Part shown: piece by piece, positions 1 to 19,148 of the stretch
Layout of the letters: every line of letters begins with the position of its first letter
Position numbering within the stretch: position 1 is the first letter of the stretch
Virus record (IMG/VR): IMGVR_UViG_2531839179_000028
Source of the DNA: a virus
Lineage: Duplodnaviria; Heunggongvirae; Uroviricota; Caudoviricetes
Reading direction: 5' to 3' (one strand)
Length of the DNA stretch: 19,148 nt
Position numbers and translations under genes: made by a program
Notes under the pieces: generated by a model
Told to the model about the DNA's origin: nothing
Database searches by the model: none
Seen by the model: the letters and a program-made list of their open reading frames with translations, nothing else

Positions 1-90
1 TTGCCTCCCCCCCGTTGATGGGTAAAATAGCCGCAATTTTTCGTTTTCAACAAGCGCGGCGCGATGCCGCTTACTCAAGAAGAAAGAATT

Positions 91-165
91 ATGACGTTGT
101 CTCCTTATTTGCAAGAGGTGGCGAAGCGCCGCACTTTTGCTATTATTTCTCACCCCAATAATTAA
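91..165 (+). pseudogene. prfC: Truncated 5' fragment of the peptide chain release factor 3 gene (prfC'), host side of the prophage junction
   Basis: ATG at 91 translates to [22 protein letters not shown], which matches my recollection of the RF3 N-terminus up to the start of the GTPase P-loop. The frame then diverges to NN-stop at 163-165 and AT-rich phage-like DNA follows. The integrase gene starts 220 bp downstream. Confidence 0.55.
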
Positions 166-319
166 GCCCAATTTAAAGCTCTTTTATTCTTTCAAAATCC
201 TTTCAGTTAATTGAGGTTGAGTCATATAACTCATTTAAATACATTTGGTTATATGGCTTCTTTAATTGAAAATTCTTTCATGTAGCTTTAAATCGATCAG
301 GTTGCTTTCATCAAAAATC

Positions 320-376
320 TGTACATATGCTTGTACATAATGTACAAAGCAGCAGAGGTGTTTTGCGATTTGTACA
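320..376. repeat. Four copies of the palindromic hexamer TGTACA clustered just upstream of the integrase start
   Basis: TGTACA occurs at 320-325, 332-337, 341-346 and 371-376, within 66 bp of the int ATG at 386. GTACA-type half-sites also occur in the operator-like inverted repeats flanking cI. Confidence 0.5.
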
Positions 377-385
377 AGGTGAGTA

Positions 386-1609
386 ATGGCGCTGTCTGAT
401 GCGTGGTTGCGTTCAGTCGTTGGAAAGGAACGTGATAAGGTTTTGGTTAAATCCGATCGTGATGGTCTGTCTGTCAGAGTATCACCGAAAGGTCGCGTAG
501 TGTTCCAATATCGTTATCAATGGGCAGGGAAAGGTGAGCGTCTTGATATCGGAACTTACCCGGCAACTGGATTAAAAGAGGCCAGAGAAGAAGTTATTCG
601 TCTCCGTGGTGAACTTGAGTCAAACCGTAATCCACGATTTGTCAAGCAGGCTGAAAAACGAAAAGCTACTGAAGCCATGACGGTAGAGTCTGTGATCCGT
701 GCCTGGTATGAAGCATATTGTGTAAAAAATAAAAAAGGTTCTGAACAGATACTCCGCTCGTTTGAGCTGCACCTGTTCTCTAAAATCGGGAATATCCCTC
801 ACGATGCAGCTACATTGCATGATTGGTTAGAAGTCCTGGAGCCTCTTAGCACTAAGACTCCAGCAATAGCAGACCGATTGCTAATTAACGCAAAGCAGGC
901 CCATGTCTGGGCGTATAAGAGAAAGCTCATTGAAACTCGCCCGCTGTCGGATATCACGGGTAAAGATATGGATATCCGTAAAGGTCAGAAGAAACGGTTT
1001 CTGACACATGATGAAATTAAAATCCTTTATGCTGCGATCGATGGTTCTCGAATGGTTCCTAAATACCGGGCCTTCATTAAGCTATTGCTGCATTTTGGCT
1101 GCCGTAGTTCAGAGCTAATTACTGCCAGGGTGGACGATTTTGATTTCATTAATAAGGTATGGACTGTACCACCAGAACGACATAAGACTGGGGAGATAAC
1201 AGGCGAACCGCTAAAGAGGCCCATTATTGAACCGGTGGAGGAGCTTATAAAGAACGCTATCTCTATGAACAATGGTTCCGATATGCTTTTTACTAAGGAA
1301 GGAAGCAGGGAACCCGTTGGTCGAACATCATTGCAGTCGCTGCCTTACAATTTAATGCAGTACGCATGGCGGCGTTTGGGGTATCAATTCCCTCATTGGT
1401 CTCTTCATGATTTGAGGCGAACAGCACGAACAAACTTTTCTGATCTTACTGCTCCTCATATTGCAGAAATAATGCTCGGCCATAAACTGCCAGGGGTTTG
1501 GCAGGTTTATGACAAGAGCGATTATCTAGAAGAACAGCGTAAAGCCTACCAGGCGTGGTGGGAGAGGGTTGAATCGATCATTACTTGTGCTAGCTCAGAC
1601 CCCAACTGA
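386..1609 (+). CDS. int: Tyrosine-type site-specific recombinase (phage integrase)
   Basis: 407-aa ORF immediately downstream of the att junction. The C-terminal region carries the catalytic-domain hallmarks HDLRRT, HIAEIMLGH and the tyrosine in VYDKSDY. The basic N-terminus is typical of arm-binding domains in P4-like integrases. Confidence 0.9.
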   Translation: MALSDAWLRSVVGKERDKVLVKSDRDGLSVRVSPKGRVVFQYRYQWAGKGERLDIGTYPATGLKEAREEVIRLRGELESNRNPRFVKQAEKRKATEAMTVESVIRAWYEAYCVKNKKGSEQILRSFELHLFSKIGNIPHDAATLHDWLEVLEPLSTKTPAIADRLLINAKQAHVWAYKRKLIETRPLSDITGKDMDIRKGQKKRFLTHDEIKILYAAIDGSRMVPKYRAFIKLLLHFGCRSSELITARVDDFDFINKVWTVPPERHKTGEITGEPLKRPIIEPVEELIKNAISMNNGSDMLFTKEGSREPVGRTSLQSLPYNLMQYAWRRLGYQFPHWSLHDLRRTARTNFSDLTAPHIAEIMLGHKLPGVWQVYDKSDYLEEQRKAYQAWWERVESIITCASSDPN

Positions 1610-1763
1610 TAGTCTGTTTTGTCGGAATACTTACAATTTCTCATTCAAGTTAGTTAAGTGGTATTTTACAAATGGAGACAATGTAATGTCTGGTCAAAAT
1701 AACAGCGACGAGATTTGCAATTGATTAGTGGCAGGTTTGGTTCTAATAACATAGGAGTTATTG

Positions 1764-2579
1764 ATGCAGAGCGAGATAATCACGCAGAAAAATGGGAAAG
1801 GTATATTTGATCGAAAGGCTTGGTTAACAGAGTCTAAAAAACTGTATTTATCTGCGAAGCTGTTGAGAAGTGAAGGTGAGCGAAACAAAAAATTGCTTCG
1901 GGCAGCAAGTAAGAAATCTCCTATTGTTCATGAATACATCGATATCGCATCGGCAACTGATCAAACTAGCAGACTTATGTTGGGGTATGCTTTTGAAATG
2001 TTGTTAAAGTCAGCGATTCTTCTAATGAATCTCGGTGCGAGAAAAAAAGCTATTGAAAATGAGTTTTGTAATTATGGGCATAAACTTGATTGTATGGCTG
2101 TTGATTTAGGTTTGCCATTAACCGTTGACGAACTGAAGTTATTGAAAGTTGCGTCTCGAGATATAGTTTTAAATGCTCGATATCCTATTGGAATAGTGGA
2201 TGATAATAAATATATAACAGAGTTGAATGAAAGAAATATTCAGTTGGCAGATGAGAATATTTTTAGGGATATGGTCAGTCTGTATGACAAAATAAAAAGT
2301 ATAGTTGCTAAGTTTGATAATGATGTAGCGAATTGTGCAAATTTCAATATGCTTAGATTGAGTGAGTTTACTCTCTTTATGCGGAATGGTGGTGGACTAT
2401 CATCAAGAGCAATAGTTATCTTTTCGGATAAATTTCCAGAAGTCAGTAAACGCAAGTCATATTTAAAAAAAGCTATCGAAGAACATGCAGGCAAAGTGGC
2501 TTTTTTATATACTTACCGCTGGTCTTCGTTTTCATTCTTTGAAGACACAGGTAAAAAACTTATCCCGCTTGTGGAGTAG
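1764..2579 (+). CDS. Hypothetical protein, AT-rich orphan cargo gene in the integrase-proximal accessory slot
   Basis: 271-aa ORF with AGGAG (1754-1758) 5 nt upstream of ATG 1764 (a TTG at 1761 is also in frame). Codon usage is markedly AT-rich compared with the flanking integrase and early-operon genes. It is convergent with the AlpA-like gene, with a hairpin between them. I recognise no domain. Confidence 0.6.
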   Translation: MQSEIITQKNGKGIFDRKAWLTESKKLYLSAKLLRSEGERNKKLLRAASKKSPIVHEYIDIASATDQTSRLMLGYAFEMLLKSAILLMNLGARKKAIENEFCNYGHKLDCMAVDLGLPLTVDELKLLKVASRDIVLNARYPIGIVDDNKYITELNERNIQLADENIFRDMVSLYDKIKSIVAKFDNDVANCANFNMLRLSEFTLFMRNGGGLSSRAIVIFSDKFPEVSKRKSYLKKAIEEHAGKVAFLYTYRWSSFSFFEDTGKKLIPLVE

Positions 2580-2637
2580 TACAGATGAGCTGTGTCCCGT
2601 TGATTATTTTATACTTATGTTAGTAGTATCTTCTTTT

Positions 2638-2677
2638 GGCACAGAGCAGGTAGTTAGATTAGGTTTGACTCTGTGCC
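2638..2677. other. Hairpin between convergent genes (9-bp perfect stem GGCACAGAG/CTCTGTGCC, 22-nt loop); possible transcript 3'-end structure
   Basis: Perfect inverted repeat 2638-2646 / 2669-2677 in the intergenic space between the cargo gene (+) and the AlpA-like gene (-). No U-tract follows on either strand, so it is not a canonical intrinsic terminator. Confidence 0.3.
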
Positions 2678-2714
2678 ATAGTGGTGTGTCAGCTTACATC
2701 TGATCTAAGGCATA

Positions 2715-2909
2715 TTACTCAATGACTCCTGCAAACCTGTAAATCTTTTGTGATGCCCATTTATTTGGGCAGGATTTAATATCAGGATCTGGAAAGTCTG
2801 GTCTGTATTTCTTGCCAGTTCTCCGGTTTACGCTGTTCCAGCGAAGCACCGTCGATATTGAAACGCCACAGAATTCGGCGACTTGTTTTGTTGTCATTAA
2901 GTTGTTCAT
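2715..2909 (-). CDS. AlpA/excisionase-like small DNA-binding protein (putative Xis or transcriptional regulator)
   Basis: 64-aa protein with a helix-turn-helix-like segment TTKQVAEFCGVSISTVLRW typical of phage Xis/AlpA (MerR-like HTH) proteins. It is the last gene of the leftward early operon pointing toward int, and its start overlaps the stop of the upstream gene at 2909. Confidence 0.6.
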   Translation of the reverse strand: MNNLMTTKQVAEFCGVSISTVLRWNSVNRRTGKKYRPDFPDPDIKSCPNKWASQKIYRFAGVIE

Positions 2910-3520
2910 TAATTTACCTCCTGCGGCGGCTCCGGTAGCGGTATCCAGTGGGTTACATTGCGGCTCTGCGTTTCGAAGAACTCCTCACCATTGCGGACAA
3001 CATCAAAAAACTCACCGTCTCGATATTGCGCATAAAGAACGAATGCGCCATCACATAAAATAATTACGTGCTGACCGTCCTCTGGCATTCGCTCACTACA
3101 GCTTATCCAACCATCCGGAGTTACAGGAGGGTTGCCCGACAGCTTGTTCAACTTGTAAGTCTGGCTTACAGGTTCGGCACCATGAAGCATGACGGCGCGG
3201 CAGGCGTTCCAGCCTTCATCAAAGCCGACTATGCCATTATTTAAAGACGGAAGAGCATCCGGCACCACCGACACTGGCTGAGCCATATATAGCGGCTGAA
3301 CATACCAGCCCTTTGATAACCAACTGTCAGCAATGTTTTTGCTCCTGGTTATTGCCGGAATACCTAAGCCATTGTCTGAATGAAGCCACGCCACCGGCTC
3401 TGCTTCCAGTGATGCCAGAGCAATTTCATAAGCACGGCGCTCAACATTGTCTCGCACGTCTAAGCTGCCGATTCGTTCTTTGATTTCTTTAATCAGTTCC
3501 TTATCGGTGAAAGTGGTCAT
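2909..3520 (-). CDS. Phage early protein with a C-terminal DUF551-like domain
   Basis: 203-aa ORF whose C-terminus (…GQHVIILCDG…VTHWIPLPEPP) matches the DUF551 signature common in early-left operons of enterobacterial prophages. It is translationally coupled to its neighbours on both sides. Confidence 0.6.
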   Translation of the reverse strand: MTTFTDKELIKEIKERIGSLDVRDNVERRAYEIALASLEAEPVAWLHSDNGLGIPAITRSKNIADSWLSKGWYVQPLYMAQPVSVVPDALPSLNNGIVGFDEGWNACRAVMLHGAEPVSQTYKLNKLSGNPPVTPDGWISCSERMPEDGQHVIILCDGAFVLYAQYRDGEFFDVVRNGEEFFETQSRNVTHWIPLPEPPQEVN

Positions 3521-3882
3521 TATGCTCCAGCCTCCGGTGCTTTTGGCATTACTGCCCAGTGAGTGATATTGACGTTTTCAAGGTCCCCGACCTGAAATGT
3601 CCACTGCCATTCTCCGGTTTCTTTTTGTCCCCAGGTGTACCAGAGAGAACGCCAGCCAATTAGCCAGCCTTCTCCGTTAGCATCGAATAACAAAACACTT
3701 TCATTTGCTGGTGGCAGTTCAGTTGACACTGGTATTACTTTGTTTTCCTGTGCTGCACATTTAGCTTCAAGCGCATCGAATTTACGCACCAGGTATTCAG
3801 CATCTGTTTCATTTACTTTCAGATCTCGCGGTACACATCTCCCACGAAGAAACCCTTCCATTTCGAAAACATTCATGCGCAT
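3520..3882 (-). CDS. DUF551-like phage protein (YfdS-like)
   Basis: 120-aa ORF with a C-terminal …VNITHWAVMPKAPE motif (DUF551-like). It overlaps the upstream gene by 10 nt and sits in the same position as yfdS in CPS-53-type prophages (from memory). Confidence 0.55.
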   Translation of the reverse strand: MRMNVFEMEGFLRGRCVPRDLKVNETDAEYLVRKFDALEAKCAAQENKVIPVSTELPPANESVLLFDANGEGWLIGWRSLWYTWGQKETGEWQWTFQVGDLENVNITHWAVMPKAPEAGA

Positions 3883-4436
3883 TTGCGTAACTCCGATAAC
3901 TCGTTAAAGCGTTCCATAAACATCCCGTAGGCATGGCCCGGTGCCAGTGGAATCACGTTGAACATCTCTGTTGCCGGGATACCTTCCAGTACAGGCCAGA
4001 AAGAGCCATCATCAAGCCCGAGATCGCGGCGTTCGGTTGCCAGCATGATGAGATCGGCATATTTCACGGGCGTACTCATAACTGGGGGTAACCCGTATTT
4101 CTCACGGATTACGGCGTCTATTTTTTCTTCCATTTGTTTATAGTCAGGAAGAAGGCGTTTCAGTGGTGCGGGAATGTCCTGGCAATACGCTTCTGTTGCA
4201 TCATGCATTAACGCTTCAAAAGCAAATTCCTGCGGCACCAGCTGGCTGCAAAGAACCGCATGTTGGGCGACGCTGTAGAAGTGCGAAAGATGACCGGCAA
4301 AGCGACAGATATTTGAAAGGGAAACCGCGATATCGTTAATATCGATGTCGTCTTTATTTATCCTGTCATAATAAAAATGCTTCCCGGAAAAAGTTTTAAT
4401 AAATGACATTTTGTTCTCCACGTATATGCGCTGCAC
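3873..4436 (-). CDS. HD-domain phosphohydrolase (YfdR-like)
   Basis: 187-aa ORF with an H…HD metal-binding pattern (…SVAQHAVLCSQ…ALMHDATEAYCQD…) characteristic of HD-superfamily hydrolases. Its position matches yfdR of CPS-53-like prophages (from memory). Confidence 0.65.
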   Translation of the reverse strand: MQRIYVENKMSFIKTFSGKHFYYDRINKDDIDINDIAVSLSNICRFAGHLSHFYSVAQHAVLCSQLVPQEFAFEALMHDATEAYCQDIPAPLKRLLPDYKQMEEKIDAVIREKYGLPPVMSTPVKYADLIMLATERRDLGLDDGSFWPVLEGIPATEMFNVIPLAPGHAYGMFMERFNELSELRKCA

Positions 4437-4536
4437 CGCGCTGAATTCTGGTAAAAAGAATCCCTCACCATCCGGCGATTATTGAGTAAATTACGTTTCC
4501 ATAAATGCCCCCGCAGGGGCATTTGCAGTAATGAAA

Positions 4537-5361
4537 TCAGGCGGTGAAAGTACCAATAAAGGTTTCTACTTTGCTGTCCTTGAATTTCTCAACAAGCAGA
4601 TCACGAAATTCGTTAGCCATTTCTTCCTGCACCGCCTCCAGCTGAATAATGCGCAGAACCAGTACAGGACGATCGCCAGTGATAATACTGAGGCGTAATT
4701 TAAACGGACGTTCTTTCAGACCTTCAAACGGAACGCATTTAAATTCAAATGCCACTGGCATAATGTCTTTGGTCTTCGCTTCGACAGACTCCATCAGGGA
4801 GCGTTTGCCGCTGAAGTCATTATCTTCAAAATCAGCGGTCTGGTTTGCTTCAATCGTGATTTTACGGACAGCCGCAGCCGCTTTTGTTGCCTGAATAGCG
4901 TCACCATTAGCATCAAAGCCCACAAGATAGTCTGCCCAGTCTTCAATCCATTCTGCTAGTGACTTCTGGGAGTTACGCTCGCCGTTAATAGACAACAGAG
5001 CAGAGAACGGTGCTGTCTTTTTCAGTTTGAGTGTGGCGGTGTTATCTGCGTGACCTGGTTCATCAATAGTACCCAGGTTAAGCACACTGACGGCTCGCAT
5101 ATTATCGGCATCGATAAAGCAGCGGGTGCCTTCATCTGCAAGATCTTTAGAATAACGGGTAAAGTCATCGATGCTGGCAGTGGAAAGCGCACCACGGAAA
5201 CGGAAGCGATTTAAATTAAATTTTTCCAGATCATGAATGCGGAAATTCTCAGGCAATGCCACAGCATCGGCACCAATCTTACTGATAATTTCATTAACAC
5301 CCTGAGCAGAAATAAGGGCATGGATTTGATTAATTGCGGTTGCGTCTAAGTTCTGAGACAT
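4537..5361 (-). CDS. DUF2303-family phage protein (YfdQ-like)
   Basis: 274-aa ORF, the same length as yfdQ and with N-terminal similarity to it as I recall ([21 protein letters not shown]…). The start is preceded by an RBS-like GGAG. Confidence 0.6.
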
Positions 5362-5426
5362 AATAAGTCCTCACTATATAAAGATATTCAGTGATGAGAT
5401 AAATAATCGGTTAATTAAGAACGATA

Positions 5427-5789
5427 TTAATGACCTGCTGCGCGGAGTTTTCCGTCAGGTTCACCGGCAAGAGTCAGTAATTGTCCCTGATCTTCCTGCA
5501 GAATAGTCAGGCGACCACCGCGATTGACATACATCGGCGTTTCGGTGGTGTCTTCTTCGGAAATTTTCCCGCGGTTAGTCGGGCGAACATATGAGAGTTT
5601 GTGTTTGATTTTCACACGGTTCTCATCAAATGGTTCGATTTCCAGGTTGAGTGAGACCTTACCTTTGGTTTTCGTGTTCATCACACCGGAAGCGACTTCA
5701 CTGAGAACTGCGCCGATTTTGGTTTCAAATACGCCGCCGTCCAGCTCCCCAATAAATGCCTGCACATCAGTACTGCGTTCGCTAGCCAT
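5427..5789 (-). CDS. Small hypothetical phage protein, first gene of the leftward early operon (YfdP-like)
   Basis: 120-aa product starting MASERSTDVQAF…. The ATG at 5787-5789 has AGGAG (complement of 5797-5801) 7 nt upstream. The longer 197-aa ORF version extends in frame into a GC-rich structured leader with implausible composition and no RBS. Confidence 0.55.
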   Translation of the reverse strand: MASERSTDVQAFIGELDGGVFETKIGAVLSEVASGVMNTKTKGKVSLNLEIEPFDENRVKIKHKLSYVRPTNRGKISEEDTTETPMYVNRGGRLTILQEDQGQLLTLAGEPDGKLRAAGH

Positions 5790-5837
5790 TTTTCTGCTCC
5801 TAATCATATCGACCCTGCAAGGTCGGTTGGTTTCTCC

Positions 5838-5972
5838 ACAAAACAGAGAAGAACACCTGCGGTGGCAGCCGCCCGGATGGATTGGGTTATGAGCCCGTCG
5901 TCCGGTGATGCTCTTCTCTGTTTTGTAAAAAGAGCGGTACCAGCCGGAAGCAAGTGTACAAACTGGTACCGC
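5838..5972 (-). other. Highly structured GC-rich leader: 15-bp perfect inverted repeat (5838-5852 / 5912-5926, 59-nt loop with a nested CCGGA/TCCGG stem) followed by a 10-bp perfect inverted repeat (5934-5943 / 5963-5972)
   Basis: The inverted repeats are read directly from the sequence. They lie in the ~600-nt untranslated stretch between the pL-like promoter (~6390-6418) and the first early-left gene, and I find no convincing ORF with an RBS there. Confidence 0.5.
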
Positions 5973-6384
5973 CAAAGCAGTGGCTGTTGTGGTGGGGTTG
6001 TCACTCAGGCGTATGGTCAACCTGACAATCCGGTGTCCTCAACGGGGAAAGAGTAACCCCGCCATACTTACCGCCGCGCCATTTCGCGGATTACCACAAC
6101 GCTGAGAGCACTTAGCCAGTTACGGCACCACACTTTGTCGCGGTTCCATAAATGCCCTCATCGTTGCACCCTGGTCTCTTCCCAGGCGTCAAACCGAATC
6201 GCCACGCTGGTTAGGCGTCTTATCAGCATCATCATTGACTTGCACATTCCGGCTACCTGGTTTGTTTGCTCGAGCAAGGAGTGGATTGTCCCCTTTAACG
6301 TCACCAGACCGCTAACGACGCATGTGCCATACGCCGTGTTACAACCAAATTTTGTTTTAATCTTGCCTGTGTTATGTTTCTTTT

Positions 6385-6418
6385 AGATACATTATGTATC
6401 TCATGGGTACATTGTCAA
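6385..6418 (-). promoter_or_regulatory. pL-like leftward early promoter with an overlapping 17-bp perfect palindromic operator (AGATACATTATGTATCT, 6385-6401)
   Basis: On the minus strand: -35 TTGACA (complement of 6413-6418), 17-nt spacer, -10 ATAATG (complement of 6390-6395). The perfect palindrome overlaps the -10 element. It lies immediately downstream of the cI terminator. Confidence 0.45.
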
Positions 6419-6422
6419 GCAT

Positions 6423-6443
6423 AAAAAAACCTGCCGAAGCAGG
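6423..6443 (-). terminator. Intrinsic terminator downstream of cI
   Basis: On the minus strand a CCTGC-TTCG-GCAGG hairpin (6430-6443) is followed by a 7-nt U-run (complement of 6423-6429), 15 nt after the cI stop. Confidence 0.6.
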
Positions 6444-6457
6444 TTCATAAATATTGA

Positions 6458-7132
6458 TTAGGCCTTTATTGTGTATCTTCTTGGTTTTCCCGAGAAAATC
6501 ACTGTACCAATTATAGAGCAATTACCGTTAATCTTAATGTAAGGCTCAGGCCAGTTTGGGTTTAATGCTTTGAGATAACGCTGTGTTCCATCTTCTATCA
6601 ACCGCTTGAAGGTGGTTTCGCCTGAATCGTGCATCAATGCAATAACGTCGTCACCGTGGCAGGCAGGGACTTCAGGATCTACAAAAATCATGTCTCCCGG
6701 GCGGTACTCATCAATCATTGAATCACCAATCACCCGCAAGATATAAGTCATTTCGCCACAGGGTACAGGGCAGGGATAAGTTTCTGCTGTGCTCAAATCA
6801 ACCTCAGAATAGCCAACTTCTTTCCATGCTCCGGCCTGTACCCATGATATGACAGGGACTAACGTTATTTGTTTGTTAGTAATTGAAACATCAGGTTTTT
6901 TTGTGATGTTTGTTGTCTGGTGTTCTTGATCAAGCCATCCGACAGGCAGGTCGAAACATTTTTCGATGTGCCGTGCCATGCTGTCACCGATATTTTTAGT
7001 AGCACCATCTCCCATAAACCTGCTGGTCTGGGTTGGCTCGCGATCAATCATGGTGGCAAAGGAAGAATTCCCGCCAACACCATCTCTCAGTTTTCTGGCG
7101 TTAGACCGCCGGATGTCATGGACTGTTTTCAT
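6458..7132 (-). CDS. cI: CI-like prophage repressor (N-terminal HTH, C-terminal S24 LexA-type autopeptidase)
   Basis: 224 aa. It has an Ala-Gly cleavage site (VQAGAW), the catalytic Ser in VIGDSM and Lys in TFKRL of S24 peptidases, and a basic N-terminal DNA-binding region. It is divergent from the cro-like gene across an operator-containing intergenic region. Confidence 0.85.
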   Translation of the reverse strand: MKTVHDIRRSNARKLRDGVGGNSSFATMIDREPTQTSRFMGDGATKNIGDSMARHIEKCFDLPVGWLDQEHQTTNITKKPDVSITNKQITLVPVISWVQAGAWKEVGYSEVDLSTAETYPCPVPCGEMTYILRVIGDSMIDEYRPGDMIFVDPEVPACHGDDVIALMHDSGETTFKRLIEDGTQRYLKALNPNWPEPYIKINGNCSIIGTVIFSGKPRRYTIKA

Positions 7133-7148
7133 AACGAAATTAAAACCT

Positions 7149-7220
7149 TTGTACCGATAGGGTACAAGTATCTTGAAGGTTCATCTCAATCATGTAATAT
7201 GTATATCGGAGGTACATATT
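7149..7220. promoter_or_regulatory. Immunity switch region (oR/pR/pRM-like) with two inverted repeats
   Basis: TTGTACC-N5-GGTACAA lies at 7149-7167 and AATATGTA-N9-TACATATT at 7196-7220. A rightward promoter candidate is -35 TTGAAG (7173-7178), 16-nt spacer, -10 TAATAT (7195-7200), followed by GGAGG (7208-7212) and the cro-like ATG at 7223. Confidence 0.45.
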
Positions 7221-7222
7221 GT

Positions 7223-7423
7223 ATGAAAGCGTATTGGGACTCTTTAACCAAAGAACAGCAGGGCGAGTTGGCCGGAAAAGTTGGCTCAACACCAGGCTAT
7301 TTACGGCTGGTTTTCAATGGTTATAAAAAAGCCAGTTTTGTGCTGGCTAAAAAACTTGAGCAATGCACGTCAGGTGCAATTACGAAATCTGACTTAAGAC
7401 CGGATATCTATCCGAAAGATTAA
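7223..7423 (+). CDS. Cro/YdaS-family HTH regulator
   Basis: 66 aa (MKAYWDSLTKEQQGELAGKVGSTPGYLRLV…ITKSDLRPDIYPKD). The HTH plus C-terminal DLRPD motif is typical of YdaS-like Cro proteins. GGAGG RBS sits 10 nt upstream. The long 167-aa ORF in the track is an antisense-to-cI extension. Confidence 0.7.
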   Translation: MKAYWDSLTKEQQGELAGKVGSTPGYLRLVFNGYKKASFVLAKKLEQCTSGAITKSDLRPDIYPKD

Positions 7424-7466
7424 CAGAACACCTTCAATTTTTAACCACAGAACGATGAGGCTAACC

Positions 7467-8019
7467 GTGGGTAAGCATCACTGGAAAGTAGAAAAACAGC
7501 CTGAGTGGTACGTGAAAGCTGTCAGAAAAACTATCGCGGCGTTGCCGGGGGGGGTACGCTGAAGCTGCTGAGTGGCTAGATGTAACAGAGAACGCTTTAT
7601 TCAACCGCCTTCGTGCAGATGGCGATCAGATTTTCCCGCTGGGATGGGCAATGATTTTACAGCGCGCGGCTGGCACTCACTACATTGCGGATGCTGTCGC
7701 ACAGTCTGCTGGTGGGGTGTTTGTATCGCTTCCTGAAATTGAGGAAGTAGAGAACGCCGATATAAACCAGCGCCTGCTGGAAGTCATCGAACAGATCGGG
7801 AGTTACTCAAAGCAGATTCGTTCGGCAATCGAAGATGGGGTAGTGGAGCCACACGAGCAGACAGCAATTAATGATGAGTTGTATCTGTCAATTTCGAAGC
7901 TCCAGGAGCATGCAGCACTGGTCTACAAAATCTTTTGCGCTCCAGAAAAGAGTGACGCCCGCGAGTGTGCAGCTCCGGGCGTCGTGGCGTTTTGTGTCTG
8001 TGGAGAAACTAACGCATGA
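7467..8019 (+). pseudogene. CII/YdaT-like early regulator interrupted by a frameshift at a G8 homopolymer
   Basis: GTG 7467 (GAGG 6 nt upstream; ATG 7455 in frame) opens a frame that stops at 7560-7562 just after G8 (7547-7554). A second frame is open from 7516 to 8019 with coding-like sequence (…AEAAEWLDVTENALFNRLRADGDQIFPLGW…) and no start codon before ATG 7651. Removing one G joins the two frames into one ~183-aa product. Confidence 0.5.
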
Positions 8020-8852
8020 ACAGTTTAACGGCAAATAACCGTTTGTCGCAACAGCTGGTGGTCAGCGTCGCTGAACACCTGTTGTTACGGCATGAATGCA
8101 GATTACCAAATCTCCTGGCTGTAAGTAACCACAGAGAACTTTACCTGACTGTGGGGGGCGAGTTGTGCAGGAACTTAACCGCTGGTTTCGTGACGGAAGA
8201 GGACTTTATGTTCATGTTATTCGTTGGGAGCCAGAAACACAGCGCGTTATCTATCTTCGCAAAGACTACCCGCATGAGTGCTTTAGTCCTTTGTGGAAAT
8301 TCAAGCGTGATTTTGTTGAGTGTGAAGGACCACCAGCACATTGATTCTGCCATTCCGGGACGTTACACTGTTCAGGCACCTTATAAAGCGGGTGCCGGGA
8401 TTGGCGTCCTGGAATTGATCAAGGCGATATATGACGCGCCAGCGTCTTTTTTATCGTCCGCATTTGCTCACATCAAAGTTATGGTGGGCTGGGCGGGGGC
8501 ATCGAAAGATGCGCCGGTTTCCTTGATCACCGGTTACGCCAACCCCGTTCAGTTCACCACCAGCGAAATTGGCGTTTCCGGTGGTGGAAGTATTTCACCG
8601 ATCAAGGAGGCTGCCATCATGGCTACTGTCCCAGCCCTCACTCGTCTGAATGATGAAGACTTACATAAACTCAGTTATGTAACAACTGCACTACGTGCTC
8701 TGCGCAAGGTAACTCTTTCGGATCCGCAGGCACATCAGGTTCTGGTAGAAACCCTTCTTAACTTGCAAGCTGAACGTATTCGTCTGGCGGATAAGGCTAA
8801 TTTTCATATTCACCGTCTCCTGAATATCAGCGGAGGGCATCGTCATGCTTAA
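8016..8852 (+). CDS. Hypothetical early-right operon protein
   Basis: 278-aa ORF. Its ATG overlaps the upstream stop (ATGA at 8016-8019), implying translational coupling. I recognise no domain. Confidence 0.45.
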   Translation: MNSLTANNRLSQQLVVSVAEHLLLRHECRLPNLLAVSNHRELYLTVGGELCRNLTAGFVTEEDFMFMLFVGSQKHSALSIFAKTTRMSALVLCGNSSVILLSVKDHQHIDSAIPGRYTVQAPYKAGAGIGVLELIKAIYDAPASFLSSAFAHIKVMVGWAGASKDAPVSLITGYANPVQFTTSEIGVSGGGSISPIKEAAIMATVPALTRLNDEDLHKLSYVTTALRALRKVTLSDPQAHQVLVETLLNLQAERIRLADKANFHIHRLLNISGGHRHA

Positions 8853-9081
8853 TCCGTTGCTCCTCAACATTTACCGTTTATTTCAGCGTAAAAAAATATC
8901 AACACCCACAGTTGGGCAGTGGTACACCACGCCAGCAGGGCATGTTCTACGTGTCAGCCTGGTTGACCGTGAATGTCAGAAGGTGATTTGTGAACCGCTG
9001 GGCCGTAATTACCGCGTCAGTATGCCGCTTATAGCCTTTCGCTCCGGAAAAAACATGAAGCATCTCGGAGGTGCAGCATGA
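8845..9081 (+). CDS. Small hypothetical protein
   Basis: 78-aa ORF whose start overlaps the upstream stop (8845-8852) and whose stop overlaps the start of the replication gene (ATGA at 9078-9081). Confidence 0.4.
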   Translation: MLNPLLLNIYRLFQRKKISTPTVGQWYTTPAGHVLRVSLVDRECQKVICEPLGRNYRVSMPLIAFRSGKNMKHLGGAA

Positions 9082-9830
9082 GTATGGAGCTGATGGTTAA
9101 AGCGATGAAAATTCGAGTGGGTAATCCATTGCGAAAACTGGTTCTGATCAAGCTGGCTGATAATGCCAGCGATCAGGGTGAGTGCTGGCCCAGCTACCAG
9201 CATATTGCTGACCAGTGCGAGATTAGCAAACGTTCTGTGATGAATCATATTGCGGCCCTTTGTGAGTCCGGGCTGGTAAAAAAAGTCACCCGGAAAGGTG
9301 AAAAAGGTAACTCAAGTAATATCTATCTCCTTCATCTGGATGGTGCAGGAGATTCACTAGGGGGTAGTGCAGGAGATTCACCCAGAACCAGTCACTCTTT
9401 TGAACCAGTCAAAGAACCAGTCAATGAACCAATAGCTGTTGGTGCATCTGCTGATGAGTCTGTGCGAGTTCGTTCAAACCGACCGGAATACTCTCCGGAG
9501 TTTGAGCAGGCATGGCTGGCATATCCCAAACGTACTGGTGGCAATTCAAAATCTGCAGCCTTCAAAGTCTGGAAAGCCCGTTTGAATGAGGGGGTAAACC
9601 CCGAAACCATGCTGGAAGGTGTGAAACGCTATGCGGGCTGGGTATCTGCGATGGGTAACAGCGGCACACAATTTGTGAAACAGGCTGTCACGTTCTTTGG
9701 TCCGGATCGTCATTTCGAAGAATCCTGGGAAGTTCCTGCGGTATCTGCAGCCAGACGTGAGGACCCGTACTTCAAAGCCAGTTACGACAACGTGGACTAC
9801 AGCCAGATCCCGGCAGGATTCAGGGGGTGA
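9078..9830 (+). CDS. Replication initiation protein (N-terminal winged-helix HTH, lambda O-like organiser)
   Basis: 250 aa. The N-terminus (LRKLVLIKLADNASDQGECWPSYQHIADQCEISKRSVMNHIAALCESGLVKK) resembles the HTH_36-type domain of phage replication initiators. The linker has an acidic EPV repeat encoded by DNA iterons, and a conserved C-terminal domain follows. Confidence 0.65.
   Translation: MSMELMVKAMKIRVGNPLRKLVLIKLADNASDQGECWPSYQHIADQCEISKRSVMNHIAALCESGLVKKVTRKGEKGNSSNIYLLHLDGAGDSLGGSAGDSPRTSHSFEPVKEPVNEPIAVGASADESVRVRSNRPEYSPEFEQAWLAYPKRTGGNSKSAAFKVWKARLNEGVNPETMLEGVKRYAGWVSAMGNSGTQFVKQAVTFFGPDRHFEESWEVPAVSAARREDPYFKASYDNVDYSQIPAGFRG
9343..9434 (+). repeat. Iteron-like direct repeats inside the replication initiator gene (candidate origin of replication)
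   Basis: GTGCAGGAGATTCAC occurs twice (9343-9357, 9367-9381), followed by GAACCAGTCA three times (9385-9394, 9402-9411, 9414-9423) and a degenerate copy GAACCAATA (9426-9434). Confidence 0.5.
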
Positions 9831-10321
9831 TCATGAGTCTTTTGAATGAAGTTCAGAAATTCATTGAAGCCCATCCGGGGTGTACTTCCGGAGACATTGC
9901 GGATGCTTTTGCAGGTTACTCACGGCAGCGCGTTCTGCAGTCAGCAAGCAAGTTACGTCAGAGTGGGCGTGTGGCTCACCGTTGTGAAGGGGATACACGC
10001 AGACATTTTCCGCGCCAGATAAAGATATCGCCGGAGGCGGAACGGCAACCAGTTCGTGAAACCAGACCTGTGCGCAATTTCTATGTCGGCACTAACGACC
10101 CGCGGGAGATTTTATGCCTGACCCGCCAGGCTGAAGAACTGGAGTCCAGGGGCTTATACCGTCGTGCTGCAACGGTGTGGATGGCGGCATTCCGTGAAAG
10201 CCACTCCCAGCCAGAACGAAACAATTTTCTGGCGCGTCGTGAGCAGTGTTTACGGAAAAGCAGCAAGCGCGCTGTATCGGGTGATGAGTGGTATCTGTCA
10301 GGGAATTACGTGGGGGCTTAA
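9827..10321 (+). CDS. Putative PerC-like transcriptional regulator with an N-terminal winged-helix region
   Basis: 164 aa. The C-terminal segment (…AEELESRGLYRRAATVWMAAF…) resembles the PerC/Pch family motif as I recall it. Start and stop overlap the neighbouring genes. Confidence 0.5.
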   Translation: MIMSLLNEVQKFIEAHPGCTSGDIADAFAGYSRQRVLQSASKLRQSGRVAHRCEGDTRRHFPRQIKISPEAERQPVRETRPVRNFYVGTNDPREILCLTRQAEELESRGLYRRAATVWMAAFRESHSQPERNNFLARREQCLRKSSKRAVSGDEWYLSGNYVGA

Positions 10322-10974
10322 TGAGTAATAAATATTGCCAGGAGCTGGTGGAACTGCGGAACAAACCAGCCCATGAACTGAAGGAAGTGGGCGATCAGTG
10401 GCGCACGCCGGACAACATTTTCTGGGGAATTAACACCCTGTTTGGTCCGTTTGTTCTGGATCTGTTCACTGACGGTGATAACGCCAAATGCGCTGCGTAT
10501 TACACGGCGGAAGACAACGCGCTGGCGCATGACTGGTCAGAACGCCTTGCGGAGCTTAAAGGTGCTGCCTTTGGAAATCCCCCATACAGCCGCGCCAGTC
10601 AGCATGAGGGGCAATACATCACCGGCATGCGTTACATCATGAAGCATGCCAGTGCCATGCGTGATAAGGGCGGGCGCTATGTTTTCCTGATCAAAGCTGC
10701 CACCAGCGAAGTGTGGTGGCCGGAAGATGCAGATCATATTGCTTTTATTCGCGGGCGTATTGGTTTTGAACTGCCTGCCTGGTTTATCCCGAAGGATGAG
10801 AAGCAGGTGCCGACAGGCGCTTTCTTCGCTGGTGCTATTGCTGTTTTCGACAAGACCTGGAAGGGACCGGCAATCAGCTATATCGGGCGCGATGAACTTG
10901 AGGCATGTGGTGAGGCGTTTCTGGCGCAGGTTCGCCTGCAGGCGGAAAAGCTGGTCAGGGAGATGGCGGCATGA
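10321..10974 (+). CDS. Phage Dam-type DNA N6-adenine methyltransferase
   Basis: Contains the NPPY catalytic motif (FGNPPYS), with overall organisation like phage Dam methylases. ATG 10321 overlaps the upstream stop (TAATG) and follows GGGGG. An alternative in-frame start lies at 10288. Confidence 0.8.
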   Translation: MSNKYCQELVELRNKPAHELKEVGDQWRTPDNIFWGINTLFGPFVLDLFTDGDNAKCAAYYTAEDNALAHDWSERLAELKGAAFGNPPYSRASQHEGQYITGMRYIMKHASAMRDKGGRYVFLIKAATSEVWWPEDADHIAFIRGRIGFELPAWFIPKDEKQVPTGAFFAGAIAVFDKTWKGPAISYIGRDELEACGEAFLAQVRLQAEKLVREMAA

Positions 10975-11297
10975 CGACGTTAACTCAATGCCAGCAGCAG
11001 GTGCTGGATATGCTGATTTCTTATCAGAAAGAGCGTGGCTTCCCGCCAACCAATCAGGAGGTGGCAACCATGCTGGGATACCGTTCGGTGAATGCAGCGG
11101 TGGAGCATCTTCGCGCACTGGAGAAAAAAGGCGTCATCACGATAAAGCGTGGTGTGGCCCGGGGGATCACGCTTCATACCGCGGTGAAGGACGACGACAG
11201 CGAGGCGGTCGGGATTATCCGCTCACTGCTTGCCGGTGAGGAAAACGCAAGGCTGCGTGCAACTCACTGGTTACATGAGAGAGGCCTGAAAGTATGA
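10971..11297 (+). CDS. LexA-N-terminal-domain-like DNA-binding protein (no peptidase domain)
   Basis: 108 aa. The N-terminus (LTQCQQQVLDMLISYQKERGFPPTNQEVATMLGYRSVNAAVEHLRALEKKGVI) parallels the LexA winged-helix DNA-binding domain, and no S24 domain follows. Confidence 0.7.
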   Translation: MTTLTQCQQQVLDMLISYQKERGFPPTNQEVATMLGYRSVNAAVEHLRALEKKGVITIKRGVARGITLHTAVKDDDSEAVGIIRSLLAGEENARLRATHWLHERGLKV

Positions 11298-11683
11298 AGC
11301 TGATCCTGCCTTTCCCGCCCAGCGTGAACACCTACTGGCGACACCCCAACAAAGGGGCATTTGCTGGTAAGAGCCTGATAAGCGCGGCGGGGCGAAAATT
11401 TCAGAGCGCGGCGTGCGCAGCAATAGTTGAGCAGTTACGTCGTCTGCCAAAACCAACGTCGGCACCTGCTTCAGTGGAGATCGTGTTGTTTCCTCCGGAT
11501 AACCGGATCCGCGATCTGGACAACTATAACAAGGCGCTGTTTGACGCCCTGACCCACGCGGGTGTGTGGGAAGACGACAGACAGGTGAAAAGAATGCTGG
11601 TGGAGTGGGGACCGGTTATCCCGAAAGGGAAGGTCGAGATCACTATCAGTAAGTATGAGAAACCGGCGGGTGCAGCCGCCTGA
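11294..11683 (+). CDS. rusA: RusA-family Holliday junction resolvase
   Basis: 129 aa with the RusA signature (LPFPPSVNTYWRH…DLDNYNKALFDALTHAGVWEDDRQV). Typical position in the nin region upstream of Q. Confidence 0.85.
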   Translation: MKLILPFPPSVNTYWRHPNKGAFAGKSLISAAGRKFQSAACAAIVEQLRRLPKPTSAPASVEIVLFPPDNRIRDLDNYNKALFDALTHAGVWEDDRQVKRMLVEWGPVIPKGKVEITISKYEKPAGAAA

Positions 11684-11702
11684 TTAAGAGGAGAAACGAA
11701 GT

Positions 11703-12512
11703 ATGAATAATCTGATGGTTATTGATGGTATTGAAGTTCGTCGTGATGCTTATGGGCGTTACAGCCTGAACGATCTGCACAGGGCAGCCGGGGGAGAACA
11801 AAAAAACCGCCCGAAATACTGGCTCTCCAATAAGCAAACCTGTGAATTGATTGAACAACTTTTCACCGAGGGTGGAATTCCGCCTCTGGAACAAAATCAA
11901 CCAGTTAGCGTCATTAATGGCGGAAATAACCAGGGGACGTATGTCTGCAAAGAACTGGTGTATGCCTATGCAATGTGGATCAGCCCGTCATTCCATCTGA
12001 AGGTGATCCGTACTTTCGATATGGTAACCAGCGCACCGGAAAAATTATCCGGGCAGGCTGCTGACAAGATGCAGGCTGGAGTGATTCTGCTGGACTTTAT
12101 GCGCAGGGAGTTAAACCTGTCTAACTCTTCAGTGCTTGGTGCCTGTCAGAAACTCCAGGAGGCTGTTGGCTTACCGAATCTGGCACCGCGCTATGCCATT
12201 GATGCTCCTGCTGACGCGCCTGATGGCTCAAGTCGCCCTACGCTGTCGCTGAGTGCACTGCTGAAACAGTATGGTATCCGCCTTACGGCTAATCAGGCAT
12301 ATCACCAGATGGCGAAGCTGGGGATCGTTGAACAACGCGAACGATACAGCCGTACCTCGATTAACAACATCAAAAAATTCTGGTCGCTGACAGCGAAAGG
12401 CTGCATGTTCGGCAAGAACATCACCAGTCCCGCAAATCCGCGCGAGACGCAGCCGCATTTCTTCGAATCCCGATTCCCTGAGCTGTTAAAGCTGCTCGAT
12501 ACCGTTCATTGA
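11703..12512 (+). CDS. KilA-N domain protein (antirepressor-like)
   Basis: The N-terminal ~100 aa match the KilA-N fold signature (…YSLNDLHRAAGGE…KRPKYWLSNKQT…GTYVCKELVYAYAMWISPSFHLKVI). Strong RBS AGAGGAGAAACGAAGT precedes ATG 11703. Confidence 0.75.
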   Translation: MNNLMVIDGIEVRRDAYGRYSLNDLHRAAGGEQKNRPKYWLSNKQTCELIEQLFTEGGIPPLEQNQPVSVINGGNNQGTYVCKELVYAYAMWISPSFHLKVIRTFDMVTSAPEKLSGQAADKMQAGVILLDFMRRELNLSNSSVLGACQKLQEAVGLPNLAPRYAIDAPADAPDGSSRPTLSLSALLKQYGIRLTANQAYHQMAKLGIVEQRERYSRTSINNIKKFWSLTAKGCMFGKNITSPANPRETQPHFFESRFPELLKLLDTVH

Positions 12513-12513
12513 G

Positions 12514-13509
12514 GTGACCGTGAGAGCACTACTGACCCCTGAAATTGCCCCGCGTATGGGGATCGTATTGTTCAGGCCAGGTTCAGAGCTGATGCCCCTG
12601 TTTATGCAGGGGCGTGTCCTGCTGGAGCCTGAGCCGGAACGTTATTCATCTTTCGCCAGTGGTGCCGTTCCGGCGGCATCACAACCGCTGGCGGATGATC
12701 CTGCCGTTCGGGCTGTGTTCCGCAATGAGGCAGTGATCCGTCGTGCTGGTGGCGTGGAATGTCTTGAAAGCTGGTTACTTCGTGAAAAAGGCTGCCAGTG
12801 GCCTCATTCCGACTGGCACAGCGAGAACATGACCACAATGCGACACGCGCCGGGCGCAATCCGTCTGTGCTGGCACTGTGATAACCAGCTGCGCGATCAG
12901 TTCACGGAACGGCTGGAATCAATGGCAACGGATAACTGTGCCCGCTGGGTGTTGTCTGTTGTGCGTCGGGATCTCGGTTTTGATGACAGTCACGTTGTGA
13001 CAATGCCGGAACTGTGCTGGTGGCTGATTCGTAATGACCTGGCGGATGCCTTACCGGAAAGTGCAGCCCGTAAGGCACTGAGATTACCAAAGCCTGTTGT
13101 GCCGTCTGTCACCCGGGAAAGTGACCTTGTGCCTTCGGTTCCTGCCACCAGCATCATCCAGGATAAAGCGAAAAAGGTGCTGGCGCTGAAAGTGGATCCG
13201 GAGTCGCCGGAGTCTTTTATGTTACGCCCAAAACGTCGCCGCTGGGTTAATGAAAAGTACACGCGCTGGGTTAAGACACAGCCGTGTGCATGTTGTGGAA
13301 AGCCCGCTGATGATCCCCACCACCTGATAGGTCACGGTCAGGGTGGAATGGGAACAAAAGCGCATGACCTCTTTGTGTTGCCTTTGTGCAGAAAGCATCA
13401 CGACGAGCTGCATGCGGATACCGTGGCATTTGAAGAGAAGTATGGCTCTCAGCTGGAGCTGATATTTCGTTTTATCGATCGTGCGCTGGCAATTGGCGTA
13501 TTGGCGTAA
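12514..13509 (+). CDS. DUF968-family phage protein with a C-terminal Cys/His HNH-like motif
   Basis: 331 aa. The C-terminus (…TQPCACCGKPADDPHHLIGHGQGGMGTKAHDLFVLPLCRKHHDELH…) matches the DUF968 metal-binding module common in the nin region of lambdoid prophages. Confidence 0.65.
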   Translation: MTVRALLTPEIAPRMGIVLFRPGSELMPLFMQGRVLLEPEPERYSSFASGAVPAASQPLADDPAVRAVFRNEAVIRRAGGVECLESWLLREKGCQWPHSDWHSENMTTMRHAPGAIRLCWHCDNQLRDQFTERLESMATDNCARWVLSVVRRDLGFDDSHVVTMPELCWWLIRNDLADALPESAARKALRLPKPVVPSVTRESDLVPSVPATSIIQDKAKKVLALKVDPESPESFMLRPKRRRWVNEKYTRWVKTQPCACCGKPADDPHHLIGHGQGGMGTKAHDLFVLPLCRKHHDELHADTVAFEEKYGSQLELIFRFIDRALAIGVLA

Positions 13510-13522
13510 GTGGAGAACGAGC

Positions 13523-14275
13523 ATGAACCTTGAAGCCTTACCAAAATATTACTCCCCAAAATCTCCAAAATTGAGCGATGACGCACCGGCGACAGGCTCA
13601 GGTGGTTTAACGATTACGGATGTGATGGCTGCGCAGGGGATGGTGCAGTCGAAAGCACCGCTTGGGTTTGCCTTATTCCTGGCAAAAGTTGGTGTTCAGG
13701 ATCCTCAATTTGCGATTGAAGGTCTGCTCAATTACGCGATGGCACTGGATAACCCGACATTGAACAAATTGAGTGAAGAAACCCGGTTACAGATCATCCC
13801 TTACCTTGTGAATTTTGCCTTTGCTGATTATTCCAGGTCTGCGGCAAGTAAGGCTCGCTGTGAGCATTGTGCTGGTACTGGATTTCATAATGTATTGCGC
13901 GAAGTGGTGAAACACTCCAGAAGCGGGGAATCTGTTATCAAGGAAGAGTGGGTGAAGGAACTATGTCAGCATTGTCATGGTAAGGGAGAAGTCAGCACAG
14001 CGTGCAGAGGGTGTAAGGGTAAAGGTATTGTCCTGGATGAAAAAAGGACCCGGCTTCATGGCACGCCTGTTTATAAGATTTGTGGGCGTTGCAATGGAAA
14101 CCGGTTTAGCCGTTTACCAACCACACTGGCGCGGCATCATGTCCAGAAGCTGGTACCAGACCTGACGGATTATCAGTGGTACAAAGGATATGCAGATGTC
14201 ATTGATAAACTGGTTACAAAGTGCTGGCAGGAAGAAGCATATGCAGAGATACAATTGAGAAATGTGACAAGATAA
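13523..14275 (+). CDS. Late-gene antiterminator, Q-like
   Basis: 250 aa with clustered CxxC zinc-binding motifs (CEHCAGTG…CQHCHGKG…CRGCKGKG…CGRCNG). It is the last gene before a strong terminator and the lysis cassette, the canonical Q position. GGAG sits 7 nt upstream of ATG 13523. Confidence 0.6.
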   Translation: MNLEALPKYYSPKSPKLSDDAPATGSGGLTITDVMAAQGMVQSKAPLGFALFLAKVGVQDPQFAIEGLLNYAMALDNPTLNKLSEETRLQIIPYLVNFAFADYSRSAASKARCEHCAGTGFHNVLREVVKHSRSGESVIKEEWVKELCQHCHGKGEVSTACRGCKGKGIVLDEKRTRLHGTPVYKICGRCNGNRFSRLPTTLARHHVQKLVPDLTDYQWYKGYADVIDKLVTKCWQEEAYAEIQLRNVTR

Positions 14276-14306
14276 ATGGTTTTCGCCGAAGATGACGACA
14301 TGATGC

Positions 14307-14335
14307 TTGCATTTTTCAAAAAATATGGATAAGAT
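14307..14335 (+). promoter_or_regulatory. Candidate late promoter (pR'-like) between Q and the tR'-like terminator
   Basis: TTGCAT (14307-14312), 17-nt spacer, TAAGAT (14330-14335). Weak match. The position fits the architecture of lambdoid late promoters, which sit immediately after Q. Confidence 0.3.
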
Positions 14336-14383
14336 TTTCCCAACGATGGGCTTTGTATGTCTACCGTTGATAAGATTTAAGAA

Positions 14384-14406
14384 CCCGCCACTGAGCGGGT
14401 TTTTTT
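14384..14406 (+). terminator. Intrinsic terminator (tR'-like) downstream of Q
   Basis: CCCGC-CACTGA-GCGGG hairpin followed by T7 (14400-14406). An almost identical copy occurs at 16215-16236. Confidence 0.7.
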
Positions 14407-14551
14407 GTGCCAGATGTCTCATGAAACTATGAAATGGATTGGTGCGTTAAACATTTTTTCTTATTATCTTTTAGATTTTGGAGAGATGGTTAACGTCTGT
14501 ATTCCAGAAACTCGATGATTATTTAATAAATTAGTTTCAATGATGCTTCTA

Positions 14552-15703
14552 AATAGCTGCGCGGAATAGTAGATCACTTTGAGGGAACTTAGCCCGGATT
14601 GTGCGATCTGATCAATCGCCAAATCAAAACAAATCACCAACCGGACTGAGCAATGCCGATCATAGCACCAATTTCCCGTGACGAACGACGCCTGATGCAG
14701 AAAGCCATCCATAAAACACACGATAAAAATTATGCCCGCAGACTGACTGCCATGCTGATGCTGCACCGGGGCGACCGTGTCAGCGACGTTGCCAGAACGC
14801 TCTGCTGCGCCCGTTCCTCTGTTGGACGCTGGATTAACTGGTTCACGCAGTCGGGTGTTGAGGGACTGAAATCATTACCTGCCGGGCGTGCCCGTCGCTG
14901 GCCGTTTGAGCATATCTGCACACTGTTACGTGAGCTGGTAAAACATTCTCCCGGCGACTTTGGCTACCAGCGTTCACGCTGGAGTACAGAACTGCTGGCA
15001 ATAAAAATCAATGAGATAACCGGTTGCCAGTTAAATGCCGGAACCGTTCGCCGCTGGTTGCCGTCTGCGGGGATTGTGTGGCGAAGGGCTGCGCCAACTC
15101 TGCGTATCCGTGACCCGCATAAAGATGAAAAGATGGCAGCAATCCATAAAGCACTGGACGAATGCAGCGCAGAGCATCCGGTCTTTTATGAAGATGAAGT
15201 GGATATCCATCTTCATCCCAAAATCGGTGCGGACTGGCAACTGCGCGGACAGCAAAAACGGGTGGTCACGCCGGGACAGAATGAAAAATATTATCTGGCC
15301 GGAGCGCTGCACAGCGGGACAGGTAAAGTCAGCTATGTGGGCGGCAACAGCAAAAGTTCGGCGCTGTTCATCAGCCTGCTGAAGCGGCTTAAAGCGACAT
15401 ACCGTCGGGCGAAAACCATCACGCTGATCGTGGACAACTACATTATCCACAAAAGCCGGGAAACACAGAGCTGGCTGAAGGAGAACCCGAAGTTCAGGGT
15501 CATTTATCAGCCGGTTTACTCGCCATGGGTGAATCATGTTGAACGGCTATGGCAGGCACTTCACGACACAATAACGCGTAATCATCAGTGCCGCTCAATG
15601 TGGCAACTGTTGAAAAAGTTCGCCATTTTATGGAAACCGTCAGCCCATTCCCCGGAGGCAAACATGGACTGGCAAAAGTGTAGCGGTATTAAGCGCAGCT
15701 ATT
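14552..15703 (+). mobile_element. IS630-family insertion sequence (1152 bp) with TA target-site duplication at a CTAG target
   Basis: Terminal inverted repeats AATAGCTGCGC… (14552-) and …GCGCAGCTATT (-15703). Flanking TA at 14550-14551 and 15704-15705; removing the element regenerates CTAG, the target I recall for IS630. It carries a single transposase ORF. Confidence 0.8.
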
Positions 15704-15786
15704 TAGGTTATGACTGTAATGAAAAAGGTATTAATAGCAGCGATAGGTTTTTGTTTAGTTGGTTGTGCAGGTATGAAATTACCTGA
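14653..15786 (+). CDS. IS630-family transposase with an apparent 1-nt deletion near the 3' end, causing read-through beyond the IS
   Basis: The ORF matches the IS630 transposase as I recall it through residue ~322. At the A5 run (15613-15617) one extra A would restore a frame ending …LLKKVRHFMETVSPFPGGKHGLAKV-stop at 15681-15683, inside the IS, for 343 aa. As sequenced, the frame runs across the right inverted repeat to 15786. Confidence 0.8.
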   Translation: MPIIAPISRDERRLMQKAIHKTHDKNYARRLTAMLMLHRGDRVSDVARTLCCARSSVGRWINWFTQSGVEGLKSLPAGRARRWPFEHICTLLRELVKHSPGDFGYQRSRWSTELLAIKINEITGCQLNAGTVRRWLPSAGIVWRRAAPTLRIRDPHKDEKMAAIHKALDECSAEHPVFYEDEVDIHLHPKIGADWQLRGQQKRVVTPGQNEKYYLAGALHSGTGKVSYVGGNSKSSALFISLLKRLKATYRRAKTITLIVDNYIIHKSRETQSWLKENPKFRVIYQPVYSPWVNHVERLWQALHDTITRNHQCRSMWQLLKKFAILWKPSAHSPEANMDWQKCSGIKRSYLGYDCNEKGINSSDRFLFSWLCRYEIT

Positions 15787-16135
15787 GTATTCGCAAGTTA
15801 AAGCAAGTCCGTATTATACAGATTGCCGTGCGTTTGCCATGGATGTTTATAAAAATGATGGATACAGCAAAATTGCGAAAACTACTATCCTTAGCATGGA
15901 TGATGTGAAGGCTAGATATATTGTGACAGGGTGTGTAGTTGCTATGGGGAAAAACACTGTAGAGGAAATTAAAGCTGATCTCTCTGCTAAAGGGAGTTCT
16001 TTTGGGCTTATCAGTGGAGCTTGTTCTAGTGCGGCATGTCGGGTTGATGTAGAGCAGCAAATGAACGCTTATGTACTTGGTAGTTATTATGCTGCAAATA
16101 AAAAATTCCCGGATAAAATGAAAGCAGAGTTTTAA
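15719..16135 (+). CDS. AT-rich secreted lipoprotein of unknown function (moron)
   Basis: Signal peptide with lipobox (MKKVLIAAIGFCLVGCAG). 138 aa from ATG 15719; an alternative ATG at 15710 adds MTV. Low GC compared with flanking phage genes. A terminator copy follows, and IS630 sits 13-14 bp upstream of the start. Confidence 0.6.
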   Translation: MKKVLIAAIGFCLVGCAGMKLPEYSQVKASPYYTDCRAFAMDVYKNDGYSKIAKTTILSMDDVKARYIVTGCVVAMGKNTVEEIKADLSAKGSSFGLISGACSSAACRVDVEQQMNAYVLGSYYAANKKFPDKMKAEF

Positions 16136-16214
16136 GTAAACCTTGTTTTCGATTATATGTCGAAGATAAATGTTAGTAACGGCATAATAAGTAAATATAT
16201 AGCTGTGATAGCAA

Positions 16215-16236
16215 CCCGCCACTGAGCGGGTTTTTT
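16215..16236 (+). terminator. Intrinsic terminator, second copy of the tR'-like sequence
   Basis: Identical CCCGC-CACTGA-GCGGG hairpin followed by T6. The wider stretch 16213-16240 is a near-identical direct repeat of 14382-14410. Confidence 0.65.
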
Positions 16237-16334
16237 GTACCTGTAAACTTGGTGCAGTACAGTAAACACGCTGGTGGTCGTGAATACTGACTTTTTATCT
16301 TGCTGGCTTTTTAGACAAGAGTTATTGGTATGTC

Positions 16335-16562
16335 ATGTTAACCAGAAGGGAAAAAGACATGATAAAACAGCAAGATATGACAGAAACCGCCGCCGCAGTC
16401 CTTCATTTCTTACCTGCTGACAAGTGGGTAACGCCACGCATGATGACGAGAACTACCGGAGTAAGCGAAGCCCAGTGCCAGTTAATACTGACTCAGTTAG
16501 TTCTGGCGGGTCTGGCGAAGGATAACGGCGGGTACGGGAATAAATTCAGACGCTGCCAGTAA
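16335..16562 (+). CDS. Small hypothetical protein upstream of the methyltransferase
   Basis: 75-aa ORF (alternative start at MIKQQD with a GGGA-rich upstream region). I recognise no domain, so it may be non-coding. Confidence 0.3.
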   Translation: MLTRREKDMIKQQDMTETAAAVLHFLPADKWVTPRMMTRTTGVSEAQCQLILTQLVLAGLAKDNGGYGNKFRRCQ

Positions 16563-16712
16563 TGGCGGTTTCCTGCTGTGAAAATGGGCGGCTGGTGGGT
16601 GTTGGTAGCACCTGCCAGCCATTCGCTCATGCTTACTGGTCACAAGCGAACCACGGCCCACTGCTTTAGCGCAAAAGCAGAGTGAGCCTACCAGAGTTAC
16701 GCTTACTGATCC

Positions 16713-17765
16713 ATGAAAAATACTGTAAAAATAAACAGTGTTGATTTGATCAACGCTGATTGCCTGCATTTTATTCAGTCCCTGCCTGATGATTCCATTG
16801 ACCTGATTGTTACCGATCCGCCTTACTTCAAGGTGAAACCCAACGGTTGGGACAATCAGTGGAAAGGGGATGAAGATTACCTTAAGTGGCTGGACCACTG
16901 TCTGGCCCAGTTCTGGCGGGTGTTAAAACCTGCCGGAAGCCTTTACCTGTTCTGTGGGCATCGCCTGGCATCTGATATTGAGATCATGATGCGTGAACGT
17001 TTCAACGTGCTTAACCATATCATCTGGGCGAAGCCGTCCGGACGTTGGAATGGGTGTAATAAAGAAAGTCTGCGCGCATATTTTCCTGCCACAGAGCGCG
17101 TTCTGTTTGCTGAACATTACCAGGGGCCATATCGCGGCAAAAGTGACGGCTATGCGGCAAAAGAAAGGGCACTCAAACAGCACATAATGGCACCGCTGAT
17201 ATCGTATTTCAGGGATGCTCGTGCCGAACTGGGTATAACGGCAAAACAAATTGCCGAAGCCACAGGTAAGAAAAATATGGTTTCCCACTGGTTTGGTGCC
17301 AGTCAGTGGCAGTTGCCGAATGAGGCTGACTATCGGAAGTTACAGGCACTGTTTTCCCGTATAGCGGCAGAGAAGTTTCAGGAACAACAACTGGAACAAC
17401 CACACCACCAGCTGGTGGCATCTTATGATTCACTGAATCGCAAATATTCTGAATTGCTGGATGAGTTTAAATCTCTCCGGCGCTATTTCTCCGTATCAGT
17501 CTCCGTGCCTTATACCGATGTCTGGATGCATAAACCCGTTCAGTTCTACCCGGGTAAACATCCGTGTGAGAAACCGGCGGATATGCTCAGGCAAATAATC
17601 AATGCCAGTAGTCGACCTGGTGATCTGGTTGCTGATTTTTTTATGGGATCCGGTTCCACAATAAAAGCAGCAATGGCGCTGGGGCGTCGGGCCTTAGGTG
17701 TTGAGCTTGAGTCAGAGCGGTTTAACCAGACAGTGAAAGAGATAAACGAGCTGGTGGGGAAATAA
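16713..17765 (+). CDS. Beta-class DNA amino-methyltransferase (N6-adenine or N4-cytosine), orphan
   Basis: 350 aa with motif IV DPPY (VTDPPYF) near the N-terminus and the AdoMet-binding motif FFMGSGST near the C-terminus, the permuted order typical of beta-class methyltransferases. No adjacent restriction endonuclease gene. Confidence 0.85.
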   Translation: MKNTVKINSVDLINADCLHFIQSLPDDSIDLIVTDPPYFKVKPNGWDNQWKGDEDYLKWLDHCLAQFWRVLKPAGSLYLFCGHRLASDIEIMMRERFNVLNHIIWAKPSGRWNGCNKESLRAYFPATERVLFAEHYQGPYRGKSDGYAAKERALKQHIMAPLISYFRDARAELGITAKQIAEATGKKNMVSHWFGASQWQLPNEADYRKLQALFSRIAAEKFQEQQLEQPHHQLVASYDSLNRKYSELLDEFKSLRRYFSVSVSVPYTDVWMHKPVQFYPGKHPCEKPADMLRQIINASSRPGDLVADFFMGSGSTIKAAMALGRRALGVELESERFNQTVKEINELVGK

Positions 17766-17772
17766 TCTGGTA

Positions 17773-17792
17773 GCCACGCAGGTGGCCTTTTT
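17773..17792 (+). terminator. Possible intrinsic terminator after the methyltransferase gene
   Basis: GCCAC-GCAG-GTGGC hairpin followed by C and T5 (17788-17792). Short stem. Confidence 0.4.
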
Positions 17793-17831
17793 ATTTCCAT
17801 TACACAGCACCCGCATCTGCGAGGTGGGGTT

Positions 17832-18047
17832 ATGAAATCCATGGATAAGTTAACAACGGGTGTCGCCTATGGCACCTCAGCAGGTAGTGCCGGTTACTGG
17901 TTTTTACAACTGCTCGATAAAGTCACGCCCTCACAGTGGGCAGCAATAGGTGTGCTGGGTAGCCTGGTATTTGGCCTGCTGACGTACCTGACAAACCTTT
18001 ATTTCAAGATTAAAGAAGATAAGCGCAAGGCTGCGAGAGGTGAATAA
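17832..18047 (+). CDS. Class II holin (phage 21 S21-like pinholin) with dual-start motif
   Basis: 71 aa ([26 protein letters not shown]…[38 protein letters not shown]), closely resembling S21 as I recall it. Met1 and Met4 give the holin/antiholin dual start. GGTGGGG RBS upstream. Confidence 0.85.
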
Positions 18048-18544
18048 TGCCTCCATCATTACGAAAAGCCGTTGCTGCTGCTATTGGTGGCGGAGCAATT
18101 GCTATAGCATCAGTGTTAATTACTGGCCCAAGTGGTAACGATGGTCTGGAAGGTGTCAGCTACATACCATACAAAGATATTGTTGGTGTATGGACTGTAT
18201 GTCACGGGCATACAGGAAAAGACATCATGCTCGGTAAAACGTATACCAAAGCAGAATGCAAAGCCCTCCTGAATAAAGACCTTGCCACGGTCGCCAGACA
18301 AATTAACCCGTACATCAAAGTCGATATACCGGAAACAACGCGCGGCGCTCTTTACTCGTTCGTCTACAACGTGGGTGCTGGCAATTTCAGAACATCGACG
18401 CTTCTTCGCAAAATAAACCAGGGCGATATCAAAGGCGCATGTGACCAGCTACGTCGCTGGACATACGCTGGCGGTAAGCAATGGAAAGGCCTGATGACTC
18501 GTCGTGAGATTGAGCGTGAAGTCTGTTTGTGGGGGCAACAATGA
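18047..18544 (+). CDS. SAR (signal-anchor-release) endolysin, lysozyme family
   Basis: 165 aa. The N-terminal Gly/Ala-rich weakly hydrophobic segment ([20 protein letters not shown]) is typical of SAR domains, followed by a T4-lysozyme-like catalytic region (EGVSY…[11 protein letters not shown]). The start overlaps the holin stop (TAATG). Confidence 0.85.
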
Positions 18545-19008
18545 GCAGAGTAACCGCGATTATCTCCGCTCTGGTTATCTGCATCATCGTCTGCCTGTCG
18601 TGGGCGGTCAATCATTACCGTGATAACGCCATCGCCTACAAAGAACAGCGAGATAAAAAAGTCAGTGAGCTGAAGCAGGCGACCGCCACCATTACTGACA
18701 TGCAGCAGCGCCAGCGTTCTGCTGATGCACTCGATGCTAAATACACGAAGGAGTTAGCTGATGCGAAAGCTGAAAATGATGCTCTTCGGCGCAAGCTTGA
18801 TAATGGTGGTCGGGTGTTCGTCAAAGGAAAATGCCCTGTGCCATCCTCAGCCGAAACCTCCAGCGCCTCCGGCATGGGCAATGATGCCACCGTCGAACTC
18901 TCTCCAGTTGCTGGACGAAACGTTCTCGGTATCCGGGACGGAATCATCAGCGACCAAACAGCACTGAGAACGCTTCAGGAATACATCAGGACGCAATGCC
19001 TTCGATGA
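18541..19008 (+). CDS. Rz-like inner-membrane spanin (i-spanin)
   Basis: N-terminal transmembrane segment ([18 protein letters not shown]) followed by a coiled-coil-rich periplasmic domain. ATG 18541 overlaps the endolysin stop (ATGA) and follows GGGGG. An in-frame ATG at 18529 is an alternative start. Confidence 0.75.
18761..18967 (+). CDS. Rz1-like outer-membrane lipoprotein spanin (o-spanin), embedded in the +1 frame of Rz
   Basis: 68 aa with signal peptide and lipobox (LIMVVGCSS) and a proline-rich mature region (PQPKPPAPP). Lies wholly within the Rz gene, the classic Rz/Rz1 arrangement. Confidence 0.7.
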
Positions 19009-19148
19009 TAGCGATAATTTTACTTATCATCCTTCACATCTGGCTCTGTAGACAGGGTGGTGATCACTTCTGGAGTGAATCCAGATTAAACATCTCATTG
19101 CTGATGCTTGATATTGAGCATCTTGCGCGCGGTAAGGGGCTGCGTTGA

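Follow-up and report, generated by a model that had tools for sequence, protein, structure and literature searches.

Left attachment junction of a lambdoid Escherichia coli prophage in the 5' end of prfC, and the phage-borne start that rebuilds the release factor 3 gene in related lysogens

What becomes of release factor 3 (RF3) when a phage inserts its genome into the first codons of the gene that encodes it? This question is raised by a 19,148-nt stretch of DNA (IMG/VR record IMGVR_UViG_2531839179_000028, referred to as the window), at the start of which the left end of a lambda-like E. coli prophage joins the interrupted 5' start of the RF3 gene prfC. An initial annotation had described an intergenic region followed by 22 RF3 codons that break off into phage DNA beside an integrase gene, had expected the crossover core near positions 130-156, and had left two possibilities: either the prophage supplies a replacement promoter and 5' end for prfC at its other junction, or the 22-codon fragment is itself a phage-borne copy. 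We examined both junctions by comparing the window with uninterrupted prfC loci, with related complete genomes, and with free phages.

The host part of the left junction (attL) could be delimited to the base. Window positions 1-155 aligned with uninterrupted yjjG-prfC loci at 99.4% identity (E 2e-72), and the alignment broke off at base 155 in each uninterrupted genome sampled, with prfC as the underlying feature. The sole mismatch in this interval, T141 in the window versus C, is synonymous. Positions 1-90 (plus strand) are what is left at attL of the host yjjG-prfC intergenic region; they are identical to the uninterrupted loci and include the native prfC ribosome-binding region. A promoter-like match at bases 1-28 (TTGCCT-16 nt-TAAAAT, with only 9 of 12 consensus matches) now faces int. 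Since the yjjG stop codon ends immediately before position 1, there is no intact prfC upstream. The displaced host 5' end of prfC follows at 91-165 (plus strand) and consists of 22 native codons (91-156), two phage codons and a stop, that is, a 24-codon stub. The first 22 residues of its translation are those of the K-12 RF3 N terminus, and in lysogens this stub is annotated by NCBI PGAP as an incomplete coding sequence lacking a C terminus. Phage DNA starts at 156 with the P' arm of attP, which runs from the core to int (156-385), and is followed by int itself at 386-1609. Alignment to the uninterrupted locus thus bore out the initial annotation in its account of the native spacer and the RF3 codons, in the break into phage DNA beside the integrase, and in the placement of the insertion within the 5' coding region of prfC, here at codons 18-22. 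An uninterrupted prfC immediately upstream of position 1, which would have reduced the fragment to a mere repeat, is not present.

The crossover core was found at 142-155, within the interval anticipated. This 14-bp sequence, ATTATTTCTCACCC, corresponds to prfC codons 18-22 (Ile-Ile-Ser-His-Pro), just 5' of the GTPase P-loop codons. It is the only stretch identical across attB, attL and attR, and it is also present in the attP of the free phages cdtI, 2H10 and Ayreon. Moreover, the same 14 bp are annotated as a "duplication due to insertion" in GenBank records of Stx1a/Stx2c phages. The published 17-bp attP consensus of the SXT/R391 elements, ATcATcTCtCACCCtGA (PMC9058013), overlaps the core and begins at the core's first base. 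When one mismatch (base 141) was allowed, the shared stretch grew to 136-155, TTTGCNATTATTTCTCACCC. Base 141 is T in the window. The host attB, the attL of strain APEC E19025 and the attP of Ayreon have C here, whereas phage attP otherwise has A, as does attR; this variation may reflect plain mutation, or strand exchange may be possible on either side of 141. No second copy of the core and no attR were detected within the 19-kb window, even with 2 mismatches permitted; the core occurs once, indicating that attR is not in the window. A 7-nt inverted repeat around the core in attP, AATTATT/AATAATT (at the equivalents of window 141-147 and 157-163), was weighed as two paired core-type sites. We do not claim it as such, because the repeat is short and rich in A and T, and its right arm has no counterpart in attB.

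The genes and sites expected of an integration module adjoin the junction. The tyrosine integrase encoded by int (386-1609, plus strand) has 407 aa, comprises the Pfam domains Arm-DNA-bind_3, Phage_int_M and Phage_integrase, and is 98% and 97% identical to the Int proteins of phages cdtI and 2H10, respectively. In the integrase alignment, R204, K232, R344, H366 and Y375 were invariant and H341 was nearly invariant; we take these six residues to be the usual tyrosine-recombinase catalytic positions. Just upstream of int, the P' arm holds a cluster of four TGTACA motifs (at 320, 332, 341 and 371; cluster 320-376, plus strand), which accounts for four of the five such hexamers in the 19-kb window. 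The cluster contains the 22-nt sequence TGTACATATGCTTGTACATAAT, of which the P arm at attR has another copy, and both arms of attP carry the 22-nt direct repeat TGTACATATG(A/C)TTGTACATAAT. Judged by their sequence and arrangement, and by the Arm-DNA-bind_3 domain of Int, the TGTACA repeats are candidate arm-type Int-binding sites. An excisionase (recombination directionality factor) of 64 aa is encoded on the minus strand at 2715-2909 (phrog_1553, E 5.9e-35), with weak HTH_17/MerR matches, and its gene is convergent with int. Between the two lies a 272-aa open reading frame (ORF) (1761-2579, plus strand), for which Pfam, PHROGs and NCBIfam gave no significant match and PADLOC gave marginal ones only (best E 0.0012, to a type II restriction-enzyme model). 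Phages cdtI, 2H10 and Ayreon each have another gene in this place, which suggests that the position next to the integrase takes variable cargo.

Folding of the P' arm, as RNA or DNA, predicted a long AT-rich hairpin at 209-267. The RNA fold of 150-390 was stabler than that of shuffled sequence (z -2.84) and showed no GC-rich stem followed by a U run, and no Rfam family was detected in window 1-450. In this model the hairpin could be a protein-bending or protein-binding region of attP rather than an RNA feature.

To describe the other junction, we used two related complete genomes, those of APEC E19025 and of strain 36C_1_fosA3, the latter being the closest relative of the whole window (94% coverage, 99.4% identity). 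In both genomes, a prophage of about 40-44 kb opens with this attL and closes at the core, where prfC is annotated as intact. The order at attR is ...ATGACAAGCCTTTTGGCCGCAGAGGTAGCGAAAAGAAGAACCTTTGCA-ATTATTTCTCACCC-GGATGCCGGTAAG..., and prfC at this junction measures 1587 nt in both genomes versus 1590 nt in K-12. The origin of the new start is apparent from attP of the free phages 2H10, cdtI and Ayreon, which consists, in one contiguous sequence, of a P arm with a prfC-like start (prfC'), the core, and the window's P' arm (156 onward). Directly 5' of the core, the phage attP has its own ATG, a Shine-Dalgarno-like AAGAG and 16 diverged prfC codons. This phage-borne start (ATGACAAGCCTTTTGGCC..., protein MTSLLAAEV...) is unlike the host copy. 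With an ATG and 16 prfC codons of its own in attP, integration thus rebuilds a full-length 528-aa RF3 at attR. Moreover, since the host DNA of window 1-155 continues directly from yjjG and the phage copy differs from it, it is the host 5' end, displaced, that the window contains. We infer that a matching attR is present in the window's own genome.

The phage-borne start is conserved in several respects. Codons 8-16 of phage prfC' (EVAKRRTFA) differ from the host codons at 8 nucleotides in 6 codons, and all of the differences are synonymous, a pattern which, at the level of sequence, argues for selection on RF3 coding capacity. The ATG, the reading frame and the length of the phage-borne 5' end were equal in all five attP/attR copies. 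Over about 225 nt on the upstream side of the core, the P arm hardly varied among the five elements; it differed further upstream, where that of Ayreon is unrelated. Native RF3 N termini in other taxa vary in both sequence and length before a conserved 10-residue end. A swapped N terminus is thus functionally plausible and likely tolerated, and the hybrid RF3 is presumably active.

We then estimated how common this arrangement is. A megablast search with window 1-400 against 5,426 complete E. coli genomes gave matches in 5,425 of them, the same number that contain the 90-nt intergenic region, and in 701 genomes the match ran through the full query, corresponding to attL. An attR query matched 700 of the 5,426 genomes, with prfC under the match. 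The pair of junctions is therefore found in about 13% of complete E. coli genomes (701 attL, 700 attR). In every lysogen listed for the attR query, a sample spread over the ranking, prfC was annotated as intact.

Taken together, the junctions, the core, the attP of free phages, the rebuilt frame in related genomes and the identity of Int and Xis make us confident that window 1-385 is the attL of a lambdoid prophage with the integration module of cdtI, 2H10 and the prfC-type Stx phages, and that RF3 is rebuilt at attR. Int would recombine the phage attP with the host attB at the 14-bp identity, and integration would place the phage ATG and prfC' codons onto the host prfC, giving the 528-aa RF3 at attR. 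The native promoter region, the ribosome-binding site and the first 22 codons would be stranded at attL as a dead 24-codon stub facing int.

Among the other explanations, the one that fares best is that prfC is effectively knocked out in these lysogens, the hybrid frame being present and silent, since the native promoter and ribosome-binding site have been removed, and the loss being tolerated because RF3 is dispensable. In keeping with this idea, the conserved phage arm offers only weak promoter-like matches: a search of the conserved P arm for a strong sigma-70 promoter that could serve the hybrid prfC found none, the best matches reaching 8 of 12 consensus positions. A site with 9 of 12 matches (TCTACA-16 nt-TATTAT) lies about 185 nt upstream of the ATG; it shares bases with a LexA box belonging to a divergent dinI-like gene, and phage Ayreon lacks it. 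Furthermore, transcription and translation of prfC in such lysogens were stated as unknown by Ogura 2007 (PMC2323221), where prfC is absent from the list of essential genes, and Bobay 2013 counted prfC among the genes disrupted by prophages. However, the exclusively synonymous divergence of the phage codons (8 differences in 6 codons) and the retention of the ATG, frame and length of the phage 5' end in all five attP/attR copies speak against a silent gene, as does the annotation of an intact prfC throughout the listed lysogens. Natural variation of the RF3 N terminus likewise suggests that the swap is tolerated, and the mechanistically equivalent SXT element supplies prfC with both a promoter and an N terminus (PMC8409611). 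We thus consider a knock-out unlikely and favor a rebuilt RF3 gene for which the phage arm presumably supplies a working promoter. Given the rebuilt frame, the classification of prfC as "disrupted" by Bobay et al. 2013 is an oversimplification. With regard to the initial annotation, the second core copy to be sought at the other end of the prophage is indeed present at attR of E19025 and 36C_1_fosA3, and a replacement 5' end with an intact prfC frame (1587 nt) was found in these genomes and is carried by free-phage attP; the replacement promoter that it named in the same alternative is represented by weak matches and stands as an inference.

Two regulatory features of the junctions deserve mention. 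At attR of E19025, two LexA-box-like sites (CTGT-N8-ACAG; locus L003, 9982-10031) lie over the promoter of the dinI-like gene, which is divergent from the hybrid prfC; LexA sites were seen in four of the five elements compared, the exception being Ayreon. At attL, the putative host prfC promoter (window 1-28) is followed by the 24-codon stub and then by int, with no recognizable terminator between them. A search for intrinsic terminators between the stub and int found none, the single match (118-132) falling in native prfC coding sequence. The stranded host promoter may thus read into int. In the conserved phage arm, the only -10-like elements overlap the putative Int arm sites (TGTACATATGATTGTACATAAT), and in most elements this arm is located about 150-190 nt downstream of the two LexA boxes. 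It is conceivable, and in our estimation improbable, that RF3 dosage in about 13% of complete E. coli genomes depends on Int occupancy or on the SOS response, and that a host housekeeping promoter influences int expression.

Two further explanations are very improbable. According to the first, which was the second possibility left by the initial annotation, the 22-codon fragment in the window is the phage-borne copy and the host 5' end is at the other junction. Phages of this type do carry a prfC-like 5' end, but that end, as seen in free-phage attP, is a different one (ATGACAAGCCTTTTGGCC..., starting MTSLLAAEV...), and window 1-155 adjoins yjjG and matches uninterrupted loci at 99.4% identity; we thus discarded this possibility. 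The second, a chance rearrangement or the scar of a decayed element in place of site-specific recombination, could appeal to the IS630-family insertion in the prophage as a sign of some decay, but is at odds with a base-precise junction in 701 genomes with a matching attR in 700, with the 14-bp duplication flanking the element, with the circularly permuted attP of three sequenced free phages, and with intact int and xis genes.

We also investigated whether relatives of the integrase occupy the same site. Integrase relatives from Vibrio diabolicus, Pseudomonas and Acidovorax each had a truncated prfC start upstream, with the same conserved end. In a scan of 80 relatives, restricted to one genome per species, a prfC' stub was located upstream of int in 36, from taxa that include Pantoea, Xenorhabdus, Serratia, Pseudomonas, Acinetobacter, Burkholderiaceae, Methylomonas, Rheinheimera and Salinicola. 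The breakpoint was the same in 40 relatives from Gamma- and Betaproteobacteria, and the spacing between stub and int was 196-235 nt, with one locus at 125 nt. Nearly all relatives above about 51% identity had the stub, which was absent from most of those at 50% or less. The 44 of the 80 loci that lacked a stub, at about 50% identity or below, came in many cases from Xenorhabdus, Photorhabdus, Morganella, Enterobacter and Kluyvera, and these relatives presumably target other sites. At the position of the Asp codon, the two element-side bases usually read RA: all 40 junctions had A at +2, and 35 of the 40 had A or G at +1. Many relatives thus share 17 bp with attB, as SXT does. The contig of one relative, a 413-aa integrase, carried a fimbrial usher operon rather than an integrative and conjugative element (ICE). 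On a Rheinheimera metagenome-assembled contig (CAYTIQ010000001.1), two integrase copies 49 kb apart were each preceded by a different prfC' stub, which is consistent with two tandem elements at prfC, the second stub being element-borne.

The remainder of the window has the features of a lambdoid temperate prophage, with a cI-type repressor of the S24-peptidase family, CII, replication genes, Q and a lysis cassette in lambda order. The repressor gene (Peptidase_S24) is located at 6458-7132 and the CII gene (Phage_CP76) at 7651-8019, and the window ends in lysis genes. The collinear annotation of the nearest genome includes an antiterminator, a holin, a lysozyme, and lambda-like head and tail genes. 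Within an Ash-family ORF (8016-8852), Rfam matches to isrK (8376-8452, plus strand, 64 bits) and to C4 antisense RNA (8477-8564, plus strand, 82 bits) were obtained; together they form an antisense immunity module of the P1/P7 type, here within the early region of a lambdoid element. Downstream of Q follow an IS630 transposase, a phrog_4748 protein and a DNA methyltransferase. The IS630-family insertion sequence (1,152 bp, 14552-15703; transposase ORF 14653-15786) separates the Q antiterminator gene from the late/lysis region, is lacking in the otherwise collinear 36C_1_fosA3 prophage, and could affect late transcription. The methyltransferase (350 aa, type II-like; 16713-17765, plus strand; PADLOC MTase_II, E 3e-152) is encoded just upstream of the holin gene, and no restriction-enzyme gene was identified among the neighboring ORFs checked. 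In the 36C_1_fosA3 prophage, the cargo region beside attR contains a gene annotated as a TIR-domain anti-phage reverse transcriptase (locus L008, 42480-44084).

The closest known systems are phages with the same target. According to Asakura et al. 2007, as cited in PMC8138268, phage cdtI (AB285204) targets prfC; the window element shares this target with cdtI, 2H10 and Ayreon, and the near-identical Int with cdtI and 2H10. When attP of cdtI, 2H10 and Ayreon was compared to the E19025 attR arm joined to window 156-400, identity was 95.7-97.9% over 516 nt, a match that covers the phage-borne prfC' start, the 14-bp core and the TGTACA repeats. In contrast, the cargo of these phages is unlike that of the window. 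A different ORF follows int in each phage, the 19 kb of the window contain no cdt genes, and the window prophage differs from all three by the IS630-family insertion downstream of Q. Prophages encoding Stx1a or Stx2c are also located at prfC in STEC O103:H2 and CC119 (Ogura 2007, PMC2323221; PMC10132054; GenBank LC727876-LC727899). They share with this element the P arm (98.9% identity) and the 14-bp duplication annotated in their records, and the prfC site recurs in later STEC surveys. For an Stx1 phage in prfC, a changed RF3 N terminus and the loss of the native ribosome-binding site and promoter were described previously (Ogura 2007, PMC2323221). No stx genes are present downstream of Q within the window.

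SXT/R391 ICEs reportedly use prfC as their attachment site as well (Hochhut & Waldor 1999). Like the window element, they encode a tyrosine integrase and Xis. They are conjugative elements, whereas the window, which encodes a cI-type repressor, Q and a lysis cassette, is part of a lambdoid phage, and the segment of identity is 17 bp in SXT/R391 compared to 14 bp here. The SXT/R391 family is defined by nearly identical Int proteins and a conserved conjugative backbone. We found no transfer genes in the window or its relatives, which carry lambdoid phage genes instead, and none of the best 120 Int relatives (49-98% identity), a minority of which were named, had SXT, R391 or Vibrio cholerae among its source names. 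The only names that cluster look-ups of the integrase relatives yielded were Pantoea and Pseudomonas. The element is thus not assigned to the SXT/R391 family and works like SXT at the integration step only. The Int proteins of the cdtI phage and of SXT were placed in one prfC-targeting cluster (Smyshlyaev et al. 2021, PMC8138268), and it is through this cluster and the published 17-bp attP consensus that the Int of the window is linked to SXT. Several features of a prfC-5'-end-specific tyrosine-integrase module of the cdtI-phage/SXT cluster were observed: arm-binding and catalytic domains, insertion at the Ile-Ile-Ser-His-Pro codons of prfC, a replacement prfC start (in free-phage attP and in the two related complete genomes), and an Int related to published members, with 98% identity to that of cdtI. 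A similar strategy is known from dusA-specific elements (IMEVchUSA3; PMC8409611), which likewise insert in the 5' end of a housekeeping gene and bring a promoter and a diverged N terminus, the new promoter having been demonstrated with lacZ fusions (PMC8409611). These differ from the window element in their target gene and in being mobilizable islands rather than phages.

The attachment site and the mechanism are thus already known, and this mode of integration is well documented rather than unusual. Attachment at prfC has been on record since 1999 in the case of SXT/R391 and since 2007 in that of Stx and Cdt phages, and earlier work also reported that such elements replace the 5' end of the gene, so that the locus carries little weight as a discovery. 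Its implications concern annotation and the host. The 24-codon stub at attL is a junction scar and not a gene, and prfC in these lysogens should be regarded as rebuilt rather than disrupted, against the counting of some surveys. About 1 in 8 complete E. coli genomes would accordingly have an RF3 with a phage-encoded N terminus, made under expression signals that the phage presumably supplies.

What the first reader, a model, noticed from the sequence alone, without database searches (positions are those of the whole stretch)
1610..2714. AT-rich orphan gene between integrase and the Xis-like gene: candidate undescribed defence or exclusion cargo
A 271-aa ORF (1764-2579) with a strong RBS sits in the integrase-proximal slot where temperate phages often carry accessory cargo. 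Its base composition is clearly more AT-rich than the flanking int and early-operon genes, pointing to separate horizontal acquisition. It runs opposite to the early-left operon and has its own upstream region (1610-1760) and a downstream hairpin (2638-2677), so it looks like an autonomous module that could be expressed in the lysogen. I recognise no domain and find no canonical HEPN Rx4-6H motif.
Basis: partly seen in the sequence, partly recalled or inferred. Interest (0 to 1): 0.7.

Follow-up and report, generated by a model that had tools for sequence, protein, structure and literature searches.

The report
Orphaned non-canonical HEPN gene in prophage defence hotspot
The AT-rich gene next to the prophage integrase encodes an unnamed, non-canonical HEPN-fold protein that sits in a slot where sister prophages carry known anti-phage genes, and it is the surviving half of a two-gene nuclease operon, so it is a credible but untested defence candidate.

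Summary
A 271-aa ORF (1764-2579, +) has an AGGAG ribosome-binding site and 35.5% GC, against 45.7% for int.

The interpretation of variable accessory cargo is supported. About 600-700 of 5426 complete E. coli genomes carry this prfC-site integrase, but only 19 carry this gene. Sister prophages hold Dsr1, an AIPR protein or other unknowns in the same slot.

- **The "own upstream region" is a scar.** Bases 1613-1702 match the leader and first six codons of an Mrr_cat nuclease gene. That gene directly precedes every 74-80% identical homologue in Klebsiella and Enterobacter.
- **The hairpin is not cargo.** The 2638-2677 hairpin belongs to the conserved phage backbone.

A second clade pairs the protein with a different upstream gene that carries an Rx4H-like motif. 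E. coli alleles that diverged after the deletion still show omega of about 0.17.

The function is unproven. The best guess is a solo HEPN-type defence protein.

The parts
1764..2579 (+). 271-aa ORF (stop included). It encodes an N-terminal non-canonical HEPN-like helical domain (about aa 17-185) and a small alpha/beta C-terminal domain (about aa 196-268) of unassigned fold.
1995..2186 (+). Codons for the candidate catalytic or ligand-binding constellation: E78-x3-K82, H106, R139-Y140-P141.
   Evidence: In 138-139 relatives of 17-58% identity: E78 137/138, K82 139/139, H106 138/139, R139 133/139 (plus 5 K), Y140 138/139, P141 138/139. This matches the Ex3[KR] motif and the 'R kept, H lost, second H N-terminal' pattern described for AF0298-type HEPN-T (PMC3710099).
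1753..1757 (+). Shine-Dalgarno AGGAG, 6 nt before the ATG.
   Evidence: Sequence. It is conserved in the Klebsiella homologue locus.
1612..2633 (+). Extent of the variable cargo module, from just after the int stop to where backbone homology resumes.
   Evidence: blastn against prophages with other cargo: left homology ends at 1611-1621 and right homology resumes at 2629-2634, or at 2665 for the Dsr1 variant.
1613..1702 (+). Leader and 5' end of a deleted upstream gene. Bases 1613-1664 are 88% identical to the region upstream of the Klebsiella Mrr_cat gene.
1686..1724 (+). Vestigial 12-codon mini-ORF MSGQNNSDEICN*. Its first six codons match MAGQDK of the 302-aa Mrr_cat protein. Its last codons and stop align to the 3' end of that gene at about 71% identity (less certain).
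   Evidence: Non-synonymous variants occur among otherwise near-identical E. coli copies, so the mini-ORF looks unconstrained.
386..1609 (+). Tyrosine integrase (Arm-DNA-bind_3, Phage_int_M, Phage_integrase). It forms the left border of the hotspot.
   Evidence: Annotated as an integrase in 19 identical-context genomes.
2638..2677 (.). Conserved backbone hairpin at the right border of the hotspot. It is not part of the cargo.
2715..2909 (-). Xis-like small HTH protein, the first backbone gene to the right of the hotspot.
   Evidence: Weak HTH_17/MerR hits. Annotated as 'helix-turn-helix domain-containing protein' in a sister prophage.

Best explanation
The gene encodes a member of an unnamed family of about 270-aa proteins, roughly 185 clusters at 50% identity. 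The N-terminal domain is a divergent HEPN fold of the PF05168/AF0298 ('HEPN-T') kind. It has no Rx4-6H. It keeps the arginine (R139, in an invariant R-Y-P), an Ex3K motif (E78, K82) and a second invariant histidine (H106) N-terminal to the arginine. The C-terminal 80 residues form a small alpha/beta domain with its own conserved residues (R207, G209, G210, R215, W253) and no recognisable fold.

Shown: the gene is horizontally acquired cargo in the integrase-proximal defence hotspot of a prfC-integrated lambdoid prophage. In this E. coli lineage it is what remains of a two-gene operon, Mrr_cat nuclease followed by this gene, after deletion of the nuclease gene.

Inferred: the protein acts on its own as a latent HEPN-type effector. 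It would be held inactive until infection, perhaps through the C-terminal domain. It would then cut RNA through the alternative H106/R139/E78/K82 site and abort or slow replication of a superinfecting phage. The upstream nuclease, where present, would be an accessory or second effector.
For: Fold:
- AF2 model with pLDDT 83.9 and pTM 0.82.

Sequence:
- PF05168 is hit by 12 of 149 relatives (best E 6e-4), while no other family is hit by more than 3.
- One such hit maps over the H106 to RYP stretch.
- The polar residues listed above are nearly invariant in a family with 12-20% mean column identity.
- The pattern is the one Anantharaman et al. describe as a possible alternative active site (PMC3710099).

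Hotspot:
- Dsr1 and AIPR occupy the same slot behind the same integrase.
- Only 19 of 5426 genomes have this cargo, out of roughly 600-700 with the integrase.

Association with defence genes:
- Relatives lie 77 nt after brxL, beside an RT and a KAP NTPase, and between Mrr_cat and Abi_alpha in an int/AlpA/DUF927 island.

Solo competence:
- About half of the distinct contexts have no tightly coupled partner.
- All family-invariant residues are intact in the window protein.
- E. coli alleles that share the deletion differ by 8 synonymous and 5 non-synonymous changes. This gives omega of about 0.17, P = 0.0017 against neutrality.

Precedent: HepS of Gifsy-1 is a prophage-encoded single HEPN protein that both senses infection and aborts it (PMC13043305).
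Against: - There is no experiment of any kind. RNase activity of the R/alternative-H type of HEPN has, to my knowledge, not been demonstrated.
- The window protein has no Pfam hit to HEPN. Profile searches against PDB sequences found nothing.
- I could not inspect model coordinates, so the clustering of E78, K82, H106 and R139 in space is assumed.
- The nearest relatives all have an upstream nuclease, and a second clade has a different upstream partner. This fits a partner, sensor or antitoxin role at least as well as an effector role.
- No promoter was detected.
- One sampled allele carries W20*.
- The gene is absent from the phage and plasmid collections searched.
Confidence: 0.45

Rival explanations
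1. The protein is the conserved non-toxic partner (sensor, regulator or antitoxin) of a two-gene system whose upstream gene is a swappable nuclease effector. That effector is an Mrr_cat DNase in one clade and a protein with a canonical-looking Rx4H motif in another. In this E. coli prophage the effector was deleted. The remaining gene would then be an orphan with no defence activity of its own. It might be kept for a secondary role, such as neutralising incoming cognate toxins.
For: - Every locus with a 74-80% identical homologue has the Mrr_cat gene 41 nt upstream on the same strand, and every E. coli copy lacks it.
- Window 1613-1702 retains that gene's leader and first codons.
- The clade at 51-53% identity has a different abutting upstream gene, with a gap of 1-6 nt, carrying an invariant LNRHAFAHGRQ.
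- Losing a toxic effector while keeping its partner is the viable direction of decay.
- The toxin-first order is known from the HEPN systems rnlAB and lsoAB (my knowledge).
- Mrr_cat is 93-94% conserved where the partner is only about 85% conserved. This is as expected if the partner carries specificity.
Against: - Roughly half of the contexts seen have no coupled partner.
- The near-invariant E, K, H and R-Y-P residues look like an enzyme or ligand site rather than a simple binding antitoxin.
- Purifying selection continued after the deletion.
- The HEPN nature of the clade-B partner rests on a motif alone. It has no Pfam, PDB or hhalign support.
Confidence: 0.3
2. The HEPN-like domain is a non-catalytic nucleotide- or RNA-binding module. 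The sacsin HEPN domain and the substrate-binding domains of nucleotidyltransferases are of this kind. Under this reading the gene is a moron that serves the prophage or host in some way other than defence, such as regulation or lysogenic conversion.
For: - Rx4-6H is absent.
- HEPN domains without the motif are often regarded as inactive binders (PMC3710099).
Against: - The slot and the neighbourhoods of relatives are dominated by defence genes.
- Anantharaman et al. single out exactly this residue pattern as a possible alternative active site.
- No nucleotidyltransferase gene is adjacent in any locus.
Confidence: 0.15
3. The gene is a decaying leftover with no current function. It is carried along because it lies between int and the rest of the prophage.
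For: - The partner gene is deleted.
- One allele has a premature stop at W20.
- The gene is rare, in 19 of 5426 genomes.
- The E. coli branch has a slightly higher dN/dS, about 0.19 against 0.10-0.14 (derived).
Against: - The ORF is intact in all 19 complete genomes, from hosts on several continents.
- All conserved residues are retained.
- Post-deletion substitutions are biased toward synonymous changes, P = 0.0017.
Confidence: 0.1

Closest known systems
HEPN-T family, PF05168 / AF0298-type 'classical' HEPN domains (PDB 2hsb, 1ufb, 1wol, 1wwp)
   Same: - PF05168 is the only recurrent Pfam signal among relatives.
- Same residue logic: the Ex3[KR] motif, the R of the motif kept, the H of Rx4-6H missing, and a second conserved H N-terminal to the R.
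   Different: - The window protein scores below Pfam's threshold; it gets no hit at all.
- It is about twice as long, with extra helices and an 80-aa C-terminal alpha/beta domain of unassigned fold.
- No minimal nucleotidyltransferase gene is adjacent in any locus.
- It is found in prophage and satellite hotspots of Enterobacterales rather than in MNT-HEPN pairs.
HepS, the solo HEPN abortive-infection protein of Salmonella prophage Gifsy-1 (PMC13043305)
   Same: - A single prophage-encoded HEPN-fold protein in an accessory-gene slot with no obligatory partner.
- It is the best functional precedent for a self-contained sensor plus effector.
   Different: - HepS has a canonical R100-x4-H105 site, which this protein lacks.
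- The HepS homologue set was limited to proteins of 250 aa or less.
[quoted passage not shown]
- No sequence or fold match to it appeared in my searches.
AbiV (Lactococcus HEPN Abi, type III TA-like; bioRxiv 10.1101/2024.05.05.592566)
   Same: - Anantharaman et al. group AbiV with AF0298 as families in which the motif H is typically absent and another H is conserved.
   Different: - No hit to Pfam HEPN_AbiV.
- AbiV is 201 aa, without the C-terminal domain.
- It works with an RNA antitoxin (abiV2). No repeat or conserved RNA element was found here.
HEPN nucleases coupled to restriction systems (PrrC with EcoprrI, RloC; HEPN genes clustered with R-M operons)
   Same: - The nearest relatives are operonic with an Mrr_cat (PD-(D/E)xK, type IV restriction-like) gene.
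- Clustering of HEPN-T genes with R-M operons is noted in PMC3710099.
   Different: - No ABC-ATPase domain and no canonical Rx4-6H.
- The restriction-like partner is deleted in this window.
Integrase-proximal and satellite defence hotspots (P2/P4 hotspots, Rousset et al. 2022, PMC9122126; NAR 2026, PMC13586616)
   Same: A fixed slot with swapped cargo that includes validated systems: Dsr1 and AIPR here. A homologue lies in the variable region of an int/AlpA/DUF927 satellite-like island.
   Different: The host element is a lambdoid prophage at prfC, not P2 or P4. I found no paper that describes this particular slot.

Membership tests
HEPN superfamily | Four-helix up-and-down bundle with HEPN topology | tested here: met
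   [not shown]
HEPN superfamily | Rx4-6H catalytic motif | tested here: not met
   No R followed by H at a spacing of 4-6 anywhere in the 271 aa. R139 is conserved, but the positions after it hold no conserved H, and D147 is not conserved in the wide family.
HEPN superfamily | Upstream acidic residue in an Ex3[KR] motif | tested here: met
   E78-MLL-K82. E is present in 137/138 and K in 139/139 relatives. The motif is defined in PMC3710099.
HEPN-T / PF05168 (AF0298 type) | Basic residue of the motif kept, H lost, and a second strongly conserved H N-terminal to it | tested here: met
   R139 in 133/139 (K in 5) and H106 in 138/139. The pattern is described in PMC3710099.
HEPN-T / PF05168 (AF0298 type) | Score above Pfam's gathering threshold for PF05168 | tested here: not met
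   No hit for the window protein at E up to 1. 12 of 149 relatives hit with E up to 1, the best at 6e-4. The two hits whose scores were shown are below the cut-off.
HEPN-T / PF05168 (AF0298 type) | The conserved R, H, E and K form one site at a dimer interface; RNase activity | not testable with these tools
MNT-HEPN toxin-antitoxin (HepT/MntA) | Adjacent minimal nucleotidyltransferase gene | tested here: not met
   No NTase-family neighbour in the window or in any of about 20 distinct homologue loci.
HepS (solo HEPN Abi) | Canonical RX4-6H site and homology to STM14_3211 | tested here: not met
   The motif is absent. No HepS-like hit in the PDB sequence or fold searches. The features are taken from PMC13043305. 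The STM14_3211 sequence itself was not available to me for a direct alignment.
AbiV | Match to HEPN_AbiV and a partner RNA antitoxin | tested here: not met
   HEPN_AbiV is not among the listed Pfam matches of the window protein or its relatives. No tandem repeats or Rfam element flank the gene.
Known defence systems in PADLOC-DB v2.0.0 | Significant match to a system protein model | tested here: not met
   Only two weak partial hits: a type II REase model at E 0.0012 over 40 aa, and PDC-S19 at E 0.0067 over 32 aa. Newer catalogues such as current DefenseFinder were not available.
Prophage defence-hotspot cargo (moron) | Fixed position with variable content among related prophages, including validated defence genes | tested here: met
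   Same int and same right-hand backbone, with Dsr1, AIPR, a 413-aa unknown, a 331-aa unknown and two pairs of unknown genes in the slot.
Prophage defence-hotspot cargo (moron) | Own promoter and terminator; expression in the lysogen | tested here: inconclusive
   No + strand promoter-like site and no terminator-like site in 1500-3000. Read-through from int is possible. There are no expression data.
Prophage defence-hotspot cargo (moron) | Anti-phage phenotype | not testable with these tools
   This needs plaque assays.

The most novel reading that the evidence does not exclude
The 271-aa family is the conserved core of an undescribed modular defence system. In it, a non-canonical HEPN-T protein with a novel C-terminal domain is paired with interchangeable upstream nucleases: an Mrr_cat DNase, a canonical-motif HEPN-like protein, and perhaps TPR/SEC-C proteins in distant relatives. 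The core can also work alone through an alternative H/R/E/K active site. That site has been predicted since 2013 but, to my knowledge, never shown to be catalytic. The E. coli prophage copy would then be a natural 'minimised' version, kept under selection after it lost its partner.
Probability: 0.2. Interest if true: 0.7.

Novelty: new variant of a known kind. Interest (0 to 1): 0.5.

Why it matters
- **A candidate new defence gene.** If the protein protects against phage, it would add a defence family that Pfam, NCBIfam, PHROGs and PADLOC (2023) do not recognise.
- **A test of a 2013 prediction.** It would give an experimental handle on whether HEPN domains without Rx4-6H can be catalytic through a second histidine.
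- **A natural experiment on modularity.** The locus offers the same core gene with an Mrr_cat partner, with a different partner, and with the partner freshly deleted yet still under purifying selection.
- **A place to look for more systems.** The integrase-proximal slot of prfC-integrated lambdoid prophages of E. coli is a defence hotspot, and several other unknown genes there could be screened in the same way.

The theme of an unknown HEPN-like gene in a prophage hotspot is by now familiar, so the surprise to a specialist is moderate.

Tried and rejected
**Searches with the protein that found nothing useful**
- Direct family scans of the window protein against Pfam, PADLOC, PHROGs and NCBIfam gave nothing meaningful.
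- phmmer and profile searches against PDB sequences found nothing.
- Foldseek of the full model against the PDB gave no hit at E <= 0.001. The AFDB50 library was unavailable.
- tblastn against the phage and plasmid collections found no match.

**C-terminal domain**

**Widening the family**
- A second word-indexed homology search with the wide alignment added only two distant members, because of the candidate cap.
- The search for related loci with the wide alignment failed for lack of a conserved stretch.
- A degenerate DNA pattern for GYAxEMxLKAG found nothing in the viral contigs.

**The clade-B upstream partner**
- I tested whether it is HEPN by Pfam, PDB sequences and hhalign against this family. 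There was no support beyond the motif.

**RNA antitoxin idea**
- I looked for an RNA antitoxin or repeat array of the ToxIN or AbiV type. No tandem repeats, no significant repeats, no Rfam family near the gene and no unusual folding of the leader were found.

**Promoter and terminator**
- Scans found neither in the window nor in the Klebsiella operon.

**Literature**
- The accession WP_001190315 was not found, and no paper describes a prfC-site hotspot.
- The newly named P4-hotspot systems of the 2026 NAR paper did not obviously match, and their supplementary tables were not held.

**Hairpin as the gene's terminator**
- I considered and rejected this reading. The hairpin belongs to the backbone.
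Full report
**1. The observation**

The ORF is real. It runs from ATG 1764 to the stop at 2579 on the + strand and encodes 271 aa. AGGAG lies at 1753-1757, six bases before the start. The ORF is 35.5% GC, against 45.7% for the integrase gene, 46.7% for the early genes to its right and 47.9% for the window. It runs in the same direction as int and converges on the minus-strand early genes.

The element is a lambdoid prophage integrated at prfC. Bases 91-159 repeat the prfC 5' end. In genomes with identical sequence, yjjG lies just upstream. The rest of the window holds YfdS/R/Q/P-like genes, repressor genes, replication-region genes and lysis genes.

The inverted repeat at 2638-2677 exists and folds better than shuffled sequence. 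Its energy is -18.5 kcal/mol on the + strand (z -3.2) and -17.4 on the minus strand (z -5.2). No U-run follows it on either strand, and the scan calls no terminator.

**2. The slot is variable and is a defence hotspot**

The cargo module (1612-2628) occurs in 19 of 5426 complete E. coli genomes. It is always single-copy, chromosomal and behind this integrase. A spread sample of hits to 386-3600 puts the number of genomes with a >94% identical integrase at roughly 600-700.

Against prophages with other cargo, homology stops at 1611-1621 and resumes at 2629-2634. Between those borders other strains carry the following:

| Strain | Cargo in the slot |
|---|---|
| FDAARGOS_1286 | anti-phage sirtuin Dsr1 |
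| FAHZZU6014 | AIPR (abortive infection) family protein |
| UTME-8 | 413-aa unknown |
| IR53017 | two unknown genes |
| S88, APEC O1 | 331-aa unknown on the other strand |
| ESC818 | two small unknown genes |

The hairpin, however, is present in all seven backbones compared, whatever the cargo. Most of its pairs are maintained. It marks the right border of the hotspot and is not the gene's own terminator.

**3. What the protein is**

No curated library recognises it. Pfam, PADLOC 2023, PHROGs and NCBIfam gave nothing. PDB sequences, the phage collection and the plasmid collection gave nothing.

Close homologues number 31 clusters. All are about 271 aa, all are from Enterobacterales and all are called hypothetical. 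A profile search of 1.84 billion representative proteins finds 185 clusters at E <= 0.001, mostly full-length proteins of 260-300 aa. The ten clusters I looked up include one from Shewanella, and the only name any source gives is 'hypothetical protein'.

An AlphaFold2 model built on 22 homologues is confident, with pLDDT 83.9 and pTM 0.82. It shows a helical domain (about 17-185) and a small beta/alpha domain (196-268).

At sequence level, 149 relatives were scanned one by one. PF05168 (HEPN) was matched by 12 of them, best E 6e-4. No other Pfam family was matched by more than 3. One such match covers the stretch from H106 to the RYP motif.

In 138-139 relatives of 17-58% identity, the nearly invariant residues are E78 (137/138), K82 (139/139), H106 (138/139), R139 (133/139, with K in 5), Y140 and P141 (138/139 each) and W20 (122/124).

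Anantharaman et al. (PMC3710099) describe two relevant features. One is an Ex3[KR] motif common in HEPN families. The other applies to the AF0298-type HEPN-T family and to AbiV: the motif histidine is lost, the arginine is kept, and a second conserved histidine lies N-terminal to it. They suggest this could form an alternative active site. The present family fits that description residue for residue.

**4. The gene is the survivor of a two-gene operon**

At DNA level, window 1734-2593 is 83% identical to a Klebsiella island (L006 7970-8830). Window 1613-1667 is 87% identical to L006 6968-7022. That second stretch lies upstream of a 302-aa Mrr_cat gene, which in Klebsiella sits between the two matched stretches.

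The alignment shows that the window keeps the leader, the start codon and the first six codons of that gene (MSGQNN against MAGQDK). It then runs into a stretch that aligns to the last codons and stop of the gene, at about 71% identity and so less certain. The result is a 12-codon mini-ORF at 1686-1724.

- Every locus with a homologue 74-80% identical to the window protein has the Mrr_cat gene 41 nt upstream. These loci come from Klebsiella, Enterobacter and metagenomes (L004-L010, L035-L038).
- Every E. coli-type copy lacks it.
- The retained start codons argue for a deletion in the E. coli lineage rather than an insertion elsewhere.
- The Mrr_cat protein keeps plausible PD-(D/E)xK residues (VDVLV, IDCK; read) and passes Pfam's threshold.

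A second clade, at 51-53% identity (L015, L039, L044-L046), has a different abutting upstream gene of 232-242 aa. Its family keeps an invariant LNRHAFAHGRQ, which looks like a canonical Rx4H motif placed before a final hydrophobic helix. Pfam, PDB and hhalign give it no further support, so this reading is tentative.

Other members have no coupled partner:
- L017 lies directly after an integrase.
- L023 lies 77 nt after brxL of a BREX system.
- L020 lies near a reverse transcriptase and a KAP NTPase.
- L022 lies between housekeeping genes.

Two distant members are adjacent to TPR plus SEC-C proteins.

**5. Is the orphan still functional?**

Between genera, dN/dS is 0.11-0.18.

All sampled E. 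coli copies share the same deletion scar, so differences among them arose after it. The two most divergent alleles (L030, L048) differ from the window by 8 synonymous and 5 non-synonymous changes in L030, and by 7 and 4 in L048. All the non-synonymous changes lie at non-conserved positions. Omega is about 0.17, with P = 0.0017 against the neutral expectation.

All family-invariant residues are intact. One IMG/VR allele has W20*.

This favours continued function without the partner. The counts are small, and the argument assumes a single deletion event without later recombination.

**6. How it most likely works**

Shown:
- the protein has a HEPN-like fold with a conserved polar constellation;
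- it is hotspot cargo;
- the partner gene has been deleted;
- purifying selection has continued.

Inferred: a latent HEPN-type effector, gated perhaps by the C-terminal domain, damages RNA on infection. The precedent is HepS of Gifsy-1, a single prophage-encoded HEPN protein that both senses infection and aborts it (PMC13043305). HepS has a canonical site and is not related by any measure I could apply. I put this reading at 0.45.

The main rival, at 0.3, is that the protein is the conserved non-toxic partner of swappable nuclease effectors and is orphaned here. The pattern of partners and the direction of gene loss support it. The many solo occurrences and the enzyme-like conservation count against it.

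Two further rivals are a non-catalytic binding role (0.15) and plain decay (0.1).

**7. Comparison and novelty**

The fold places the protein in the HEPN superfamily, nearest the PF05168/AF0298 group. It fails Pfam's threshold and the Rx4-6H test. It has no MNT neighbour. It is not HepS, AbiV or PrrC/RloC.

It differs from all of these in three ways: the added C-terminal domain, the length, and the operon partners. I rate it a new variant of a known kind.

The function is unproven. Newer defence catalogues could not be consulted.

Noticed in passing
window 8376-8452 and 8477-8564 (+): Rfam gathering-level matches to isrK (64 bits) and C4 antisense RNA (82 bits). These are the P1/P7-type c4 antisense immunity elements, here inside a lambdoid prophage.
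   Followed up: no
window 2638-2677, and a second small hairpin at about 2683-2712: A stable hairpin (z -3.2 on the + strand, -5.2 on the minus strand) is conserved in seven prophage backbones with different cargo, with most pairs kept. It sits exactly where backbone homology resumes, 3' of the xis-like gene on the minus strand, and has no U-tract. It may be a 3'-end or processing structure of the leftward operon, or a landmark for cargo exchange.
   Followed up: partly
window 1686-1724 (+): A vestigial 12-codon ORF, MSGQNNSDEICN*, is left by deletion of an Mrr_cat gene. It still has a GGAG 8 nt upstream. It shows S7N and D8N variants among near-identical E. coli copies.
   Followed up: yes
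L015 7301-7999; L044 5266-5994 (and L039, L045, L046): An unnamed family of 232-242 aa proteins abuts the homologue's start (gap of 1-6 nt). It carries an invariant LNRHAFAHGRQ, which looks like a canonical HEPN Rx4H motif. It has no Pfam, PDB or hhalign support.
   Followed up: partly
L011 6841-7607; L017 9037-9821; L016 6752-7078: A DUF8209 plus DUF1493 gene pair (DUF1493 alone in Serratia) recurs within 1-2 kb of family members, on varying sides and strands. It may be another piece of hotspot cargo.
   Followed up: no
L018 1084-2052; L019 1717-2637: Two relatives of 24-27% identity are each adjacent to a 306-322 aa protein with TPR repeats and a SEC-C motif, once downstream and once upstream. 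A DUF4276 gene is also nearby in L019.
   Followed up: partly
L006 9193-9984 and 10257-10901: In the Klebsiella int/AlpA/DUF927 island at ssrA, the Mrr_cat plus homologue operon lies next to an Abi_alpha gene and an unknown 214-aa gene. The variable region of this satellite-like element therefore looks like a multi-system defence hotspot.
   Followed up: no
L031 1379-2191 (IMG/VR UViG_2529292985_000030): One otherwise near-identical allele of the gene carries a W20* nonsense mutation and S131F.
   Followed up: no
L002 3976-4971; L003 3710-4686; L024 1812-2968; L025 2909-4150: Other cargo genes in the same integrase-proximal slot have no Pfam or PADLOC assignment where I tested them (S88 and ESC818). 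They are further defence candidates.
   Followed up: partly
window about 9600-16700: The window is not colinear with the best-matching genome, MY732. The methyltransferase and lysis genes lie about 1.09 kb further along in the window, so there is an indel or a mosaic segment in between.
   Followed up: no
L048 (ETEC-2265) 2792-4011: The same int plus cargo is joined to a different early region (small unknown genes and a PAPS reductase-like gene) in place of DUF551/YfdS. The cargo therefore travels with int through mosaic recombination.
   Followed up: no

What the first reader, a model, noticed from the sequence alone, without database searches (positions are those of the whole stretch)
5790..6420. 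A ~600-nt ORF-less, highly structured GC-rich leader between the pL-like promoter and the early-left genes: candidate RNA element replacing an N-like function
Where lambdoid phages usually encode N and nutL, this region has no convincing RBS-preceded ORF and no arginine-rich N-like protein. It instead carries a 15-bp perfect inverted repeat with a nested stem in its 59-nt loop (5838-5926) and a 10-bp perfect inverted repeat (5934-5972), directly upstream of the first early-left gene. This suggests a structured RNA (an HK022 put-like antitermination element, an attenuator or riboregulator, or a processed sRNA) or a protein-binding site controlling the operon.
Basis: partly seen in the sequence, partly recalled or inferred. 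Interest (0 to 1): 0.6.

Follow-up and report, generated by a model that had tools for sequence, protein, structure and literature searches.

The report
Modular structured RNA leader of prophage pL
The gene-free stretch after this prophage's early-left promoter is a chain of conserved RNA structures: a relative of the small RNA DicF that doubles as a terminator, a long hairpin likely cut by RNase III, and an apparently undescribed pseudoknotted RNA found in about 29% of complete E. coli genomes and in phage P1.

Summary
Window 5790-6420 is the roughly 590-nt untranslated leader of a pL-like operon on the minus strand. It has no conserved reading frame and folds far better than shuffled sequence.

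- **10-bp repeat plus U-tract (5976-5925):** a diverged DicF-type terminator hairpin. It sits exactly where DicF sits in Qin-type phages.
- **15/25-bp repeat (5926-5838):** a covarying 20-bp stem with an invariant three-way apex. It lies directly after the terminator and before the yfdP-like gene. A long stem also follows DicF, whose longer form ends at a reported RNase III cut.

At 6341-6163 lies a 179-nt RNA (element C) with four covarying helices and a covarying pseudoknot. It has no Rfam 15 match and no annotation. It occurs in 1561 of 5426 complete E. coli genomes. It is always sense to early transcripts, in lambdoid pL leaders, epsilon15-like phages and the P1 ban operon.

Element C is not a put homologue, and its function is unproven. 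My best guess is a portable cis-acting element that helps transcription pass downstream terminators. A released, stand-alone RNA is nearly as likely.

Interest is moderate to high.

The parts
6391..6418 (-). pL-like sigma-70 promoter (TTGACA, 16 nt, CATAAT). The transcription start is inferred near 6384. Operator-like palindromes overlap it at 6374-6412.
   Evidence: I3. The same promoter is annotated in phage Ayreon.
6163..6341 (-). Element C: a conserved pseudoknotted RNA core. It has hairpin P1 with an invariant loop UAUGGCACAUG, helix P2, a variable hairpin P3, hairpin P4 whose loop (A/C)ACC pairs with a downstream GGU(U/G), and hairpin P5 with loop GAAGAGA. It contains the invariant 19-mer GGUAGCCGGAAUGUGCAAG.
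   Evidence: Alignment A2. Covariation: 96.9% of cells paired against 28-44% when partners are slid, 12 pairs changed on both sides, 0 of 500 shuffles as good. Covariance model R1 scores 156.6 bits here. No Rfam hit.
6098..6162 (-). 3' extension of element C. A long-range helix GAGGGCAUU/AGUGCUCUC encloses a variable domain (read by eye) and ends in CAGCGUU. In phiV10, SPN1S and a Klebsiella phage this junction is followed directly by tRNA-Arg(UCU). Here only the first bases, GUGGU, remain.
   Evidence: Alignment A1, sequences, tRNA positions.
5977..6097 (-). Module B: the structured domain that directly precedes DicF in Qin-type phages. A roughly 75% identical copy sits just downstream of Pban in P1. 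It contains the hairpin CCGCG-AAAUGG-CGCGG and a long-range pairing GUAUGG/CCAUAC, which is GCAUGG/CCAUGC in P1.
   Evidence: alignment A4.
5925..5976 (-). DicF-like terminator hairpin: UUUGGCGGUACCAG, a 19-nt loop, CUGGUACCGC, then UCUUUUUAC.
   Evidence: It occupies the DicF position after module B. 54 of 56 distinct relatives have a stable hairpin plus U-tract here, with several different stem sequences.
5838..5926 (-). Long hairpin: a 20-bp stem (5926-5907 with 5857-5838) closing a three-way junction. The apex is invariant: CACCGGRCGACGGGCUCAUWACCCAAUCCAYCCGG. It is a likely RNase III substrate.
   Evidence: Alignment A5. 94.1% paired against 37-51% when slid, and 7 pairs changed on both sides, for example GC in 12 and CG in 10 sequences.
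5808..5827 (-). Small GC hairpin between the long hairpin and the ribosome-binding site. Relatives have different sequences that still form a hairpin (GGCGGUGGCAGCCGCC).
5427..5803 (-). Ribosome-binding site (AGGAG) and the first early-left gene, yfdP-like (phrog_204, 120 aa). It is followed by a yfdQ-like DUF2303 gene at 4537-5361.

Best explanation
Region 5790-6420 is the untranslated 5' leader of the repressor-controlled early-left (pL) operon of an SfV/cdtI/mEp460-type lambdoid prophage. It is a string of independently conserved RNA modules, not a degenerate gene. Transcription starts near 6384 and runs leftward.

1. **Element C (6341-6163).** It folds as it emerges into a pseudoknotted structure. 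I think it most likely acts in cis as a portable element that makes the elongating complex or the long untranslated transcript resistant to termination. That would be put- or EAR-like in function, not in ancestry. This step is inferred.

2. **The dicF-type locus (6097-5925).** Module B is followed by a DicF-like hairpin with a U-tract. This is an intrinsic terminator that stops part of the transcripts. It can yield a small terminator-derived RNA, as DicF is produced. The identity is shown by synteny and alignment; the processing is inferred.

3. **The 20-bp stem (5926-5838).** Read-through transcripts carry this stem immediately after the terminator. I infer that RNase III cuts it, separating the non-coding part from the yfdP message and setting its stability or translation. 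The basis is that a comparable long stem follows DicF in a Qin-type phage, and the longer 72-nt form of DicF is reported to end at an RNase III cut.

The confidence of 0.6 is for the modular anatomy and for the identity of the two repeats. The cis-acting role of element C alone is about 0.35.
For: **Structure and absence of coding.**

**Element C.**
- Four covarying helices plus a covarying pseudoknot pair.
- One copy in the window.
- Of 152 loci carrying its invariant 19-mer, 79 lie downstream of a cI-like gene on the same strand (three repressor types), 46 lie between portal and terminase genes of epsilon15-like phages, and 22 lie upstream of P1 ban.
- In a Kosakonia prophage it starts at about +1 to +3 of a TTGACA-16-TAAACT promoter.
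- A strong terminator-like hairpin follows within 1 kb on the sense strand in 86 of 116 distinct contexts, against 15 of 116 on the antisense strand.

**DicF-type locus.**
- In phage vB_EcoS-640R1 module B is followed directly by an Rfam DicF hit of 76.7 bits.
- The window aligns to it, keeping UUUGGCGGUAYCAGUUU and CCGCYCUUUUUA.
- The hairpin plus U-tract is kept in 54 of 56 distinct relatives, with different stems.

**Long stem.**
- It covaries.
- Qin-type dicF is also followed by a roughly 18-bp long-range stem.
- PMC5069750 states that the 53-nt DicF ends at a Rho-independent terminator and the 72-nt form at an RNase III cut.
Against: - No transcript data were available, so the start site, termination, processing and any small RNA are all inferred.
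- Element C is dispensable for the terminator-hairpin-yfdP cassette. SfV has the same pL, terminator and gene but no element C. In a biased sample, 68 of 121 distinct cassettes lack it.
- In P1, element C sits directly before ban, with no strong terminator nearby.
- The order of the modules is shuffled among relatives. That fits autonomous RNAs as well as it fits a cis-acting device.
- The Rfam DicF model does not score the window hairpin even at E <= 10.
- The DicF 5' segment is missing and the 3' region differs. These are the parts that pair with xylR (5' end) and with ftsZ and pykA (3' region).
Confidence: 0.6

Rival explanations
1. Element C is an autonomous non-coding RNA carried as cargo. 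It is cut out of early transcripts, with ends set by neighbouring tRNA processing or RNase E, and acts in trans. It might bind a host protein or enzyme, or act as a decoy against a host defence. It would have no role in transcription of the pL operon.
For: It is optional in the cassette and its position relative to other modules is shuffled. Its boundaries coincide with tRNA ends: it begins 1-2 nt after tRNA-Ile in P1 and ends at the 5' end of tRNA-Arg in phiV10, SPN1S and a Klebsiella phage. Invariant loops and junctions with variable stems are typical of RNAs that bind a specific partner. In a Klebsiella phage, element C, the tRNA and a DicF-like terminator form what looks like a self-contained non-coding unit.
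Against: No partner is known. It is always in sense orientation in early, repressor-controlled transcripts and usually near their 5' end. That placement would not be required for a trans-acting RNA. Many loci have no tRNA nearby.
Confidence: 0.3
2. Element C is a ligand- or tRNA-sensing riboswitch-like element, or a self-cleaving ribozyme, that gates or processes early phage transcripts.
For: Its size and architecture resemble large aptamers and ribozymes: about 170 nt, two pseudoknot-type contacts and about 60 invariant positions outside the stems. It lies in a 5' leader upstream of a terminator. The P5 loop always contains AGA, the codon read by the adjacent tRNA-Arg(UCU); this is seen by eye.
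Against: There is no helix joining element C to a conserved expression platform, and the downstream sequence differs completely among contexts. No Rfam riboswitch or ribozyme model matches. T-box-type sensors are not known in Enterobacteria (my own knowledge).
Confidence: 0.12
3. The leader encodes a small protein, for example an N-like antiterminator with a non-canonical start, and the conservation reflects coding.
For: Annotators have called ORFs here. Two leader ORFs hit PHROG families of unknown function: phrog_3651 at E 5e-38 and phrog_33599.
Against: No frame is conserved, and indels are not multiples of three. Substitutions are compensatory in helices. There is no Pfam hit and no arginine-rich product. 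The PHROG families probably derive from ORFs miscalled over conserved non-coding DNA.
Confidence: 0.03
4. The inverted repeats are DNA-level sites, such as protein-binding palindromes or recombination boundaries, rather than RNA structures.
For: The region is a mosaic with sharp module boundaries and a recurring junction motif AGCGUUGUGGU. Operator-like palindromes do exist at the promoter.
Against: Many conserved pairs are G-U, which would be C-A on the other strand or in duplex DNA. Examples are 16 GU at one pair of helix P1 in element C and 19 UG at one pair of the long stem. The U-tract follows the hairpin only on the minus strand.
Confidence: 0.05

Closest known systems
DicF sRNA of Qin-type prophages (Rfam RF00039) and the dicBF operon
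   Same: It lies in the same place, directly 3' of the conserved upstream domain (module B) inside a repressor-controlled early operon. The 5' arm (UUUGGCGGUAYCAGUUU) and the 3' arm with U-tract (CCGCYCUUUUUA) are shared. It is a Rho-independent terminator hairpin followed by a long stem and then the next gene (PMC5069750).
   Different: The first roughly 19-20 nt of DicF are absent, and the loop and 3' half are different. These are the parts that pair with xylR, ftsZ and pykA. The Rfam model does not score it. The next gene is yfdP-like, not dicB.
HK022 putL/putR and the HK639 putL-like RNA (protein-independent processive antitermination)
   Same: Element C is a structured RNA transcribed just after an early promoter in a lambdoid phage with no N-like gene in the leader. 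Terminators lie downstream.
   Different: There is no sequence or structural homology. put is about 70 nt with two stem-loops, whereas element C is about 180 nt with five helices and pseudoknots. The element C model finds nothing in HK022 or HK639. There is a single copy and none in the pR operon. Antitermination activity is untested.
RNase III-sensitive hairpin in the lambda N leader, and the RNase III site that makes 72-nt DicF
   Same: It is a long, nearly perfect stem of about 20 bp between upstream leader elements and the ribosome-binding site of the first early-left gene. The lambda comparison rests on my own knowledge; the DicF comparison on PMC5069750.
   Different: The sequence is unrelated. 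The apex is an invariant three-way junction, which suggests an additional specific partner. Cleavage is untested.
EAR (eps-associated RNA) of Bacillus
   Same: EAR is a pseudoknotted cis-acting RNA that can sit inside an operon and promotes read-through of distant terminators (my own knowledge). Element C sits similarly within the P1 ban operon.
   Different: It comes from a different phylum, no Rfam match was found, and the function of element C is untested.
GOLLD and ROOL large ornate RNAs
   Same: Both are phage- or prophage-borne structured RNAs often next to tRNA genes, with unknown function (my own knowledge; PMC12286853 is listed).
   Different: Element C is much smaller, enterobacterial, and has no Rfam match.

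Membership tests
HK022-type put RNA | Homology to putL/putR: about 70 nt, two stem-loops, conserved residues | tested here: not met
   The putL sequences of HK022 and HK639 were read. Only a 9-nt coincidence (CAUGCGUCG) is shared, and it is not conserved within the element C family. The element C model gives no hit in HK022 or HK639.
HK022-type put RNA | Located in the nascent early transcript, upstream of terminators | tested here: met
   Element C lies about 45 nt after the inferred pL start. A strong sense-strand terminator lies downstream in 86 of 116 contexts.
HK022-type put RNA | Promotes terminator read-through in cis without a phage protein, and depends on the RNA polymerase beta-prime zinc-binding domain | not testable with these tools
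   This needs reporter or in vitro transcription assays and rpoC mutants.
DicF (RF00039) | Scores above the Rfam gathering threshold | tested here: not met
   No DicF match appears in 5300-6600 even at E <= 10. The same model gives 76.7 bits in phage vB_EcoS-640R1.
DicF (RF00039) | Position in an early prophage operon, directly after the conserved upstream domain | tested here: met
   Module B is followed by DicF in locus L162 and by the window hairpin at the same offset.
DicF (RF00039) | 3' Rho-independent terminator hairpin with a U-tract | tested here: met
   (dG about -22 kcal/mol, followed by UUUUU).
DicF (RF00039) | 5' and 3' seed sequences that pair with xylR, ftsZ and pykA | tested here: not met
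   Alignment A4 shows that the 5' 19-20 nt are missing and the loop and 3' half are different. Seed regions are as described in PMC5069750.
DicF (RF00039) | Hfq binding and RNase E processing | not testable with these tools
   Experimental.
RNase III-processed leader hairpin | Long (about 20 bp or more), nearly perfect double-stranded stem in the transcript | tested here: met
   A 20-bp stem, 94% paired across 22 relatives, with compensatory changes.
RNase III-processed leader hairpin | Cleavage by RNase III | not testable with these tools
   Needs a comparison of rnc mutant and wild type.
N-like antiterminator gene | Conserved ORF with an arginine-rich motif between pL and the early-left genes | tested here: not met
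Any Rfam 15 family (for element C) | Covariance-model match | tested here: not met
   No match in the leader at the gathering thresholds over the whole window. Over 5300-6600 at E <= 10 there is nothing on element C, only chance-level hits elsewhere in the stretch. ARAGORN finds no tRNA or tmRNA.

The most novel reading that the evidence does not exclude
Element C (6163-6341) is a previously undescribed class of pseudoknotted phage RNA with an autonomous activity. It might be a protein-independent modifier of RNA polymerase unrelated to put, or else a ribozyme or sensor. It is carried in the early transcripts of three unrelated phage lineages, including phage P1, and in about 29% of complete E. 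coli genomes.
Probability: 0.5. Interest if true: 0.8.

Novelty: new variant of a known kind. Interest (0 to 1): 0.62.

Why it matters
- **N-less lambdoid phages.** Phages of the SfV, cdtI, mEp460 and Stx2c type have long gene-free pL leaders that nobody has explained. This analysis shows that they are built from reusable RNA modules.
- **DicF family.** The family of DicF-like terminator RNAs appears much larger and more varied than the Rfam model captures. That implies many prophage small RNAs with unknown targets, including in Shiga-toxin phages.
- **Element C.** It is a strongly constrained RNA present in P1 and in a large share of E. coli genomes, yet unannotated. If it modifies transcription it would be a second, structurally unrelated example of RNA-only antitermination in phages. 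If not, it is a new functional RNA in the best-studied bacterial system. Either way it is easy to test genetically.

Tried and rejected
- **Rfam.** Gathering thresholds on the whole window gave only C4 and isrK, at 8376-8564. Permissive thresholds on 5300-6600 gave only chance-level hits.
- **tRNA and tmRNA.** ARAGORN found none in the window.
- **put homology.** Rejected.
- **Second copy of element C.** No divergent copy in the pR operon, as putR would be.
- **Coding hypotheses.** Rejected. SfV orf33, which replaces element C in SfV, is not arginine-rich.
- **Literature.** Full-text searches for the invariant 16-mer found no paper. King et al. 2011 and the P1 genome paper were not held. A 2023 catalogue of about 10,000 viral RNA candidates could not be checked because no supplement is held.
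- **Terminator count.** A lenient count downstream of element C did not discriminate (110 sense against 100 antisense). A stricter threshold did (86 against 15).
- **Resemblances considered by eye and dropped because they are not conserved across the family:** a sigma-54 promoter (TGGCAC), SRP RNA domain IV (ACCAGGU..CCGGAA), a boxA-like GCUCUUU in the terminator tail, and enrichment of CsrA-type GGA motifs.

Full report
**Setting**

The window is an E. coli lambdoid prophage of the SfV/cdtI/Ayreon/mEp460 type. It is 99% identical to Stx2c-converting phages over 5700-6500.

- A cI-like repressor (Peptidase_S24) lies at 6458-7132 on the minus strand.
- A cro-like ORF at 7224-7423 aligns with SfV's annotated cro, and a cII-like gene lies at 7651-8019.
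- The first early-left genes are yfdP-like (5427-5789, phrog_204) and yfdQ-like (4537-5361, DUF2303).
- Just after the cI terminator (6446-6427) there is a near-consensus leftward promoter at 6418-6391. The annotators of Ayreon marked the same site.
- The finding therefore covers the roughly 590-nt leader of the pL operon, read on the minus strand.

- The region is richer in G+C than its flanks.
- It folds far better than shuffled sequence: z = -5.0 overall and -7.4 for the promoter-distal third.
- No protein is encoded. The small ORFs have no Pfam match and only 'unknown' PHROG matches.
- Across relatives no frame is conserved, and indels are not multiples of three.

**The leader is a mosaic**

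A sensitive DNA search showed that different segments have different relatives.

| Segment (window) | Relatives |
|---|---|
| 5790-5975 | SfV and SfII; part of it in Salmonella ST64B |
| 5978-6100 | PPompW-type phages, and a weaker copy in P1 |
| 6094-6337 | phiV10 and other epsilon15-like phages at about 83%; its core in P1, P7, D6 and SJ46 at about 79% |

I analysed each module separately.

**The 10-bp repeat is a DicF-type terminator**

- On the minus strand the repeat is followed by UCUUUUUAC.
- In phage vB_EcoS-640R1, the homologue of 5978-6100 (module B) is followed directly by a bona fide DicF, scoring 76.7 bits in Rfam.
- The window aligns through this point. It keeps the 5' arm UUUGGCGGUAYCAGUUU and the 3' arm with U-tract.
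- It lacks the first roughly 19-20 nt of DicF and has a different loop.
- The Rfam model does not score it, so it is a diverged relative rather than a member by that test.
- In more than 100 related contigs, a hairpin plus U-tract is kept at this spot in 54 of 56 distinct sequences. The stems fall into many different sequence types, which marks a selected terminator.
- DicF itself ends at a Rho-independent terminator, is cut at its 5' end by RNase E, and has a longer 72-nt form made by RNase III (PMC5069750).

**The 15-bp repeat is the core of a 20-bp covarying stem**

- Across 22 relatives the stem is 94% paired, against 37-51% when partners are slid. Seven pairs change on both sides.
- It closes a three-way junction whose apex, CACCGGRCGACGGGCUCAUWACCCAAUCCAYCCGG, is invariant.
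- It starts at the terminator's U-tract. It is followed by a small hairpin and then the ribosome-binding site of the yfdP-like gene.
- Qin-type dicF is likewise followed by a long-range stem of about 18 bp, and the 72-nt form of DicF is reported to end at an RNase III cut. By analogy, and by analogy with the lambda N leader (my own knowledge), I infer RNase III processing. This is not shown.

- Aligning the window with phiV10 and P1 revealed blocks of identity separated by stems with compensatory changes.
- Seeds from the invariant 19-mer GGUAGCCGGAAUGUGCAAG retrieved more than 120 viral contigs and prophages in 23 enterobacterial genomes, among them Kosakonia, Citrobacter, Klebsiella, Phytobacter, Buttiauxella and Erwinia. 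One further hit was a chance match.
- On 30 sequences that are less than 93% identical to one another, the proposed structure is 96.9% paired, against 28-44% when slid.
- Twelve pairs change on both sides, and no shuffle out of 500 does as well.
- The structure has four helices and a pseudoknot in which the P4 loop pairs downstream. That pairing itself covaries: CG in 25 sequences and AU in 5.
- A second possible pseudoknot, between the P1 loop GCACAU and AUGUGC, is invariant. It can therefore be neither supported nor refuted.
- Nothing in Rfam 15 matches.
- PGAP leaves it unannotated in all listed genomes, although 1561 of 5426 complete E. coli genomes carry it.
- Two literature searches for its sequence found nothing.

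**Contexts of element C**

Of 152 loci:
- 79 lie downstream of a cI-like gene on the same strand, with three different repressor types.
- 46 lie in a small leftward unit between the portal and terminase genes of epsilon15-like phages.
- 22 lie in the P1 ban operon, between tRNA-Ile and ban.

Further details:
- In epsilon15-like phages the element and its 3' extension run straight into tRNA-Arg(UCU). The window retains the junction and the first bases of that tRNA.
- In a Kosakonia prophage the element begins at about +1 of the promoter.
- A strong terminator-like hairpin follows on the sense strand within 1 kb in 86 of 116 distinct contexts, against 15 on the antisense strand.
- In the epsilon15-like phages the terminator after the tRNA is again of the UUUGGCGG...CCGCCCUUUUU type.

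**What element C does is not settled**

It is not a put homologue.

Three points favour a cis-acting, put/EAR-like role:
- its constant sense orientation in early transcripts;
- its position near the promoter;
- its portability regardless of what lies downstream, together with the terminators that follow it.

Three points argue against:
- It is optional. SfV has the same pL, terminator and yfdP but no element C, and 68 of 121 cassettes lack it (a biased sample).
- P1 has no strong terminator after it.
- Related leaders shuffle the order of several such modules, and the boundaries coincide with tRNA ends. That fits a set of RNAs released by processing.

I rank the cis-acting role slightly ahead (about 0.35) of a released trans-acting RNA (about 0.30). 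Sensor or ribozyme readings come behind those.

**Verdict**

- Its general reading, a structured regulatory leader RNA rather than a gene, is right.
- Its specific emphasis is off. The two repeats are a DicF-type terminator and a processing-type stem, both variants of known kinds.
- The part that could carry an N-replacing function, and the part that appears new, is element C.

Noticed in passing
window 8376-8564 (+): Rfam finds isrK (8376-8452, 64 bits) and C4 antisense RNA (8477-8564, 82 bits). This is a P1/P7-type immI-like region inside the early-right operon. SfV has the same pair.
   Followed up: partly
window 6290-6321; locus L244 401-432 (E. coli 2012C-4502, NZ_CP027440.1): A type I-E CRISPR array carries a 32-nt spacer identical to the element C region (ACCCCTTTAACGTCACCAGACCGCTAACGACG). 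E. coli has therefore acquired immunity against this conserved non-coding segment.
   Followed up: yes
window 6090-6104; also L134, L149, L152 and SfV L002 about 2905-2925: The junction motif AGCGUUGUGGU(G)AAU recurs at module boundaries in many related leaders. In phiV10 and SPN1S it equals the junction plus the first bases of tRNA-Arg. It may be a retained RNase P or RNase E processing site, or a recombination boundary.
   Followed up: partly
L134, L137, L146, L152; SfV L002 about 2975-3010: Other conserved non-coding modules are shuffled within pL leaders of related prophages. One contains AAAGCGCAC...GUGCGCUUYCAG (a long-range helix). Another reads CCACCGAGCCUGAUGUGGUGAAAAG. Neither was analysed for covariation.
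   Followed up: no
L128 (SPN1S), L139, L144, L150, L153, upstream of element C: A palindrome ATTACCTTTTAGGTAAT overlaps the putative promoter of the element C unit in epsilon15-like phages. It looks like an operator, which suggests the unit is repressor-controlled there too.
   Followed up: no
window 5862-6056 (+) and 5804-6004 (-): PHROG families phrog_3651 and phrog_33599 (unknown function) match ORFs lying over the DicF-like locus and the hairpin. These families are probably built from ORFs miscalled on conserved non-coding RNA.
   Followed up: partly
L129 635-1156 (Klebsiella phage ST512-KPC3phi13.3): There the gene downstream of the unit made of element C, tRNA-Arg and the terminator is annotated as DUF2829. 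From my own knowledge that is the family of the Thoeris anti-defence protein Tad2, hinting that these units sit in accessory or anti-defence loci.
   Followed up: no
L005 5363-5456 (P1, just downstream of Pban): P1 carries a copy of module B, about 75% identical, overlapping its annotated 'dicF-like region'. The P1 ban operon and this pL leader therefore share two non-coding modules, B and element C.
   Followed up: partly

What the first reader, a model, noticed from the sequence alone, without database searches (positions are those of the whole stretch)
7455..8019. CII/YdaT-like early regulator split by a G8 homopolymer: possible frameshift pseudogene, slippage site or sequencing error
Coding-like sequence continues for ~45 codons upstream of the only ATG of the downstream frame, and a properly initiated frame (GTG 7467 with GAGG RBS) ends just after the G8 tract at 7547-7554. 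One fewer G fuses them into a single ~183-aa protein. If genuine, the lysogeny-establishment regulator is inactivated or made slippage-dependent. Loss of CII-like function would bias the phage toward lysis on infection, or may simply mark prophage decay.
Basis: seen in the sequence. Interest (0 to 1): 0.55.

Follow-up and report, generated by a model that had tools for sequence, protein, structure and literature searches.

The report
Frameshifted ymfL (186-CII-like) prophage gene
One extra G in a run of seven Gs splits ymfL, a well-known prophage regulator gene related to the CII lysogeny activator of phage 186; this is an ordinary single-base frameshift or sequencing error at an indel-prone run, not a new mechanism.

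Summary
G8 lies at 7547-7554. The GTG-7467 frame stops at TGA 7560-7562. Deleting one G gives a 183-aa protein identical to the RefSeq protein YmfL (WP_000515860.1).

The gene sits after a cro-like gene (ymfT) and opposite an S24 repressor gene (ymfK). It matches NCBIfam YmfL and Pfam Phage_CP76, and its model resembles the crystal structures of a phage 186 transcriptional regulator, presumably 186 CII. It does not match YdaT or lambda CII.

Homologues across Enterobacterales are full length, with a nearly invariant LPGGY motif at the tract. The helix-turn-helix lies between the tract and the downstream ATG, so the recorded sequence encodes a null allele.

The in-frame states are G7, G6T (commoner), G6C, or AGTGGT in K-12 e14, so the run itself is not conserved. 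About 1-4% of copies in three public collections carry a one-base indel here, on at least four backgrounds.

A prophage differing from the window by one SNP has G7 and an intact gene. Another, six SNPs away, shares G8. The other 27 genes compared in the window are intact.

Real slippage mutation and homopolymer sequencing error cannot be separated without reads. Programmed recoding or phase variation is unlikely. Low interest.

The parts
6458..7132 (-). ymfK: CI-like, LexA/S24-family repressor gene (context)
   Evidence: Pfam Peptidase_S24, 92 bits. 100% identical to the annotated ymfK of relatives.
7223..7423 (+). ymfT: cro-like helix-turn-helix gene immediately upstream (context)
   Evidence: 100% identical to the annotated YdaS-family HTH protein WP_000649477.1. 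Annotated as cro in phage SfV.
7457..7460 (+). GAGG ribosome-binding site, 6 nt before the GTG start
   Evidence: Read directly from the sequence. RefSeq annotation of relatives starts ymfL at the equivalent GTG.
7467..7562 (+). 5' fragment of ymfL: 31 codons, then TGA
   Evidence: Residues 1-29 are identical to YmfL.
7547..7554 (+). G8 run; G7 in the closest intact relatives. This is the site of the +1 indel.
   Evidence: Alignment with ETEC-2265. L200 differs from the window by this G and one SNP over 6.7 kb.
7555..7611 (+). Coding sequence for the predicted helix-turn-helix (about YmfL residues 30-48). No initiated ORF covers it in the G8 state.
   Evidence: The AF2 model has helices at 29-37 and 41-48. 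The alignment shows the conserved YAEAAEWLDVTENALFNRLR. The 186 cII- mutation V36E/Q37S lies in its HTH (PMC7708051). Mapping the motif onto this exact stretch is my inference.
7555..8019 (+). 3' remainder of ymfL (residues 30-183 plus stop), in the +1 frame relative to the start
7651..8019 (+). Mechanical 122-aa ORF. Its ATG is the conserved internal Met62 of YmfL, not a start codon.
   Evidence: The alignment shows GWAM conserved in full-length homologues. This exact 122-aa product is called on 36 public contigs.

Best explanation
The locus is ymfL, the gene after cro in the rightward early operon of an e14/SfV-type lambdoid prophage. It encodes a regulator homologous to the CII lysogeny-establishment activator of phage 186. 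In this sequence a G7 run (codons Pro27-Gly28-Gly29, CCG GGG GGG) has gained one G. Translation from GTG 7467 then stops after 31 residues. The helix-turn-helix, which is encoded just downstream of the run and upstream of the only in-frame ATG, is never translated, so the recorded allele is null. The most likely origin is ordinary, unprogrammed replication slippage at an indel-prone run, in a gene that a resident prophage does not need to stay lysogenic. The expected consequence is inferred from 186 CII: the prophage is maintained normally, but phage released from it would establish lysogeny poorly. The identity of the gene, the G7 intact state, the loss of the HTH and the recurrence of indels are shown here. 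That the mutation is physically real in the strain, and the phenotype, are inferred.
For: Gene identity:
- NCBIfam NF041471 YmfL scores 169 bits against a cut-off of 90.
- Pfam PF06892 Phage_CP76 scores 55 bits against a cut-off of 26.
- phrog_101, 'CII-like transcriptional activator'.
- Foldseek ranks 1-8 are all crystal structures of a 'transcriptional regulator from bacteriophage 186', 6VLI/6VPE/6VMH, with probability 1.0.
- Gene order is ymfK(-), ymfT, ymfL, as in K-12 e14 and phage SfV.

Intact state:
- The best complete-genome hits are 99.9% identical with one gap, and ymfL is annotated there at 183 aa.
- All 10 relatives that carry the window's exact Ash allele have a 183-aa YmfL.
- Twenty homologues from about a dozen genera of Enterobacterales are full length, with LPGGY nearly invariant.

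Recurrence:
- One-base insertions at the tract (GGGGGGGG or GGGGGGGT) sit on at least 4 haplotype backgrounds. Three of them have an in-frame twin with no other difference in the gene; the nearest in-frame copy of the fourth (L135) is 2 differences away.
- IMG/VR holds 90 G7, 3 G8 and 1 G7T.
- The 68 metagenome contigs hold 65 in-frame copies, 2 with +1 and 1 with -1. One +1 contig has 28.6x coverage in its name.
- Complete E. coli genomes with identical flanks hold 94 G7, 1 G8 and 1 G6.
- PGAP flags the G8 copy in strain ZH177 as 'frameshifted'.

Heritability:
- L134 shares G8 but differs from the window by 6 SNPs over 7.4 kb.
Against: - A long homopolymer is the classic site of sequencing and assembly error.
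- L200, the nearest relative (1 SNP in 6.7 kb), has G7 and an intact gene.
- The other 27 genes compared in the window are intact, so there is no general decay.
- The probable source, GCA_000211935.2 contig AFFZ01000109.1, is 100% identical over 6.7 kb. It is a draft assembly whose sequencing platform I could not establish.
- L198, another copy of the same prophage, shows G6 among 18 single-base homopolymer deletions. Errors do land on this tract.
- No function has been tested for YmfL. The only experiment I found is that its overexpression does not cause filamentation (bioRxiv 10.1101/2020.11.19.390815).
Confidence: 0.55

Rival explanations
1. Sequencing or assembly artefact. The strain really has G7 and an intact ymfL, and the extra G is a homopolymer miscall in a draft assembly.
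For: - This is the longest homopolymer in the window.
- It is the only indel against L200 over 6.7 kb, and L200 has G7.
- All 27 other genes compared are intact.
- L198, an error-laden assembly of the same prophage, miscalls this tract along with 17 other short runs.
- Both frameshifted copies among the complete genomes are CM-prefixed chromosome records.
Against: - G8 is shared with L134, which is not identical to the window (6 SNPs).
- The window shows no other run-length difference from L134 or L200, so the assembly is not generally indel-prone.
- One-base insertions at this tract also appear in short-read-style metagenome assemblies, one at about 29x coverage, so real variants of this kind probably exist.
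Confidence: 0.38
2. The run has a function. Either it is a reversible on/off switch (phase variation by slipped-strand mispairing) for the lysogeny regulator, or it is a programmed +1 ribosomal frameshift or transcriptional slippage site that still yields some full-length YmfL from the G8 allele.
For: - Indels recur at exactly this tract on several backgrounds and in both directions.
- G8 and G7 occur in near-identical prophages.
- In principle, a P-site tRNA-Gly on GGG can re-pair one base downstream on GGG-G. This is inference only.
Against: - The run is not conserved. Synonymous G6T is commoner than G7: 88 against 31 of the first 120 IMG/VR matches, and 40 against 24 in metagenomes. G6C also occurs, K-12 e14 has CCGAGTGGTTAC, and the temperate phage SfV has G6T.
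- Out-of-frame copies make up only about 1-4%.
- No G9 was found.
- The codon after the shift site is an ordinary GUA, with no stop or rare codon in the A site.
- Transcriptome-wide data for E. coli found all homopolymer insertions in A or T runs, and fewer than 1% of deletions began in homopolymer runs. The authors conclude that G and C runs are not slippage-prone (PMC5574713). Rescue of G8 would need a 1-nt deletion in the RNA.
Confidence: 0.05
3. The true gene is the 122-aa ORF starting at ATG 7651, and the upstream open frame is fortuitous.
For: Gene callers report this exact 122-aa product on 36 contigs. A PHROG family (phrog_7487, 122 positions) matches it end to end.
Against: - The family profiles align from residue 16-17 onward, across the tract.
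- Full-length homologues conserve residues 6-61, including the HTH.
- All 10 contigs examined that carry the 122-aa product are disrupted copies: 4 G8, 2 G7T, 1 IS insertion, 1 rearrangement junction and 2 with frameshifts elsewhere.
Confidence: 0.01

Closest known systems
YmfL of E. coli K-12 cryptic prophage e14 (b1147), and orf36 of Shigella phage SfV; NCBIfam NF041471 'YmfL family putative regulatory protein'
   Same: Same gene in the same place: after the cro-like ymfT and opposite the S24 repressor gene ymfK. The repaired product is identical to RefSeq WP_000515860.1. The NF041471 score is 169 bits.
   Different: The window copy has one extra G and is out of frame. K-12 has no G run at this position (CCGAGTGGTTAC) and SfV has G6T.
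CII of coliphage 186 (Pfam PF06892 Phage_CP76; PDB 6VLI, 6VPE, 6VMH)
   Same: Pfam hit above the gathering score. The best structural matches have probability 1.0, with TM 0.41-0.52 for the whole chain and 0.63-0.69 for the N-terminal domain. The layout is an N-terminal HTH followed by a long helical hairpin. The gene lies in an early lytic operon, next to the switch.
   Different: Sequence identity is only 12-19%. The host phage is lambdoid, not P2/186-like. Activation of an establishment promoter by YmfL has not been shown.
ymfL pseudogene annotated 'frameshifted' in E. coli ZH177 (NZ_CM125652.1)
   Same: Identical G8 at the same tract. PGAP already treats it as a frameshifted pseudogene.
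   Different: One SNP downstream (CTGGATG against CTAGATG), on a different haplotype background.
Homopolymer contingency loci (poly-G phase variation, as in Neisseria and Haemophilus; from general knowledge)
   Same: One-base gain and loss in a G run inside a coding sequence switches the reading frame.
   Different: The tract is short, is not conserved, and is interrupted synonymously in most copies. Off-variants are rare.

Membership tests
YmfL family (NCBIfam NF041471) | Profile score above the curated cut-off (90 bits) | tested here: met
   169.1 bits, residues 16-156 on profile positions 2-143 of 143, for the sequence with one G removed.
YmfL family (NCBIfam NF041471) | One uninterrupted ORF of about 183-185 aa, including the conserved N-terminus (LPGGY plus HTH) | tested here: not met
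   As recorded, the frame breaks after residue 29. The locus is therefore a frameshifted copy (pseudogene or sequencing error) of a family member, not an intact member.
YmfL family (NCBIfam NF041471) | Position after the cro-like gene, opposite the CI-like S24 repressor gene | tested here: met
   ymfK 6458-7132(-), ymfT 7223-7423(+), ymfL 7467-8019(+). Same order in e14 and SfV.
Phage 186 CII family (Pfam PF06892 Phage_CP76) | Pfam score above the gathering score (26 bits) | tested here: met
   55.4 bits, residues 17-150 on profile positions 5-141 of 146.
Phage 186 CII family (Pfam PF06892 Phage_CP76) | Fold like the crystal structures of the phage 186 transcriptional regulator | tested here: met
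   AF2 model of P0003, a 96%-identical intact homologue (mean pLDDT 74). Foldseek ranks 1-8 are all 6VLI/6VPE/6VMH chains, E down to 7.7e-4, probability 1.0, TM 0.41-0.69. The match is of moderate quality.
Phage 186 CII family (Pfam PF06892 Phage_CP76) | Activates the promoter that establishes repressor synthesis; unstable (degraded by FtsH and RseP) | not testable with these tools
   Known for 186 CII (PMC7708051). No experiment on YmfL was found apart from the absence of filamentation on overexpression.
YdaT (Pfam PF06254) and lambda CII (Pfam PF05269); accessions from memory | Match to the family profile | tested here: not met
   The Pfam scan at E <= 0.01 returned only PF06892. None of the 50 PDB fold matches listed is described as YdaT or lambda CII.
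Programmed frameshift or transcriptional slippage site | The out-of-frame arrangement is conserved among homologues | tested here: not met
   In-frame against one-base-longer tracts: 90 G7 against 3 G8 in IMG/VR (plus 1 G7T, on the commoner G6T allele) and 65 of 68 in-frame copies in metagenomes; 94 G7 against 1 G8 and 1 G6 in complete genomes; all 20 aligned homologues are single ORFs.
Programmed frameshift or transcriptional slippage site | Slippage-prone run (A or T, 9 nt or more) or a +1 site with a stop or hungry codon in the A site | tested here: not met
   The run is G8 and is followed by GUA. G and C runs are reported as not slippage-prone in E. coli (PMC5574713).
Phase-variable contingency locus | The repeat tract is maintained by selection across copies | tested here: not met
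   G6T is commoner than G7. G6C and AGTGGT alleles also exist.
Phase-variable contingency locus | On and off tract lengths coexist within one clonal population | not testable with these tools
   This needs raw reads or amplicon sequencing. Between near-identical prophages, G6, G7 and G8 are all seen, but one of those assemblies is error-laden.

The most novel reading that the evidence does not exclude
The G run in ymfL acts as a reversible mutational switch. Lysogens throw off subpopulations whose prophage has lost (G8 or G6) or regained (G7) the 186-CII-like establishment factor, so the phage released by a clone is a mixture of temperate and effectively virulent particles.
Probability: 0.04. 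Interest if true: 0.6.

Novelty: already known. Interest (0 to 1): 0.12.

Why it matters
It matters mainly for annotation. The two short ORFs should be merged and labelled as frameshifted ymfL, either a pseudogene or a sequencing error. They should not be called as two hypothetical proteins.

Split halves of this gene already seem to have seeded their own PHROG families, phrog_7487 and phrog_8690. This shows how a recurrent homopolymer indel can pollute protein-family databases.

If the mutation is real, the prophage has lost its presumed lysogeny-establishment activator while staying otherwise intact in this 19-kb stretch. That predicts a clear-plaque-like phage on induction. An IS630-family insertion downstream of the Q gene may independently cripple late gene expression.

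None of this would surprise a specialist.

Tried and rejected
- **Scans for -1 tract variants in IMG/VR.** Counts of -1 variants therefore come only from complete genomes and metagenomes.
- **PDB search by sequence.** The repaired protein gave no hit even at E <= 10. The relation to the phage 186 regulator appeared only through Pfam and fold comparison.
- **Direct structure prediction of the repaired protein.** I modelled P0003, a 96%-identical homologue, with a 20-sequence alignment instead.
- **Literature search for the probable source accession** (AFFZ..., GCA_000211935). Nothing was found, so the strain and sequencing platform remain unknown.
- **GTDB species representatives.** Only one match, Shigella flexneri SFBU0723, with G7. 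Too few to be useful.
- **tRNA scan of the window.** None found.
- **YmfL as the SfiC division inhibitor of e14.** Considered and rejected: ymfM causes filamentation and ymfL does not.
- **G7T variants (GGGGGGGTTAC).** They could arise by +G in the G6T allele or by +T in the G7 allele. I did not resolve which.

Full report

Yes. The run GGGGGGGG occupies 7547-7554 and is the only homopolymer of 8 or more bases in the window. GAGG at 7457-7460 precedes GTG 7467. That frame reads 31 codons (...AALPGGVR) and ends at TGA 7560-7562. The mechanical ORF list shows the 35-aa version that starts at ATG 7455.

The next frame is open for 45 codons upstream of its first ATG (7651) and continues to the stop at 8017-8019. 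Removing one G fuses the two frames into 183 aa. tblastn of the annotated YmfL of a close relative hits the window as two 100%-identical pieces in different frames, meeting at the run.

**2. What the gene is**

The 801 bases around the finding match 2,729 records of complete E. coli genomes. The best hits are 99.9% identical with a single gap, and there the region is annotated as ymfT (YdaS-family HTH, cro-like) followed by ymfL, 'protein YmfL', 183 aa, WP_000515860.1.

- The repaired protein scores 169 bits on NCBIfam NF041471 (YmfL family; cut-off 90).
- It scores 55 bits on Pfam PF06892, 'Phage regulatory protein CII (CP76)' (cut-off 26).
- It matches phrog_101, 'CII-like transcriptional activator'.
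- No YdaT or lambda-CII family appeared in the Pfam scan.

An AlphaFold model of P0003, a 96%-identical intact homologue (mean pLDDT 74), has helices at 13-25, 29-37, 41-48, 58-68 and 72-80, then a long helical hairpin at 96-156. Its eight best PDB matches are all crystal structures of the 'transcriptional regulator from bacteriophage 186' (6VLI, 6VPE, 6VMH), with probability 1.0 and TM 0.41-0.69. I take these to be 186 CII.

The gene order is S24 repressor gene (ymfK, 6458-7132, minus strand), cro-like ymfT (7223-7423), then ymfL. This is the order in K-12 e14 and in the temperate Shigella phage SfV. So the gene is a 186-CII-type regulator in the cII position of a lambdoid prophage.

Its function is inferred. 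The only experiment I found shows that ymfL overexpression does not cause filamentation, whereas ymfM does.

**3. Does the protein really start upstream?**

Yes. Both family profiles align from residue 16-17 onward, across the tract. Twenty homologues are single ORFs of about 180-187 aa. They come from Escherichia, Citrobacter, Klebsiella, Salmonella, Mangrovibacter, Phytobacter, Pantoea, Izhakiella, Rosenbergiella, Edwardsiella, Cronobacter and Scandinavium. Residues 6-61 are strongly conserved: G29 and Y30 are invariant, and L26, P27 and G28 nearly so.

The Met encoded at 7651 is the conserved internal M62 (GWAM). The conserved stretch YAEAAEWLDVTENALFNRLR (residues 30-49) corresponds to the two short helices of the model. 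It lies in the same region as the HTH of 186 CII, whose cII- allele is V36E/Q37S.

This stretch is encoded at about 7555-7611, after the frame break and before the only ATG. No initiated ORF therefore covers the DNA-binding motif, and the allele as recorded is null.

**4. What is the intact state of the tract?**

- The closest relatives have G7.
- Among the first 120 IMG/VR matches to a length-tolerant pattern, 88 had GGGGGGT, 31 had GGGGGGG and 1 had GGGGGGC.
- In 68 metagenome contigs the counts were 40 G6T, 24 G7 and 1 G6C.
- Phage SfV has G6T.
- K-12 e14 has CCGAGTGGTTAC.

The Pro-Gly-Gly peptide is conserved, but the run of Gs is not. It is one of several synonymous spellings, and not the commonest.

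**5. How often is the tract out of frame?**

| Collection | In frame | One base longer | One base shorter |
|---|---|---|---|
| Metagenome contigs (68) | 65 | 2 G7T (one contig at 28.6x coverage by its name) | 1 G6 |
| Complete E. coli genomes, identical 40+23-nt flanks | 94 G7 | 1 G8 (ZH177, annotated 'frameshifted') | 1 G6 |

The exact 122-aa product is seen on 36. Of ten contigs examined that carry the 122-aa product:

- four had G8;
- two had G7T;
- one had an IS insertion;
- one had a rearrangement junction;
- two had frameshifts elsewhere in ymfL.

The one-base insertions sit on at least four distinct gene haplotypes. Three of them have an in-frame twin with no other difference; the nearest in-frame copy of the fourth (L135) is 2 differences away. 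So several independent events, or errors, have occurred. PHROG families phrog_7487 (122 positions, matching residues 62-183) and phrog_8690 (N-terminal) look like products of such split copies in phage records.

**6. This particular copy**

- L199 (GCA_000211935.2, contig AFFZ01000109.1) is 100% identical to the window over 6,753 bases, including G8. It is probably the source.
- L200 (GCA_026140305.1) differs by one SNP plus the tract. It has G7 and an intact 183-aa gene.
- L198 (GCA_900618165.1) has no SNPs but 18 single-base deletions in short runs. It shows G6 at the tract and is clearly error-laden.
- L134 (an IMG/VR contig) shares G8 but differs by six transitions over 7.4 kb.
- All ten relatives carrying the window's exact Ash allele have an intact ymfL.
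- All 27 other genes annotated in the closest complete-genome relative are full length in the window.

**7. Real mutation or artefact?**

This cannot be settled without reads.

For a real mutation:
- G8 is shared by two non-identical genomes.
- The assembly shows no other run-length discrepancy.
- Out-of-frame variants occur in short-read-style metagenome assemblies at decent coverage.
- A CII-type gene is dispensable for maintaining lysogeny, so null alleles can persist in lysogens.

For an artefact:
- This is the longest run in the window.
- It is the only indel against the closest relative, which has G7.
- The gene neighbourhood is otherwise pristine.
- Another assembly of the same prophage demonstrably miscalls this tract.

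I put a real mutation at about 0.55 and an artefact at about 0.38.

**8. Programmed recoding or phase variation?**

Unlikely, at about 0.05.

- The out-of-frame arrangement is rare.
- The run is not conserved, and the commonest allele interrupts it.
- No G9 was found.
- The codon after the potential GGG-G shift site is an ordinary GUA.
- Rescue at the RNA level would need a one-base deletion in a G run. A transcriptome-wide study in E. coli found homopolymer insertions only in A or T runs, and fewer than 1% of deletions began in homopolymer runs.
- Low-level spontaneous +1 slippage of tRNA-Gly on GGG-G cannot be excluded. Nothing suggests it is selected.

**9. Consequences (inferred)**

By analogy with 186 CII, which primes CI synthesis and is critical for establishing lysogeny (PMC7708051), a G8 prophage would be maintained and induced normally. 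Its progeny would lysogenise poorly.

Premature termination may also exert polarity on the downstream early genes. The IS630-family element downstream of the Q gene (see the items noticed in passing) may matter more for the viability of this prophage.

**10. Verdict**

The gene is the well-known ymfL, and the feature is an ordinary one-base homopolymer indel of a kind that annotation pipelines already flag. Novelty: already known. Interest: low.

Noticed in passing
window 14549-15706: IS630-family insertion sequence. It has a DDE_3 transposase ORF at 14653-15786 and 20-nt terminal inverted repeats at 14549-14568 and 15687-15706. It is absent from the closest complete-genome relative. It sits about 275 nt downstream of the Q antiterminator gene (13523-14275) and upstream of the late and lysis genes, so it may interrupt late transcription.
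   Followed up: partly
window 8376-8452 and 8477-8564 (+): Rfam hits above gathering score to isrK (64 bits) and C4 antisense RNA (82 bits). Both lie inside the region annotated as the Ash-family gene (8307-8852). This suggests a P1/P7-type c4 antisense immunity module, or a Gifsy-1 isrK-type module, next to ymfL.
   Followed up: no
window 8016-8852: The mechanical 278-aa ORF probably merges separate genes. Relatives annotate a DUF4222 gene (equivalent to window 8165-8344, in a different frame) and an Ash-family gene (equivalent to window 8307-8852). Some gene callers do report the 278-aa form.
   Followed up: partly
window 9078-9830; also L003, L276: The O-like (HTH_36/DnaD_N) replication gene varies in length in 22-aa (66-nt) steps: 250 aa in the window, 272 aa in most relatives and 294 aa in L276. 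The alignment breaks around 9343-9371. This could be copy-number variation of an internal repeat, possibly origin iterons. TRF found only a 12-nt, 2.5-copy repeat at 9402-9431.
   Followed up: partly
PHROG families phrog_7487 and phrog_8690: phrog_7487 (122 positions) matches exactly residues 62-183 of YmfL, which is the mechanical downstream ORF. phrog_8690 matches residues 1-49. Both appear to be built from frameshift-split copies of this gene in phage records, not from real families.
   Followed up: no
L198 (GCA_900618165.1, UYIS01000009.1): This copy of the same prophage has 0 substitutions but 18 single-base deletions in short homopolymers over 6.7 kb. Several genes are split as a result (S24 repressor, Dam). 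It is an error-laden assembly and should not be used to infer pseudogenes.
   Followed up: yes
L005, L007, L008, L011: ymfL is also disrupted in other ways in other genomes: an IS3-family insertion (L005), a rearrangement junction (L008), a +C insertion at GCTGC(C)TGAG (L007) and a T4-to-T3 deletion (L011). The gene is lost repeatedly in resident prophages.
   Followed up: partly
window 1-386; L003 1-1900: In the closest complete genome the match begins immediately after yjjG, and a tyrosine integrase gene follows (window 386-1606). The left end of the window is therefore at or near the prophage attachment junction.
   Followed up: no

Follow-up and report, generated by a model that had tools for sequence, protein, structure and literature searches.

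Morons, a concept of Hendrix and Juhala, are exemplified in lambdoid phages by bor and lom of lambda and by gp15 of HK97, and the interval from Q to S is a further site of cargo in these phages, holding the stx genes in Stx phages and cspB/cspF in the Qin prophage. Some small phage lipoproteins have a known mode of action: T5 Llp, an outer-membrane lipoprotein facing the periplasm, excludes phage and binds its target on the periplasmic face, and Cor has been proposed to act similarly (PMC9586334).

We analysed a window of 19,148 nucleotides (the whole stretch of DNA considered here) in which a segment between Q and the lysis genes holds a lipoprotein gene and a copy of IS630; all features given below are on the + strand, apart from the two unstranded target-site duplications. 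Comparison with related phages shows a 677-bp AT-rich moron cassette inserted directly 3' of the late terminator tR' and ending in a second copy of that terminator. Like the lambdoid morons, this is a single extra gene, AT-rich, located between functional modules and found in some phages but missing from others that are otherwise near-identical, and it has its own terminator and a probable, predicted promoter of its own. The protein is unrelated to Bor, Lom and gp15, and for its terminator the cassette reuses a duplicate of tR' from the phage itself. As with other Q-to-S cargo, the cassette fills the stretch from Q/tR' to the holin, whereas in contrast to cargo of the stx type it is non-toxin, is bracketed by terminators and would not be reliant on read-through from PR' alone. 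The product resembles T5 Llp and T1/phi80 Cor in being a small phage-encoded lipoprotein with a predicted disulfide, and by analogy the Llp/Cor mode is a plausible working model for it; it differs from them in being a helical bundle of ~122 residues, when mature, with four cysteines, and in that its carriage is not tied to one tail-tip protein.

The late antiterminator Q (13523-14275; 250 aa) belongs to the lambda-Q family and has a zinc-finger insert. It matches the Pfam family Antiterm (PF03589) at E 1.3e-53, the Q-like PHROG phrog_127, and the lambda Q chain 7ubm_Q at E 1.3e-37; in relatives it is annotated as antitermination protein or ydfT. A PR'-like late promoter with a sigma-dependent pause element (14307-14350) follows, in which the -35 TTGCAT (14307-14312) and the -10 TAAGAT (14330-14335) are separated by 17 nt and are succeeded by TTTCCC, by AACGAT at 14342-14347 (the pause element) and then by GGG. 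Aligned to lambda PR', the site has the same register, TTGACT-17-TAAATT-TGACTC-AACGATGGG, and its PWM score is 9.1; a promoter role is suggested by what is known of lambda PR'. With a lambda-Q homologue, a promoter whose pause element resembles a -10, and an intrinsic terminator all in place, the alignments show that the late control unit here is of the lambda type, consisting of Q, PR' with its pause element, and tR'.

On the 3' side of the cassette, the first gene of the late operon encodes a 67-aa orf47-like protein (16359-16562; phrog_331), followed by a DNA methyltransferase gene (16713-17765) that is likewise outside the cassette. The lysis genes (17832-19008; annotated in relatives as essD, rrrD and lysis protein) consist of a phage-21-type holin (17832-18047; Pfam Phage_holin_2_1), a lysozyme (18047-18544; Pfam Phage_lysozyme) and, from the list of open reading frames, Rz, which runs from a GTG at 18529 to 19008 and has the Rz1 lipoprotein embedded in it (18761-18967).

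The original prediction that near-identical terminators flank the segment was borne out. The 24-nt hairpin and T-run AACCCGCCACTGAGCGGGTTTTTT occurs at 14382-14405 and again at 16213-16236 with 24 of 24 positions identical, and there is no further match in the window when three mismatches are allowed, the chance expectation being 0 (200 shuffles). Both copies have a 7-bp G+C-rich stem, a 6-nt loop and a T-run. Copy 1 (14382-14410) pairs 14382-14388 with 14395-14401 around the loop CACTGA and has seven Ts followed by GTGCC, whereas copy 2 (16213-16240), at the 3' end of the cassette, has six Ts followed by GTACC. A simple terminator scan reported copy 2 alone, not copy 1. In phages SfV and vB_EcoM-720R4 the sole terminator after Q is the equivalent of copy 1, listed in the SfV annotation as a rho-independent terminator, and from copy 2 onward the sequence continues as it does from the one terminator of the moron-less 720R4. 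On this alignment copy 1 is tR', the predicted target of Q antitermination 3' of the lambda-like PR', and not the moron's own terminator. An Rfam search of 14200-16400 at low threshold gave only sub-threshold leader-like matches, caused by the terminator hairpins, and no tRNAs were found.

Because isogenic phages with and without the cassette could be compared, its boundaries are defined and the segment is seen to be dispensable, and its placement between Q and the lysis genes with terminators on both flanks stands as predicted. SfV and 720R4, which lack the cassette, pass from Q through one terminator to the orf47-like gene and the genes downstream of it. The additional 677 bp are found in Ayreon, mEp460, 15 Stx2c phages, PhiR47_1, phiSTEC1575-Stx2k and the IAI39 prophage. 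Among complete E. coli genomes both states occur, with ~215 of 5,426 (~4%) carrying the uninterrupted 677-bp cassette, including ST131 strains such as JJ1886; other E. coli prophages have different cargo at the same Q-to-lysis site. The cassette lies directly after Q in the 15 Stx2c-converting phages, and upstream of tRNAs and stx2k in phiSTEC1575-Stx2k. The segment has a GC content of 0.34-0.42, against 0.45-0.58 in the flanks and 0.49-0.57 in the interior of the IS; presence and absence at exact boundaries are accompanied by a deviant base composition and by a downstream terminator of the cassette's own. A Salmonella orthologue (77% amino acid identity) has Q of another type on one side and other lysis genes on the other, and it too is flanked by a pair of related terminators, the 3' one following the gene as it does here. 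Further homologues do not belong to late operons: the gene neighbours VapBC and KilR in an early-left region of a prophage, lies close to the replication genes in phage-plasmids (SSU5-like; Klebsiella) and is present at one non-phage chromosomal site. Since it is found by itself elsewhere in prophages, on phage-plasmids and in a chromosome, it must be capable of independent expression.

As had been predicted, the cassette contains an AT-rich lipoprotein gene (15719-16135; 138 aa; 38% GC), a conserved ORF for which PGAP uses a 141-aa form starting at 15710. Its lipobox LVGC ends at Cys16, preceded by MKKVLIAAIGFCLVG, and fits [LVI][ASTVI][GAS]C; G15 and C16 are invariant in nine homologues. Across nine sequences, 51 residues are invariant, among them four cysteines (Cys36, Cys72, Cys102 and Cys107), and dN/dS values of 0.09-0.22 indicate strong purifying selection, with dS saturated across genera. 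At +2 the E. coli, Salmonella and Klebsiella forms have Ala and that of Buttiauxella has Ser, none of them Asp, and by the +2 rule the protein would be sorted to the outer membrane. The AF2 model is a confident helical bundle (pLDDT 83.5), whose secondary structure suggests Cys36-Cys72 and Cys102-Cys107 as candidate disulfide pairs. Taken with the model, the product is predicted to be a small secreted, lipid-anchored helical protein containing disulfides.

Homology and structure prediction, which the original prediction had proposed as a check, yielded an unassigned PHROG, a helical model and no relatives of the fold. The protein falls in phrog_4748 (E 1.8e-89), a PHROG family without assigned function. 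Pfam holds a model for the Bor/Iss lipoprotein family, and the search of Pfam gave no family of any kind at E ≤ 0.01, hence no Bor/Iss match; NCBIfam gave no match, and the PADLOC anti-phage defence HMMs gave 0 families at E ≤ 0.1. Against PDB chains the sequence returned noise only (uL14m at E 0.05), and structure comparison found no solved structure resembling the predicted fold. An exhaustive profile search of 1.84 billion representatives recovered eight proteins, all of the same narrow family, which is tiny and, across the sequences searched, restricted to Enterobacteriaceae. A search from the most distant member (P0016) recovered only itself, in a transposon-rich region that gave no functional clue. 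In 50,697 phage records, tblastn found family members and three marginal hits only, with no T5, T1, phi80 or N15 record among the matches; the marginal match in Pseudomonas phage UF_RH1 was spurious, there being no coherent ORF beneath it. Pfam, PHROGs, PADLOC, tblastn and structure comparison together gave no sequence or fold likeness to Llp, Cor, Bor or any defence protein. A 99-aa lipoprotein that follows the gene in phage-plasmids was considered as a paralogue and rejected, as the signal peptides alone align. No literature on this protein was found under the accession WP_000217632, mEp460 or lambdoid lipoprotein morons.

The 5' part of the cassette (14411-14551) holds a candidate sigma-70 promoter, TTGGTG (14439-14444) and TATTAT (14462-14467) with 17 nt between them, a moderate match to consensus. 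A Salmonella counterpart, TTGGTA-18-TATCAT, is at the aligned position, and the two sites, scoring 8.2 in E. coli and 9.5 in Salmonella, are the best in their respective upstream regions; a stricter scan reported no such site in E. coli.

IS630 (14552-15703; 1152 bp) has inserted 84 bp downstream of this promoter-like site. The element has DDE_3 and HTH domains and terminal inverted repeats (14549-14568 and 15687-15706), and is flanked by a TA target-site duplication (14550-14551 and 15704-15705) in a CTAG target. A preference of IS630 for CTAG is named in the title of Tenzen & Ohtsubo (1991), as it appears in the reference list of PMC2170065. In these respects, and in its 99.8% identity to the annotated element, the copy is like IS630 of Shigella sonnei, a member of the IS630/Tc1/mariner superfamily; alignment to the annotated IS630 on a pINV plasmid shows one substitution and a 1-nt deletion, the loss of one A from a run of six near 15613. 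Unlike the annotated element, with its intact 343-aa DDE transposase, the frame here (14653-15786) is shifted after residue 321, so that the last 22 residues are replaced and the frame crosses the right inverted repeat into the lipoprotein gene, ending at 15786; the match to the DDE_3 domain is kept. Thirteen nucleotides separate the duplicated TA from the ATG at 15719, in agreement with the predicted insertion 13-14 bp upstream of the start, and the AGG Shine-Dalgarno remnant is left intact. The further claim that the element had come between the gene and its presumed promoter also held, in that it parts the gene from the sole promoter-like site conserved between E. coli and Salmonella. The empty site reads GCTTCTAGGTTA in relatives, and the predicted uninterrupted sequence, TGATGCTTCTAGGTTATGACTG, was found in those lacking IS630, namely ~215 complete E. 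coli genomes and phages Ayreon and mEp460. The insertion was not found in the 5,426 complete E. coli genomes and is present in one assembly only, GCA_000211935.2, while the left IS junction had 0 matches among GTDB species representatives; by these searches it is strain-specific.

We think it probable, though by no means assured, that the locus works as a moron with lysogen expression from its own promoter, insulation by tR', read-through under Q, a role in the envelope, and uncoupling by IS630. In the uninterrupted cassette, transcription in the lysogen would start from the candidate sigma-70 promoter at ~14439-14467. Upstream, tR' would shield the lipoprotein gene from the constitutive PR', and copy 2 would keep moron transcripts from reaching the genes for holin and endolysin. 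Once the prophage is induced, RNA polymerase modified by Q would pass both terminators, such that the lipoprotein gene would also be made late. The lipoprotein probably changes a component of the envelope to the benefit of the lysogen, and the leading guess, by analogy, is protection or exclusion of the kind known for Llp and proposed for Cor. IS630 would place 1152 bp between promoter and gene while sparing the Shine-Dalgarno remnant; expression in the lysogen would then probably be lowered or reliant on read-through from the transposase gene, and Q-driven late transcription should still traverse the element.

The gene might instead be purely late, without a promoter of its own, and made only when Q takes PR' transcription past tR'. 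During lytic growth such a protein could, for instance, disable the receptors of lysing cells and so spare progeny from debris, or could block superinfection during the latent period in the manner of T5 Llp, which has been called a 'lytic conversion' protein (PMC9586334). The gene is the first after tR' in the path of the PR' transcript, in E. coli as in Salmonella L005, and the prediction of a moron promoter is weak. However, a gene transcribed solely by terminator-resistant polymerase would have no need of a terminator, yet one follows every late-region copy examined, and the homologues in the early-left prophage region, the phage-plasmids and the chromosomal site are outside late operons; we regard a purely late gene as possible, though on balance unlikely. 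Masking of the phage's own receptor by an exclusion lipoprotein of the Cor/Llp type has mechanistic precedent (PMC9586334) and would suit a small, phage-borne lipoprotein with predicted outer-membrane location and disulfides. We consider it decidedly improbable: the protein has no homology to Cor or Llp in the tblastn search of 50,697 phage records and its best PHROG is without assigned function, its fold is helical and its size twice that of Llp, and its carriage, which reaches SSU5-like phage-plasmids and a non-phage chromosomal site, is uncoupled from the type of the J tail-tip protein. Many phages with J C-termini at least 85% identical lack the moron, and the top J matches include neither mEp460 nor Ayreon; such independent assortment speaks against a protein that masks the receptor used by its phage.

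Two other readings fare worse. As its gene precedes the lysis genes, the lipoprotein might be an accessory to lysis, for instance one akin to an o-spanin or an antiholin, which we hold to be very improbable given that the window already has a complete set of holin, endolysin and Rz/Rz1, with the true Rz1 inside Rz, while the lipoprotein gene is neither within nor next to an i-spanin gene. It is 1.7 kb upstream of the holin with a terminator, an ORF and the methylase gene in between, is missing from otherwise identical phages, travels with unrelated lysis cassettes (for example in Salmonella GH19, with Phage_holin_8), and encodes neither a C-terminal transmembrane segment nor the proline-rich character of a spanin. 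The original prediction was to fall if the protein proved a known lysis accessory or core phage gene, and it is neither. It was also to fall if the terminators were unrelated. The notion that they are independent look-alikes, and the ORF a chance or decaying frame, draws on the general abundance of GC-hairpin terminators and on nothing else; it has a negligible chance of being correct and is refuted by the identity of the two copies, which are clearly related, together with the low dN/dS across saturated dS and the invariant residues.

More speculative, and in our estimate unlikely, is that phrog_4748 founds a new class of phage-borne, periplasm-facing outer-membrane lipoproteins that would have a disulfide-stapled four-helix fold not seen before and would block or remodel a host envelope machine. 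If this were true, the target could be, for instance, a receptor, a transporter, or a complex for secretion or assembly, lysogens would be protected against heterologous phages, against colicins or against host factors, and the spread of the gene among lambdoid prophages (including those with Stx2c and Stx2k), ST131 strains and Klebsiella phage-plasmids would reflect a broadly useful conversion function.

Overall, the locus is an ordinary moron plus one IS event, and nothing here alters the current understanding of phage biology. Because the cassette is common and the protein has no known functional or fold relatives, the lipoprotein is a reasonable small target in the search for a new conversion or exclusion function, for which the IS630 allele, a natural mutant uncoupled from its candidate promoter, could be used as a control. 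In Stx2c- and Stx2k-converting phages, the cassette sits just upstream of the toxin genes. The tR' hairpin appears as a mosaic joint among lambdoid phages, and the comparison of phages with and without the cassette offers a clean example of cargo built into the late leader, in which tR' would be reused as both an insulator and a stop signal.

The window covers the left two-thirds of a lambda-like prophage, with a gene order that starts at the integrase (386-1609) and continues through an early region, whose immunity module is of the ymfK/ymfT type, and genes for RusA, KilA-N and DUF968 proteins to Q (13523-14275) and the lipoprotein segment; a small ORF and a DNA methyltransferase gene follow, and the phage-21-type holin, lysozyme and Rz/Rz1 come last. 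Two Rfam matches above gathering score on the plus strand, to isrK (8376-8452, 64.2 bits) and C4 antisense RNA (8477-8564, 82.3 bits), look like a P1/P7-type c4/ant-like antisense immunity element within the early region of a lambdoid prophage. E. coli 36C_1_fosA3 has an IS-free prophage, 99.4% identical to the window, located between yjjG and prfC; it extends further, with lambda-like genes for head and tail as well as J, Lom and a side tail fibre. At its right end beside prfC, beyond the window (locus L020, 21480-23084), it carries a DinI-like gene and an anti-phage reverse transcriptase with a TIR domain.

The original prediction placed a cargo segment with near-identical flanking terminators between Q and the lysis genes, and the coordinates that it gave were all correct on re-checking. 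The exact 24-mer AACCCGCCACTGAGCGGGTTTTTT is found at 14382-14405 and again at 16213-16236, a repeat expected 0 times by chance (200 shuffles), and the window holds no third copy when up to 3 mismatches are allowed. Both copies form a 7-bp stem (AACCCGC/GCGGGTT) with a 6-nt loop and a T-run, and past the 24-mer the sole difference between them is T7+GTGCC versus T6+GTACC. The upstream hairpin is not the cargo's own terminator; it is tR', the target of Q antitermination, because a lambda-family Q (Pfam Antiterm; lambda Q chain 7ubm_Q, E 1.3e-37) and a late promoter in the lambda register lie directly upstream. This promoter, TTGCAT-17 nt-TAAGAT-TTTCCC-AACGAT-GGG, is found 32 bases past the Q stop codon, its register is exactly equal to that of lambda PR' (TTGACT-17-TAAATT-TGACTC-AACGAT-GGG), and the hairpin lies ~60 nt downstream of the PR' start. 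In lambda, AACGAT is a -10-like element that causes the sigma-70-dependent pause where Q loads.

An artificial query in which Q's 3' end, up to and including the hairpin, was fused directly to the DNA past the second hairpin occurs unbroken in phage vB_EcoM-720R4 (99.0% identity) and, at 93.7% over the first 410 nt, in Shigella phage SfV; E. coli genomes including ACN001, MMC-J-0020 and CT282 also have it in one piece. In Ayreon, mEp460, 15 Stx2c-converting phages, the IAI39 prophage and many other genomes an extra 677 bp splits the same query. The cargo segment is present or absent between otherwise matching phages and genomes; the alignment of the two forms diverges directly after the hairpin and T-run. 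The non-IS DNA between the terminators is AT-rich (34-42% GC, against 45-58% in the surroundings). The cassette is widespread, with carriers amounting to about 215 of 5,426 complete E. coli genomes, and is already in sequenced phages, where it has gone unrecognised.

In a spread sample drawn from the 1,903 records that match the joined query, many align with it starting only at the hairpin's first base, with a different Q module, and others only up to the hairpin end, with different downstream genes. The tR' hairpin is a general mosaic joint of lambdoid phages, a breakpoint whose pattern suggests recombination at a conserved element. The cassette directly follows Q in the Stx2c phages; in phiSTEC1575-Stx2k (L012, 4700-8300) it and the second terminator lie between PR'/tR' and the tRNA-stx2k genes, and toxin transcription from PR' must therefore cross two terminator copies. 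Late-site cargo in IAI39 includes ClbS/DfsB and ISEc53, slightly further downstream. The post-tR' site of E. coli STLEFF_29 (L017, NZ_CP058879.1, 840-1480) holds a different AT-rich cassette encoding the 176-aa WP_000966854.1, which has no Pfam match; this gene is followed by its own distinct terminator, and the upstream hairpin has a disrupted T-run.

A Salmonella orthologue of the lipoprotein (77% aa identity) lies between another Q type (DUF1133/Phage_antitermQ) and another lysis cassette (Phage_holin_8, GH19). Its upstream terminator is CCCGCCACTGAGCGGG+T7+GTACCTGAAAC, and the downstream one, which is diverged, is CCCGCATTGCGCGGG+T5+GTATCCGAAAC. Since this gene is bracketed too, despite the different Q and lysis genes, the terminator-gene-terminator copy arrangement is old and maintained. 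Outside late operons, homologues are also found next to VapBC and KilR in the early-left part of a prophage, in SSU5-like phage-plasmids of Klebsiella and Buttiauxella, and at a non-phage chromosomal site adjoining blc and a type II secretion cluster; a gene that functions in every one of these settings must bring along its own expression signals. In the phage-plasmids (L006 5446-5745, Buttiauxella; L013 4428-4727, Klebsiella), a second, unrelated 99-aa lipoprotein gene starts ~10 bp after the homologue to give a two-lipoprotein operon, and L006 has a Lit-like Peptidase_U49 gene nearby.

A promoter-bearing insert just past tR' and without its own terminator would drive the holin and endolysin in the lysogen; the duplicated tR' would supply the terminator that such a cassette needs. 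The best promoter-like site in the 5' part of the E. coli cassette is TTGGTG (14439-44), 17 nt, TATTAT (14462-67), which scored 8.2 in a position-weight scan, and the best Salmonella site, TTGGTA-18-TATCAT at the aligned position, scored 9.5; on the same scale PR' of the window scored 9.1 and lambda PR' 13.6. As a stricter consensus scan did not list 14439-14467, TTGGTG-17-TATTAT is only suggestive as a candidate cassette promoter. A 37-codon ORF between tR' and the lipoprotein gene (14418-14531, plus strand) is called "hypothetical protein" in the Ayreon annotation; the Salmonella cassette conserves this stretch only poorly, so it is probably non-coding leader or promoter DNA.

The lipoprotein ORF (15719-16135, plus strand; alternative upstream ATG at 15710) encodes the signal peptide MKKVLIAAIGFCLVG|C, whose lipobox is canonical; the residue at +2 is Ala, from which sorting to the outer membrane is predicted. 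The dN/dS values are in the purifying range (0.09-0.22 wherever dS is unsaturated). Homologues show little or no variation at Cys36, Cys72, Cys102 and Cys107 or in the motifs CRxFAxxVYKNDGYSK and IVTGCVVAMGK. The AlphaFold2 model is a confidently predicted helical bundle (pLDDT 83.5, pTM 0.78; helices 33-45, 62-76, 81-100 and 105-129). The family is tiny, with 11 clusters among 5.8 billion proteins and 8 representatives among 1.84 billion; all its members come from Enterobacteriaceae. The view that it has no assigned function held up: every source labels it "hypothetical protein" or "Lipoprotein", its PHROG match (phrog_4748) is a family without assigned function, and there was no meaningful match in Pfam, NCBIfam, PADLOC, PDB sequences or fold comparison.

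A role as the spanin is ruled out because the window encodes its own Rz/Rz1. Many phages whose J C-terminus matches that of the IS-free 36C_1_fosA3 relative at 85% identity or more are without the lipoprotein gene, and the carriers mEp460 and Ayreon are absent from the best 60 J matches. Judged by these comparisons carriage is independent of the tail-tip protein, which argues against masking of the phage's own receptor but leaves room for a wider function in exclusion or at the envelope. In mechanism the best analogy, rather than family membership, is with Llp of T5, a periplasmic lipoprotein that binds its target on the periplasmic face and causes an allosteric change in it, and with Cor, proposed to work like Llp (PMC9586334).

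IS630 (14552-15703, plus strand, the late-operon direction; inverted repeats 14549-14568 and 15687-15706) is flanked by TA at 14550-51 and 15704-05. Comparison with IS-free relatives shows the empty site as GCTT-CTAG-GTTA, and the window reads CTA-[IS630]-TAG, a target-site duplication of TA within CTAG, the preferred IS630 target according to Tenzen & Ohtsubo (1991), as cited in PMC2170065. The insertion lies just upstream of the lipoprotein start, as proposed, 84 bp past the candidate -10 and directly before an AGG aligned to the Salmonella Shine-Dalgarno; it thus spares the putative ribosome-binding site and displaces the candidate promoter by 1152 bp. No terminator-like site was detected on the plus strand within IS630, so Q-modified polymerase should still reach the late genes.

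Relative to the annotated IS630 of a pINV plasmid, this copy has one synonymous substitution and lacks one A from an A6 run near 15613. The deletion swaps the last 22 transposase residues for a 56-residue out-of-frame tail (whole frame 14653-15786, plus strand), which passes the right inverted repeat and extends 68 nt into the lipoprotein gene; translation of this frame could thus hinder initiation at 15719 or become coupled to it. Plasmids of the pINV type carry the closest IS630 copies, which would fit a Shigella or enteroinvasive E. coli background. The allele is rare: IS630 occupies the cassette site in 0 of 5,426 complete E. coli genomes and in none of the GTDB species representatives, and one contig, in assembly GCA_000211935.2, has the identical arrangement including the frameshifted 377-aa frame.

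The original prediction is correct in both description and interpretation. Three points are new to it: the upstream terminator is identified as tR', the cassette has a wide distribution, and the IS allele, a rare one, has a frameshift. In kind, the whole feature is a standard moron with a standard IS insertion.

What the first reader, a model, noticed from the sequence alone, without database searches (positions are those of the whole stretch)
14552..15786. IS630 copy with a 1-nt homopolymer deletion in the transposase 3' end and a precise TA duplication at CTAG
The element is 1152 bp, whereas I recall canonical IS630 as 1153 bp. The missing base is in the A-run at 15613-15617. Restoring it yields a 343-aa transposase ending inside the IS; as sequenced, the frame reads through the right inverted repeat into the start of the lipoprotein gene, to 15786. 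It is either a sequencing error or a decayed, possibly trans-mobilisable IS copy.
Basis: partly seen in the sequence, partly recalled or inferred. Interest (0 to 1): 0.45.

Follow-up and report, generated by a model that had tools for sequence, protein, structure and literature searches.

The report
IS630 copy missing one base
This is an ordinary copy of the well-known mobile element IS630, newly inserted in a Shigella dysenteriae prophage, whose recorded sequence lacks one A in a run of six; that is either a fresh inactivating mutation or a sequencing miscall, and only the raw reads can tell which.

Summary
Every factual statement in the finding checks out. Window 14552-15703 is a 1152-bp IS630 inserted at a CTAG site with a TA duplication. 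The uninterrupted site (…GCTTCTAGGTTATG…) is present in phage Ayreon and many E. coli prophages. The copy is identical to an 1153-bp S. dysenteriae plasmid IS630 except for one missing A: the run at 15613-15617 is A5, and all four aligned reference copies have A6 or longer. Adding the A restores the exact 343-aa transposase WP_001121440.1. As recorded, the ORF runs through the right inverted repeat to 15786 (377 aa).

The window comes from the draft assembly of Shigella dysenteriae 155-74 (AFFZ01000109.1), and the 377-aa product is on record from that contig only. No full-length IS630 in 5,426 complete E. coli genomes or 72,556 plasmids has A5. The same contraction does occur in three other sequence backgrounds, all remnants or decayed relatives. 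The replaced 21-residue tail is as conserved as the rest of the protein, so the change is probably disabling.

A second, equally unique homopolymer frameshift lies in the same window (G8 against G7 in ymfL). Real slippage (about 0.5) and assembly miscall (about 0.45) cannot be separated without reads. Either way this is known biology of low interest.

The parts
13523..14275 (+). Phage antiterminator Q gene of the host prophage (context)
   Evidence: PHROG phrog_127, anti-termination protein Q-like, E 2.7e-108 over the full length. Annotated as Q in phage Ayreon. Pfam Antiterm on the called gene.
14382..14405 (+). Intrinsic-terminator-like stem-loop downstream of Q, upstream of the insertion (context)
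   Evidence: Sequence AACCCGCCACTGAGCGGGTTTTTT. The corresponding position is annotated as a terminator in Ayreon. An identical 24-mer recurs at 16213-16236.
14550..14551 (.). Left copy of the duplicated TA target (C at 14549 completes the half-site)
   Evidence: The empty site CTAG in Ayreon has a single TA.
14552..15703 (+). IS630 copy, 1152 bp (canonical 1153 bp)
   Evidence: 99.6-99.9% identity over 100% of its length to 1153-bp IS630 copies in Shigella and EIEC plasmids. One gap and no substitution relative to NZ_CP027028.
14552..14568 (+). Left terminal inverted repeat (IRL)
   Evidence: Inverted-repeat pair I1. Invariant in the four IS630 references.
14653..15786 (+). Transposase ORF as recorded: 377 aa. 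Residues 1-322 match the wild type. Residues 323-377 are frameshifted and read through IRR into the next gene.
   Evidence: ORF list. Pfam HTH_23/HTH_32/DDE_3, with DDE_3 at residues 177-315. NCBIfam NF033545 at 249.8 bits, profile positions 1-292 of 299. GenBank EGI89014.1, one contig only.
15613..15617 (+). A5 run (A6 in reference IS630): the one-base contraction. Codons 321-322 read AAA AAG instead of AAA AAA.
15681..15683 (+). TAG that ends the transposase in the wild-type frame (out of frame in the record)
   Evidence: The L001 CDS ends 20 nt before the IS end. Restoration test.
15687..15703 (+). Right terminal inverted repeat (IRR)
15704..15705 (.). Right copy of the duplicated TA target (G at 15706 completes the half-site)
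15710..16135 (+). 141-aa lipoprotein-like phage gene of unknown function. Its start lies 6 nt after the IS, and its first 77 nt are overlapped in another frame by the read-through ORF.
   Evidence: ORF list. PHROG phrog_4748, 1-141 of 141, E 7.5e-91. No Pfam family. Annotated as a hypothetical protein in Ayreon and IAI39.

Best explanation
An IS630 element transposed by the usual Tc1/mariner-type cut-and-paste route into the TA of a CTAG site. The site lies in the late-gene leader of a lambdoid prophage of Shigella dysenteriae 155-74, between the Q antiterminator with its terminator and a small lipoprotein-like gene. The insertion is recent: it has no substitution relative to an intact S. dysenteriae plasmid copy, and the site is empty in every related phage and prophage found.

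I take the one-base-shorter A-run to be a real replication-slippage contraction (A6 to A5). It keeps the HTH DNA-binding domains and the whole DDE_3 catalytic core, residues 1-322. It replaces the conserved 21-residue C-terminal tail (VRHFMETVSPFPGGKHGLAKV) with 55 unrelated residues read through the right end into the flank. The copy would then most likely be non-autonomous. Both inverted repeats and the flanking TAs are intact, so it could still be moved by transposase from other IS630 copies.

Shown here: the identity of the element, the insertion site, the one-base difference and its consequence for the ORF. Inferred: that the difference exists in the cell's DNA, that the altered tail abolishes activity, and that the copy can be mobilised in trans.
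For: Identity and indel. Target-site duplication against the empty site.

The same run is A5 on three other sequence backgrounds. One is a 125-bp IS630 right-end remnant on a ~127-kb plasmid family (pVirR1 and relatives), matched in 6 distinct complete plasmid records and two metagenome contigs. One is an internally deleted copy in Dickeya oryzae. One is an 86%-identical relative with a 15-nt deletion, seen in two independent SRA assemblies. These alleles are not each other's nearest neighbours, so the run is a natural, recurrent slippage site.

Elsewhere in the window, 42 homopolymer runs of 5-7 nt in 10.4 kb of gap-free alignment at 99% identity or more agree in length with E. coli IAI39. 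The record is therefore not riddled with homopolymer errors.

Tail conservation: the majority-residue fraction is 0.80 for residues 323-343 against 0.82 for 1-322, in 25 intact homologues down to 64% identity. The NCBIfam IS630 profile loses its last 7 positions and 8.7 bits.

Intact IS630 copies are common on S. dysenteriae plasmids, which could supply transposase in trans.
Against: The allele and its 377-aa product are on record from one contig of one draft assembly only. No full-length IS630 in 5,426 complete E. coli genomes or 72,556 plasmids has A5.

It is the only difference from an intact copy, which is also what a homopolymer miscall looks like.

A second unique, gene-breaking homopolymer-length difference (G8 against G7 in ymfL) lies 8 kb away in the same record.

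No read data or sequencing-platform information could be obtained. Loss of activity is inferred from conservation only: the AlphaFold model is unreliable over residues 289-343.
Confidence: 0.5

Rival explanations
1. Sequencing or assembly artefact. The cell's DNA has A6 and a perfectly intact, autonomous 1153-bp IS630. The draft consensus under-called a 6-base homopolymer, as pyrosequencing-type data do, or mis-built the consensus of a multi-copy repeat.
For: The source is a WGS draft with a 2011-era accession, and the strain has no complete genome. The allele is a singleton across all collections searched. It is the sole difference from an intact copy. A second singleton homopolymer frameshift lies in the same 19 kb: G8 in ymfL, where none of 1,677 E. 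coli places has the exact 81-mer carrying G8 and nearly all of the best listed hits span 80 nt, as expected for G7. My recollection, unverified here, is that this batch of Shigella drafts was 454-sequenced.
Against: 42 other runs of 5-7 nt in the window match a finished genome in length. The same contraction demonstrably occurs in nature. For a collapsed multi-copy repeat the read depth is high, which makes a random consensus miscall at a 6-mer less likely (inference). The collections that lack the G8 and A5 alleles contain no Shigella chromosomes other than this one, so uniqueness is weak evidence.
Confidence: 0.45
2. The A5 allele is real but not null. Low-level -1 ribosomal slippage on the newly created (AA)A_AAG motif (TTG AAA AAG TTC) puts ribosomes back into the wild-type frame and yields exactly the wild-type 343-aa protein (…LLKK|VRHF…). 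This would be a self-attenuated but still autonomous copy.
For: The sequence and frame arithmetic hold. A_AAG is a documented -1 shift-prone tetranucleotide in E. coli, and compensatory frameshifting at indels in homopolymers is known (PMC5009743).
Against: There is no stimulatory element: the 82 nt downstream fold no better than shuffles (z = +0.95), and I see no Shine-Dalgarno-like sequence upstream by eye. The P-site codon would re-pair as GAA, which is imperfect. Nothing suggests selection for the allele, since other A5 copies are remnants or carry further lesions.
Confidence: 0.04
3. The 377-aa protein is a natural, functional C-terminally extended transposase variant, or a fusion with regulatory meaning for the downstream lipoprotein-like gene.
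For: The ORF is open and was annotated as 'putative transposase' in GenBank. It covers the ribosome-binding region and start of the next gene.
Against: All intact homologues end at 343-347 aa with the conserved tail. The extension is simply whatever lies beyond the IS end in that frame, as shown by different tails at other insertion sites and in P0017. Its last 26 residues match the alternative-frame ORF of the empty site (P0136).
Confidence: 0.01

Closest known systems
IS630 of Shigella sonnei (IS630 family, Tc1/mariner superfamily); transposase WP_001121440.1 / WP_005136263.1
   Same: Same ends, same 5' leader and the same ORF for 322 codons. Same TA duplication within CTAG. 99.6-99.9% nucleotide identity, with no substitution relative to the NZ_CP027028 copy. 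The known mechanism is cut-and-paste into TA by a single DDE transposase (PMC2170065).
   Different: One A fewer in the A6 run, so 1152 bp instead of 1153 bp and a 377-aa read-through product instead of 343 aa.
Decayed or non-autonomous IS630-family copies with the same A5 run (Dickeya oryzae ZYY5 L006; Logan contigs L012/L013 encoding P0017; the 125-bp pVirR1 remnant L008)
   Same: Same contraction at the same run. P0017 shows the same frameshifted tail, LLKKFAILWKPSA…, running out through the right end.
   Different: Those copies carry further lesions (a deletion of about 415 bp, a 15-nt deletion, or truncation to 125 bp) and 2.4-14% sequence divergence. The window copy has no other lesion.
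Compensatory -1 frameshifting at A_AAG or at homopolymer indels (for example herpesvirus thymidine kinase G-run mutants; reviewed in PMC5009743)
   Same: An indel in a homopolymer creates a shift-prone site, and slippage there would restore the original frame.
   Different: No evidence here that it happens or matters, and no stimulatory structure is present.

Membership tests
IS630 (the element itself, IS630 family) | Terminal inverted repeats of IS630 | tested here: met
   Arms of 20 nt, 90% complementary. Both ends are identical to the four reference copies.
IS630 (the element itself, IS630 family) | Insertion into TA with a 2-bp TA duplication, preferentially within CTAG | tested here: met
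   CTA[IS]TAG in the window against a single CTAG at the empty site of phage Ayreon. The four reference copies are also flanked by CTA…TAG.
IS630 (the element itself, IS630 family) | Single transposase with N-terminal HTH domains and a DDE_3 catalytic domain | tested here: met
   Pfam HTH_23/HTH_32/HTH_29 and DDE_3 at 177-315, E 2e-24. NCBIfam NF033545 at 249.8 bits against a cut-off of 100.
IS630 (the element itself, IS630 family) | Canonical length of 1153 bp with an intact 343-aa ORF ending inside the element | tested here: not met
   1152 bp. The ORF is frameshifted after codon 322 and ends 83 nt beyond the IS. It fails by a single base and is a mutated or mis-recorded copy, not a different element.
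IS630 (the element itself, IS630 family) | Autonomous transposition | not testable with these tools
   Needs a mating-out or papillation assay in an IS630-free host.
Programmed-frameshift IS transposases (IS1/IS3 type; some IS630-family members) | A conserved slippery motif with a stimulator, joining a DNA-binding ORF to a catalytic ORF, conserved among copies | tested here: not met
   Reference copies have one continuous ORF. The shift lies after the catalytic domain. There is no downstream structure. The allele is a singleton among full-length copies.

The most novel reading that the evidence does not exclude
The A5 allele is real, and basal -1 ribosomal slippage on the (AA)A_AAG motif it creates regenerates a small amount of exact wild-type transposase. 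A one-base homopolymer contraction would then act as a reversible 'dimmer' of IS630 activity rather than a kill switch. It could revert either by translation slippage or by A5-to-A6 replication slippage.
Probability: 0.04. Interest if true: 0.3.

Novelty: already known. Interest (0 to 1): 0.08.

Why it matters
It matters little beyond annotation. If the deletion is real, this copy should be annotated as a frameshifted pseudogene or non-autonomous IS630, not as a 377-aa 'putative transposase'. It would be one more example of homopolymer slippage as the first step of IS decay in Shigella. If it is an artefact, it flags homopolymer errors in the AFFZ01 draft, together with the ymfL G8 run, and both genes are intact. 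The insertion itself, in the late-gene leader of an otherwise intact-looking prophage, may matter slightly more for that prophage than the missing base does. This was not tested.

Tried and rejected
1. Exact scan of one genome per species for the A5 34-mer found only a decayed Dickeya copy. The source species is not represented there by this strain.

2. Scans of viral contigs for the left junction and for the A5 allele found nothing. The metagenome scan found only the 125-bp remnant.

3. An 81-nt megablast was meant to separate A5 from A6 by identity band, but the '>=99%' records could not be listed. I replaced it with a 41-nt query that can seed only on A5.

4. A protein search with the frameshifted tail, meant to find the same junction in other assemblies, returned only alternative-frame ORFs. 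Most are partial calls at contig edges next to canonical IS630 copies at other insertion sites. 'KKFAILW…' follows a TGA in the canonical sequence, so P0135 is uninformative. P0136 is the empty-site ORF.

5. The AlphaFold2 model of the intact transposase, built from a 27-sequence alignment, has pLDDT below 50 over 289-318 and 325-343. It says nothing reliable about the tail.

6. The PDB sequence search found only the Sleeping Beauty catalytic domain, and the alignment stops at residue 309.

7. Literature searches did not reveal the sequencing platform of strain 155-74. The original IS630 papers (PMC213363, PMC208372) are not held.

8. A frameshift-stimulating RNA structure downstream of the run was rejected (z = +0.95).

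Full report
**What is there**

Window 14552-15703 is an insertion sequence bounded by imperfect inverted repeats. The arms are 14549-14568 and 15687-15706, 20 nt and 90% complementary. It is flanked by C-TA on the left and TA-G on the right.

Megablast finds it in 1,367 E. coli records and 2,172 plasmid records. The best hits are 99.6-99.9% identical over 100% of the query and are annotated 'IS630-like element IS630 family transposase'. With one exception (a 98.9%-identical copy spanning 1155 bp), every full-length hit listed spans 1153 bases in its record, against 1152 here.

I aligned the window with four such copies: a S. dysenteriae plasmid (NZ_CP027028), S. sonnei pSS_046, an EIEC pINV and E. 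coli SMS-3-5. The window differs from the S. dysenteriae copy by exactly one gap and no substitution. The gap lies in GTTG-AAAAAA-GTT: A5 at 15613-15617 here, A6 in three references, and A7 in SMS-3-5 through a G>A change.

The ORF as recorded is 14653-15786 (377 aa). It reads through the right inverted repeat and 77 nt into the next gene. Adding one A gives a 343-aa protein identical to the annotated transposase WP_001121440.1, which stops at the TAG 20 nt inside the element.

The uninterrupted target is present in phage Ayreon as …ATGATGCTTCTAGGTTATGACTG…. The same flanking sequence also matches, as two pieces consistent with an empty site, in mEp460, the Stx2c phages and many E. coli prophages. 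The insertion is therefore a clean TA duplication inside CTAG.

**Where it comes from and what surrounds it**

The 377-aa product is GenBank EGI89014.1, 'putative transposase [Shigella dysenteriae 155-74]'. It is encoded on contig AFFZ01000109.1 (207 kb) of draft assembly GCA_000211935.2. In a collection of about 15 billion proteins it is on record from that contig alone. The strain is a serotype 2 isolate known only as a WGS draft (PMC4374849).

The host locus is a lambdoid prophage running from integrase to lysis genes. It is 99-100% identical over long stretches to a prophage of E. coli IAI39 and to phages Ayreon and mEp460.

The IS sits downstream of the Q antiterminator gene (13523-14275; PHROG Q-like, E 2.7e-108) and of a terminator-like stem-loop (14382-14405). 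It ends 6 nt upstream of a 141-aa lipoprotein-like gene of unknown function (15710-16135; phrog_4748) and has the same orientation as the late genes. No complete E. coli genome has IS630 at this site: all listed matches to the right flank begin at the TA.

**How unusual the A5 allele is**

I used a 41-nt query centred on the run. It can seed a megablast hit only if the run is A5. It found five E. coli records and four plasmid records, six distinct records in all, each a ~127-kb plasmid of one family (pVirR1 and relatives). These plasmids carry only a 125-bp right-end remnant of an IS630 relative.

Two metagenome contigs hold the same remnant. Viral contigs hold neither the allele nor the junction. 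A scan of one genome per species found only Dickeya oryzae ZYY5, where a roughly 90%-identical copy has an internal deletion of about 415 bp and also A5.

A protein search turned up P0017 (381 aa) from two independent SRA-run assemblies. It is encoded by an 86%-identical relative with a 15-nt in-frame deletion and the same A5. It has the same frameshifted tail, …LLKKFAILWKPSA…, running out through the right end into another flank.

Over the last 122 nt, the four A5 alleles are not each other's nearest neighbours. The window allele is 0 differences from an A6 copy. The pVirR1 remnant is 3 from A6 copies but 6 from the other A5 alleles. The Dickeya and Logan alleles differ from each other at 10 positions.

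So the A6 run has contracted independently several times in decaying relatives. No other full-length, otherwise intact IS630 with A5 was found.

**What the change would do to the protein**

Residues 1-322 are unchanged. The Pfam HTH domains and DDE_3 (residues 177-315, profile 2-141 of 146) score the same in both forms. The NCBIfam IS630 model covers profile positions 1-298 of 299 in the intact protein (residues 29-330, 258.5 bits). In the window protein it covers only positions 1-292 (249.8 bits).

In 25 intact homologues down to 64% identity, the 21 replaced residues follow the consensus V-R-x-F-M-x-T-A-S-P-F-P-G-x-K-H-G-L-A-K-V. They are as conserved as the rest of the protein, with a majority-residue fraction of 0.80 against 0.82. 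That argues the tail is needed and that the frameshifted protein is impaired. This is an inference.

The AlphaFold model is unreliable over this region (pLDDT below 50). The only solved relative, the Sleeping Beauty catalytic domain, aligns only to residue 309. Both ends of the element are intact, and intact IS630 copies are common on S. dysenteriae plasmids. Mobilisation in trans is therefore plausible but untested.

**Real mutation or artefact?**

This is the one question the sequence cannot settle.

For an artefact:
- The allele is a singleton from one draft assembly.
- It is the only difference from an intact copy.
- The same window holds a second singleton homopolymer frameshift. The G-run at 7547-7554 is G8, where IAI39 has G7. 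It cuts a ymfL-like gene after 35 codons. None of 1,677 matching places in complete E. coli genomes has the exact G8 81-mer.

For a real mutation:
- 42 other runs of 5-7 nt in 10.4 kb of gap-free alignment at 99% identity or more agree with IAI39.
- The same contraction is demonstrably natural elsewhere.
- Homopolymer indels are the expected first lesions in unselected DNA such as Shigella prophages and IS copies.
- The collections in which the alleles are 'unique' contain no other Shigella chromosomes, which weakens that argument.

I could not find the sequencing platform. My recollection that this batch was pyrosequenced is unverified. I put the real mutation at about 0.5 and the artefact at about 0.45.

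**A minor alternative**

The contraction turns AAA AAA GTT into AAA AAG TTC. This creates an in-frame A_AAG, a documented -1 shift-prone site in E. coli (PMC5009743). A -1 slip there would restore exactly the wild-type sequence KK|VRHF…. There is no downstream stimulatory structure (z = +0.95), the P-site re-pairing is imperfect, and there is no sign of selection. I give this about 0.04.

The idea that the 377-aa form is a natural extended variant is contradicted by the uniform 343-347-aa length and conserved tail of intact homologues. It is also contradicted by the flank-dependent extensions seen at other sites.

**Comparison with what is known, and verdict**

The element is IS630 itself. Ends, target choice and transposase domains all pass the membership test. 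It fails only the 'intact 1153-bp / 343-aa' criterion, by one base. The family's mechanism is cut-and-paste into TA by a single DDE transposase (PMC2170065).

Frameshifted IS copies and homopolymer miscalls in drafts are both commonplace, and nothing here is new in kind. The decisive test is read-level or Sanger confirmation of the A-run at this specific copy. Interest is low (0.08).

Noticed in passing
window 7455-8019 (G-run 7547-7554): A ymfL-like prophage gene is frameshifted by a G8 run, so its ORF ends after 35 codons. With G7, as in E. coli IAI39, it would join the 7651-8019 ORF into one YmfL of about 188 aa. None of 1,677 matching places in complete E. coli genomes has the exact G8 81-mer. 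No gene was called here in the GenBank record. The same real-or-artefact question applies as for the IS630 A-run.
   Followed up: partly
window 14382-14405 and 16213-16236: An identical 24-nt terminator-like stem-loop (AACCCGCCACTGAGCGGGTTTTTT) occurs twice as a direct repeat. The two copies bracket the IS630 insertion and the 141-aa lipoprotein-like gene. The same pair is annotated as terminators in phage Ayreon, so the small gene looks like a terminator-flanked 'moron' cassette.
   Followed up: no
window 14276-15710: IS630 lies in the late-gene leader, after Q and a terminator-like stem-loop, and in the same orientation as the late genes. Q-modified late transcription would have to traverse the whole IS. 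The lipoprotein-like gene is now separated from its native upstream sequence by 1154 bp. Effects on prophage late expression were not examined.
   Followed up: no
L006 (Dickeya oryzae ZYY5, NZ_ML762922.1), roughly 785-1526 on the minus strand: An IS630 relative of about 740 bp with an internal deletion of about 415 bp. It has intact-looking ends flanked by CTA…TAG, an extra 1-nt insertion and the same A5 run. It is a MITE-like, non-autonomous derivative in a plant pathogen.
   Followed up: partly
L008 (pVirR1, NZ_CP031707.1) 1489-1613; also L010 and L011: A 125-bp right-end remnant of an IS630 relative, with A5, is conserved in a family of ~127-kb E. coli plasmids (pVirR1 and relatives). The same remnant occurs in two JGI metagenome contigs.
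   Followed up: partly
P0016 (S. flexneri, 406 aa; no window coordinates): An annotated 'IS630 family transposase' whose first ~316 residues are near-identical to IS630 (one substitution) and whose C-terminus looks like an IS3-family integrase-type core. It is presumably a chimeric ORF created by another IS inserting into an IS630 copy.
   Followed up: no
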